A stretch of DNA of 64,000 nucleotides, taken from the NCBI GenBank assembly GCA_951406725.2, contig OX597814.1, positions 38,936,001 through 39,000,000 of the forward strand, read 5' to 3'. The notes under the pieces are model-generated. The model worked only from the letters and a program-made list of their open reading frames with translations. It was not told the origin of the DNA and ran no database searches. Each line of letters opens with the position of its first letter. Position 1 is the stretch's first letter. The stretch comes from Octopus vulgaris. Its lineage: Eukaryota. Both the position numbers and the translations under genes were made by a program. Positions 1-64,000 of the stretch are shown one piece after another.

Positions 1-2562
1 ATGAAGGCAATACTTGAATGTTAGACACCTGTATTGTGTTGGAGTGGATAGTAAACATCATGTGGACTAGCATAAAACCTCAAGAAATCTGATGCATATG
101 TGTCGACACTGGAATAGTTGGTTGATGTCATCAAAGAATATGAAAAAAAAGATTGTGGAATTTTTTTTACCGTATTGAAAATTCTCATTGAATGAATTCC
201 TTTAGCTCTCACATCTATGAGGAAGCGACTGTCCACTACAGGCTGTCATAACTGTATACCTTAATCCTAACCGTTTTTGCACTATATGCACTAGGTTTCG
301 TTGCCTGGGTGGATAATTTAAACAAAGCACTAAAATCTGAATATTTTGTCTATAATATAGTAGAAAATGGTTGATGTTAATGTAGTTGCAATGAAGAAGT
401 TATAGAATCTATTACAAGTGTTTCTAATTCTAAAGTAGAAAATATTGATGCCTTTCCCATTCCAGTTACTTAGATGTAATTGTTTCTTAGCACGTATCGT
501 TAATTGTTTAGATTAATATCGATCGATTCCTAAATGGAGCGTTTAGGAAATGAAACAATAAAACTAAACAAATCATATATATAAAAATAAAAATACATCG
601 AAATAAAGTAAATAATTATAGTGTTATGAAAACACTTCTCTTCAACTTAATTTCCGGATAAATAGTCCGAAATTGCTTTCGTCCTTGGAATATCTAGCTC
701 ATCAAAATAACGATGGCCAATTACGTTTTTTAGTTCTTAGTCTTTAATTACATATCTTCCCATAAAATACAACGAATACAATCTAAACAAACCGAAAATT
801 CTAGTACTTTAACTATCATCCTATATTATTAATCAGATCCAACTATCAGTCAAACACTAACGAACACTCGCAAAGGGCTTATAGGAAAATGCTGGCAATC
901 AGACTATATACAATGGACATAAAATTTATTTTAATTAGTAAATTCTATTATACGAATGTTCATAAAAGCCAGTTATATAAAATACGTGTACGTAAGTGTG
1001 TCTCTGTGTGTGCAAATATGTGTGTGTATATGAACGCGTGTGTATAGATAGATAGATAGATAGATATACACAAAACACACAGCAATGGTATGCAGTTAGG
1101 GCATCCCTTTGTTACCATTTTAACCATCCAGGTACATTGGATCACAAGACTTTGTATCCCTCGCACCTAAAAGACTGAAATCGTTCTATGGTTTCCACCA
1201 TCACTAGACAAACAAAACGTTCTTAATTTTCGGTAATTAATCACAAACAAATTAGTAATTATTAAACTAGTCTCTTTTTTTCATATATTCTACTCTCGAT
1301 GAGAACCAATGTTTCGCGCTTCAAATTTCCTTGGTGTGTTGCTTATTTGGACAGGAACATTTTTCTGTTACTAACTATTTCTCCTACTGCTCTGTACTAT
1401 ATTCTTCAATATTTTTGTGTTTCAGTATTTTTAATATACATTTCTAGCTGCAGATAAAATGTCTCCTCCACTCGTGGATAAATAAAACTTTACGATAATA
1501 CTTTTAGGAGAAGGTTTGTTATGTATTAGGAACAGCAACAGTGTTAATCCATCTAGACCATACGTTTCACTGTATGCCTCCTTAAATACTGTAGCAATGT
1601 ATCTCAGTCGGGACATAGCCAAAATTTTGATGAAATTTATTAAATACTTTCCCCTTTTTGCCTTGCTTCAAGAGCTTGTTCGTGTTTTCTCTTATATATT
1701 TTGGAGATTTTAGCCCTTATTTCCTGTCCCCTTATTTTATCCTCGTGCAGCATTCCTAGGTACCCGTATGCTTCATTTACCTTCAGTGGTCTCATTAGGT
1801 CATTTTGTTAAATTTTTCCCATCATATCTATTTACGACTTATCGTCACAATGAATACGGTACATTTATTCAGCCCGAATAACTTACCTGTATAGAGACTT
1901 GTTAAATATGCTTCCATTTTGACCTAAAGGCTCGATAATTTCTTCATTCTTGGTGTGATGTTTGAAGGTATTAATATATACATATATATATAGATGATTT
2001 TATGAACTTTACACCGCGCATTATATGTTTTATCTGCATGTCATTAATAGTACCCCTATAAGATAGTCGAGATTTTCTCAATAAACTAGACAAAGAAATA
2101 GATGCAATTAAAGAAAAAAATAACGCATACAATGTGTCTCGCTGGAATATTCTTTGCGCGCATTATACATTTCCCACTGAGTCGATTCCGACTATATTTC
2201 ACCTGAACACGACAGGATCTCTTTTCTAAATGTGAAAATAGAATTATTACTTCTATTGACAGTGAAAAACCTCGAGCATTTTAAAAATTAATGGTGGGGC
2301 ATTTTCATTGTATACTTCCTTGTAATCGGATTTGCCAATAGTTTTTTTTTTGGTTCCATCTATGTTTGACCAAATGTCAAGTCTATCGAGGTACAATATG
2401 TCAGCAAATACATTTTGCTTTATTACTGGGATCATTTTGCTAATGTAGCAAAAATTTTGTAATTTCTCTGCTATGACTCCAGTAAGCAAATACCAAAGAA
2501 ATCGTAAACAGATAGCATGGATATAATTTGTTGCTTTTCTATTATTTTTATTACTATCGTCC

Positions 2563-2930
2563 AAGCAGAATCTTCAGATCATCAGAAAAAAATGCCTTGC
2601 AGCATTCCTTTCAGTTCTTTATTTTCTGAGTTCAAATACCTGCGAGAATAACATTCATCATTCCACCATAGCACTGGGGTTGACGCAATCGATTTATCCT
2701 CTACAACTCAAAATTGTAGGATTTTCTCCGCAGACAAAGTTCACCATACGGAGTAGGGAGCTGATGGAATCCATAAACCACCGGGAAAATTTGCTGTGTG
2801 ATTTATCTTGGATGGAATTCCGGGTTCAAATGCCATCGATATTTTTTCGGCATTTTAGACTTTCAGTGTCGATAAAATTATTGAGTTCAAGGCTTTCAAC
2901 AAACAGTCTTCTTAAAATTTGAGGTCATTG
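2563..2930 (+). mobile_element. Two adjacent degenerate copies of SINE family C (tRNA-derived)
   Basis: Motifs GCAGAATC..., TTCTGAGTTCAAAT (B-box like), ACTGGGGTTGACGCAATCGA and GTCGATAAA are shared with the copies at 48770-49192 and 59527-59730. Confidence 0.5.
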
Positions 2931-3183
2931 TACGTAAAGAAAAATAATAATTATTATTGTCGTTGCTTTAAATTTTTTTGATGTTGTGCCATTCATATAA
3001 CACAATTAATATAATCATACATTGGTAATACAATTACAAAGAAAATGGCATTGCGAAGAAACAGCTGAGTACATCACAATGCAATTCAAATATTTTGCTG
3101 AATTTTACGCCTTCGGTTTCATCAACAGTAGGAAAGTAGATGACAGAGTTTTCAGACGCAGATTATAATCGGTTCTTCCTTCT

Positions 3184-3390
<207 letters not shown>

Positions 3391-4016
3391 GAATCAGTGT
3401 GTGTTTGTGTGGTGTATACATAACTCATTCCTTCTTTTTTCTTATATGTATGAAAGGTTAATTGAAGCAGGTGACGCTTTTGTTATTGCACTGGTAGAAA
3501 TCCAAGCTTAACCTCATACGCTATTTTCAAGATGCCAATTATTCAGCCTTTCCCAACAATCTCAATGAGTTTGTTATTGCAAATTGTGAATGCTATTCAT
3601 AAATCACGCTATACCTTTGTTACAACTGTCAAAAAATAATGAAATAGACGCATGAGTGTCATTTGCTATCAAAACCTGGTTTCGTATATGTTGTACCGTT
3701 GAGACAATACGAAAGATGCCTCAGATTACTATTTTAATTTTTATTGCAAGGTGTGTCTACAAATGAGAGAAATCTCTATTGAAATGGGCAAAATGGTTTG
3801 TGATATCTATTTACTGCTTTTACGATCATAGTTGAAATACAATTGTTGTGTACTGTAGTGCGTGTTATGAGAAACTAAGTAACAAAAAAAAACTGTGGGA
3901 AGTATATCAATTCCCTACCAAATTGTTTGTGGAGTTTTTAAAATATTTAGAAACAATATATGTTTCAGAAAAATTATATAGAAGCACACACACACAAACA
4001 CGCAGGCACACATGTA

Positions 4017-4227
4017 TACGAAGGAGTGCTGATGGGTTATTGGCTTTAAGGGTATCCGTGCCCGGACGCACAAAATACTGCGCCTTATACAGGGCTTAGA
4101 AGAAGTGAATGACCGACGCATAAGTGTGTAAATCTAAGAAAGGATCGTATTGAATAGAATTGTAATTAACTGATCCCCTTGTATTTTTTCGACCCAAAAC
4201 CCGGAACTTTTACGCGCAATCAGCACA
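4017..4227 (+). mobile_element. Mariner-derived MITE / deletion derivative
   Basis: Left end TACGAAGGAGTGCTGA and right end GGAACTTTT...ATCAGCAC resemble the mariner TIRs elsewhere in the window (CTGAAAAGTTC). The interior resembles a decayed transposase C-terminus (KCVNLRKDRIE*, cf. KCV..GEYVE). Confidence 0.55.
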
Positions 4228-4264
4228 GTATGTATATACGTGTGTATGTATGTATGTATGGATT

Positions 4265-4325
<61 letters not shown>

Positions 4326-4922
4326 CACAAATACATACATGCACACTTATACATACCTATATACATTCAGATGTATGCATGTATCCATAATTTAGGAGCC
4401 ACAAATATTATAGTCTTCGATACAATAACACTCACCCACCAAACAAATAATAGAAGCCTGATATTATTGCGACTACTGGAATGCTAATTACAAGTATCAA
4501 TTTACTCATTCAGATGTGATGAGAGACTAAGAACGTACAGAAACATAAGTTGCTCAAATTCAAATGGTGCCAACGTAACAATTTCATAGTACACACACCT
4601 CCCGGTAAATTTGAAACTATTTCAGATCAATCAATCAAATCATATATTTATCATGTTTTACCTGTGCTAATTTAGTAGTGGTAGTAGTAGCAGCAGCAGC
4701 AGCAGCATTAGTAGTAGTAAAGTTATGCTCAACCAGGTTTATACCAGCCTCGGGAGTAAATGAAATATGAAATTGGTTTCAGATTACGAAGTGAGAACTC
4801 GAAATTGGGACAGCTACTTGAAATTGTAAATGTATGATGTCGACTTTACAATTTATAGCACTAAACAGGTTACATTGAATTTCAAGAGAAAATATTTTTT
4901 AAACAAATGTCTTTAATATATG

Positions 4923-5345
4923 GGCGCAGGTGTGGATGTGTTATAAGAATGTTGCCCTGCAATTACACAGGTCTGGGCGTAGTCCCTCTGCCTGTCAACT
5001 TGGGCAAATGTCTTCTACTCTACTCTCGGGCGACAAAAGAATTCTGAGAAGATTTGGTAGGATGAAAGAGAAAGAAGCCTATGGTGTGTATGTGTGTGTG
5101 CGTGCGTATGTGTGTGCATGCGCCAGTGCGTGCACTGTGTCTGTGATTATCCTTCCACTGCCGTTTCACAGTGGGTGTTAGTGTGCTCATGTCCCCGTAA
5201 CATAGTGGTTCGGCAAAGAGGAAATATAGAATAATTACCAAGCTTTAAAAAGAAGTAATGAGGTTGATTCGTTCGACTAAAACATTCTTCATGGCGGCAC
5301 CCCAGCACGGCCGCAGCCGAATGATTGAATCAAATAAAAGAAATA
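4923..5345 (+). mobile_element. SINE family A (tRNA-derived, OK/OR-like), degenerate full-length copy
   Basis: Head GGCGCAGGTGTGGATGTG, then CTTGGGCAAATGTCTTCTAC, internal (TG)n, GTCCCCGTAAC..GGTTCGGCAAAGAG and tail GGCGGCACCCCAGCACGGCCGCAG. Colinear with 24949-25349. Confidence 0.85.
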
Positions 5346-6006
5346 GAAAAGAATAGACATAAAAGAACCTTCTAGATAAATATCGAATATTTTCAGACCA
5401 AACATAGAGTGAAGCTGTAAGAATGTAAAAGAAAATGAAGACTGTTTGAATTAAATCTACGTTCTATGTAATATAATTTGAGAGGCAAATGAAAAGTATA
5501 TGGGCACATAGAAGATAAAGAAGTTATTGTTGATTTCATGGCAGATTTTGTGAATTTAAGAAATGTTTTCAATTTGCCGATGTTTACATGTATGTATGTT
5601 CATTCATGTACATAAACATGCTTATGATAGGAGTGTTTGTGTGAGTGTGTCTGTGTGTGTGTGTTTGAGCACGTGTGTGTGTATGTGTATATGGGCATTT
5701 GTGTATGAACGCGAGCACGCGTGAGTGTGCGTCTGTACGTGCACTTTTGTGCTTGTGGGTCTAAGCGTGTGAGTTTGCGCTTGTCCGTGCGTATTATCCT
5801 TCACATGTGCGCAAATGTGCGCGCGTGTGAGCTTGTGGTTGTCCGCTTACGTGTTTGTACTGGTCAAAAATAACTTTGATAATTTTATGTTTGTCGAAAA
5901 TAATTCTGATAAATTAAATTCGTTGTTCTGTGATAATTTTAGAAATTTCTGAGGGTAATTAACAAGTTATGCTCACGCATGCAAGCGCTGATATGTATGT
6001 ATGTAA

Positions 6007-6044
6007 AGGCGTAGGTGTGGCTGTGTGGTAAGTAGCTCCCTTAC
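6007..6044 (+). mobile_element. SINE family A 5' head, interrupted by an ORF1-only element
   Basis: AGGCGTAGGTGTGGCTGTGTGGTAAGTAGCTCCCTTAC matches the SINE head and stops abruptly. A probable 3' remnant lies at about 7720-7851 (GTTTACGTCC..., GAAACAAGTAA). Confidence 0.75.
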
Positions 6045-7370
6045 TTCACTACTGAAGAGTTCGCCTTTTTATACGCTCTGAAGTCACAGCGTTCTGCGTT
6101 GTGAATAATTGAAAAATTGAAGCACGACTACAGGTAAGGCGTTTGTCTTTCTGCGGAGCTTAGTGGACTCCATCGTTTTGTAATTAAACAAGTTTCACGA
6201 GCAAGGGTCTCCACTTGGTTCCAAATATTTGTTTGCCTATGGTCGTGCAAAAATACTCACTTTGTAGTGAGAATTGTGTTTTATGAGTATGTGTATCCAA
6301 AAAATTCTGAAAATTTTGACTCTCTTTTTGCTCTTCACAAGGAGGATTTACCATTCAGGCAAGTAGTAAGAGTTTAATGAAAATTGGAATTTATGTGCTG
6401 CGACGGAGTACTACGAATTGTGGATTACCTGAGTAACTGAACTGTGTTGCCAGTTGAACTGTCTTCCTTCCTTTTTTTTTTGATCTGTCTTTCTCGTCTT
6501 TCTTTTTGTTTTTTCATTGAATTTTATTTGGACATTTTTGGACTTTCTGTAGTTGGAACATTTTATTTTTATTTGATTTTTTAAAATTGGCAACAAAAAA
6601 TACCGCTTTAGAGTGGCGAATTGTGGACCCCAGAGAATGGCTTAAAAATTATACTGAGAGAGCGGTGGTGTTAAGGACCTACTCTTGGGTCCTTGAAACC
6701 ATCGCTGTGTTCTCTCAGTCTGAGACTGAGGAAGAGTTGGCAGAGTAGCTGCCAACTTTTAGATTTATCCGTAGGGGAGCAAGGTATGCAACTCTGTGTG
6801 TGATTTTTGACACCCCTAAGGAGGCACAATAATTTATGTGTCAACCAGTGGAAGGAAATAATATTTGTTTCGCCCTACATACGGTAGGCGAACATTAACG
6901 AGAGCTTGGGTTTATGGGCTGTCACCCGGAACTGAGCACGAGTAGATAGAGGAGACTATCTGCCGGGGTTTGGGTGGCATTAACACCAGGCTGTTAGATG
7001 TAAAGATTATGCCTGCGGCTGACTAGGTGATGTCAAAAGCTACCTTGACACTGTGGACCCAGTCAGCGGAAGATATGGTATTACCAGATTTTTTGAAACT
7101 GGCCGGTTCCAGACACCCGGTGATACTTGAAGGGACGCTCCCTACAAGTGTCACTAGTGCCTGGAAGCAGACCACATAAAGAGGAACTGCTCTAGGAACC
7201 AGGCAAGGGTACTGGAGTAGTTAATAGATCTCCCTGTTCCCCCAAGTGTGGCTCCTGATTCTCTAACGGTGGGAGAGGAAGCGAAAGTTGAGGAGGAGGT
7301 AAATCTTTCCAAAGGGAAAAATGAAAAAAGGTGGGCAAGATTGAGAGAGAGGGAGATAAAAGGAAAATAT
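6045..7370 (+). mobile_element. ORF1-only (gag-like, CCHC knuckle) non-LTR element, copy 1, decayed and 3'-truncated
   Basis: From about 6586 it translates to EWRIVDPREWLKNYTERAVVLRTYSW..ETIA..EEELAE, homologous to the ORF at 26335. Knuckle CH*CLEADHIKRNC at 7149-7190. Stops and frameshifts are present. Confidence 0.8.
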
Positions 7371-7439
7371 CCTACCTATTTGAATACTTTATGAAATATT
7401 TCGAAAAAATAAAAAAAATCATTTCATTTAATTTTTCTT

Positions 7440-7562
7440 CAATTCAGTTGTTTTTCTTGCTTTACTCTAGTTGGAAATGTCGAAAAGTCTGAAACCGGTA
7501 TTAAAATATATTATTCATGTTAAAATAACGTTAGCATTTTCTAATTTGTCTTATTTTCCTTG
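7440..7562 (+). mobile_element. Probable PLE terminal fragment with degenerate hammerhead-like motif
   Basis: TTGGAAA..GAAACCGGTA followed by an AT-rich tail, resembling the HHR at 36107-36146. Confidence 0.35.
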
Positions 7563-8246
7563 TACATATCAAGTCATGTGTTACAATTGAATCTTCTACA
7601 CGCACACACATACATGCCTGATTTTCTAAGCTTTAAGTCTTACATCCATATTTATATTCATTCCTATACATGCGGGCATGAGAGCGTATGTTTGCATGTG
7701 TGTGTGTTCGTGCGTGTGTGCGCTTCTGTGATACCACATGAAAGCCGGCGTCAGTTTGTTTACGTCCTTGTGACTTTGCTTGCTAATCGATATGTTCACC
7801 AACACCACTCAAAGCATTGCCTTTGTGAAGTTCGATGAATGAAACAAGTAATATATATATATATATATATTTATTATGTTAGTTTATCTCTGCCGTTCGG
7901 CTATAATGTTTGGTGTGTTAGATCAACGGAATTATTTAACGCCGATTTAGCGTCGAAACCCATTCGGATGATTTATGTTCTCTTAACGGAATTCACTGGC
8001 ACTAATATCTTAGTGTGAAACAATGCTGTACATTTTGAATTACAATCCGATACAAACAGCATGCTGGTGTCTATGAAGTTTATATCTCCAAATTACATAC
8101 CAGCGGTACTGTGGTTTTGAAGCTAACTTTTTAAACTTTAAGCGACATACACATGAATACCTACAAACAAATATACTTATTTACATACATGCATACATAC
8201 ATACACACGCATTTACGTGTGTATCTAAGTCTGTATGTATTTATGA

Positions 8247-8299
<53 letters not shown>

Positions 8300-8931
8300 C
8301 GTGTGTGTGTGTGTGCGTGCGTATGCAATTATAGGAATGCATGTATGTACGTACATATGTACGTATATGTTTATGTATGCATGTATCCGTTCGTGTATAG
8401 CGAAAGGGAAGGAAGGATGGATGGTTGTTCTCATGGGTGAATTGAGTAATGAATGTAAGTCTTTATAATCGTGCATTTGTATGCTTCTACGTGATTTTTT
8501 TTTTGCTTGTGAATGAGCACGTTTGTATCATTATTTATATGTTTGAAGCTGCATAAGAACACATATGAGCGTTGTAGAGCAGCTTACTGAATTTGTCTTG
8601 GTTTTCTTTTCTTTCCATTGTCTTTTTGTCTGAGATTGAATTCCGCCATGTGTTTAAATGAATCCTATTTTTTAATTTTGTGTCCTTTATAAAAATATTC
8701 CACTTTCAGAAATATGTCTAAAAATATTTCACTTGTGCTTTCACAAAAATAAATGAAGGAATTCATATAAATTAAACATAAATTATAGCACAAATAGATG
8801 CATATCAATTAAGTTTCATATTCTTTTTTTTTTTTTTCCAAGGATATAAATTTTGATAGGAGTACCTTATTTTACATATATATGAGCATTGACAGAAATG
8901 TTAATAGCCGATCTTAGAAAATACGGTATTG

Positions 8932-8999
<68 letters not shown>

Positions 9000-9100
9000 G
9001 TATATATATATATGTATATATATGTGTATATATATATGTATATATATATATGTATATATATATGTATATATATATATATATATGTATATATATACATATA

Positions 9101-9164
<64 letters not shown>

Positions 9165-9273
9165 GTATATATATATATGTATATATATTTATATATATAT
9201 ATTGATATATATATATATATTGATATATATTTATATGTGTATATATATTTATATACATATATTGATATATATA

Positions 9274-9308
<35 letters not shown>

Positions 9309-9352
9309 CTATATATATTATATATATATATATATATATATGTGTGTATATA

Positions 9353-9393
<41 letters not shown>

Positions 9394-9398
9394 ATATA

Positions 9399-9483
<85 letters not shown>
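8932..9483. repeat. Long imperfect (TA)n microsatellite (~550 bp)
   Basis: Directly visible; it is the source of the YI-repeat ORFs. Confidence 0.97.
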
Positions 9484-9485
<2 letters not shown>

Positions 9486-9641
9486 GATGGGCGTCTCTCA
9501 GTTTCCGTCTACCAAATCCACTCACAAGGCTTTGTTCGGACCGAGGCTATAGTAGAAGACACTTGCCCAAGATGCCAAGCAGTGGGACTGAACGCGGAAC
9601 CATATGGTTGGTAAGCAAGCTACTTACCACACAGCCCTCCT
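9484..9641 (-). mobile_element. SINE family A, 5' half
   Basis: Reverse complement reads GGAGGGCTGTGTGGTAAGTAGCTTGCTTACCAACCATATGGTTCCGCGTTCAGTCCCACTG...GAGTGGATTTGGTAGACGGAAACTGA. Confidence 0.9.
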
Positions 9642-9737
<96 letters not shown>

Positions 9738-11099
9738 ATATACTTATGTTGAATATATAGAGATAAAGTAACCAGGTGAGTAAATTACGAGCACTTAGTT
9801 ATGATCTACGTTATGGCTAAACGCTCTAAGAAATAATGAATACCTTGGATTACGTAAGATAAGCAACTCCAATGTGTTTCGTCCGATGTGTAAATCCTGG
9901 GCTAGCGGTTCATAGATTATTTTACTGGGCGTACATCCAAATCAATTGCAATGGATATGGATATTATTACAACTGCATAATGTTTTTTCGACTGTCATTT
10001 ATGCAGTATAATTTCTTTAAATGATTCAGACGCTTGTTTCAGCTGCTTAGACATTGGGCATTTACATCCAGTAACTTTCGACTGGTATTAGCTGATGCAA
10101 CCTCACTCAAAGTCCATCCACTGACGTGGTGTAAAGTGAACTATGTGCATATATTTTAGCTAACATAAGTTTTTGAACGCAAATATCTGAGACGATGATT
10201 TGGAAATCTGATAGCCATATTGTACAAAAATATATCCTGAAATGTCATAAATTAAATGAAGTGAAATAGTGAAATTAAAATCGAAACTCTTTGCTGATGA
10301 TTATATTAATAACATACGTTGCTACGTCATTACATAAATTCTCTTATTTACATTTAAGGAAGAGTTTTTGAATTGTGCACCGTCACGTACCATTGCCCTA
10401 TCTAAGATAAACCATTTTATTTGAAATTTACTTTTGGAATATATGAATTATTAATTTTCATATTCAATCTAAGACATTCTAAATTATACATAATGATATT
10501 GTATTTATGATAGTAAAATTATTTGAGTTTCATTCTTTTGATATGCTTTTATATTATGAGTGCAATTTCTCTGATTTAGAGTTATTCTCTAATATCCTTA
10601 ATTCATTTTAATTTATCTTTATTTCATTTTCCATTCACGACGGACACATATTATTATTGTGATATTAATCTATATTTCAGAGTCATGGACATGAAAAGTC
10701 ATATTTCCAATTCCTCCTAGTGATAATTGTCTTTGTCACACTCAAGATAAATAACTCATAGAAAAATCCCAAATCTCCTCTCTTGTAATATGTTAGTTCA
10801 TTCCACCTTATTTAATATGCCCAAACGAGTAACCGCCATAAGATTATTAATACTTTGAATTAAACGGTTATTAATTTTCAATTTAATTGATGGAAATAAC
10901 ACCAAAGTATCTTTAACATAATTATTTGAGACAAAAATATGCATTTTAACTATATTCTAGTCACAAGTTCATACAATATCTTTTGTTCTGTTGCTTTCTA
11001 CATTGTTGCACTGAGAAACTTTAAAATATTTATATTCCTACATATGCATATGCATACATACATACGTATATGTACACACACACACAGACACACACATAC

Positions 11100-11335
11100 A
11101 CATCTCCCACCACCACTTCTAACTTCATTGTCCGAATCCCTCGCACCACCACAATTTACTTCCTCCCCCAAATACACAAACATGACAACCCTGGTCACCC
11201 TTTCGTCTCCGCCAGTAACTGCCCCACCGTTACAGATATCTTGACGGCTCCTTGCTTCCCTAGTGGCTTCCCTCCCTCTCACATCCATGACACCAACCAT
11301 GCGCTACATTTGTTCAAATCCTTCTTCCTTCCTGG
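11100..11335 (+). mobile_element. Penelope-like element RT N-terminal fragment (Neptune-like)
   Basis: ORF 11070 reads PRTTTIYFLPQIHKHDNPGHPFVSASNCPT..SHIHDTNHAL, matching the PLE motif FYxLPKIHK..PGRPIVS..CPT..SYIKDT. Confidence 0.8.
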
Positions 11336-11603
11336 CTGTGTCTTTTTTGAAAAAATCGCAGTTACAACTGTGATGTTTTTGATAATACATGTTCTTTGTC
11401 TTTCTACATACTCTATTGGGGATTTTGGATAACAACAAAATTATACAAATGAGTCCTTCGAATTTAACAAAATTATATATCGTTATACAGCTGAAGATTG
11501 TTCTATATTTTAAATTGATGTAATGTTTGCATTGTTCAATTAAATGGTGTCGCATGAAACGATCGTATTGCATTACCTCTGGATATCCTTGTTGCTTATT
11601 TTG

Positions 11604-11659
<56 letters not shown>

Positions 11660-12212
11660 AGAAATTTGTCACAGTTATTACACTAAGAAATCGTGAATAT
11701 ATGATATAACACCAAATGAATCACAAATTTTGACTTAAACGCTAAAAAATATTATGAAATATGTAAATCATTTTTGTATCAAACAAATACCAATTAATAG
11801 TTTTAAACACACGTTTAAAGAACGCTTTTTGACACTCATCTTCAATAATACATTTAGAACACATAGTAATCTTTCCACTAATTATATATGTATGTCTGTG
11901 TGTTAAATAACATGACACAACAAAAACAAATGTATGTGGAATTTATAGGGCATTTATAAAAAGAAAGTTAGTATTACAGCAGTTTCCGCGATATCAGGCC
12001 TATTCCTTGTTCATAGACGGTATGACATTGTTAACTTGAGAGAAATAATAAAGATCAATATAAGGAGTCATTTTGGAAAAGAGTGGATATAGGAAGTATA
12101 AAGGTAAAGAAAGGAATAAACACGAAAATAAAAATAATAAACATTATTATCGAAACAAGAGCCTAAATACGAACCGCCCGTATCATTTATATACACTTAA
12201 CTGCCATTTTAA

Positions 12213-12257
<45 letters not shown>

Positions 12258-12564
12258 TGTGTGGGGGCGTGCGTGTGTTTGTATGCGTATATATTTGTAT
12301 ATTTTATGTATTTCAGTTATGTGAAAGCGGCAATACTGGGGTACAAGCATAGATACTTTATTTCGAAAGATTCCACCCGATTGCTCTATAGGGTATTGGC
12401 CAGGTACCTATAGGGTCTATAGGCTGTAGGCCAGGTACCTACTTTAGTGATCTGATTTGCTGTGCTGCTAAGTTGTGGGGACGCAAACACACCAGCAACA
12501 CATTTCGAGCGGTGGTCTTGATAAAACATACACAGAAAGATACAAACACACACACGCACATGCA

Positions 12565-12624
<60 letters not shown>

Positions 12625-13342
12625 TATATTGCTGAATGTACAGAGTATAACGTTACGAACTACTAATAATTTCATACATTGGAGGTGTTTTACTACACAG
12701 CTGTTCTTAAAAACTCGCAGCGTATGAATCTTTTGGTAGTTCGTAATTACATTGTTCATATTAAACTATGTTTGCGTGTATTTGTGTGTGTTTGTGTGTG
12801 TTTGTTCGCGTGTGCGTTCGTGTGTGTGTTCGATTGTGTACATTCGTGAATGTGCTTGTGTATGTGTGTGTCTGTGCGTTTGCTTGAATCCCCTTACTAG
12901 TTCAGTAAAACAGACGGCCAGGATAAGCACCAGGCTTATAGAAAAAATTATATACAGGTGTAGATTCTTTCGACTAAAATTTTTTATGGTGGTGTAACAG
13001 CACCAGTACTTTTTGAGGATCTAGAACCTCATCCTGCAAGATGTATCAAATTCCTACTTGATAAAAGCGCTCTATCTGAGATTGTCAAGCGCCACGCCTA
13101 AGTCGCTGATATTATCAGGGGATGTATATAGAATAATTCTCCGATGAAATACCTTTGGATCAATTTCTGTAAATATATAATGTGTCGGAACTCGTAGCAT
13201 ACATAATGTCTACATTTATTATATAACTCACTTCCCTGTTTTAAACTTACGTCTTGTTTGACAGAACATGGTATGTATGCATCAGTATTTAAATATGCAT
13301 ATTTATATATGTAGATATGTGTACTCATGTTGTACATCTATG

Positions 13343-13413
<71 letters not shown>

Positions 13414-14789
13414 GAGTGTGTATACATGTGTATACATAAATATATGCACATATATAAGTATATATATATATATATACACAAATATAAATACAACTAAAAT
13501 GTATATGTGCATAATTTATCCTTAAATATATTATTTACGATTACTTTTCGTATTTTTTTCAGTGTTCAAAGAAGATATTAGAAATAATATTTCTATGAAG
13601 GAGCTCATTTTCATCGGAACCGTAAGTTATATATTTCATTGTAATCACAGAATAAGAGGACAAAATATGCATTTACTTCACGTAACAGCAAGGTCACTCA
13701 TTAAATATCGTAAATTCAAACTCATTTATTTAGAATTTAATTATATTGCTTCCAGAACATTAATTATTTCCTCATAATCGACATGTATAACATTATTAAA
13801 AGTCTCCGACTGAAGGATGGCGCTCAAAATAATATTTAAATATATTTCCTCTAATTATTATAGAGTGTTTTTCATGAAAATATATCATAATCATATTAAC
13901 GTAAAAATAGCCTATTTTTCATGCTATGAGAAAGCAAATCCTTTATCTGAGAATTAAACATCATATCATCAACGAAGCTCTTATTCTATGACATACTCTT
14001 AGTTTCTGTTTATCTTTCTGAATAATAAAATTTCATTCATAAATATATTTCTCAAGTTAAAGCAATTTCCGAAATACTCGTTTATCTCTCAACGATAAAA
14101 TCAAATTAACCTGAAACTATATTCGTTTCCTTTTGCCATATAAAATTATATGGCAAAATTTAAGGAGAGAGGCCAATATAAATACGTATTGTTTTTAATC
14201 ACTTGAGGGGCACCAAGATTAAATGATCGATATTTAGTTTGACTTAAGAATACAAAAGAACGTTGTGTATTAGAGAATATGAGGTGAACCTACGGCAACG
14301 GACTATAAACCAGAGCATGCGTTCACATCTAAAATGCTGTTATATAACTTATGTTAATTACATCCCCTTTATTTTAAGCATGTTATAGTTCAAAATATAT
14401 ATGAATAATCAAAACGGGGTAATTTTGTTTCCATCTTCACTTGTACACAGGGTCCTTCTCCATGTTTTTCAAAACATTGAGTAAAATCTTCCTTGTTTCA
14501 GTCTGGATTGCACTGAATAAGACTTGTGATGCAAAGCTGGCTTAGAACTATCAGATAAGTTAATGATATACTTGAAAGTAAATTCTATGTATGCAACAGG
14601 CACTAATATTCCATAGCACACGAATATAAGTGCACGGTGAACAAGAAATTTCATTCTGGGTTATAAAAGCTGCTTTTATTTTAAAATGTCCACATGTGGC
14701 ACCATTTGGAAAGTTTTTCGATACAACATGAATTTTTTAACGCGTGTCCAACTGCAATAGTTATTATAATTAATTTTTAGCATGACTGC

Positions 14790-14988
14790 AGTATCCATTT
14801 CTGTACTTAAATAGAAAGGCCGAGTTGCATGCACCAGTGATGTCGAAACATATTTCCACAGCTGACTGAACTGGAGCAACGTGAAATAAATTGCCTTGCT
14901 GAAGAACACAATACACATTCCGGTCCAGGAATCGAACTCCCAATCTCAGGAGTGTTAGCCCGATGCTCTAACCACTGAGCCATGCACC
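14790..14988 (-). mobile_element. SINE family B (tRNA-derived)
   Basis: Reverse complement has A box TGGCTCAGTGG, B box GAGTTCGATTCC, then TTCAGCAAGGCAATTTATTTCACGTTGCTCCAGTTCA. Homologous to 49553-49840. Confidence 0.8.
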
Positions 14989-15186
14989 TTAACTACGATA
15001 TCTGCATAGATGCAAATACATATGCATGCTATTATCTGAATATCTGGAATTTCCACACTGCTCTTTTGTCGAAAGATACTGAGAGTCACTGTTAATTTTT
15101 GCATCAAGTTTCAAACGAGTGAAAAGCATGGATCTATGAAGCTATATCAATAAAACAATAATAATACATGGCAACATCCACAGACA

Positions 15187-15256
<70 letters not shown>

Positions 15257-15289
15257 TGTGTGTGTATGCTTCTATCTATCTATCTATCT

Positions 15290-15361
<72 letters not shown>

Positions 15362-16620
15362 TCGTTTTACAGATGATGATGGATATCCAATTTCCTGGCA
15401 AACTAACATTTAAAAGAGAGTAACTTTCATATCATAATATTTTCGATAATATTTGCAATTATTATCCCTATTATCTATTTCATTGTAATTTCTGTTTTCT
15501 AAACGTGTCAAATATACATGTAAAGTTTTATATACACACACACATACAGATAGAAAATATATATGTATTTGCAATCTAGCATATCTCCTATTTCCGCTTC
15601 CATTTATGTTTTCTCAGACGCTTGCTTACTTTACAAGTTTGCTGTCGTGGAGGGAAGTCCTCATTGCGATACGATAATATTATTTGTCCCTATTCATAAC
15701 AACCCAAAATAATTATTTTGTCCTTATGGATACAACACGTGTTTATTTTACATGCCTTCCATTTATTTTCATCTACACTCCTAATGATAAAATTTAGGAC
15801 TTGATCTTACATATCAGGAGGGAATTATGCTGGGGAAAATAGAACTAGATAAATGGAAAACAATTGTGAATTAAATAAATTATTCCGAACAACCTGATAA
15901 TAGTTTAATCTGTGATTTATTCCTTATCTGTTTATAAATCTATAATATTTACAAAATATATTATCAGAATATTTTGCATTTTATAATATTTTGCATGTCC
16001 AAGTAATTTGTCGAGATCTGTGTAATTGCACGAATACCTTATAAATGTCGGTGGAATATTCACAATCTGAATCTAAATTAGTCATTCATTGAATAAAAAA
16101 AAATAATATTGTCATTTAAATATTGTTTATCTATCTATATAGGAATGCTCCTATAGGTTTTCTGTATTTTATTCATCAGATAAGCATATGTGAAATAAAC
16201 TGTATTGCTTTTTAGCAGGATAAAACAACTGAGATAACGGAACATCATTGAATTATAAATATGTGCAAAACTATTGTACAGTTTATTACTGATTTCAGAT
16301 AAGGAAGAAAATAGAAATTAAAATATATCAAAACCCCTTTCCATACATTGCCGTATAATAGACAAAAACTATTCAAAGTAAAAATTACGAGGAATGATAT
16401 GAAGAAAACAGCCAAGCAGATCGTTATATACATCAAAATTTTCTTTGTATTTTGAGAGTCAAGAAGTGATGTAATTTATATGTCCTTCTGTAATGAATAT
16501 AGTTTATTACGTTATGGTTTGGTTTCCTTATTAGTATCTGTCGAGAAGGTAATCAAGTGATGACGAGGCGGTGGATGTTGAGGATGATGTTCAGGAGAAG
16601 GATGAAAATGGAGCTATAGT

Positions 16621-16672
<52 letters not shown>

Positions 16673-16776
16673 GCTGATGCTGCTGCTGCTGCTGCTACCA
16701 CCACCACCACTACCACTATTACTAATACTAACACTACTATTACTGCCGCTGCTGTTACTACTACTACTACTACTAC

Positions 16777-16812
<36 letters not shown>
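16621..16812. repeat. Compound trinucleotide tract (ACT)n-(GCT)n-(ACC)n-(AAT)n
   Basis: Directly visible. Confidence 0.95.
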
Positions 16813-16814
<2 letters not shown>

Positions 16815-17019
16815 TCTCCAGAAATACATGGAACAAATAGGGCTGCAATAAAGGTGGAGCATTTGCAGAAACCAGCACTGCTTGTAACCGCTCGAATACT
16901 CCAGAAGGTGCTCGGAAAACAATTAGTTCACCGCTAGTTAACAGCTGACACTTTAATACATCTCCAGCGTTAGAACCTGTACAAAGGCAATAATAATAAT
17001 AATAATAATGATAATAATA
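16813..17019 (+). mobile_element. R4/Dong-like RLE LINE 3' end with (TAA)n tail
   Basis: Translates to KVEHLQKPALLVTARILQKVL (R4/Dong C-terminal LQKxALLGTARILRKVL). Flanked by TAA repeats on both sides. Confidence 0.8.
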
Positions 17020-18750
17020 AGGTATATCTTGCCACATTCGTGGATTTTGAAAACATTCGGCACGTGTGGAATAGCTGCGAACGTGTTTGCACTGATTTAA
17101 AACAAGACGCCTTGTTCGAAAACATGCCTTTCCTATAACAACAATCATTTAACCGAGGTAACAATCAAAATGGATATCTGTCAAGAAGACTCTTGTTCAC
17201 CTCTGTTATTTGTTGTAGCCTTGATCCCACTTTCCGTACTCCTACGAAAAGTCAGTGCGCACTGTCAACTGCGATAGAATGGACCACGTATCAACCACCT
17301 TCCCTTTATGGATGACTTAAAACTCTTCGCAAAAACAAAGTCTGAAATGGAGAGGCTGACTGAGACTGTGCAAATGTGAAACAAGGATATAGTGATGGAA
17401 TTCAGTATCTCGAAGTGTATGGGGCTTACGTCGGAGCGGGGAAAAAAAGTAAATTGTAGGGACATAGAATTGACAAACGGGGAGGTTATTGAAAACTCGG
17501 ATGATGATGCGAACCTGATATCTTGCACAAAGAAATGAAAGACAAGTTCATCACAGCATATTTCATGCGCCTTAAACTTCTCTTGAAATCAAAACTCTCC
17601 TCAAGAAACTTTGTGACTGCCATCAACATATGGGCGGTTGTTGTAGGCCGCTATAAGGAATTCATCCCGAAATGGACCCAAGCGGATAATTAACCAATTC
17701 AATCGCACTACCCGGATGACAATGACAATGTATGGTGCCCTTCACCCTAAGACAAATGTATACACGATCTATATGAAGAAGTGTAAACGTGGACATGGGC
17801 GGATTAACGTACGGGACTGCGTCAACAGTGAAAAAAGAACATGTCAGATTATTCGGTAAACAGCAAACCAAACATGCTACAGTATGCTGCTAATGCAGAA
17901 GAATTTAACAAAAATGGGCTCATGAATTCCGAGCATGGACAGTCAACAAGAAAAAAAGAACACTAATCCGCATGCAATAACATGGTGAGTTCTACCGTGA
18001 AGGTAACAAAGTATACGACGAGGAAGCATCATTGAAGTGGCTTAATAAGTGTGACCTAAAGAAGAAGAGTGAAAAGCCTAATTGCAAATAATATACACTA
18101 CACAAATGGAAGGGTCTCTAGAAAAGTTGTTGGAAGAAATTCGAAAGTGTTACTCATACTTTTATTGCTTGTGAAAATGTTGCGCAGAAAGAGTAGAAGC
18201 GTAGACACGACAAGGGAACCTAAAACCTCCACTGACTACTATGTCATAAGTATGGATATGAGGTTGGTACCAACATACACTGGAAAAGGGAATTGACGAA
18301 AAGAAGAAATTTAGCACCGAAGGCCAGATATCGGAACGTTTAGGAGGGCCAAACAAGAGAGCGTAATAATTGACCTAACAATAATGCCAGGAGTTCAACA
18401 TATTATCATGATAAAAAGAGAAGCGTTTGATATATATAGACATGATCACTAAGATGTGGCAGCTACGAGAATCAAAGGTAAAGGCTAACCCTATTGACAT
18501 TGGAGGATTTGGTCCAATACAACCTAATCTGAAAAAAAATATGGCTGATAACTTTAGAAATACCCTACAATATAGAAGTATTGCAAAAGACGACATTAAT
18601 TGGAAGTGCACTCATATTGCGTAAAGTACTGTAGACCTGAGTTCAACTGACAACTTGTACAAAGCACCTGTAGACACAATATATTCAATAAACAATCTCA
18701 TATGTTCTATACTGTGCGGCGTCTATAATAACAATAATAATGATGATGAA

Positions 18751-18821
<71 letters not shown>

Positions 18822-18843
18822 TAATAATAATAATAACAACAAC
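17020..18843 (+). mobile_element. R4/Dong-like RLE LINE, 5'-truncated and decayed (RT to RLE, 3' UTR, (TAA)n tail)
   Basis: GICQEDS..SPLLFVVALIPLS-like and INHLPFMDDLKLFAKTKSEMERL (about 17170-17360). Also MYGALHPKTNVYTIY, IDIGGFG, and the end LQKTTLIGSALILRKVL* at about 18630, followed by (AAT)n. Confidence 0.85.
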
Positions 18844-18859
18844 TTCCAAAAAATGAAGA

Positions 18860-19495
18860 AACAAATAAACAAAATAATTATAGACAACCTGCTTAACAAC
18901 AATGTATAAAATGCTAATATCTGACTTGAGTGAATATCCCTTTTTTTTATTAATAGAAAGTGGCATTTTGCCTAATGGGCAACAAGGAAGTAAACTTGGG
19001 TCATATGGTTCTAAAGATCAGTTACTCCTCAATAAGATGATCTTAGAAGATTGTCACAAACGACACAAAATGTTGGATAGACTATGCAAAAGCTTTTGAT
19101 AGTCTACAAATGTATAAAATAGGACCTAATCTGCGAAACATCTTATCTGTAAATAAAAGATCATGGAGAACTACACTGACTTTGAACAGTGACAATGAAT
19201 CGCTTAATGCTGGAGATGTAAGAATTTCATGTGGCATTTTCCAGCTCGATTCTCTATCATCGTTCCTGTTTTGTCTCTCCTTCATAGCTCTCTCGAAACT
19301 GCTCAATAATGTACAATACGGTTATAAAATGTCTGATAAAAATATAAATCACCTGAGTTACATGGATGATATAAAGCTCTTTGCAGCAAATGACCAACAA
19401 CTACAGGCCATACTAGGGACTGTTAAACAATTCAGTGTTGTGATCAGTATGGAAATTGGCCTCGATAAAAGTGCAAAAGCTAGATTATAAATGAC
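18860..19495 (+). pseudogene. Second R4/Dong-like RT fragment (different family)
   Basis: TCLTTMYK..QQGSKLGSYGSKDQLLLNKMILED..DYAKAFDS..GIFQLDSLS..INHLSYMDDIKLFA..GLDKSAK; RT motifs including YMDD. Confidence 0.85.
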
Positions 19496-19658
19496 CTGAC
19501 CTAGTATTGGTCGAGGCAATGCAACATATGTGCTATATATTTGATGTTGCATGCCACTTTGACCCACGAATATTCAAGAGACAGACGAAAAATAAATAAA
19601 TACAAACTTACATTTCTATATTTATGAGATAAGGAATTATGTACATTATATTCATTAT

Positions 19659-20000
19659 TTATGTTATTTACATTCGAGAGATATTCATCCTCATCTTGTT
19701 TGTTGTTAACGCAACGTTTCGGCTGAAATACCGTTCACATACCCGAGGGCACAGGGCGTATTGGTTAAGAGCGCGGGCTACTAAGCTCAAGATTCCCAGT
19801 TCGATTTCAAGCAGTGACCTGAACAATAGTAATAGTAATAATAATAATAACAATAAAATCGAAAAATACCTTAGGAATGGGGACTCAGGATCGAAATTTG
19901 CCTAAGACACCTGATGAAAGCTGAAGGGTATATCAGCCGAAACGTTGTGTTAACAACAAACAAGATGAGGACAAACATCTGTTGAATGTAAATAATGTAA
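19659..20000 (+). mobile_element. tRNA-headed, hammerhead-containing non-autonomous element with inverted terminal repeat
   Basis: About 19659-19732 is the reverse complement of about 19927-20000. tRNA-like head at 19746-19820 (GGCGTATTGGTTAAGAGCGCGG..CAGTTCGATTTC), then a TAA spacer, then an HHR at 19906-19951. Confidence 0.8.
19906..19951 (+). ncRNA. Minimal type I hammerhead ribozyme
   Basis: gacac CTGATGA a agctg-loop-cagcc GAAA cg TT gtgtt. Stem I acac/gtgt, stem II gctg/cagc, palindromic stem III AACGTT. Confidence 0.75.
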
Positions 20001-20019
20001 ATACACCTTCTTAAGTACA

Positions 20020-20295
20020 AAATAACCCAGCTATGGCAAATGAAGATGGTAAAGAGAGTGTCAATTATTGTTGGGTCGTTGGGAACAGTTTCAGAAGTCA
20101 GTAAAAAGAAAATAAATAAAATTGGAATAGAGTGCCCAGTATAACTGTTTCAATGATTTTTCGCCTTAGTCACGGCCAGATTAATAAGGAAAGGATGGAG
20201 AGTATGGTACCGTAGCCTGCAGCTTACAAGCTTGCTACGCATGCAAGACTCCAGGAGTTCCAACATATCCTGTGATAAAAAGAAATAATATTAAT
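20020..20295 (+). mobile_element. Further R4/Dong-like 3' fragment
   Basis: QLWQMKMVKRVSIIVGSLGTVS..KIGIECPV..VTARLIRK (RLE-LINE C-terminal IIVGALG motif), ending in TAA-like repeats. Confidence 0.65.
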
Positions 20296-23049
20296 GATAA
20301 TAGTAATTACAATAATATACCCTGATGTCATACGATGTAATACAAGTCCCTGTCTTTCATGGCACTTGATCTTAACTGATTGGAAGTGTTATGATGTACA
20401 TGTTTTGTTAGCTACAGCAAATATTCTGCTGAATACCACAAATTGGCTTGTCAGTTGCTTGACGATATGTGCGTCTCTGATAGTAAGGAAGAATACTGAA
20501 GGAGCATCATAGCCGTATGTTGAGAAGAAGTCATTAAACATTTCACCTGGTAACATGGATGTTTTTTCATCATCTTTAAACATTCCTTATTCACAAATGG
20601 GATGGGGTACGTTCCTGAAAAAAATTCTAACTACTCCCTCCCCTGCATGGTAATGTGCTGGTTATCTTTATATAAGATCACAATGTCGCGTACACGTTTA
20701 CGTGGTGCTTGTGCGTAATGTTCCCTTACCAGACGGTTAGTGATGATTGCTATATTGGGCTTCGTATATTTGTACTTCATTGACACAATGATGTAATGAT
20801 GATGATGATGATTCTCTTATTTGCCAGAGGTGAAAGTCAAGGGAGGACAATACAAAGACACATCAAGTGGTGGAGTTTACATATAAGGAAATATGAGAAA
20901 TATATATTTCTTGCTACGCTATTGCTCGAAGATGGTTGGTTGGAAACTAAACAACAGACGAAAAGTCCACCGATAGGTACACTAGCAGAAACCAGATCAA
21001 GGTGACTGTGGTTGATAAAGGAACACAGATGGAGCACTTCAAAATGTGAATTCTAATTTGGTCCTCGTGGCCTCATTCACTTGTAATGTTTTCGTCAAGG
21101 AGTGAGACTCATGTGACACTGACCTACTTGCTTGTGACACAGAATGGTTTTCGACATTGCGGTGGATTTATTCACCTCCTAGGAAACAGCTTGCAATATC
21201 TCTGAGTAGCTTTTGTAATTTCTGCCATGGGCAATCCACCTCAAATATTTATTTCATATGAATGAAGCGCATAAAATATTAGACCAAATACTCCATGCGT
21301 GTTAATATGTCCCTGTATAGAATTTTAAATCGATTTTGTTATGGCAATGAAAAATTTTTCATATTTAGATAACTGATGAATGATTTTTATATTCAGTAGA
21401 TTGGGACAAAGCAGGAATGTGTGATATAGTGTCACACGTTTGCTCAAGAAACACAAGAGATAGGTAAAAAGCTTACCAATAATTATCGGTAAAGCAATAT
21501 GGTACGATGCTGGTCATTCATACATCTTCACTGTACGCGTTTCTGATGATTATAACATAATACATTGATTGATGAAAGAACAAATGAATGTATTTCAGAA
21601 AACTATTCGAATATGTTCCACTTATAGTGTATCCAATGCAATAATTTTCTAAAATGCAACCATTGGCCATACCAGATTTATTGTATTTAGCATCAACTAT
21701 TAATTAGGCTAACTTCAATGTTTAGTAGTGCAGAAATTTGATGGAAAAAGCTTTTAAGATTTGTCAAGCAGATATATATTTAAAGATTTTGTTATATTGC
21801 ATTAGAATACATTTTTCGAAGTTGGTTTTATTTGCATTAAATTTTGTTGAGAGATTTGATTAATCCCTTAAAATGAGTAAAGCCATCGGCCAGGAAATTT
21901 ACGTACTGATTTTCCAACGAAATTGTCTACTAGAAATACAACTGAAAGAGATTAAATCATAAATACATTGGACAGTCCTTTCCGAAAGTGCATTTCCAAA
22001 TATTGGTAGAGGTGACGGATTCAGTGCAAAACCGAATAAATGTATTTCAATCTTTTGTTATTTGAATTTCAATCTCCGATTGAAACCATTTCACTACGTT
22101 GAAATTTTTCTTGATCTTACATAAACTTTTACTTACAGAATACAAAATTTTCAGAGAGTGAAGAAGCGATGAATTATAAACAGAAATAAAACTTTGATTC
22201 CGTCATTTAGGTTTTTCAGTTCAAAATACCACAATATGTACTTCACATTTCACTCAAGATATAATAAATACTAGAAGTATAATAATCAATATTCTTCTTT
22301 CAAACATTGGCGTTGTGCCTAAGTAAGAAGCCAATAGTTCATCATTAAAACTGGAGGTTCATTTCGAGAAATGTTAGATCAGCTTTCCATAACGTCGAAC
22401 AAGAATTATTTCAGTTGTGTAGTCAAATCTTCTACTCAGACGGAATGCGTGCCAGAAAAAAAGAGACAAAAAAGTATTCGACCTATGAGCGATTATGTTA
22501 ATTCAAGAATTTTTTACTGAATTAGAAGTATTCTTTGCTTTAAGATTCCCGTGAGATTTAAATAACAATTATTGTTTAAATCACAATATAAATTTATATT
22601 GTGTATATTTTGAATGTGATATATTTTCCGAAAATATGTTTGAAATATAGCGTATTAATTGCAGCTAATATATAATATTAAAGAAATGGTGGGTAGTGTT
22701 TGTAAGCAGAAGAATCCGGTCATCAATATTTTATCATTTTGGTCCAGTAGTATTACATTGAAATGTGGCCAACTTCAACTAGACGTTTGACACTTCTAGG
22801 ACTATTAAAGAACCAGCACTAAGATACTGAATTCATTTAATCTAATAGCTAAACACTAAAATCTAGAAGGCTGTCTCCTGCAAAACTGAATTAAAATACG
22901 CATGAATATATGATGATTCATATGATTTCAAGTAAAAATACAGACAGCTCGAATGTAGCTGTTCACAATATATTAAGTTTGTCAACAAATGTGACCAAAA
23001 CATATGACCACGAGTGCCATTTTTTTTTTTATATTGACATAAAAAGTTA

Positions 23050-23480
23050 TTCCTGAAATATATTGCGATGAGAAGAGTGGCATTGACTGCTCTTCTTGAA
23101 GAAAATATTCCTCAATCTAACTGTGTTAGATATATTTTTGTGTTTTATGAATTATGCCTGTAGCGCATTGTCTAATCTATTTTCAAGGTATTCTCTACCT
23201 CTCTTGTTTTTCGTCAAAGAAATAGCTCTTATATCGTTAATTACTTCATTCGAATGTGAAATTTCTCATGTTGAGTTCTTCGAAAATCTTCGAAAGCCAG
23301 ATGGGTTCCTTTTCTACGTTTTACTGTGGAAACATTTCTATTGTTTTCTGTGATTTGATATATGGTATGATGTTTGCAATCTTTTATATAATTCTGCTGA
23401 TGTTGACTTCACGTTTCATCCCTTCAATATCAATGAAATTGGTACCAGATGAGTATTGTAGTTGATGCACTAAAATTTCT
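23050..23480 (-). pseudogene. Possible highly degenerate piggyBac-like transposase fragment
   Basis: Minus-strand translation PIWLSKIFEELNMRNFTFE*SN*RYKSYFFDEKQER loosely resembles PGBD MS..RF..I.RY.RFDDK.TR. Many stops. Confidence 0.3.
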
Positions 23481-23689
23481 CCCTCCCACAACTTTGATGG
23501 CCTTATGACAAATTTAAAATCCATATTAACCCATGTTTTACACTGTTAACAAATTAACTGCTTTCCTTTACCCTTTACACAAATGACTTCTTATATAGCT
23601 TATATTATTCTATATATATATTCAGCAGAAATACAAAGAAAGACAGAAATAAGTTAACGTTCTTTCTTCCAGCTTGGTTTCTCTTGGTT

Positions 23690-24625
23690 ATGAAGGTGTT
23701 GCAGTGGTTGGATCCCATTGGTGAAACAGCTTTCATTATGGCAGTCAAAGAATGGTTGTGTGTTGGGGTTTCTCTTTATTATACAAAACACCTTTCGTAA
23801 GTTTTCGTTGGCATGTGATCTTCATAGCCTTTCGTTACTGTCTCACCAAATTGGCATAGTAATCTCCATTAATAGTGTGGCCCTCTTGTAGTTAGTTAAT
23901 TAACACAATGCCTTGTGTATCCAAAATAATTCTCATCACACTCCATGCATATCAAATGACCTTAGCCTTCTTTGGAACATGTGAGGAGGGGTGTTTTTGA
24001 GCATTGTTTGTTATCTCCCTCTGGCTCAAAGTTATTCTGGCTAAAGAAACATTTAGGGCAATCCACTGCATTTACCGCAAGAACTGTCAAATTTTCACGG
24101 CGCGCTCTTGATCAGTTACGAAGAGACATGGCACATAAAGAGTAGAAATCTTCGCCATGCTAAGTTTATTGTGTAGAATATTCTTAGCTCCCTCACAGGA
24201 TATACTAATAGCATTGGTTGTTTCATTAATAGTTAGTCGCCTGTTCTCCATCACCATTTGGCGAAAATGATCAGATTTTTCTTTGGTAATGGCAGTCACA
24301 GGGCACAAAGACCTTGGGGCCTATTTAGGATATTACTTTTCCCTCTTAAATTCAACCGCCCATTTTTTAACATCATGAATGTCGGGGTGGGGGGGCTAAA
24401 ACCTTTTTCTGCAGGTATCCGATTAAACCATGATTCAAAATTTTGCTCATCTTCAATAGAATTCCCTACCAGGTACATCTGAAGTCTTCATAGAATAGGC
24501 ATATATGTTTACATGGAACGAAGAAATGCAGTTATTAATATGAATTATTGAATGCATGCCATATTTCACTTCTGTAGCACCACTCCTTCATAGACTGCCT
24601 ATGAACTTTTCAGCCGAAACTCGTT
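23690..24625 (-). mobile_element. Mariner transposon, decayed
   Basis: ORF 24087-24308 reads RQMVMENRRLTINETTNAISISCE..NILHNKLSMAKISTLYVPCL (the WVPxxL linker region). TIR-like GAACTTTTCAGCCGAAACTCGT at 24603-24624. Confidence 0.85.
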
Positions 24626-24819
24626 TACGTATACATATAAGTGTATGAATTGAATCGCAGGTGTAATCATGATGCTCTGTTAATCTGATGAGTTAGCTTT
24701 CTTCATTTGCTTTTATTTGTGAAACTAAATTTATTTTGTATGCATAGAAATGGTAGCATGTAAGTCCAATTTCACCTCTCATATCTTTAGACTTTTGTAC
24801 ATAAATACACACACACACA

Positions 24820-24940
<121 letters not shown>

Positions 24941-24948
24941 CTCTCTCT

Positions 24949-25349
24949 CTGGCTGTGTGGTAAGTAGCTTGCTAACCAACCACATGGCTCCGGGTTCAGT
25001 CCCACTGCGTGGCATCTTGGGCAAGTGTATTCTGCTATAGCCCCGGGCCGACCAATGCCTTGTGAGTGGATTTGGTAGACGGAAACTGAAAGAAGCCTGT
25101 CGTATATATGTATATGTATATATGTATGTGTGTCTGTGTTTGTGTGTCTGTGTTTGCCACCCTAGCATTGCTTGACAACCGATGCTGGTATGTTTATGTC
25201 CCCGTCACTTAGCGGCTCGGCAAAAGAGACCGATAGAATAAGTACTGGGCTTACAAAAATAAATCACGGGGTCGATTTGCTCGACTAAAAGGCGGTGCTC
25301 CAGCATGGCCGCAGTCAAATGACTGAAACAAGTAAAAGAGTAAAAGAGT
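24949..25349 (+). mobile_element. SINE family A, near-complete reference copy
   Basis: A box TGGCTGTGTGG, B box GGTTCAGTCCC, body, (TG)n linker, and tail GGCGGTGCTCCAGCATGGCCGCAGTCAAATGACTGAAACAAGTAAAAGAG with a repeated end. Confidence 0.92.
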
Positions 25350-25617
25350 ATATATATATATATATACAGAGAATGTGAGAGAGAAAATGAGAGAAATGAG
25401 AGAAAGTTATGTGGTGGGCGTTTGTGCGTGTTTTTAAGTTTGCGTGAAATTATGTAAAATATTTCTTTTCCTGGGGTTATATTTATCAAATCAATTATAG
25501 CTTCGCTTGGGATTGCTCATTTCAGACATGAAGTTAAAATAAAGATGAAACATAAATAATTGCATTGTCGATGATTGAAGTTTATATGGATATTTCATAG
25601 CAAAATAGATATATAAT

Positions 25618-25650
25618 CAGGAGTGGCCGTGAGGTAATAAGCTTGGTTCT
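25618..25650 (+). mobile_element. SINE family A head, split from its body (28240-28562) by two tandem insertions
   Basis: CAGGAGTGGCCGTGAGGTAATAAGCTTGGTTC. The SINE resumes at 28240 with AGAAGCTTGCTTCCCAACCACATTATTCCGGGTTC. Confidence 0.8.
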
Positions 25651-27766
25651 ACTGCGCATGTGCGAATAATTGTGGCGTTTGGCACCAAAGCGAAGAGACG
25701 TGCTCTTGAAGCCGTCTCGAATTGTAAATTTTTGAAGCTCCACTGTAAGGTAAGATTCTGTTTTTTGGGTCCAGTGGTAATTTTTGTTGAGAATTTTTTC
25801 TTGCACAGGCAGGAATCCTACTGGTTTCAGAATTCCGATCTACCTGCATGGAGCGAATATTTTTTGCCACTTAATTGTGAGAATTTTGGGGGGCGTATTA
25901 GTCTTCCTATTTAGTTGTTTATGTTAAGGGAATATTGTTTTCCCTTAATTATGAGAATTGTTGTGTGGAGGATATCGCACCTACTAAAAATTTGTTCACC
26001 TTTTGAAGAATTTGAAAATAATTGTGAGGACCGCTGTTTTGGGGGTGCCTTCGAAGATTGAACAGTTTGTATACCAGTTTTTGTGGAAGTTGAGTTCCAG
26101 TTGTGGCGTTCCTGGTTCAACCTAGGCCGGGAGTACTGAATGGCCGGAATATTTTTTGTGTTTCTGAACTATTGATTTCATTCGTCTAAATTTATCTCAC
26201 TTTCTTTTTTTTGTGAATTGTTTCCTTTTCTCCTTTCCATTTTATTGACTTTCTTTTGATTTCTTTTTTCTTCTCTCTTGTTAAGATTTATTTTGAGCTA
26301 TTTTCGAACCGATAAAAAAAGGGGAAATATAGCAATGAAAAAAGAAAAAGATATGGAGTGGGAGATTGTACAATCAAAAAAGTGGTTGAAAGACCGTGAA
26401 GATAGGACGGTGGTGTTGAGAACCTACTCCAAGTCACCCGAGACCATCGCCCTACCCGAAAAGACCGCAATTGAAAAGGAGTTGGCAGAGAATTTGCCAA
26501 TAATTAAGTTCATTTCCAGGGACGCCAAACACGCAACGGTGTGGTTGCTATTTTATACCCCTGCGAGTCAGCCTTTGGACGGCGAGGAATTTTTTTTCTT
26601 CCCACGTATTGTGGGAAGAGGTTGTCGAAAGTTTTTGTTCTGCGTGTTGCCACCCGGAATAAAACTCGAGTGGATAGAGGAGACTATCCGCCGGGGTCTG
26701 AGTGACAGCGGAGCTAGGCTCATTAATGTGAATGTTTTTCCTGCGGTTGATTGGGTTGGGTCAAATACTGTTTTGAGCCTTTGGACTCAATCATCCAATT
26801 TGTTTTTTCCAGTTCTGTTTTAAATGGACGGTTGCAAGCATCTAGTGTTTCTTGAGGGCCGCTCTCCCAGGTGTCGTCGGTACCTGGAGTTTTGCCATAT
26901 AAAGAAAAACTGTCCCCAGGAACAAAATAAGGTCTTGGAGCATTTGAGTGAGACCTCTGTAGAAGAGAAAATGAAGGCGGCCGAGGAGGCGGAGGACTCC
27001 TCAAACAGGTGCCGCAAGAGGAGGAAGGTTCGCACTGAAGGATCCTAGGGATGAGGATGGGGAGGCAAATCTCTAGGTCACGGAGGAGACGCACCCTCCC
27101 TCAGTTGAAAATAATAAATAGGAAGAGAAACGAGACATTGCCGGCAGTCGGAGATATAGTACCGGATTGTCCTGCAACTACGGCGGTTGGGGTTGTGCCA
27201 CCGACAGGAGAAGTGTGCCGCCAACGGAAGAATTGGATATCCTGTCCCCAGAGGAAGACGAATTATTGATCTTCTATAGAGGCGGAGAGGTTGAACAGGT
27301 GGTGGTAAAGCACCATAAGGGAGCACCTTTATCTTTCACACAGGATCCCGTATGGTCTCCGCAGATAGCTGTGGAGGTCATAACGTTTGACGTGGAGTTT
27401 AGGCTGGAGGGGCTCAATGACAAATATCGCTTGAACCCGGGCGACGCCGACACGGAACACTCTTTAATCTTGAATGAGGCGTAGAGGATGGAAGAGGATG
27501 CGGGTACAACCGATGTTAAGGGCGAGTTACAAATTGTGGCACTGTGACACAATCATTTGATAACCGGCACTTGGCCTTCTTCTTTCTAAACTCCCGGCTG
27601 TTAACGCGGTCTGCTCTGCAGGCGGCTAGATATTTGACTGGGGGACCGGAAGGAGGAGAAGGGAAAATTGATAGTGTATTTTTGATGCTTGATTGACTTT
27701 TTGATTTTTATGTAACAAAAAAAAAACTGTGATTGTAAGGCCCCCATGGCCAATTTGATAAAATAA
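25651..27766 (+). mobile_element. ORF1-only (HAL1-like, probably Tx1/L1-related) retroelement, copy 2, apparently complete
   Basis: About 680-bp 5' UTR, a broken ORF from 26335 to about 27484 with knuckle CRRYLEFCHIKKNC (26872-26913), then a short 3' UTR ending ATAAAATAAA and a target duplication. No APE or RT sequence recognised. Confidence 0.8.
26335..27484 (+). pseudogene. Gag/ORF1-like nucleic-acid-binding protein, disrupted
   Basis: Consecutive ORFs 26278-26823, 26824-27048 and 27167-27484. Degenerate CCHC knuckle followed by a charged/basic region. Paralogous to 6586-7350. Confidence 0.75.
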
Positions 27767-27781
27767 AGAAGCTTACTTCCC

Positions 27782-28239
27782 GGAGGGAGGAGTCCGTGCC
27801 CTGGACAGAGGACGAGGAGTGGCATTCGAAGGTGACTACGAAGATCATATTGGATGTCGCTATGGTCAGGGTTATGAACACCTCCTCAAAGAACGTGTTT
27901 GCCTAAGGGAAGCGTAAGCCTGGTCTGGGAGGAGGGGCTTTGTGTATAGTGTTTATATATATATTACATGTAATTATTGAAATATGTTGTTGTTTGTAAT
28001 GGACTGTTAAGTCCAAAAATTGAAAAGTTGTAAAAGTTGTAATACCTCCTTTAATACCTCCTTTTGTGTTTGGTTTTAAAGAACTATGTTTTAGAGAAGC
28101 AGAAGTCGGTGGGCGCTTTTTGTTTACTCCCATCCTTATCATCTTTCTTTCATTATCATTCATTTGATTAATGTCCTTGTCCTGCACGCAAAGATACTTT
28201 TCTCTATGTACTGTCTTTATGGAATATGTATTGAAGTAG
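27782..28239 (+). mobile_element. Second, 5'-truncated insertion in tandem at the same SINE site
   Basis: Bounded by AGAAGCTTACTTCCC (27767-27781) and AGAAGCTTGCTTCCC (28240-28254). Its reading frame VPWTEDEEWHSKVTTKIILDV weakly resembles LSFTQDPVWSPQIAVEVITFDV of the upstream ORF1 C-terminus. Confidence 0.65.
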
Positions 28240-28411
28240 AGAAGCTTGCTTCCCAACCACATTATTCCGGGTTCTTTCCAACTGCGTCTCACTTCCGTCT
28301 CACTTCTGTCCCACTTCTACTTCAGCCTCGGACCGACCAAAGACGTGTGAGTGGATATGGTATATGGAAACTCAAAGAAGCCCGTTGTATATACATACAT
28401 ACACAAGCGCG

Positions 28412-28503
<92 letters not shown>

Positions 28504-28562
28504 GAGAGAGAGGAAGAGGGTTATGTATTTCTATGTCTGCTTGTCCACCCACCATCGCTTGG
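28240..28562 (+). mobile_element. SINE family A body (continuation of the 25618 head)
   Basis: CCCAACCACA..CCGGGTTC, CCTCGGACCGACCAAAG..GTGAGTGGATATGG..GGAAACTCAAAGAAGCCCG, CCACCATCGCTTG. Confidence 0.85.
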
Positions 28563-29004
28563 TATTATACCATGATATAACATAATATATTTCGATACTT
28601 TTAGATTTGATTTCATTATATTGTCTGGTTTAAATGTATTGTTTATAATTGTAATTGATATGTCGTTGAATGTCTAGCGCTCACGTTCATAATAGGCATT
28701 TGAATTATTTTTTTTACAATCCAGTCGTCCTTTACCACGGAATTTCGTCTGTCTTCAACCATTGGCTCTGATGAAACTTATATAAAGGAATTAAATTGTT
28801 TACATATCAAAAAATCATTCGAAACAAACTGGTGGCTTTTTTCGTATTTTAATAATTGTTTGTTATCTTATATAATAATATATTCATAACATATTACGTT
28901 ATATTATAATATAAATTTTACCCATATGTATGTGTTATTTAACATACATACAAGTGATGTGGATGTTTTACACCCCTCTTCGAAGGAATTCTTTTCGTTA
29001 CTTT

Positions 29005-29066
<62 letters not shown>

Positions 29067-30399
29067 TTGTGTGTGTGTATATATATGAATATATATGAAT
29101 ATATATACGAACATTTTATGACTTTGCATAAATGAATATAACAGAATTGTGAGACAAGCTTAAAGAAGTTGATACCAATGTTGGTTTATATGACGGTGCT
29201 ATCCATAGATATGTTCACGTTGTAGAATAAATATTTCTGTTAAACTTAGAATTTTTTGAATGCAGAACACTTGAAGTTATTGTCAGTTTCCGTTGCTTTT
29301 CCCTTTCAATATGAAATCACGTGAAGAATTTGGAAAGTTACAGTATATACTGACAGCGAACTCCTTATATATGCAATTAAATATCACAAAATATTATAAA
29401 TACGCAATAAGCTTCACACTAATATCCGTACACAAAAATATGCAGGTATAACAATGTTTCAGCAAATGTGCCTGTATATAATTTTATGTGTATACAGATA
29501 CACGCTCAGCGCACATATACATATGAAAACACGCATTCACACACACACACACATACATACACACGCACATATATATGTAAAGTAAGAGAGTGTATAAGTG
29601 CATAATATGAAACTAGAATTGACAGAACAAAGATATATGAAGCAGCTAGATGTAGTTGAAAAAAAGGAAAAACAATAATTATTTCGGAATCAATAACAAT
29701 AGCCTTCAGCTGTTCAGAAACTTGAACCATGGGAGTTAGATATCTTCATTTTAGTTAAGGTAATGAATAACATGCAGGAACACACACAGAACAGATTTCA
29801 AAGCTCATTAAACAAGATTTCTGTTACTTTTGCGTTGTTGAAAATTATATGTGTTTGTAAGATAATTCCATTGTTCTATTGGGACAAAGATAAATACGTA
29901 TACAGTAGATATTACGCCAGCTTTTAGAGAAATCGTGCACCGATACGTGTAAATGTATTGTTGCGATGTCGAAGTATAGTATTGTTTCCCTTTAACACTG
30001 ACCACAAAATAAAATTGTTTGCTCGCACACATACTTAATTCACATTCCTACATGTGGATAGAAAAACACACATACATACATTGATACAAACATTGTTACA
30101 CACATATATGCATATATGTACGTACATACATACGTGCATATTCGTATAAATAACTGCATGCATGCTTACATACATGTATACATACATACATACATATATC
30201 AATCCATCCATCTACCCATCCATAAATACGTACATACACACAAACATACATGCATGCATACATACATACATTACATATATCCTCTTTGATCTCTCACAAA
30301 AACCCACTGCAATACCTATTCACAAGGCACATTACCTCTCGAAACGTGTTCAATAACGTCTGTAACTTTTTCTTTGCTGATGACTCGGAAGTGTGTGGG

Positions 30400-32620
30400 C
30401 CAAATATTAACCACACAAAAATGCAACAGGATCACGTACGCCAATATTCCAGGGACATGGGGTGAAGTTTGACTAGCTCAAATGCGTTTTTATGATAGTA
30501 AGCCTGGCAAACATGTGTCCTTGCCGAAGATAATAAACGTAAACATAAGCAACATACATGTACAACGTCTGCTCTCAGGGGAAAGCTACAAATACATCGG
30601 ACAGGATGAGAGTCTCAGCCAAGATGGACTCATCATAAGAAGTGGACAAGGCGGTTAAAAACTTTTATCAAGTGCACTCAGCACATTTGCAATGACATTA
30701 CTATCGCCTATCTCTGGCCCTCTTCAATGGGCAATACAAGTACTGCATAAAATTGGTGTTAGAACTCGGAAGTTCCTCTGTATAACAGGAAATTTCAGTA
30801 CCAGAGGAGATGTAGACAGGCGATATTGCCCAAGCAAGGAGGGAAGCCATTGTCTCCAATATTTGTTGATGTCATATGAAGCACATATTATGATACTAAA
30901 ACGACATTTGAATTAGTTGAAAGGAATCAGTAACGAACTTGACCAAGTTTATGACTGTGAAATTAGCAACATAACTAATAAAATAGCTAATGAACATGAG
31001 GAAAAGCACAAAATAAAAATAGAGATCTCTCCGAAAGGACCATTGGCAACAGAATAAACTGGAAAGTTGGGCAAGTTCACTTGGATTATAGTCACTTAAT
31101 ATATATCAGGTGATCCAGTAAGTTCTGTCCAAATTTTGAATAACGAAAACAAGTGATCAAATACTATATTCAATCGAAATTTAATCATCAATGTACTTCC
31201 CTGATTATCTCTGACTTGCTTTCATGTATTTGCAATCTTTTTAATCCCATCAATGTAAAACTCTTTTGTTTTCAAAACGAAGACCTCTGAAATGTCAGTT
31301 TCGACATCCTCCTGGCTTGCGATAGTTATGTCCCCCAAATGATTCTGTAAACTACGAAACCTGAAAGAGCAAGGTCGTGAGAATAAGGTGGATGAGGAAT
31401 TTTTCCCACCCAAGCTCTTCGATCTTCTGTGATCTTTGCAGTGTTAGGTCGCGTATTGTCCTGCTGAAACATCACTCCTTTTCGATTCCCTAAAGCGTGT
31501 CTTTTTCTCTTCAAAGCTTCGTTCAAACGCTTTAATTGCTGACAGTAGACTTCAGCATTGATAGTTGCATTAGATGGGAACAATTCAAAGTGAATTAATC
31601 CTTTGCAATCCCACCAGATAAAGAGAAGAAACTTTTTCCCATGAAGTTTCCTTCTCGGTTGTGGTTGAGCGTTTCCTTTTTACTAATCCACTGTTTACGG
31701 CGTTTAACATTTCGATAGACGATCCATTTTCGTCACCAGTCACAACACTATCCTAAAAGGGTGAAATAAGCTTCCGAGAATGGAGAGAATAGCAGATGTC
31801 AACTCGGGATTTGCGGTTGCTTTCGGATATTTCATGAGGCACCCATTTTCCAAGTTTAGGAACCTTTCCTAGTTGTTGAGGATGATAATGAACAGTTGTA
31901 TGGTTTGAACAAAGCTTTATTGCCAATCCTTCAACTGATGATCTAAGATTTTCTTCAAGTAAAGCCCCAAGGAGCTTTTCATCTAACTCAACTGGACACC
32001 CAGTTCAATCTTCATCTTCAAGTCTCAAATCTCATCTTCTGAATTTTGCAAACCATCTTCTGCAAGTTCTTTCATTCAAGCATCCTTTCCTATAACCTGA
32101 GTGTATATGTTTCGAGTGTCTTCGGCTGCAGAGCTTCCTTTTTTGTACACATAATGCATTATGTGCCTCAAATGGTCTTTGGATATTTCCATGTTAGAAA
32201 GTGTTTAATCAAAAAAAATTTAATTCTATTACGCCGTAAAATAATATTTGATTAGTTTAAAAGTACACAAATGAATAAAAATAATTTTAAATTTCATTAG
32301 ACATTCTAAAAAAAACATTAAATTTCATTCAATTTTAATAAAAGTAAAATCTTATGTGATGAACTGATAGTAAGTACCTCGAGAAATGACAGACCGTAGA
32401 AGGAAATGCTAATATCAAAAGCTAGTTTATTGACAAGTTTATGACATACCACTTCGAAGGTTATATCCATGCAATTCGGAAACAGGAGATTCTTATGAAG
32501 TAACTACAGTATAAAATGATTGGTAGATAACAAAATGAGGTTGCACAGAGCCAACGACTTTATTGCCAAATGTGAAAGAATGCTTTCCAGATATTATCTT
32601 CATATGAGGCATTAGACGGA
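30400..32620 (+). mobile_element. R4/Dong-like LINE fragment interrupted by a mariner (31104-32372)
   Basis: ESYKYIGQDE and VRTRKFLCITGNFSTRGDVDRRYCPSKEG (cf. DVDRLY.PRK.GGRG) before the mariner. DKFMTYHFEGYIHAIRKQEI after it. Confidence 0.7.
31104..32372 (-). mobile_element. Mariner transposon, about full length (~1.27 kb), decayed
   Basis: Motifs LGKWVPHE, VTGDE.WIVY, TINAEVYCQQLKRL..QDNTRPN and HPPYSHDLALS. Degenerate TIRs TATCAGGTGATCCAGTAAG / CTTATGTGATGAACTGATA. Confidence 0.9.
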
Positions 32621-34462
32621 GGACAGAACAGCATGAAACAAGATGACCAGAAAGAAAACACCTGCAGACGCAGTTGATTATATTGGACCCAAAGAATACT
32701 GTTGGACCCTAGCAATCAGGGAGCCATCGAACGAATTCAGATAAATACGCTTAGAATGAACACTTGTTATCGACTTCCACAGCTGGAAGTATAGTTCTCC
32801 CTGTTTAAATATTTCTGGTCACGTTACTGATCCGTTGATGATTCATGGCTAACATAGTGCTAATCAGGCAATCTATCAGGCTCAATTATCATTTTGCCTG
32901 CGAAGAGGGCCTGCAGCAATGCTACATCACGTACTTTCTTCACCAGGAATCGAACCTTTTAGATATTTTTTCAGGAAACATTTATTTTATGTTATTTTTT
33001 TTATGAGTATTTTAACATTGCCAATAACTTTAAACGTTATATACCTAAAATCCTATAACTTTGTCTCTTACTTTCAAAACGTATATTATGAGAAATTCAT
33101 AATTCATATTCGGAGTAAATAATGACTCGGTTGGATACAAAAGACCTGAATCAGGAACTGGAAAATAAAGCACATTTCCATAAGAACAGGTTCCCTTGCT
33201 GGCATATGTGCGCAAAATCTACTTCATCGTTCAATTATAACGGATTTTTTTCCTTGAATACTCATTTCGCTTTTGTTATTTTGATTGTTTTCAAATATTA
33301 CGTGGTATCAATATGAACAGTCTAATAAATATTATATGTGTTATATATTGCAGAATTTCACATTGTTTCGTTTCTCAGCAACAAGAGATACATTGGGTAA
33401 AGGTAGTTATTTGTCAATTCCTATAAGGTCCTTTAAAATCTTTCTTCCTTAATCTGTGTAGTGTAGGTAATTCCAGTTATTGATTTACAATAATATTCTT
33501 TTCTCTCGGGAAATATTCTTACCGAAGTTGGTCAATGTAATAATATCAATTTATTAAAGGCATTGTAGGAAATATTTCAGAATAGATACCATACACACCA
33601 TGTTACAAATAAGTATATTATGGAAGAAAATATATTATTTCATAAGAATAATGTTACAATTTCATTACTTGGCCAATAACTTGTGTTCTTGAATGGAATT
33701 CAACGCAATTTAAATTAGATTTTATTTACAATGTCACAGAGTAATAGAGAAGTTTTCATCCAAGAAATAAAAAAAAGGTACGAAGCATAGTTTTACTCCC
33801 CGAGCAGGTACTTGAGTTAAATACTTATGTAGTCTTATAAATGAGAAACATTTCACCTCCAGTAAATATATTACACGACTAAATGTGATAAATACAATAC
33901 ACGAAATTCTTCTCGGAAAATTTTGTGGTGAATTTTATTCCTGTAGGAGTTAATCTAACTGGGTGTAATGGATTTCTTCAGAGAACAATAGATGAAATTC
34001 TAAATAACCATTCGTTACTCATGGTTATATTCTCCACTTAAGTAGCAGAAATAGTCCAGAAAACTGGAATGGGGTACGATAATCCCTGTAGTATTTCAGA
34101 TTAAAACAATTAATTAGTAATTTATTTAATGTCGACTTTGTAAAATCGTCTAATTAAACTAATTTAATTTTTAATATATATTTAAATAGTCAGCGAAGAA
34201 AATATGGTAGTATTTTGTATCCTCTAACTTCTCTAATCATCAGTAAGTAGGGTGGATATTTTCGTGCGTGTTTGGAATGTAATAGGTACTACTTACAAAG
34301 CTTATCCATTACGAATATTCATTGATTAAAAAACTTCTAAAACTTGTAAGTTATAGATAAATACTTGGACGAGTTATAGAAAACAAAAGTTCCCTGAGCG
34401 TATATGCGCTTTATTTCATACATTTTAAAATATTCTTGTCATTTTAATCACATGTACACAAC

Positions 34463-34625
34463 ACCAGAGCTGAAGACACCTCCGAAAGATGGGTGGCCCC
34501 GCCACGTCAAAACGGTAGATGAGTAGGGGCCGAAACCGGACGTGGTTCTTCCTGATGATGTCTTGAGCTAACTGGATCCATTAAAGGAGCTGTTGTGGTA
34601 ACAGATCACGAAACACGGTTGTAAT
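34463..34625 (+). ncRNA. Tandem hammerhead-like motifs in a GC-rich island
   Basis: CTGAAGA (34470) ... GAAACCGG (34532), then CTGATGA (34552) ... GAAAC (34610). Complementary blocks GGCCCC/GGGGCC and CCACGTC/GACGTGG. Confidence 0.45.
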
Positions 34626-35153
34626 TCCTTCTTTAGAGAAATTTAAATATGGTGATGTTGAAATAATATTTAAAGCCAAACATTGAACGAAACATTTACT
34701 AATAATATAAACGGAAATATTATAATCTATAGTAAAACCCTCTGGTATGCTTTCTAACAAAAACCAAAGAGTTAGTTAGTAAAATATTAGTTACATGAGA
34801 ATGCATGTAAGCATCTGGTATGAATGTTGTTGATAAAAAATATATATTAAAGTTATTGAGTTCTTGAGTCAGATAACAAAAGAATTGATTATAAACAAAT
34901 AAAATACGCTACACATGATCCGATTTCTATATGCTTAAGTAATTCAGACCTAATTTGAATGTTGTTCAAAATAATAAATGTGAAAGAAAAATATATCAAA
35001 ATATATTGGTATGTTGGAAAATCAAAAATAATTTAATGTATAATTATCTTGATTATACGTTATGGCACGTTTTCAAAATATCGTCTTTTAGTAAAGAAAC
35101 TCAAGGTATTTGAATAGTAAATGTTATATAAATACGTGAACACACATACGCAC

Positions 35154-35204
<51 letters not shown>

Positions 35205-35873
35205 TTTGTACATGTATATATCTATGGTGTATACATGTAAACATATACGTACATATAACCATCTTCCAGGCTTTTACGTACTGAGATCAAGGGCCGCAGA
35301 CTTCAAATATAGCTTATATCATTCCGGTCGGTAAAGTACCAGTGATATAATCGTTTAATTTCCCTCTCAATTACTGATTTTGTGCTTAAATTGATTATTA
35401 TTTTTAGGTTAATCATAATTTATTCGACAACTCCTACGTGACAACAAAAGATCAACTACTCAGCAAACATTTTGTATTCTATGTGCTATTATTACAATAC
35501 AAATATTTCTCAAATAAGAATCTTCAACGTCATTAAGTGCACCATTTCTGACAAAACTGATTTCAGGCTTATGCTTAGCTGTCAGAAAAGTACCAGCAAA
35601 TGTGTGCTGTTGTCCGTATTTGTGACTGATAGATGTTCAATCAATATTCCTAAAGATAAATATTATTAGCCAGAAAAATGTACACCAAACCAAATATCAA
35701 AATTCAAAAGAACTTTAACGGCCATGCTATATCGTATTATAAAATGCATTACCAGAGTAAAATTTTATAGATTTGTTCCGCGTCTTTAGAGACATCTTAT
35801 GTTGGTAGTTTGCAGGTTTCATTTTATGCGTCAGGGACATTACCTTTTTTATATACTCCTTATGGTAATTATA

Positions 35874-35933
<60 letters not shown>

Positions 35934-36106
35934 TAAAGTTTGTTTGGTAAAGCACGTGGGTGAATATATAAGAAAATAGTAAAGTGTGAAAAAACGACAG
36001 AAGGCTTAAATGTTAAAAAACATATATATTTGTGTCAAAATGTCTGGAGAATATTGGAAAAAATTTTTTTCCCTTTCCTTAAAATGACATAATTTTAAAA
36101 TTTTTA

Positions 36107-36146
36107 AAGAAATTACCGGTTTCGCGTGTAGCTTTTCAAATTTCTT
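36107..36146 (-). ncRNA. Minimal hammerhead ribozyme, U3-A8 variant
   Basis: aagaaat TTGAAAA gc tacac gc GAAA ccgg TA atttctt. Perfect 7-bp stem I and palindromic stem III ACCGGT. The inverted copy near 36816-36855 has GAAA changed to GACA. Confidence 0.7.
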
Positions 36147-36280
36147 GTGACGTTATGTTTATATTGCATGGAATTATCGTTGTTTTTATTTCCAGGAGAT
36201 TTCTAAATAAGGGGAGGTAGTGAGTGATTTTTTCCGGTGTAGGGGAGATAATCGCTTAAAATTTTTTTCCCTTTTCCTTG

Positions 36281-36742
36281 TTAATTTCTCTGTGTCAGTA
36301 TGTTCGGATGGTGGAGTCTGGGTTTGTACTTTTCAATGAAGAATGTTTCCTTGTTCAGTCTCATTTGTGTTGATGATCCGAAAGCACATTGGTAAAATGG
36401 GAAGATTAAAAATTGTGGCAGTAGTTGCTTTGCGCATTTCTCAATGTGCTCACTAAAAGGTATCATTCTATATTCTGGGAATGCAATCTGTTGTCGATGC
36501 AGTGTGCATCTGCGCCTGAGTGATAGTCCCGTGGAACCCACGTAGTCTTGGTGGCAGCCCGAGCATTTAATAACATAAATTATGTTTTCAGAGGCACAAG
36601 TAAAGTTAGATTTGATCTTAAATTTCTGTCCCTCTTTAAAGAATAATTCTGATCCTTCCAATAGGTTAGGACATGTTGCACAGTTCGATCTACCACATTT
36701 TTTTACTTTTGCATCTGGGGTTGTGATTTCTGTTGCACTCAC
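36281..36742 (-). CDS. PLE C-terminal Cys-rich linker plus GIY-YIG endonuclease (partial, uninterrupted frame)
   Basis: CGRSNCATC linker, FTCASENIIYVIKCSGCHQDYVGST..LRRRCTLH..SEH..RLNKETFFIEKY. Confidence 0.85.
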   Translation of the reverse strand: MSATEITTPDAKVKKCGRSNCATCPNLLEGSELFFKEGQKFKIKSNFTCASENIIYVIKCSGCHQDYVGSTGLSLRRRCTLHRQQIAFPEYRMIPFSEHIEKCAKQLLPQFLIFPFYQCAFGSSTQMRLNKETFFIEKYKPRLHHPNILTQRN

Positions 36743-37048
36743 TACCTCCCCTTATTTAGAAATCTCCTGGAAATAAAAACAACGATAATTCCATGCAATA
36801 TAAACATAACGTCACAAGAAATTTGAAAAGCTAAACGCGACACCGGTAATTTCTTTAAAAATTTTAAAATTATGTCATTTTAAGGAAAGGGAAAAAAATG
36901 TTTCCAATATTCTCCAAATATATATATTTTTTAACATTTAAGCCTTCTGTCGTTTTTTCACACTTTACTATTTTCTTATATATATATATATATATATATG
37001 GATAGATAAAACTTACATAGAAAAGGATGCGCGGCGTTCGATCATATA

Positions 37049-37756
37049 ATAATATAAATGTTATATAAATATATGCATATATACATACATATATGTATAT
37101 ACCTACATATATATGTATATATACATGCATATATGGGTACAGGAGATCAAAAAAGGTTGAAAACAATGAGAAACGAAAACATAGAAAACAAAAACATAGA
37201 AAACAAAATTTTTCGAGCAGTGAAAAAAGAAATAGAGAAAAGAAACATGCAACATAAAGAACATTCCCTTCGTTTTTTGTCCCTGTTTTATCTACTCCAC
37301 GTTTCAAAGGTAAGGAGAATACACGAAAACGCGATTTTCTAGCGTTCCTAATCATTATTCACATCGTCTTGGCTTAACAGCCCTCACTGTTTGTTTTTAC
37401 TGTCTTGGTTTCACTGTCCTGTTTATGTTACCACTTTCACCCTCCGCAAAAAATCCAAAAGTTTATTTAATTTGTTTTGTGAGAAGGAATGTTTCAACGA
37501 AATTTCGTATTGTGCTTAGCTTCGAAACAGGGACAACTGAAGAAGGGAATTTTCTTTATGTTGCATTTCTCGTTTCTCCGGGTTTTTTTCGTTGTTCAAA
37601 AAAATTTTTGTTTTCTATGTTTTTGTTGTTATGCTTTCGTTTTTCATTGTATCTACGTGTTTTGGATGTCCTGTGCCCATATATGCATGTATACGTACAT
37701 ATGTATGTAGATATGTACATATATGTATGTATATATGCATATATTTATATATTATT

Positions 37757-37763
<7 letters not shown>
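37049..37763. mobile_element. Inverted-repeat element (~240-bp diverged arms), probably a non-autonomous PLE derivative or fold-back
   Basis: About 37049-37288 is the reverse complement of about 37525-37763 (e.g. ATGCAACATAAAGA / TCTTTATGTTGCAT, GTCCCTGTTT / AAACAGGGAC). Adjacent to (TA)n. Confidence 0.75.
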
Positions 37764-37796
<33 letters not shown>

Positions 37797-37883
37797 ACGC
37801 ACATACATACATACTTAGATATAGATAGATACATATATCTATATACATACACACGCACGCACACACACACACACACACACACA

Positions 37884-37927
<44 letters not shown>

Positions 37928-40900
37928 AAGAATGAGTGAAACAGAGAGTGGTGTTTATGAGTATAGAGAGGGAGATAAAAAGAAAGATATCGTGACGAAG
38001 AGTGAACAAATTTTGTTATCAGTCATTAGTTGAGATATTATGTATTAAGCATTTTCATTTCGGTCGAATTTAGCATTTTTATCTTGACATTGCTAGTTCT
38101 ATTTAATCTGGAGCTTTATGTATCAAGAGCTTTAGCTCCACTTTCCCGATAAATTATTTTTTTCTGCTATGATCATCATGGTAGTAACATTTTTAAATAA
38201 AAATAACAAAATAAAATAATATAGTTTATTTAACGTACATCATGATTGCAATAGACTCCTGAGATAAAAGAAAGAAAATGCAAGGCAGATAAATATTTAA
38301 ATATGATTGGATTCTACCATTATAATTCATTATAAATCGCCGATTCGTTAATTAATTTCAGTGATTACCAAATGAAGAATTCATTAAAATTATATTTTTT
38401 TCACTATTTCAACGATTCCACAATCACGTGCATTCCTATATGTATAGGTGTACATACACATAAATACACATACACAAGAACGGACACACACATGCACACA
38501 TACATACACACATACTTATTTCCAAATATGAAAATACGTGTATATATGTGTCTTTCCGTGTGCTTGTACATATGTATATATTCATATATAAATATATATG
38601 TTTGTATTTCTTTTTATGTTGGATTCAATTTACATAGCATAAATTATTCCTCCCTTTTAAGATTCTAATATTTTCATTGATACAAGTGAAATCAAAATGT
38701 TGCGTGGATTAAAAGATTTTGCTGAGCTATTATTATTCGCCCTGAAACACATATAATTAAATTCTTATCTAAAAACCGTCTGTATCAAAATGCTATGAAC
38801 AAATCTGGCTTGTAATAAACTTACATTTATTTTTCCCTTTTCTCTGTATGAAATAAAGATGTAAATAATTAATTACATTCCGAATTTTAGTTTCGAAACT
38901 TACGTTAATTCGTAGCAAAGGATTTCAGTGTCTGCAAATATTGTCTTAGAAAATTTATTCACGAATATTAATTGAGGAAGTTGGAATCCTACAATCACTT
39001 ATAAATTTGGTGATTGAAAAGGTTATTCTGTATCTAGTGGAATTGTTGTAGGAGAGTCATTAGCAACTCTTTAACTTATAAATGGAGACAGTAAAAGGCT
39101 CAAAAAAAGAGGTCTATTAACATAAAATTAACTCAAATCATTCAAAGAAGGAAATCTTAAAGGATGGATGAAGTAATAGGTGACATCACATTTGTGAATC
39201 TGTATTTATATTTATACTTGCATGTATTAATTTTTAAATATATATGCAGAAAGAAGAAATTATGATAAATTCATTGCTATATCAAACGGAAAGAATGCAA
39301 TGACTTTGTGTCGACACAAAGTTCATTATTGTCATAACGAATTTAACTTCCTAATTTAAATGCTTTCATCTGAAAGTAATCTGTATGTCTAAGCCGCAAC
39401 AGTTGCACCTCTCTGATGGTTAACAAAATATATTTTAACGATGGCATGATAATCACTAACTTTTAATAGCTTGTTTTGTAAACTGGTTATACTCCGTATA
39501 CTTTTGGAATATAGTACTTGTGAAAGGCTAGTGTATTGAGTTAAACAGCCCCTCGTTTATCTTGTAGACACTGTATAAATTTTATGAGTAGTCTACTGCT
39601 CAAATATAGATTTTCTTTTACATATTTTATGTTTTAAATATCTATGAAGCACACCATAGTTAGTTTGTCTTATTTTTCATATGTCTAAACGTCTTACTCT
39701 TTGTGTCAAGAGTTGTCTGTACTATCATCATCATCATCATAATCATCACCATCTTCACCGTCAATCTCATCATTATCACCATCATCATCATTATCTTCAT
39801 CGTCGCCGCCGTTTTTCTCATCATCGCAATTGATAAAACTATGCATTAATTATTAGCCCGGTTACTTTTGATAACATCACAGGACTAGGACTTTTTAAAT
39901 CGGTATTTTGTATTGCTACAAATTTCAACTTCCGTCATGACGTTTAGTACACTAACTCAGGACATTGATATACGTATATCAAGTTATATAAATAAGTTGG
40001 CAAAATTAATCTCAGAATGAACCTACCACTGCAGCAGGCTCTAATAGATCACATGCCCCCATCACCATCACAATTCATACTGAGAGCCTTAATCAGGCAT
40101 TTGTTAAATCTGGAACGAGGGCTTCTCGATATCAAGACTTATTACTTGATATACGATGTTCATTCCTCGTTTAAAGATAATGACTTTGATTTAGGAAAAA
40201 TACTAAAATATACTGGAGCTAGAGAGAAGTGTATTCTTTCTCTTCCTTCGGCATCAATATATCGCAACTTTGTCTGTTTTTCATGTAGATTTATCAGTAC
40301 AAGTAATCCCGGATGTTTAGCTTCTGCCAGGCCTTGACATTATATTCTTGATTTTATTGTTTTCACTTATCTCTTGGCTTGCTTTCTCTTCTCTACCAGA
40401 TTTTATTTGGAAACAATCTGACGTGCGACCGGTCACATAACAGAGCTATCGATTTTCTTTTTTGGAAAGACAGTTACAAATTCTTTATTTTTGCTATTAT
40501 CTTTTACTTGTACCCAAGCATCAAACATGTCATATTTGAAGACAGTGTTGCTGATTACTTCCGCAAAACTTCGGAATTGCTACAATCTTAGATATGATTG
40601 AAATGAATAATAAAATTCCGATAGATTATTTGAAAGAAAGAAATCTGAATGACAGAATCTCCTCTAACATTACAGCTTATTTCCGGTCGTTCTGTGCGAA
40701 ATTTTCGATGTTCTTCTTCATAATAACGATCGATTCACGTGATTTAGTCATCAGTGAGCGAAAATTTAAGTAAAATTTTGTATATTAACAATGTAATTGA
40801 TATAGATTTTTCTCGTCTACAATCATTGAATAAAACCTCACACATAAATATATTACGTTAATGGATTCGTAATGCCTACGTGCTTCTTGTCATATAACAA

Positions 40901-41609
40901 CACGCGTAACTATTTTCGAAAAAGACAGTGTATATCAAGACAATTAAATGTTTAATAATATTTAAACAATAAAACGTCTTATATATTTCTTCTACTATAG
41001 CAGAATTTCGAACGTAAGCTATTTTCAGCATCAAGAATAGCAATGTATTTAAAGTGAAGAAAAATCGGAATTGCCGGAAAGGTCCGACTAGTGAATATTC
41101 TTAAACGTTTGGTTTATTGAATAAAGTCCTTTAAACATATATAAAACTTATTTTCCATGAATTAAGTAACAGAGATAGTAACATAAATAGTAACACAAAA
41201 TAACATTATTTAGTAGCAGCAAATAAAGATTTCAAATGTAAAAATAATTATTCTTTAAGAAGATTTTACTGTCAAGGAGTTGAAAAACATTACATAATCA
41301 TACATTGATTTAATTTCCACAGAAATGTTATATACAAGGGAAGTAAAACCAGGATCAATTTGAATAGACAATATGAACAATCTGAAATGGAAAAGTTAAT
41401 TTCACACTTTAAATTTAGGACATACACACTAAAGACCTTGTTGTAATGTGTGGAAATGCTTATTTCTGTTTGATCTTTAAAAGTGAGGTTCTCGAGTATA
41501 TAGGCATATACACACACATATATACAGATAAGTATCTACTTATATGTTTATATTATATATATGTATTCGTCTTTGAGTGTGTCCGTGTGTGGTTGTAACA
41601 GTATGTGTG

Positions 41610-43440
41610 CACGGATCGGCTGAAAAGTTCTCAGGCTGGCAAAATTACCATCATAGAATGTGTCCAAATCAGGTTTATTTTTTAATATAATCCCGCTTGG
41701 AGTTCACACACTTCTTCCAACGGCTGCAATCCTTCCAACGGCTTCTCCCAAATGGCTGCAATCCTTGCAGCCATTTTCGAAAGAGTTTATATCCTATTGG
41801 TCAAAGAATCAAATACGACGTAAAAATATTTCGGTACTGATCCATAGCCAAGTGTTTCTCTAATCTAGATGAACAAAGGATAGTCAGATTGAGCCAAATC
41901 AGTAGAATAGTGAGGGTGACAAACTAATCCAAAAACACAATCGCCCACTAGAACCAGTGAAAGCAAGAACTTGTGTGCTGAAGCAATGTTGTGGTGAGAC
42001 AGGACACGTTTTGTCAGTTTTCCTGACATCACCGAGGTGTGCAATACTCTATAGTGACGACGTGACTCTCTTTGAAGACAATCAAAACTACATTTCTTTT
42101 GCAACCCAAAACATGAGGCTGGGGAGGAAGGGTGTTTGCACTGCATGGATTGTATCTTTGTTTCTGGCACAACTTGGGTTCGCAAACGTTCGAGGAAATC
42201 AGTTGGATCTCAGAAAAATAATGTTAGCTTTTTTTCCCATGATGTGATCAGCCTAGTGCACATTTGATCAGGTGTTAGAAAAAGTGGGATCTATAAGGCA
42301 GAAATTTTCATTATGGAAAATCCGTTGTGTAGAATGTTCTCATTTCCTTCTCTCACGAAATATGTTAATGGCATTGGCAATTTGATTCATAATCAATACA
42401 TTATCATTCATCACCATATGATGAACACTGTCAATGTTTCCTTCGGTGGTGACAGTTGCAGGATTTTCAAACATTAGTTTATCTTCAAGACCCTCCCTTC
42501 CCTTTCTATATTCAGCAATTCCCTTTTGCACTGAGATTTTGAGCTCTCATAAGGAGGCGAGTGTAGGTTCCATCCAACCGCCTCTCAAGCTTCTTTGATA
42601 ACGTCCAGGTTTCTGAACCATATAGTAGAATTGGTTCGACTGTGGCTTTGAAGATTTCAAGTTTGAAGTCTCTACTTAGATTTGATGACCAGATCTTATG
42701 CATGTCATTACAGGCTGACCAGGCCAGGGTATGGCCTCGTCAGCCTGTAATGACATGCATAAGATCTGGTCATCAAATCTAAGTAGAGACTTCAAACTTG
42801 AAATCTTCAAAGCCACAGCCGAACAAATTCTACTATATGGTTCAGAAACCTGGACGTTATCAAAGAAGCTTGAAAGGCGGTTGGATGGAACCTACAATCG
42901 CCTCCTTATGAGAGCTCAAAATATCTCGTGGAAGTGCCATCCAACCAAAATGCAAATATATGGGAAATTACCACCTGTGTCATCTCTTGTGAAAGGTAGG
43001 AGAGTCCAGTTTGCTGGACATTGTTGTAGAGCTGAAAAAGAATTAATTTCTACTCTTCTCCTCTGGAAGACATCTACTGGCAATATCAGAGGGCGCACAC
43101 TCTCCTACCCTGATGTAATCTCCAGGGATACAGGCATCCAGAAACAGGACCTCCGTAATGCCATGATGGACCGTGAAGTCTGGCTTAGCATGGTAAATTC
43201 CATTGTCTCTACCACGGTCGAACAATGATGATGATGAAAGCTGTGGCTTCACCCGCTAATGTAGCAACCATATCAACATGAATGTCCTTAGGGGTTACCG
43301 TGTTTTCCAGGTATATGTACCACCACTATTCCAAATTTTGTCTATTTCCCAGAAAAGTGGCTTCTAGTAACATTTCAACATATCTGTCAGATATGAGTTT
43401 ACCTGGAATGATACGATGTAGTCATAATTAAGTGGAGTTG
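41610..43440 (-). mobile_element. Mariner transposon, decayed, interrupted by an RTE insertion
   Basis: TIR CGGCTGAAAAGTTC at 41617. HPHYSTDLAQSDY and QKGIAEYRKGREGLED..PATVTTEGNIDSVHHMVM. N-terminus PKDIHVDMVATL resumes at 43237-43350. Related to 23690-24625. Confidence 0.88.
42533..43236 (+). mobile_element. RTE-clade LINE 3' fragment with fold-back inverted 5' duplication and (TGA)n tail
   Basis: ORF 42731-43228 contains ILLYGSETW..RRVQFAGHC..LLW. 42533-42726 is the reverse complement of 42732-42925. Confidence 0.9.
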
Positions 43441-44439
43441 TAGTAAAATCATTTATGATTTCACAGCTATAGCATCATACTTTCACATTCAAACTCAGAA
43501 ATTTACAACTTATCTTCTTGTGTCTCTTTATGAATTGCAGCCTCCGAAATTATAAATTTTGTTCTACGGCCACATTCTTGTTTGTCTTTGTTTTCTACAT
43601 GGCTACACCATGCAAACATGAAAATTTGCTGAATTTCAATTACCTTCCAATGATCATTATAGAGACTAGCCAAGTTACTAAATGTAGACGTATTCTAAAA
43701 TGTTTATGATAAACAAAACTGAATGATAAATTCTCAAGTTTAACATTGTATTCATTACTTTCCTCTCCCTTCGAAATTCTCATACATCGAATGGAAGAAT
43801 GAAAGCAAAGATAACCCTCATTATTATCTTCAATAATTTTGCCCCTTCTCCATTTCCTCTTCTTGTGCATATTGCTTCACTATATATATATATAATAATT
43901 TACTGAATCTCCTAAAAAGAGCAGTTAAATCCAAGAATAAAAATATAATTCTAAATGCACGCCGATATTGACACTAGAATGAACAAAATCATTATTAGTT
44001 AATCCCATACTCGAGTTTCCCTATTAATAAACAAATAATCTAATGTTATCCATAGTTCATCAGTGGGATCGGTAAAAAGATACATCATTATGTAGCTTCT
44101 TGCATACTGAATAAACACATGCTAGCTCAATAGTTATACATTATGGATTCAAAGCAAGAGAGGAAGCGCAGTTACATAGCTAGCAGTAAATAATGAATTT
44201 AAACTGCTTACTATATGGCCTAAGCATTAGGAAAATTTTACTATGTAAATTATAGGAGTAAAAAATTAGCATAATTTATTACCAGTGGTTCACATGCGTA
44301 ATAAATGTTTTAACACAGCACATTGTCATACATAAAAGTGCATTTGTTTTCGTGGTTTGGGTGTAACTGCACTTTTTGGCATGTAAAAAGTCCTGTCAAG
44401 GATGTTCTGTCTGTATATAAATCTTAATACACTCTGGTT

Positions 44440-45185
44440 TACTTAGTTTATTTAGGATAATGAACAAACCCTATGAAACGAAGAAACATGTACAGAACTT
44501 CATTCGGCGCATGCACTTCTCAGGATATGATGAGAAAGATAGTGTCCGAATATACAAGTGTGCTAGAAAGTAGATAGATAACATTATTTGTAAAGAAACT
44601 AATTTTAGATGTCCTAGATATAGAAGCAAAGACTGGAATAGGATAAAAAGTGCTTGTGACAAAGAAAAATAGGGAGAACATGTGGTTTAAAACCGGCAAA
44701 TATGAAGGAGTTATGTTTGTAGGGGCCACAGACCATGCAGAGCTAGCACGTAGATAAAAAATTGTTGAAAAGCCAGGGAACTCCATCAGATCATAACAAT
44801 GTAAGACGTACCTCTTTGAGAATACCGCATGCTCCAATGATAACAGCATGATATGTAGGATTTGCCCTGGCATTAACTGTAGAACTAGAAATGTAGTCTA
44901 CAGCATAAAACGTGTTTGTAAAGACATGAACAGGACATACATAGGGGAGGCATCTAGGAGCATTGCGGAAAGACTAAATTATCATTGGAGACAATAAAAC
45001 GACGAAAAAAAAAAATCCTCCATACTCTACCAACATACCAAGGACCAACATGAAGACAACCTAGGTCAACTTGACAGCTGCATTTTATCCAAGCACCCGA
45101 AAGACCTAACACTCAGAGAAATACAGGAGTACAGCCTCATAAATGCATCGTCTCCAGTATTAAATAGGAAATATACGTAGCAGAT
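44440..45185 (+). mobile_element. Second PLE family, decayed thumb plus GIY-YIG
   Basis: RRMHFSGYDEK..WFKTGKYEGVMFV..CRICPGINCRTRNVVYSIK..TYIGEASRSIAERLNYH..LYQH..LREIQE..PVLNRK. Confidence 0.8.
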
Positions 45186-45281
45186 AATAATACCTCTATA
45201 CTTACAGTTTATATTTATATGCAGGTAGAATAGTTAGTAGGCTGTTACGGAGATGTATGCATGTGTGTGTTTGTGTGTGTG

Positions 45282-45326
<45 letters not shown>

Positions 45327-46008
45327 CATGTGTGTAGGCGATTGGATATGGAAGAAAGCAGATAGATATACTTATAGATAGGTACACAAGTAATAGGAGC
45401 TGACAAGCACACATACACACACATACGCAATTGGAGACTGAAACACATGGCCATATACAAACAGATTTCACTTCACACAAGTACACATATGGAGACACAC
45501 ATCCACACATGCATACACAGACACAGTACATAGTCATAAAAACCCATACACATACAGACACACGCAGACATGCACATACTAGGAGAGAGAGTTACACACA
45601 CATGCAAACGCACAGACACGAATGCACAAACACAAAAACACATGAATATGCAGAATACATACACATGTATATAAATACTTACATATATACATACGCACAC
45701 GCACACATTCATACACGCATATGCATACTTACATGCATGCATACATACATGTGTAAGCGCTCACACAGTTACCCACACACATGCGCACAAACGATCAAAA
45801 AGAACGCAACTTGAATAACGAACAGAGTATACAACTACTGAAAATGTTGCAAGACGCAACGAAATTTTAGTAAAATGAATATGTAACTGAATGGAAACTT
45901 TGCCGGTGAGTGTGATAAATCACAAGGCACTAAAAAAGAATGACTCTCCCCAGACAACAGAATATGCTTCAGCACACGAACCCACATGTTGCAAACCAAA
46001 TCCGAAAA

Positions 46009-46060
<52 letters not shown>

Positions 46061-47069
46061 TTATATACATACAAAATGTGTATGTGTATTGGTATATTTA
46101 TAAGTATATAGTATACGCTTGCGCACATATGTGCATACGTTACGATACACACAAACATACATATACCCGCATGCGTGTATGTGTGCCTCTTTGTACAAGT
46201 GAATATATGTATGTATGTGTGTGTGAGTGTTTGTGTCGGTGGTTTTGTTTGTTAAAATGACAATGTAAAAAATGTTTCAAATATAGAACTTTGAAGTGAT
46301 TCTCAAAATGCTCTTTTGATTAAAAATCAATTTAAGAATAAACAAACCGAATTTTTCCATCTGCATCTAAATAATCATGACGAATAGCGTAAAAAATGAA
46401 GTAGTGTCTCTAATATGAATGTTAAAGAGAAAGTGACCGAAAAACCCGAAATCTTTGTAACAGCTGAAAATATTTCCACCACTTCAGTGAAGAGCAGATG
46501 CAAAATAAATTGTTTCTTTAATTTCCAATTAGTGGGCGAAGTTCATTAATGGGTAAAGTTCATTGGAGTTTTATGCAAAATCCACCTTTGAGAAAATAGA
46601 AAAAGTAAGGAAAGAAACATTTATGATTTAGATACAAGATGTAAAATTCTCGTATCAGGTTCAATTATATCTCAATCTATGCATTTTTGTTATGTTGTAT
46701 GAACAAGTTCAAATCACGGAATATGTTCTGTTTTTTTTTTTTTGTAACTAATTCAATTACCATGATGTCGATGTTATATGTATGTGTGTATATCATTATT
46801 TAGATTTATTTCCAGAGATTTTGCCAATAGAAAAAGAGTCAGTATCTCACCTAGATCCAAGAGTTTTTAATTGGGATTTCAATTTTTCAATAGCATCAAC
46901 AGGGTATTTAGCATGTATATGTGCAGTATTTGGAATCAGTACATATGCAGATTCGTATGTTTTGTTTAGTGCATTGTATTCTTATCCGTATATACATATG
47001 TATATATATGTGTGTGTGTATATATATGTGTGTATATATATATATACATATATATGTATGTATCATATA

Positions 47070-47100
<31 letters not shown>

Positions 47101-47493
47101 GTATATAGACACATGCATATATTATTTTGATTCCATCCACTCGTGACGACTACTGACATTTGGGAATATTGTTCGTTCTAGGGGTAACATGTTTTGCATA
47201 CATGAATACAAACATTGCAAACCAAGCTTTTCCTCCTTTCACTATGTAGATTTATAGTAGAATTCCAATTAGATAAAGGTAAAAAGAAAAAAAAAAAACA
47301 ACATAAACTCTGTGTTGATTACTGGGATAAGATTAACGGTGGAATGGGAAAATGAAGAATTATTCAATGGAAACGGAAACTTCGTTTTCTTTAATCATTA
47401 GAGATGTGTTAAGGACTGTAATAAATATACACTCCGACTTTCCTCCATCCACTATAAATGCCGTTCTCATGCTAGCGAGAATTGTAGGACACA

Positions 47494-48321
47494 TATACGA
47501 GATAGTATCAAACATTTCCCGAGTTAGTTGAGTGTTTACTTCACAAGTTCCGAAATCTGTGCTTTTGTGATCATGTGTATACTGTAGTCTGCAATTTTGT
47601 CATGGACAGGAAGAGAGGGCTAACACAAAATTTATTGTTAAACATGTGAGGTCTGCTACAAAGATATTTGAGCGTGTTTCTGCAAGTCTATGGCGAGGAG
47701 TTAAAGTGTGGTGCGCAATGTTTCGAGGGGCAAGGTCGCTTGAAAAGTAGAAGAACCTACCAATAAGTAATCTATAAGACCTGCCACGAACGTCACTACC
47801 GGAAATGTAGTATTGCGCATCGAGAATTCGTCACCCAGAACCAGACCGTCAATTGAGTGTTCTACTGCGATGTTTTCAAGCGTTTGTGGGAGGACATTCT
47901 GTGAAAGCAACCGGATCCGTGGCGCGCGAAGAATTGAATTATTCACAACGACAATACGTCCTAACGTCGAGCTCTCCTCATTCGCCAAAAAAACAAAAAA
48001 CACAAAAAAAGACATGGTATCTCTCCGCATCCACTCAGTTCAACAGATTGAGCACCGGCAGACTTCCATCTCTTCCCCAAGATAATAGCTCAAAGGTTTC
48101 CGTTTTAACACCGTCATCGACATCAAAAGCTAATCGCAGATCTTCGACTCGCTCACAGAAAATGACTTCGGGGCCGGATTCCAAAACTGGTAGGAATGCT
48201 GCAACCGTTGTGTTGCTGCGCAAGGTGAGTTTTTCGAAGATGATGATGATGGTAAATCTTAGCTAAGAAACAACTTATTGAACATAACTAGTCCTGGAAC
48301 TTTTTGGTACCACGTCGTATA
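47494..48321 (+). mobile_element. Internally deleted mariner with both TIRs and TA ends
   Basis: TIRs TATACGAGATAGTATCAAACATTTCCCGAGTTAGTT / AACTAGTCCTGGAACTTTTTGGTACCACGTCGTATA. Remnants QEERANTKF, FYCDVFKRL..IIHNDN and APADFHLFPK. Confidence 0.88.
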
Positions 48322-48392
48322 TATTCAGTAAATAGAGAGGACACACTGACAGATGTGCACACGCACACATATTCACACTGATACACACTGAT

Positions 48393-48424
<32 letters not shown>

Positions 48425-48769
48425 ATATGTTATAAAATGAAGATACGAGTGGTGTCTTCTGGATTCATTCTGGATACTAGCTACCAATTGTATATCCGTA
48501 GATTGCTTATCTTTGGGAGGAAAATTATCCATACAAGCTGACCTTCCACATTCAACTAGATTAGTCCCAGAGTGTTAATACATTAAATCAAAGCCTGGGG
48601 TTTATTTTATTATCTCTAATTCTGGAGTTACAATTGTTTGATTAGAACTTCGGAAATCCATTTATTGTTTTAGACTTCGTCTTAAGAATTACACATGGAT
48701 ACTTTCAAAAATGTATGTGTCCATATGATTTTAAGATTATGATGTCATTTAATATTGGTTTTAAATTTT

Positions 48770-49192
48770 AGAACAAGGTCAATAATTTTGGAGGAGGGGA
48801 TGATATCAATTACATTGACACCACTGCTCGACTAGTACTTACTTTATCGACCCTGGAGGGAGGAAAGGCAAAGTTTACTTCTGCAGAATTTGAACTTAGA
48901 AAGTAAAGATGCATGAAATGCCTCTAAGTACTTGGCCCAGGATTCTGACAATTCTGCCATGGCGCTGCCTTAAAGTATAATATCTCAAATTTTGCAGAAG
49001 TCCTGGATTTAGCCGGAAAGGCAGAATCGATAACATTAGACCCAGTGCTTAACTGGTACATATTTTATCGATCTTGAAAGGATGGAACTCAAGGACTATC
49101 TTACTGTAATTTGAACTCAGAACATAGCGTCGGAAGAATTGCTGCAAAATATTTTTTGCGGCACCCTGATGTTTCTGTCAGCTCACCGCCTT
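48770..49192 (-). mobile_element. Two tandem copies of SINE family C
   Basis: Both contain TTTATCGA(C/T)C..GA.GG(A/C)AA..GAATTTGAACT(T/C)AGAA and end in CTGCCA/CTGTCAGCTC..GCCTT. Confidence 0.8.
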
Positions 49193-49388
49193 TAATCGTA
49201 TTAATATTAATATAAATGACCAGGTAATAACCTTCTATAGTACTCTTGATAGGTTTGTAACTACTGAATGAATGATGATACCATAACTTCCAGATTTTCC
49301 TTTAACGCATACGTAGAGGTATATATACTTTTGTCAGTATACACACGCCCGCAAGCCTACGAACACATACAAACACTCACACACATCA

Positions 49389-49495
49389 CTGGCTGTGTGG
49401 GAAGAAGCTTGCTTCCAAACCCTATGTTTCTGTGTTCAGTCCCACTGTGTAGCAACTTGGGCAAATGACTTCTACTAAATCCTCGGGCCAAGCAA
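49389..49495 (+). mobile_element. SINE family A 5' fragment with an intact (empty) target site
   Basis: TGGCTGTGTGGGAAGAAGCTTGCTTCCAAACC..GTTCAGTCCCACTG..CTTGGGCAAATG. Confidence 0.8.
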
Positions 49496-49552
49496 AACAC
49501 ACCCATATACACATATATATCTATGCATGCTTATATATATATATATATAATC

Positions 49553-49840
49553 ATGGCTCAGTGAGGCAGTGAGTTCGATTCCCAGACAGGGCTGCGTGTT
49601 GTGCACTTTATTTCACGTTGCTCCAGTTCACTGAGTTGTAGAAATTAATTGCTAATCACTGATGCCGAGCTGTATCGACCCTTTGCTTTTCTCTTTGATA
49701 ACAACACTGGTGTAGAGAGCGGAGGTTGGTATTCATGGGCTGACCTTCCACAAACAACCTTGCCCCGGTGTGTACTTCGCAGGGTAACATGTTAGCACTC
49801 TAGGTGCAATCCCATTGTCATTCATGACCGAAGTGGGTCT
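49553..49840 (+). mobile_element. SINE family B
   Basis: ATGGCTCAGTG..GAGTTCGATTCCC..CACTTTATTTCACGTTGCTCCAGTTCAC; homologous to 14790-14988. Confidence 0.8.
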
Positions 49841-52800
49841 AAGTTAAACATGTGTGTGTGTGCGCGCGCGTCTCTGTGTGTGTTTTGTGTGTCCAGTTCC
49901 ATGTAAAAATCGAATTCTGACCAATATCCATACAACGTCTATAAAAATTACCTGAAACAAACATTTCACAATTGATACTTACTTTCACTCTTTCCTCCCA
50001 TATGTAAATCTGTGTGTTCATATCATGACTTAACCTACATTTCTCGTGTTTTGTATCGGTGTTGTTGGTGTAAATGTACGTCAACCGTGGACGAGCTGAT
50101 CGAGACTATGCCACTGACAATTTTAATATTACACAAATATTATGCGTTCTTCTACAACCCTACCGTAATAAAATGCTTTCGATGCAGTGAGTTAATATGG
50201 AATGGCTACATTTCTATAGATTGGCCAAATTACACCTCCTTGTTTATGTTTGTCATACTATGGCTGGTTTTTTTCTTAGACTTTCCAGCAAGAAGACAAT
50301 CTAAACGCTTCCACTCTTGTCTATTCTCTATTTTTGCAGATATATTGTATCCTTGAGTGAATTATCCAAATTCTCTAATGCGTCTTTTCTTTTCATAAGA
50401 CAGAATAGTTTTTATTTGTGAAGTATTACGACTAATTTGGATGTAGGAATATTTGACAAATCATCTAATCTGGAATTAAGACCGATATGATAATATAAAT
50501 GAATAATACCTTATCCAAAATGTTATTATTATCTCACACTAATATCTTCGGCGTAGATTACAGATTACTCATTCTTTATTTTGATAATCGTTCTGTCTGT
50601 AAATAATGTTGAATGCCAGAATGTGTGCGTAATCTTCTAGTTTTACAAATGATATAAGCAGTCACATACAAATAAAATTGGAAGGAATAGCAAAGGAGAT
50701 TGTGTTTCAAGACGAGATCTTATAATTTTATTTCATAGTTGTTCGAGGTCCAATGTATTGAGTTTTGCATGTTGTTGCCAGTTTAGTTAATGAGAATAAA
50801 TTAATGCGAGGCACCATAATCTAATTCCTACGTATGCCGGTGATTGCTGTCCATTAGAGAGTTTATTTCGTAATGTTGTAATTTGTTCAGCTTAAATTGC
50901 ATTTTAGCTCGTAATCCCAAATCTGCGGGACTGTTAATTAAATTTTGAAGCAGGGAAATTGGATGCATTGTCATAGGTAGTTAGCTACGTTGGTCTAAGA
51001 TCTAATGACATATTTCTTACTGCACTTTCCCCCAAAATAATACATTATCAACTGATATTATAGGGAGTTAGTCGTTGGAAGAAATAAAGTAAACTCTCAG
51101 CTGTTATTGTTGTATAAGCCCAATTCCTGATATTATGAACACCGTAGAATAGAAGAACTAATATAAAATGTCTTTATAGTTAATTACCTCTAATGTGTTT
51201 CTGGATTATAAGTATTGCCGGATTGTGTCTGAGACATTAGATAATAGTTTTAAAAACGAATAACGATTTTACACAAATGTCTGGCTTATTCGCAAAACTA
51301 TTGCTAAAGAGGTTGAAAAAGATCGCAGTGAAATGACCACATGAGCCACATTTCTGATATTCCTATTAACTGAGATTCGTATTTGCACATGTAGGAAACA
51401 AACTTTTTATGAAGTTACCCGCATCTACTGCAGTTTGTGAGCTGGTCTATTGCTTAATTTAAGTGTACATAACATAGTAGTGTACGTAAGTGTAACATTT
51501 GAGAGAAATCGTCAATATAGCTGTAAAATAGCAATCACATTTCTGCGTCATGCATTGATTACAGCAATGACATGAATGCACCTCTTAAGACCAAGTCATT
51601 TACTTCAAATATTTCTCTAATAACTCTCGTAGTTAGATTTTCGCAACACTATCGCAAATTTATCACTTCTTAAAAGCTGTATACGCTATAATTTAAGTAA
51701 ATTGTATGCATATATGTGTTTAAAATTTCTTTTTTCACAAAGAAATATTTAATAGTATTTTCAAATTTGTAGCAAGTCACTAACAGGTATGTCAAGTTGG
51801 TATTTTTTAAGATTTTATTTCAAAAGTACTTCATTTCATAAAAACGAAAAAAATAACGCTAAAGAAAAACATTGTTCAGGAATATATGCAATATTGTATC
51901 TAGTTCTATTGTTTAATTCTGGCTTTAAATGACATAGGATTAGATTAATGAATTGTATAAAGATTTTGCTTATATATATTCTGTGTATGATTAATAATAT
52001 TGCTGTAGAAATCAGAGATTTTTTTCAAATAATTTTCCACGCTGTTGATTATAACAAATATCATGATTATTGTGGATGTAATGAATACGGTGAAGATTAA
52101 TCTAACAATGATAATGGAGTGCTATACTCACATCATAAATATTAAAGAAATGGCAGAGGTAATGTTTATAATGATATCAATAGTAGTGAAAATGATTGAG
52201 ATGTCGTAAATGATGATGATATACTATAGACATGTAAATCCGAGTTATAATTAATGATGATACTTTTGGTTATAAAAAATGAGCAACCTACAACGAGGAT
52301 TTTGGTGACTTTCCAAGTTATTTATACTGATATTAATTACAATCTTGCATTCAATCACAAACTTATGGAGGAAAATAGTGTAAGAAACAATAAAAAATTA
52401 GAGAGAAGATATTCAAAACTGGGGAACAAAAATAGAACGTATGAAACGTTATTTCATAAAACAAAATTGTAATCTTACTGAAGCGCAAACTTCGAAGTAC
52501 TCTCCACAAACTAATGGTAATGTTAGATGTATTGAGCAGCAACATTGCATTATCATCAAAGAAATCCTAAGTCCAAATGAAGATAAAATATCACAGTCTT
52601 CTTCTTTAAATCAATGAGATAAATTAAGCATGTTCCTCGAAAAATATTCTGAATAATTTTCAAGTAATCTTGAATATGAATATAATTCATTTTTATTTGC
52701 CTTTTTATAGATTTATTTTTTGCATTGACGATAATAATTCAACAAGTGCATTGCCGTTTTAAGATTCAACTTTTGAAAGTTTGCTGAGTAGACAAACAGA

Positions 52801-53322
52801 AGATACTCTAGCATTAACATTAAGACAAAATCTCCGATTTTCAGAGTCGATATTATACACTCCACAGTCTTGTATGTGTAAGCGAATATATATTCAATAT
52901 GAACATAAAAATGATTGTGTGCAGTGTGCCTGTGTCTATCTGACTTTGTGTGGGAATATAGGTATGTGAATATACAAATTGCATTACTTTCGGACTTCAA
53001 CATATTTTCCTTCTATTTGACACTCAAGTTATGTTTGGAGGACAGAATATGCCAAAAGGCAGTCGCCCAATGTACAGAAGAATAGTACAAGTACCTTATA
53101 ATTGCAAAGTAATTTTCGCTAGCATTCGGCAATTTTTGTTTCCATAGTTATGCTTCTGTGTGAAAGTATATATATGCACACACGTACTCACACACAGAGA
53201 CACACATGTATACAAACACACATACACACGCAAACACACACACACACACACACGTACGCACACACTGGTACAAACGTATACACACACAAACACTCACACA
53301 CACGTATATATATATATTTATA

Positions 53323-53407
<85 letters not shown>

Positions 53408-53882
53408 CGTGTGTGTGTATATATGTCGAAGTGCGTGCTTGTGTGTCTGCGAGTCTGTGCATATGTGCTTGTTGCGTCTGCGTGCATGAGAGTTTCGTAA
53501 AAGGGAGGAGAATGTTGACTTATGCAACAAAGGACATTGACATATATAAAGATCAATAGTAGAAAATTGTTTTCTAAATTATTCGCTAGATTATATAGTA
53601 TTTTCAGATAATAATCTGCGTAAAGTGTAGCCCTAAAGAAAATATTACATCATCAAATCATCGGAGTTTCAGTAGCAAATGGAAATATATCCTTCCGACT
53701 CACATAAACATTGAACTAAATCCCAATTCTGATGAATCTAGTTTCACATATTTTAGCCGTTCTTGGACAAGGTTGCTTTTCATGACTATACAGAAATAAT
53801 AAATTAAACGCGTTATAATGTATTGTGAATGATTCATTGTTTCTAGATTTCAGAACTCATCACCAGGGAAGATATATACTTT

Positions 53883-54002
<120 letters not shown>

Positions 54003-54930
54003 TTCTAGGTAGTCACTTTAATAAATTAAAAATGCGTAATAAAGAATTCAGTCTGGATTCGTCACTTATAACAGAAAACATACAATACAATACAGACAGC
54101 AGAAATTGTCATTTATACACATGAGAATCGTTCAATATACTCTGTGCTGATAAAAAAATACTTAATATATTATCGGATGTTATTATTCTTTGTATACATA
54201 AATATTTATCAACTTATATTTTTTTCCCAAACTAATTAATTTATATGATTTTAACCTATTTACCCTTTGTACATTTGGATTCATCTATTATCTATACCAC
54301 CATAATATATTTAAACATGTAAATTTAGCTCTTATTATATTATATATCCTTCGCCTGAACCGTATAATCCAACACAGAATTCGAATTTTAAAAATTCTTG
54401 AATTTTTTAATGCTGCTTACAAATTTAAGATTTAAATTACTCTTTTATAACTCCTCTGGGAATACTTCTGATGAGAGAAATGTAGATGTGTGTTATGGTT
54501 GGAGTTAACTCGCCTATATCAACCTATATTATCTTGAAACCGCTGTCAAACACCATACCTGCTAAAGATTCCTCTTACTCTTAAAATCCTTTCATACCAC
54601 GATCTCATCTATTTGGATTACCGCTTTCCATTCACCATGTGCATATTTTAATATCCTCATTGATTTCAATATGGACTTGCAATCCCGAAAGTACATTTAT
54701 GTATTGATATACAGATATACTTATATATCTTTTATATTATATCCTCAATATATGAGTGCACCTATGTATGCCGTGAAGTATTCCGATGCTTTGACATATA
54801 TTGAGTGAATATAAAGTTATTGTTCGCTGTTACTTGGATTAATATTCCTGATGTTCTATAAGAGTACCAATTAATTGTGCTGTGTATGGGGATAATTATC
54901 CTATTTATTTATTCGTTATATATATATATT

Positions 54931-54997
<67 letters not shown>

Positions 54998-55111
54998 ATA
55001 CTTACATACACACACATATATACATACATAAATATATATATGACATATATATATGTATACATATACATACACAAATATATGTGTATATATATGTGTATGT
55101 ATATATATATG

Positions 55112-55198
<87 letters not shown>

Positions 55199-56489
55199 AA
55201 ATGTATACACGATAGCGATTTATGTAGGCAACCACAGCATATAGGCAAGATTTGTGCATCTTTAGAAATAGGTAAAATACTATATCCATACATGCATGGA
55301 TACATTGTCACGCACATGACACAAACACATTTATATATCCATAGATAGGAACACGTTTGCGATTTTGGCACGCTCACGTATATGTAAATATATGCATGTG
55401 TGTTTGCGCAAGGTATATTTTCTTAATAATTGCTCAAACTTGACTTTTAATGAAATCAGTTAATCTAATAAAGCAGAAATTGTAATTTAAATTCCATCTC
55501 AGCAGCAATGATATTACCAGAATAGTAATAGCATTATATAACTGCATTACTATTTCTTTTATTAATGGTTGTTAATTTTTGCTTATTGTGCAGTTGATGT
55601 TTTTTGTGACCCACTCAACATAAGTTCATTTAGTTATTACAGAATTATACGATCATTATCCTATTTTTGTCACCAAGCGTGATGTATTTTGAGTATCTGT
55701 ATTACATATTGTCCGCACTAAAATTTGTTAACTTTGCAGACTGTAGGAGAAGCCATGATATGTCCTTCCGATATAAATACTATTCAATACGCCATTTTGA
55801 ATATATTAATATTTTTGTGTTCCAAGCTATCTCTCATTTCACTAAATCGCTTTCTGAAGTTACCAACTGAGCCAATACACAGAACTATTGTTATGAGATT
55901 GACATTATATACTACTTTGCTTACTAAGGAATTACAATGAAGGTGCACAAATCTGTATTTTGATGTAACAGTTAAGACGGCCACATGACTCAAGGAATGC
56001 TAAGATTGTTATTTTTTTAATTTTACGATATCATTTGTCCTTTATTCGCTGTAAAATTTATAAGTTTATTATTTTTAGTATTATTAGTATTGTACATATT
56101 TCGACGAGACTTATCCTGGTGGTATTTGTATTAATAGTGGTAGTAATGTTTATAGATATAGAGCAGGGTCTACTCACAGAAATATATAGAGAATATAGAT
56201 GTGTTTTGTTTCCACACGTCATAAAGCAACAATTTGGTATATTCCGCTCTGATAAGATATTAGAATATTCGCGTGTCATAATATTATACTAGTATTTTGC
56301 ATGGCATTTTGTATGGAAGGAGGAATGTTTCGCTGCATCTTTTTGTTTTACAACTTCTATCCTTTCCGAAATATATAGCATACGATTTGCAATATTTCTA
56401 TTCAAAAATATATAGGAATAGTTATTCCTATGAAATGTATTGCTCATATATCCACTCAGTGACACAAAGAGGTACGCACACAAATACAT

Positions 56490-57122
56490 GTATAAGAACA
56501 TTCAGAAACAGAGATAAGGAAACCATGATGGTCCTCTGGCGGACTTTCGTCTTCAGTCGCCTGGATTACTGCTCACAGCTATGGTCACCCAACAGTGTAA
56601 AATTAACAGCGGACCTTAAAGCAATCCAGAGAAGATTCACAAAGAAGATCGTCTCTTTGCAACAGCTCAGCTACGGGGAAAGGTTGAAACAGCTAAGACT
56701 CTACTACCTGGAGAGAAGACGGGAGAGGTATGCAGTAAAATATGTCTGGAAGATCCTGGAAGGAATTGTGCCAAATTTTGGCATTGCAATCTACACCAAT
56801 GCTAGAACGGGACGACACTGCATATGCAATCACGCTTCAGGACCAGCTTCAGCAACAGCCTGGGTTTCAAGGGCCCACAGCTTTTTAATATTCTCCCAAA
56901 GAGTATGAGGTACCTGCACAATGTAGATGTAGCGGTTTTTAAATCAAAGCTAGACATATTCCTGTCCCAAATGAACCTACATCGCGGCAAGAAGTGCAAA
57001 TGAGAGTAGCTGCATCAAACTCCATTTTTCAACAAGTGCCACATATCAGACGATGTTCTTCGTAATAACAGTGTAGCACAAACCGGCGGTGCCTCAGCAT
57101 GGTCGCAGCTCTGAGCTGAAAC

Positions 57123-57131
<9 letters not shown>
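56490..57131 (+). mobile_element. CR1-like LINE 3' end
   Basis: IRTFRNRDKETMMVLWRTFVFSRLDYCSQLWSP..AIQRRFTKKI..LSYGERLKQLRLYYLERRRER, then FKSKLDIFL, a 3' stem-loop and an A tail. Confidence 0.88.
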
Positions 57132-57218
<87 letters not shown>

Positions 57219-57244
57219 TATGCATATATATATAAATATATATA

Positions 57245-57478
57245 CTTTATTTTAAGCAGCAGAAAATTCAACAAAATTCAACAAAATCTGTTACCATGAG
57301 TTTCTCGTTGCCGTTCATCAGACAGTTGCAAAAACTGTCTGATGAACGGCTAACGAGAAACTCAGAGTAACAGATTTTGTTGAATTTTCTGCTGCTTAAA
57401 ATAAAGCATTTTACTTTACCACTGGTATTTGAGTACTCTTTTTTCCACCTTGTTTCACATTTATGTGTTTACTTCGGT
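57245..57478. mobile_element. Short hairpin element carrying two divergent hammerheads, inserted in (TA)n
   Basis: 57245-57327 and 57333-57406 are inverted repeats with a 5-nt loop; the right arm continues about 70 bp. Confidence 0.85.
57335..57373 (+). ncRNA. Minimal type I hammerhead ribozyme (a second copy lies on the minus strand at 57288-57325)
   Basis: ctgt CTGATGA acggctaacga GAAA ctc a gag TA acag. Stem I ctgt/acag, stem III ctc/gag, GUA cleavage triplet, weak stem II. Confidence 0.75.
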
Positions 57479-58038
<560 letters not shown>

Positions 58039-59526
58039 TGTGCGCCTGCGTATGTGCGTGTGCCTATCCATTCGGAATTGAAATGAGGTAATTCGAGTAA
58101 ATGTAAGAAATTTCCGATTGAATCGCTTTATAACTTATGAATGAGAAACAAACATTTAGAAAAAATGTTTGAAACCAATAAAATAATATGTGAATAAGAT
58201 TTAATTGAGAAATAGCTGCTTAATCAAGTATAGTGGTTTAGAAAACATTCATGTGGAGTTGTCGACATGCAAACATTATTACGTAATATTGACACAAACA
58301 ACTAAAATATTTAGAGCCTATGCTGAAGATGAAGAATAATAGTTAAAATTGCTAATATTATTATTTTTTTTCTCCAAAATCTGAATCATTCATTGGAGTT
58401 AGGAAAATAAATAAATACTTTAAGAGGAATGTAAGGAGGAAAAAAAAATTAAAAAAAAGAAAAACAGTTAATGAAATTATAGACCGATTTTTATTTGCTC
58501 TGTTTTTATTTCCTTATTCCTATTTTCATTGACTGCAAAATAATTTTTCGTCAGAGTGCAGCTCCATGTTAACTTTCTGGTAGCCATAGAAATTTTAAAA
58601 TCTTATATATACACATTCGTGTTCATAAATTTTATGCTTCGGTCACTTATTATCATGTCAATGTTGATATGTATGGTATGGTTTAATATATTGAAGATTC
58701 TTTTGTAGCTACATACAATGTTCTTAAGTGGTGTCTAAAATTTAAAAACAATATGCTACTGAGATAAATTCTATGAATCACGGGCAACACAATGCTTGAG
58801 TCTTAACGGCAATGCAGTGATATATGATATTTGACTATACAGGGCATATACAATGTTAGTAATATATATGCAGTCTCAGGGCTACACGATTGTATATACA
58901 TGGCAAACCTTATCATGTATCAAAGAGGCATTTGAAATAAAAATACAAAAGTAGCTCGTGGTATTGTTGGCATGTCGTAAGAATCTGGTGTTTTGACCTG
59001 AATTGGATTTTACGTTGGAAAATGCACCCATAAATTCTCAGGTACGTCAAAGTCTTTGTTTCGACAGGCATATCAACAAAGGAAACATTCGTCAGAGTAT
59101 ACAGTAATCAGTAAATTAGATACTCGTCATTAGATGTATTGTTTGCTGCTTTCCATGCTGGAATGACTATTTCAACATGGCGCAGAATCTGTGAGTGTTT
59201 TGTCACTGATAAAATGAAATCAAGTTGAAACAGCGATGTCTGACGAAGCGCCAACAATATTGCTTGTTAAATTTGCAAAGATTCATAGAGCGATTTCTCT
59301 GAGATAATATATAATAGTTAGCGTCATTTTCGTTTCGTATATTCATTATAAATTTTATGCATATTTATATATATAATTATATATATTAAATTAAACCTTT
59401 CGCTGTTTCCATTGATTTAACTGTACAGTTGATGCAGATCTTACCTTTAAGATTTTAATATTATAATAAAATTGCATGTTCCGCCCACATAAGTTCTTCT
59501 CTATGAAGCTTATTCAATTTTGCTTT

Positions 59527-59730
59527 TGAGCTGGCAGAAACATTAGACGCCGGGAATAACGCTTGGGTGCACTTCGTCCGTCTTGAAGTTCTGAATTCCG
59601 TCGAAATTCTCTTGCATTTCCTTTTTACAGGTCCTATAAAATTAGTTGCATTTAAACACTGGGATAGATGTTATCGAGTTACTTCTCCCCGAAAAAATGT
59701 CTGGCATTACGCCAAAATTTGAAACCAATA
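59527..59730 (+). mobile_element. SINE family C
   Basis: GAGCTGGCAGAAACATTAG..GTTCTGAATTCCG..ACACTGGGATAGATGTTATCGAG..CCAAAATTTGAAACCAAT. Confidence 0.7.
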
Positions 59731-60452
59731 TATGATATTTACTGCAGCCAAGCATTATATTTATTTCAATACATTAGAATAATAATTATAAAAGAAGAAA
59801 ATAGTAAATAAATTCAAGCGTAAATAATCATAAATGAATAACTGTGCTCATACACAATACACAATATGTGTACCATTATACGAGGGAAATAACCTGTGTT
59901 GAAATCCGGCAGAGAAACGACAAGCATTATTCATTGAAATGTTCTTTTTTTCCCCTCTGAATAGTAAATTCTAAAAGTAATTAAATGCTTAAATTTTGTA
60001 TAATTTCATGTAAACTTTAAAATTCTGCAATGTGTATTGCTATGTAATATAACAATTTCGAGTTTTGTTTCCAATATAATATATCTACAGAAAGATATGA
60101 AGATATATATACACGTATGTATATATTTATGTGTATGTATATGTTCAATAATTTCCAGTAACTTGTTTAAACATGCATGGAGTGGTAAAAGTTCTTCTCC
60201 AGTAATGGCAAATTAATTTGTATATCATTAATTTTGAAACGTGCTTCAATATCAGTATTTGCTATGATTTAAAAAGATCAATAACATGGAAGCGTTTAAT
60301 AAATATCGTGTTTAGCACAACTTCTCTTGTACACAGGCAATATATGATATATTAGGAACATAAAAAATACCATATTAACCGCAACTTTCTATCTTTCATT
60401 CTATCTCTCTCTCTCTCGCTCCCACTATGTATCTACTTATTTATCTGTGTAT

Positions 60453-60502
<50 letters not shown>

Positions 60503-60571
60503 ATATGTATACATACATATAAATATATATATATACATATAAACATATGTATACATATATATATATATATA

Positions 60572-60618
<47 letters not shown>

Positions 60619-60625
60619 GCACATG

Positions 60626-60658
<33 letters not shown>

Positions 60659-61214
60659 GTGTATGTTTGCGCAAATAATCTAAGAGACGAAGAGAGTGAT
60701 GTTGGGCAAAAGATGGACATACTCCTACGTAATAATAAATATATAAAATATATATGTCAACATTACCATTCATAAGCTCATACGCCAGAAAGTAGTTACA
60801 CACTACCCAACATTTTCTTTGAACTGCAACATTGTATACCATTATCTACGCACATTTATACGCACACATATACACGCACACGCAATCATACACACACACA
60901 TATACTCACTCTCTCACACACACAAGCTGACACATGTACATAAACCTTTATACCGTTATTGTTTTTCAGATATATCGAAAATAGCAGACACTATCTCTGG
61001 AAAATGATACAATACATGTTAGCAACATATAATATAAAATCCAGAATTACTGTTATTTCGAAGCATATAGAAGGAGTTATCACACAATATGTGATGAATT
61101 GGTGAAGATATATATATATATATATACTTATGCACATCCATTTCTGTACATGCATTTCATTTAATTGTATACATATGTGTGTGTGCGTGCGTATACATAC
61201 ATATATATTTGCGA

Positions 61215-61380
61215 TGTTGGACCACTTAACTCAACACTTTTTTTCCTTTTATTCCTTCATGTTGAGGAGCATTGGCTCGAAACGTGAAACACTTTTCGAT
61301 TTTTCCCGAGCATCAAATTAATACACTTGCTTGTTGTTCTTACACCTGCGTTCGTCTTGTTTTACTATAAATTTCAACTA
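61215..61380 (+). mobile_element. Probable PLE terminal fragment with degenerate hammerhead, embedded in (TA)n
   Basis: TGTTGA g gagc attg gctc GAAA cgt: perfect stem II and GAAACGT, with a degenerate CUGANGA box. Confidence 0.4.
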
Positions 61381-61444
61381 TATATATATATTTATCTCTA
61401 ATTTAATATAATATATATATATATATATATAGTTGAAATTTAAA

Positions 61445-61489
<45 letters not shown>

Positions 61490-62700
61490 TTAAAGCTTAT
61501 GGTGATCACCGTCCAATGACTAAGGAAAACTGTCTAATAAAAGGACAGAAAACAAACAGAGCGTTCGTATCCGCGTGGGTCACGAAACCAAATCCCTTTG
61601 TTAACGCGACTAAGTGTGTTACCTTTACACCAGCGAATAACCCTCCTTGTTCCTATGAAATTTAAAAACAATATTAGTTCGTGCTTGTTCTATGTAAGCA
61701 AACTTTGTATATGCTTTCGATGCGAACGTTGTTTTCATACAGCGCCGTATTTTACAATCCGGCAAATAATAATTATAGTATTTTTATATAAGTTTAAAGC
61801 TTAAGGCGATCACCGTGCAATGACTAATGGCGGGCTAGTTTAATGAATCTGTACTGGTTTAAGACACCTGTTGTTTCGGAAACCTGAGGTGGTGTAGCTG
61901 TATTTAAAAAAAATTATCCACAGCATTTCCAAGAGCAGCCTGATACCTCATTTCAGGCCTCGCGATTTATGTACCGTAACAAGAGTAGTTCGCTCGTCAA
62001 AAATGTAAGCTCATTTTTCTCCGGAATTTTCGTTTCACTGGTAAAGAACATCCTACGTTCTGTATAAGATTACTTGCTACATTCAGATTTGGTTGAGTCC
62101 AGCTTCTCTAACGTAGGAAACCCATCGAATTCCATCATCTTGGAATTGTATTGATACTAAATTTTGATGTGAACGTTATCGAATGCAAATGAATTAGTGC
62201 TTAATTCATATCCCTTTCAATTTAGTACATCTCTCTAATAGTTGCTCCTAATGTACAGTAATTTCACTCTGTTTTCTGGCCATAAAGGCTATAATTACGG
62301 TCAGAGAGTTGTTCGAAATTGAGTTTATTCAGCATGTTGGACCCCTTCAAATGATCCATGGTAAATCGCCTGTCATATGAAGCAAGTTGTCAAGATTTAA
62401 GTAAGTGCTGTCGTTTATCCTCCAATGCAAATGCTCAAGTAGGCTTTGTCTTCTTGTTTTGTATACTGGAGCAATCTGAAGGGTCGCTTAATCGGAAATC
62501 AGAGATGCATTAACTAATATCCGTTACTGCGAAAACACCAAAATCCCACAGTTTGTTTCAGTGTGTTCTTATCTGCCTTCCAGATAACTTACTTTTTGAT
62601 ATGCTTGGATTAACATTGCTACCGTATTCCTCAAAAAGGTTCAATAAATATCATTATTACACGTTCTTGTTTGGTCAGTGGAATTAAACGAAAATCTAAC
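61490..62700 (-). mobile_element. Highly decayed PLE RT (Naiad/Poseidon-like) with a terminal direct repeat
   Basis: Ordered frameshifted minus-strand remnants VIWKADK, RRQSLL, (TM)GSFEGVQHAE, FQDDGI and YQAALGNA (cf. KADK, RKSLL, TMGSFDGAE, YRDDGL, YQxAL..GY). 34-bp direct repeat at 61490-61523 / 61794-61827. Confidence 0.5.
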
Positions 62701-63955
62701 GGAAGACACTACCATCACAACGAGTTTATTATCCAAGTACTTACATCAACATCTGCACTTACTCAATAACAGGACGAATTACGCAATTTAGAAATTTAGT
62801 ATATCAAATGAAAAATTTATGGAGCCAATAAAAGTATATCTTTAACCAGTATGTGATTGAAATTCATTGATTTCATTGCTCGACTGAATGATCAAAGACA
62901 GCAATATGATTTAAGTTTGGATATTTGGTGAATTACATCATCTTTTTCAGGTCCTCACTATTTCTTGCGAACAGACATTTTTCTTTCGAATGCTCATTCT
63001 GTTAATCTTCAGATATTTCGCAATGATTCATACAGATGTTATGTTATGTTAATATTATATTAACATAACAGAACATTAGATTGCCTGAAACATGGTTAGA
63101 AAACAGTGTCCTCTGCCAACAGTAAGGAGTTGTGTCAACTGAAAATGGCATAAAAGTAAGTGGGAAAGTGGATTATATTATTCAAAGAAGAAAACGATGC
63201 AGCTTTTAATAATGATTGTGATTCGTTTCCACTGGTAATCGAAATTTCTACCAAAAGCCCCAGCTATATTTTCAATTCTGGACAAACTAATAACACTTCG
63301 TTAAACAATTCCCATGTTGTTACATCGATGATTATTTAGCTACCTCTAGACAATATCTACATGGAAATAATCATAGTCTAAAGAACAAAAATGGCCTTTA
63401 TGCTGCCACGATAAACACAACAGTCAATTAGGGTTCAAACCACATAAGTATTTTTAAAAAAAATAAATTGTCCATTATCATGCCATGTATTCAAATTTGT
63501 TTAGTGCCTCTAAAACGTAGACCAAACTGTATTGTACTATGGTTAACACAGGTAATAAACAACAGCAATGCCTGTAATAAAAATAAGAAGCGTCTACTGA
63601 GTTGTCCAAAAGGAACAAAGGAGACAGTACCAACACTTTCGCCATCATAAACCTATCATTTTACAACAATATATTAAAGGGAATGAGATTAAGTATGAGT
63701 TTCCGGCATGTACCAGTATCAGTTGACAAAATATTATCCTTGTTAGATTCATATGTTTTTAGGAGAAACAAGTATGCAAAATAAGAGTATTTCTAGATGG
63801 GTGAATCGTGATTTTGCACATAATGTACTTGAGATTTTCTCACACGCACATATTTTTATATGTGCTTATATGCGTATATATAGTAATGTGTGGAGGTGTA
63901 CATGTGTATTTATATGTTTATAAGCAGACACTAATATAGGCACACACACACACAT

Positions 63956-63996
<41 letters not shown>

Positions 63997-64000
63997 CACA

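Follow-up and report, generated by a model that had tools for sequence, protein, structure and literature searches.

Two diverged copies of an ORF1-type retroelement joined to the head of a common SINE in Octopus vulgaris

The host SINE and its two interrupted copies

The window, a 64-kb stretch of the Octopus vulgaris genome, is AT-rich, microsatellite-laden animal DNA in which copies of one SINE are dispersed. This SINE, which probably belongs to the octopus SINEs described by Ohshima and Okada (1994), is about 400 bp long, has no ORF and ends in simple repeats, and the window contains six of its heads together with further tail pieces. Four heads are uninterrupted (4923, 9640 on the minus strand, 24948 and 49385) and two are cut (Table 1). 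An earlier note on this DNA had named three of the uninterrupted sites, which were recovered at 24948, 9640 (minus) and 49385; the decayed site at 4923 is a fourth. Between the 24948 and 9640 copies the identity is 90%. Two SINE variants can be distinguished, T26/A36 in the head of element A and in the 9640 and 24948 copies, and A26/C36 in the head of element B and in the 49385 copy.

Headless, decayed SINE 3′ parts were additionally seen at 12300-12592 (−), 12776-13003 (+) and 57084-57129 (+), the first two being divergent and 180 bp apart. A tRNA-like Rfam match at 14920-14989 (−; 29.9 bits, gathering threshold 29), which was not called by ARAGORN, is perhaps the head of another SINE family. 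Open frames picked by eye at 19047-19490, 42719-43228, 56282-56908, 36281-36751, 31326-31679 and 41865-42209 are presumably RT/LINE C-terminal fragments, a GIY-YIG (Penelope-type) piece and mariner transposase pieces.

Table 1. Coordinates of the two elements, their SINE heads and the control SINE copies in the window.
Feature	Position	Strand	Basis or remark
Uninterrupted old, decayed SINE upstream of A (control)	4922..5344	+	67-68% to 24948 copy
SINE head, SINE positions 1-37 (A-box-like part; variant T26/A36)	6008..6044	+	nhmmer E 3.3e-4
Element A, 5′UTR	6045..6598	+	global alignment with element B 5′UTR
Element A, ORF1 (dead)	6599..7369	+	matches P0002 residues 6-242 (tblastn)
Element A, probable 3′UTR remnant	7370..7432	+	weak match, collinear with element B 3′UTR
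AT-rich DNA, ~250 bases, no feature assigned	7433..7683	.	
(GT)n and decayed remnant of a SINE 3′ part, oriented like the head of element A, then (TA)n	7684..7853	+	profile match and controls
Uninterrupted SINE 5′ half (control)	9456..9640	-	
Uninterrupted young SINE (control)	24948..25345	+	
SINE head before element B, SINE positions 4-36 (variant A26/C36)	25617..25649	+	weak alone (E 0.45)
Element B, 2.1 kb	25650..27767	+	5′UTR, ORF1, ~100 nt 3′UTR
Target-site duplication of B, SINE positions 25-38 repeated	27768..27781	+	12-bp duplication with 5′ side
Insert B2, no family assigned, stacked at same SINE site	27782..28240	+	joints at SINE positions 38 and 25
Host SINE resumes at position 25	28241..28561	+	E 7.7e-27
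Uninterrupted SINE head (control)	49385..49498	+	

Element A is a dead, nearly full-length ORF1 element lying behind a SINE head. The head, detected by nhmmer with a SINE profile built from four other copies, begins at SINE position 1 behind a decayed (AT/GT) tract, as other SINE copies in the window begin behind microsatellite-like tracts, and is identical at 23 of 26 positions to the 24948 copy and at 24 of 26 to the 9640 copy (88-92%). It stops at 6044, and the earlier claim that this point lies within 1-2 nt of the breakpoint of element B was correct, the joints being at SINE position 37 in element A and position 36 in element B (25649), a difference of 1 nt. The exact joint of element A can be shifted by a few bases; if a 4-nt insertion is allowed in the alignment it falls at position 36, and under this gapped reading the variant difference between the two heads falls from two positions to one. 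The same 6-base motif is found at or just behind the joint in both elements.

The 5′UTRs of A and B align end to end with a global score of 291, which none of 200 block shuffles reached, and both elements are full-length at the 5′ end. The diverged ORF1 homologue that had been recognised behind the head by its peptide motifs is indeed present, with 61% nucleotide identity between A and B over 799 columns (E 2e-56). Compared to residues 6-242 of the Octopus sinensis protein P0002, the ORF1 of element A (6599-7328; E 1e-65) contains two frameshifts and six stops; it carries one CCHC-type knuckle near 7146-7190 and, as in P0002, a KRKI-like end at 7358-7369. The probable 3′UTR remnant is A-rich and stops where the terminal hairpin of B begins, and its match to B is weak, as 5 of 1000 shuffles and 5 of 848 control windows (that of B itself included) reach the score. 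A target-site duplication was looked for on the 3′ side of element A and none was found, and SINE positions 25-75 were not detected downstream of the element (best score reached by 74 of 500 shuffles). DNA sequencing runs under five species labels share words with positions 5990-7450 (shares 0.05-0.90), no RNA run being among those listed; these shares are left out of the evidence considered here.

Further downstream, the SINE tail at 7726-7853 is real. Its score of 69.4 was reached by none of 500 shuffles and by 9 of 1988 control windows, all nine of which lie on other SINE tails. The earlier note had placed a probable SINE 3′ remnant at about 7720-7851. The remnant exists, but its origin from the same SINE copy as the head was not confirmed, as the tail is identical to the 24948 copy in only 29 of 43 and 29 of 41 columns (~67-70%) compared to 88-92% for the head. 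Being far more decayed than the head, the tail is possibly derived from a different and older SINE copy.

The insertion of element B into the SINE is clean, with a 4-bp terminal hairpin, an AATAAA end, a 12-bp target duplication and the SINE resuming behind it. Its ORF1 starts at 26335 and has one stop in the first 235 codons, and from the KRKI-like ORF1 end to the AATAAA at 27767 there are about 100 nt. Approximately 600 nt of element B (27040-27669, +) separate its CCHC region from its KRKI-like end, a stretch that A and P0002 do not have; a 120-codon open stretch within it (27122-27484) gave no Pfam match. The stacked insert B2 has a length of 459 bp; its own hairpin and A-rich stretch are located around 28000-28027, some 210 nt ahead of its 3′ joint, and it may consist of two pieces. 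A link between the tail of element B and the B2 hairpin lacked significance (132 of 500 shuffles). At a distance of 0.3-0.7 kb upstream of either element lies a further SINE copy on the same strand, an old one in the case of A and a young one in the case of B.

ORF1 and its relatives

A tblastn search with P0002 yielded two copies in the 64-kb window, A and B, a further match over 19 residues (E 0.33) being noise. Two database relatives of ORF1 were obtained, both from Octopus sinensis: P0002 (XP_029652367, locus LOC115225585), an intact protein of 281 aa and the only strong relative (E 1e-47), and a 44-residue piece in P0003. P0003 is a gene model probably assembled as a chimera of several repeats, since 17841-17951 (+) of the window matches its first 36 residues (57%). 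Element B is closest to P0003 (31/40 residues) and element A is close to neither, with 19/40 to B and 25/40 to P0002; as B groups with P0003 and A closely with neither, several lineages exist.

In a feature comparison (Atlas), P0002 scored 0.90-0.93 to CCHC, RRM and ZCCHC3-type clusters with a structural TM of at most 0.46, a result that is not Tx1-specific. RRM and CCHC features are the layout expected of a non-LTR ORF1. The zf-CCHC match of P0002 in Pfam is below the cut-off (E 0.058), and an AlphaFold model of P0002 calculated on a 2-row alignment reached a pLDDT of 35.6. The best match in a sequence search of the PDB had an E of 0.73. No longer relative of P0002 was present among 1831 candidate proteins, and a word search returned P0002 alone among 684 candidates; for P0001, the word search confirmed none of 21 candidates and no Pfam family was detected. 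A search for ORF1 copies in metagenome contigs by protein gave 284 pattern matches, none of which was confirmed, and the SINE-head motif was found in none of the metagenome, viral and prokaryote genome contigs searched.

Behind ORF1, no relevant Pfam family (RT, APE endonuclease) was detected in any of the three frames of B (27040-28239) or of A (7140-7741). Since such an ORF2 match is missing and the tail of B follows so shortly after its ORF1, both elements look like ORF1-only (HAL1-like) elements as judged from their sequences, an internal deletion of longer elements being also possible.

Collinear AG/GTAAG donor-like sites are located in the two 5′UTRs, at 6134 in A and 25750 in B (+90 and +101), and represent two of the five such plus-strand sites in the 64 kb. 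A pyrimidine tract accompanied by an AG, 40-50 nt ahead of ORF1, is likewise seen in both UTRs (6552 in A; 26285, acceptor-like, in B). In A, the tract ending at AG 6552 consists of 76% pyrimidines over the wider tract, with AG 6552 lying outside the list of 13-of-18 pyrimidine sites. These donor- and acceptor-like sites point to a possible intron in the 5′UTR of A and B. Three protein accessions are recorded for the one locus of P0002, which fits alternative UTRs; the gene model of P0003, in contrast, seems to continue through the sequence preceding ORF1 and lends no support to an intron.

Probable independence of the two joints

ORF1 was under purifying selection while the subfamilies diverged. 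The dN/dS ratio between A and B, determined over 169 of 175 aligned codons (six were dropped for stops), was 0.29 (dS 1.29, dN 0.37; bootstrap 0.15-0.46), with 58, 44 and 84 differences at codon positions 1, 2 and 3, and none of 900 neutral simulations gave a ratio as low as 0.29. The earlier note had suggested a dN/dS test between subfamily consensuses for purifying selection on ORF1, and the low ratio between A and B argues that the ORF1s split as functional lineages and not by decay after one duplication. The two heads are identical at 21 of 30 positions compared to 38.5% identity at ORF1 synonymous sites (P 5e-4), and either one has kept 80-92% similarity to intact SINE copies. The heads are thus younger than the ORF1 split, and as they also represent different SINE variants the joints look independent.

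Comparison of the flanks of A and B revealed only microsatellites and one upstream SINE each (67% alike), and the spacers could not be aligned (best E 0.18). A recent segmental duplication, already dismissed in the earlier note, is accordingly rejected. Given the 90% similarity of the 24948 and 9640 copies and the unalignable spacers, the upstream SINE pair is not read as a duplication either. Nevertheless, A and B lie on one strand within 20 kb, a clustering that independent insertion leaves unexplained. One ancient insertion might have been duplicated locally, or an ORF1 gene family domesticated, the copies then diverging as host genes while their flanks decayed. The common strand, the short distance and the SINE upstream of each element would fit such an origin; purifying selection and a possible intron would suit a host gene, one intact protein only is on record, and at a dS of ~1.3 neutral flanks would be unalignable anyway, so that the flank test has little power. 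However, the heads are far less diverged than the synonymous sites and differ in variant, the 24948 SINE is too young, the spacers show no similarity, and element B possesses a fresh-looking tail and duplication. We therefore regard a local duplication as quite improbable, and independence of the two insertions, as read from the sequences and in agreement with the earlier note, is well supported.

Proposed insertion at the SINE head and comparison with known systems

Both ORF1 copies in the window (2/2) are joined, in one and the same orientation, to a SINE head at position 36 or 37, and two of the six SINE heads are interrupted. For element B, the proposed insertion into a SINE holds in full, as the tail, the duplication and the resuming SINE are all in place; for element A it holds for the 5′ joint alone, which is not accompanied by a duplication. 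Targeting of the SINE head is thus likely, on the basis of two copies, one of them one-sided. The further proposal that the specificity is common to the subfamilies rests on one copy per subfamily in the 64-kb window.

L1 endonuclease nicks at the consensus TT/AAAA, which the nick site resembles, and a relaxed L1-type endonuclease might on two occasions have cut a common repeat by chance at a T/AAGAAG-like site; SINEs are abundant, and the pair was selected in retrospect out of a large scan. However, the window contains 126 TTAAAA sites and 558 generic T(A/T)AARR sites compared to six SINE sites, and the chance of one insertion falling within 2 nt of one of the six sites in the same orientation is 2.3e-4, a value that applies to each further insertion. 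With a third insert stacked at the site of element B, coincidence appears very improbable.

As judged by eye, the insertion site is located between the A-box-like and B-box-like motifs of the SINE. The true target might accordingly be a tRNA gene, or another multicopy gene, ancestral to the SINE head, with the SINE insertions being collateral, and Tx1-clade elements are described as targeting multicopy RNA genes such as U2 (PMC4494074). Neither ARAGORN nor Rfam gave a tRNA match for the SINE head, though, and SINEs, which make up 11.6% of the O. vulgaris genome (PMC13282606), would outnumber tRNA genes. We consider this explanation improbable.

Element A shows neither a target duplication nor a SINE middle, and the tail that follows it is more decayed than its head. 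The head may thus be a part of the element itself, forming its 5′ end and acquired by 5′ transduction from a master copy residing in a SINE or by a template jump onto SINE RNA. A would then have landed outside a SINE, and the tail at 7684-7853 would be an older, unrelated one. That both elements are full-length at the 5′ end is in line with this, as is the presence of U1/U2-derived 5′ heads in certain Tx1 families of crocodilians (PMC4494074). On the other hand, the joint of A coincides to 1 nt with the top-strand joint of B, whereas the template jumps described in PMC4494074 need not match and vary by up to 22 nt. A transduced head would still require that an ancestor had inserted at this site, the head begins, like other copies, with SINE position 1 behind a tract resembling a microsatellite, and by eye no duplication flanks head and element together. 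Capture of the head is therefore unlikely, although less so than a tRNA-gene target.

We favour as the probable explanation that A and B, both dead, represent two subfamilies of a short non-LTR retroelement of the ORF1-only (HAL1-like) type and were inserted separately, and that this non-autonomous family was moved into the SINE head by a target-specific Tx1/L1-type enzyme using target-primed reverse transcription. The joints of element B show a bottom-strand nick at SINE position 24/25 with priming on the A-rich 3′ end of the element, and a top strand joined at positions 36-38, which gives a duplication of 12-14 bp. Element A shows of this pattern the top-strand joint alone, at position 37; what is missing of its 3′ end, together with the duplication and the middle of the SINE, would later have been deleted or replaced. 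A sequence-specific endonuclease and reverse transcriptase would have been supplied in trans by an autonomous Tx1/L1-type partner encoded outside the window. Since insertion would split the A-box of the SINE from its B-box, the target may represent an abundant, harmless landing site. In a bolder version, which we think unlikely, an old octopus ORF1-only family (subfamilies at dS >1) with a spliceosomal intron in the 5′UTR would home to a site in the commonest SINE that is bounded by its A and B boxes, via a borrowed sequence-specific endonuclease, disabling the SINE promoter, and would use spliced RNA for ORF1 protein and unspliced RNA for mobilisation.

If the arrangement holds genome-wide, the SINE promoter would join the fixed targets of non-LTR elements, the specificity would have been kept across a deep subfamily split, and an uncharacterised sequence-specific endonuclease would be expected in octopus. 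The combination of an ORF1-only architecture, a fixed target and a retained intron would, if true, be a further twist. In the literature searched, which did not extend to Repbase and most subscription papers, no report of a SINE-targeting element in octopus was found. Thirteen recently active L1-Tx1 families are described for O. vulgaris in PMC13282606, the main text of which contains no occurrence of 'target' or 'nested', while its repeat library may include the families described here.

HAL1 (half-L1) elements are non-autonomous, ORF1-only derivatives of L1 (PMC5753468). A and B resemble them in having a 5′UTR, an ORF1 kept under selection and no ORF2 match, and, in B and probably in A, a short 3′UTR and an A-rich end. 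In contrast, HAL1 elements are described from mammals and derived from L1, with no fixed target stated in the account of PMC5753468. Tx1 families and SINEU with U1/U2-derived 5′ heads (PMC4494074) likewise have a small-RNA-like head directly before the element, but the head of B is plainly a target, as the SINE resumes behind it.

The closest parallel is provided by Tx1-clade LINEs that insert into other transposons, as listed by Kojima (2015, PMC4494074, citing Christensen 2000 and Kojima and Fujiwara 2004): Tx1L in Tx1D (piggyBac), Tx1-Mar in Mariner-N4_AMi, Tx1-9_AMi in Harbinger, and Tx1-8_Crp and Tx1-4_AMi in LTR elements. Several Tx1 families share one target, and the target criterion applied there is one target type in >20% of the flanks of a family (PMC4494074). 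The octopus elements differ in having a SINE head as target, in showing no ORF2, in their host and in being represented by two cases only. They appear to share with these LINEs a fixed position and orientation in an interspersed repeat, the use of one target by several families, stacked insertions and, in B, an A-rich 3′ end with a target-site duplication. A and B work like clients of a target-specific Tx1 element, and since ORF2 was looked for and not found they are not classed as Tx1 members but at most as a non-autonomous client. As the targeting of other transposons by Tx1 elements is already known, the octopus SINE represents a useful new example more than a surprise.

Follow-up and report, generated by a model that had tools for sequence, protein, structure and literature searches.

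The window analysed here, a 64,000-nt stretch of the Octopus vulgaris genome (assembly GCA_951406725.2, contig OX597814.1, positions 38,936,001 to 39,000,000 of the forward strand), holds a decayed 2.6-kb ORF1-only retroelement at a fixed base in the head of a SINE, where it was likely inserted in trans by the APE-RT of an L1/Tx1-type partner LINE. The locus (window 25618-28393) is laid out in Table 1. An earlier note, made from the sequence alone, had described a SINE copy split by two stacked insertions, with a junction motif present three times and target duplications of about 15 bp. The split SINE and the three motifs (starting at 25637, 27767 and 28240) are indeed as described. A pattern fitted to the motif, and thus itself derived from these copies, has four matches in the window versus 0.07 expected, the fourth being an unsplit SINE at 49403. 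A target duplication is also real, but it measures 14 bp, concerns only the first and the third motif with three mismatches between them, and leaves the middle motif as an internal, inherited copy. The CCHC ORF of the note is present in decayed form: it has a stop at 26821-26823, a frameshift near 27025-27038 and further stops, and its knuckle is without the second Cys. In tblastn it aligns with an intact 414-aa relative in two frames, with 61% and 47% identity, while three pieces of the ORF gave no match in Pfam. ORF2 homology is absent throughout the window, in agreement with the idea of an element without ORF2. In the contigs of the four sequencing runs searched (organisms A-D) no empty allele was found; the 5′ junction of the locus is spanned in organisms A, B and C.

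Table 1. Features of the composite element and its split SINE (window coordinates)
Feature	Position	Strand	Basis or remark
SINE head remnant with A-box-like motif (5′ half of target SINE)	25618..25636	+	Sequence; same head at 21/21 intact family 5′ ends; tRNA-Lys alignment
5′ copy of 14-bp target-site duplication, decayed	25637..25650	+	
Composite non-LTR element of the ORF1-only type, 2.6 kb, a single insertion unit	25651..28239	+	Internal junction at 18 loci; halves co-vary
5′ UTR, opening with the TGCGCATG palindrome common to sister families	25651..26328	+	Putative promoter
Decayed ORF1: two RRM-like domains, CCHC knuckle, basic and acidic tail	26329..27530 (end approximate)	+	tblastn; fold of family core
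3′ UTR and tail of upstream part, ending ATAAAATAA	27531..27766	+	Same tail directly abuts SINE in L008 and L011
Internal target-motif copy, relic of the tandem insertion from which the composite arose	27767..27781	+	
5′-truncated piece of sister ORF1-only family: ORF1 C-terminal remnant, 3′ UTR, tail of the composite	27782..28239	+	74-76% match to L075/L077/L079; alone at 8 loci
3′ copy of target-site duplication	28240..28253	+	
Remaining SINE, decayed B box and body	28254..28393	+	73% to intact SINE copies of the window

The palindrome at the start of the 5′ UTR (window 25651-25665; also in L190 and L146) marks the 5′ end of several ORF1-only families in either orientation, and we take it to resemble an NRF1 site. 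Elsewhere in the window, a second, older ORF1-only relative occupies the same site immediately after a SINE head (6008-7380), with an ORF1 remnant at 6599-7238 and its 3′ end gone. The window also contains a 194-bp inverted repeat (42533-42925) with arms that are 97% complementary and a spacer of 5 nt; the arm resembles the coding sequence of another retroelement.

The claim of two stacked insertions at this very locus did not hold. The junction between the upstream part and the second piece, a 0.49-kb truncated end of a sister ORF1-only family, is identical at 18 loci, and the shared minor alleles of the two halves correlate across 16 of these 18 (rho 0.42, Mantel p 0.0002; L002 and L018 were omitted since their second piece is broken). 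The element is therefore best seen as one inherited 2.6-kb chimera with the middle motif inside it. It is very unlikely that the short piece inserted here first and the long element independently entered its 5′ duplication afterwards. Genuine stacks in which different families occupy one SINE are frequent, and the short piece stands alone at eight loci, as such a course of events would have it. However, among the twelve copies that retain the first tail, ten carry the same second piece with the same breakpoint (in the other two the SINE directly abuts the tail), at a ratio of empty to filled sites of about 100 to 1; the halves co-vary, and the deletion derivative of the composite forms a group of its own. 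The fifteen copies that lack the junction through an internal deletion fall together on one side of a branch (91/77). All eight solo copies of the second piece share one start position. In the tree they are interspersed with the composites (8 changes for 8 rows), and at about 94% pairwise identity they match these in age. Support is weak in the second-piece tree, where 1 of 36 branches is starred, and the first-piece tree reproduces the second-piece groups only in part (3 changes). A young intact family keeps a 3′ UTR that matches the second piece. Returning to the inherited chimera, it is simplest to assume that one stack turned into a source element, that cDNA synthesis halting at the internal target produced the solo copies and that deletions led to later subfamilies, although the solos could also stem from recombination between target copies after insertion.

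The target SINE is about 400 bp long and ends in short A-rich repeats. The supposed tRNA origin of its head is moderately borne out: in a colinear alignment (z about 5-6 versus shuffles) the head matches tRNA-Lys(TTT)-type genes of this genome best among 35 tRNA sequences of 10 types, but Rfam gives no tRNA match for it. On the tRNA-Lys alignment the insertion point falls just 3′ of the A box. Genome-wide, at least 58,747 exact matches to the SINE head are empty at the site while 584 exact sites are filled (all variants), or about 100 empty per filled. A loss of Pol III transcription in each split copy is plausible; since only about 1% of the exact sites are filled, an effect on the SINE family as a whole is doubtful. 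Other copies of the SINE in the window (4923-5341, 9460-9636, 12425-12588, 24950-25350 and 49390-49495) are not split at the site. At three exact junctions genome-wide, found with the one SINE tail searched, the tail of the 400-bp SINE itself abuts the target site (L161-L163).

Searches of the 2.8-Gb genome with the two pieces of the element produced 2068 and 1263 first-look candidates, of which the best 40 each were scored and 30 each fetched. The resulting 56 distinct loci were chosen irrespective of their flanks; five are without a 3′ end and L002 is without the terminal part, which leaves 50 with a terminal 3′ end. The prediction that copies across the genome would abut the same target is confirmed by 49 of these 50 ends (up to 4 of 15 positions mismatched), and 47 of the 50 run on into the SINE. 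All 21 recognisable 5′ ends (L001-L030, with the false anchor L013 dropped) come after the SINE head and target. An exact tail-target pattern in the old site variant has 93 matches, versus 0 for a control. Upstream of the tail-target junctions lie many different families and also short truncated inserts, of about 40-650 nt between SINE head and tail (L063, L064, L066, L076, L086 and L108), with the head directly in front. Because only the best candidates were scored in the searches, degenerate off-target copies may be under-sampled. A fixed 3′ end, variable 5′ truncation, a short target duplication and no terminal repeats are all found, as in non-LTR elements that insert by TPRT. An LTR element or the gag of an endogenous retrovirus, for which LTRs, a 4-6-bp duplication and a capsid-type gag would be expected, was considered as well and is ruled out by the 14-bp duplication, the lack of LTRs and the RRM folds.

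HeT-A is known to form head-to-tail arrays at a fixed site. Here, single SINEs hold head-to-tail stacks of up to 6-8 units (L184-L185, L186-L187 with L156, and L188-L189; L159 is also stacked), and these mix several ORF1-only families and the partner within one SINE copy. The site variant moves with the age of the family, from AGAAGCTTGCTTCC to AGTAGCTTGCTTAC to AGTAGCTTGCTAAC, in partners and passengers alike. The T variant is present at 100 of 100 listed young partner ends; among the first 100 empty sites listed it accounts for 84, the A variant for 16. The excess of the T variant at young ends may reflect either a site preference or overwriting by the RNA of the element. Several 5′ junctions (L011, L014, L017, L024, L025, L030, L144, L145, L153 and L160) show additional or changed target-like bases, which would fit an RNA that starts within the upstream duplication and joins by homology.

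The site might alternatively be set by tethering to Pol III factors on the SINE instead of by an endonuclease that reads the sequence. Its position between A- and B-box-like motifs would suit such a mechanism, and TRE5-A is described as targeting through a contact between ORF1 and TFIIIB (available text of PMC3159450). We nevertheless consider tethering unlikely. Insertions also occur at duplications within stacks, where 14 bp of target are all that is left and the promoter is no longer intact, the position is exact to the base, and the uniform T variant at the listed young partner ends differs from the mixture at the empty sites. Sequence reading by the endonuclease of a partner is our preferred explanation for the fixed position.

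A site-specific APE-RT partner had been predicted, and it exists in the form of a 5.45-kb LINE that has intact copies and shares both the tail and the SINE site. We traced it from a junction locus (L061) that carried the end of an ORF2, with a search that scored the best 150 of 18,947 candidates. All 29 other fetched loci, selected by protein, end in the same tail at the target site, followed downstream by the SINE in 27 cases and by another element in two. Twenty partner loci were fetched at length, 14 of them picked for an open ORF2: sixteen of the twenty have the SINE head, the 14-bp duplication and a unit that is mostly 5.45 kb, three lie behind another family member in a stack and one is without the head. 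The partner ORF1 (488 aa) contains a zf-CCHC, and the ORF2 (1140 aa) combines APE, RT and zf-RVT, with human L1 ORF2p as its best solved relative (E 3e-67). Exact partner 3′ ends abut the target in 103 of 113 cases. Sixteen of 20 older partner loci likewise end at the site; at the other four the target was not found near the ORF2 end. At G000:C9:2664555-2675452, three 3′ ends of the partner follow one another at intervals of about 5.43 kb, likely as a tandem of full-size elements.

The partner copies also decide whether the SINE is the target or an integral 5′ part of the element. Among 25 copies the last 600 nt are 99.3% alike; the SINE sequences on their flanks reach 93.7% and do not track them. 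The SINE was thus there first and is a target, as originally assumed. It is extremely improbable that SINE head and tail belong to a large composite retroposon that moves whole. The extra target-like bases at the 5′ junctions of L011, L014, L017, L024, L025 and L030 seemingly come from the source copy and would fit such a unit. The far greater divergence of the SINE flanks, however, refutes it for the tail; moreover, both SINE halves are kept around randomly truncated inserts, and the site is common to many unrelated families.

That the ORF1-only family is real, as the note had it, is supported by the finding that no ORF1-only copy contains an ORF2. Ten single young copies have both junctions, a length of 2.2 kb, an ORF1 of 414-416 aa and no ORF2, and twelve close young copies are 99.2% alike. 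Across four ORF1-only families of this lineage the dN/dS of ORF1 is 0.12-0.25 (the ORF1 of L203, frameshifted and excluded from this range, gives 0.16-0.39). Judged from these sequences, the lineage is old and under purifying selection, with young intact members. One could suppose that the copies are ordinary LINEs that lost their ORF2 after insertion, as apparently happened at one older partner locus (L180) with two copies mostly without ORF2; the ten intact single copies with both junctions, the purifying selection on ORF1 and its distance from the partner ORF1 make this hardly credible. At L180 itself the two older-partner copies stand in tandem with most of ORF2 deleted, and it is possible that this represents a recent route to a new ORF1-only family.

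The ORF1 of the lineage is only 25-28% identical to that of the partner (29% with E 9e-23 in one comparison), while a second ORF1-only lineage is nearer to it, at about 39%. With an ORF1 this distant, the partner that we found is not the direct parent of the window lineage. The window family, at about 94% pairwise identity, also predates the young partner and would have depended on an earlier one. A model of the family core has two RRM-like domains and a CCHC knuckle (pLDDT 75.9), whereas the vertebrate L1-type ORF1 consists of a coiled coil, an RRM and a CTD, with no knuckle. In VIA-align the core model reaches a best Z of 7.8, a middling value at a level that the tool calls common, and the Atlas groups it with CCHC and ZCCHC3-type RNA-binding proteins. 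A search with the ORF1 alignment among longer proteins gave no match, which is weak evidence. HAL1 proper can be ruled out on account of the two RRM-like domains and the CCHC knuckle in the model; the element is HAL1-like in its working only. The ORF1-only elements share their 3′ tail with the autonomous partner. Thirty partner and passenger tails have ATGAAATAA-like ends and a 4-bp hairpin that was picked by eye and is 92% paired. Covariation in this eye-picked hairpin is 0.405 versus 0.158 in shuffles (0 of 500), while RNAalifold found no consensus structure in the same 30 tails.

We propose the following mechanism. The APE of the partner would nick the bottom strand 3′ of the A box of the SINE, and its RT would prime on RNAs that end in the shared tail, a short hairpin followed by ATGAAATAA. 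A second nick would be made about 14 bp downstream, so that each insertion would rebuild the target at its 5′ end and later elements could stack head to tail. One such stack, with a full element in front of the 0.49-kb truncated sister, would then have been read as one RNA and become a new source element. Composite copies that halted at the internal target would have left the 0.49-kb solo copies, and deletions would have given rise to subfamilies whose tail is still carried by young intact members. The retained ORF1 protein might package the RNA of its own element. Mobilisation of the ORF1-only elements in trans by the ORF2 of the partner is likely, to the extent that sequence comparison can tell.

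The partner is Tx1-like, and its membership of the Tx1 clade is likely. It has an N-terminal APE, an RT and a C-terminal zinc finger, with L1 ORF2p as the nearest solved structure, an arrangement expected for Tx1 that also fits the L1 clade; a preference for a target sequence, a further trait of Tx1, is found as well. The nearest named relative of its RT is from Argonauta hians (64% identical). A look-up of its cluster for Tx1-labelled relatives returned two named proteins only, with no clade label on either. In a FastTree of 102 rows built without labelled Tx1 or L1 references, the RT falls among elements associated with U2, U1 and U5, with deep nodes at 0.37-0.80. Relatives of the RT in metagenomes, at 25-40% identity, adjoin a U2, U1 or U5 gene at 7 of 20 loci scanned. 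Distant RT relatives at metagenome loci L234, L236, L238, L287, L293 and L256 abut U2 (at position 35), U1 and U5. The U2 junction of these elements resembles the SINE site, being the best of 172 U2 windows, a likeness noticed post hoc (shuffle p 0.002 for the young variant and 0.02 for the old). A search of this genome for a U2 junction with the tail of the present family gave 0 matches.

Taken further, these data could mean that one SINE base has been a long-lived niche for a whole community of retroelements, with stacks founding new families. A site-specific LINE, possibly retargeted from a Keno-type U2 site, would have followed the drift of the SINE through three variants; the target, rebuilt with every insertion, would have permitted stacks, read-through chimeras and finally new ORF1-only families. 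We advance this reading tentatively, since all of its parts together are possible rather than probable, but stacking as a source of new families is in itself likely. If the reading is true, site specificity itself generates retroelement families, and the locus in the window is the fossil of a founding chimera. The usual relation in which a SINE exploits a LINE is reversed here: it is the LINEs and their passengers that use a SINE, as a place to land. With its young intact partners and passengers and its target variants of graded age, the genome makes it possible to ask how APE specificity is gained or shifted, for what reason ORF1-only elements retain an ORF1 of their own and how new families arise from tandem stacks. 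A compact enzyme of 1140 aa that, as predicted from its sequence, inserts in trans at a 14-bp site by means of a short tail could also be of interest for targeted gene insertion.

Transposon-targeting LINEs of the Tx1 type and ORF1-only passengers are known; what appears to be new is the SINE head as a target. No description of a LINE that targets a SINE head was found in the literature searched, which included the available text of PMC4494074, PMC5786205, PMC3159450, PMC4640811, PMC8869645, PMC3747384, PMC9004415 and PMC13282606. Repbase, Dfam, most subscription papers and the supplements of PMC4494074 with their flank lists lay outside this search, and a prior description there is possible. 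The available text of the octopus repeat annotation reports 13 recently active L1-Tx1 families and does not contain the words target or nested (PMC13282606).

Among the systems in the available text of PMC4494074, Tx1L targets Tx1D, Tx1-Mar targets Mariner-N4_AMi and has SINEU passengers, Tx1-8_Crp and Tx1-4_AMi target LTR elements, and Tx1-9_AMi targets Harbinger. The present case resembles these in that an APE-RT LINE prefers a mobile element, with passengers that share the target and with nested insertions. It differs in that the target is a single base in the promoter head of a retro-SINE, that the passengers encode an ORF1 and that stacks appear to have become source elements. Keno, which targets the U2 snRNA, and other Tx1 families directed to small-RNA genes (available text of PMC4494074 and PMC4640811) likewise insert with base precision into a small-RNA-type sequence and make a short duplication; their targets, however, are functional RNA genes, whereas the target here is a dispersed SINE of at least 58,747 exact copies.

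The ORF1-only, non-autonomous LINEs HAL1, HeT-A and Ag-Sponge, of L1, Jockey and CR1 origin, share with our elements a 5′ UTR, an ORF1, a partner-like tail and the lack of ORF2 (available text of PMC5786205). In contrast to what is described for them there, the octopus has two or more deep ORF1-only lineages at a common internal site that is defined by sequence. A further parallel is TRE5-A of Dictyostelium. According to the available text of PMC3159450 it is tethered by protein and inserts about 50 bp in front of tRNA genes, and TRE5-A.2 is a deletion derivative of TRE5-A.1. TRE5-A.2 is again an ORF1-only derivative at a site linked to Pol III genes, is moved in trans and depends on a short structured 3′ end. 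In the octopus elements, by contrast, insertion takes place within the head, and the ORF1 of the passenger is distant from that of the partner. Dada elements, finally, are DDE transposons that target true tRNA genes, with no mention of SINEs in the main text of PMC8869645, and resemble the octopus elements in inserting near the A box of a Pol III promoter.
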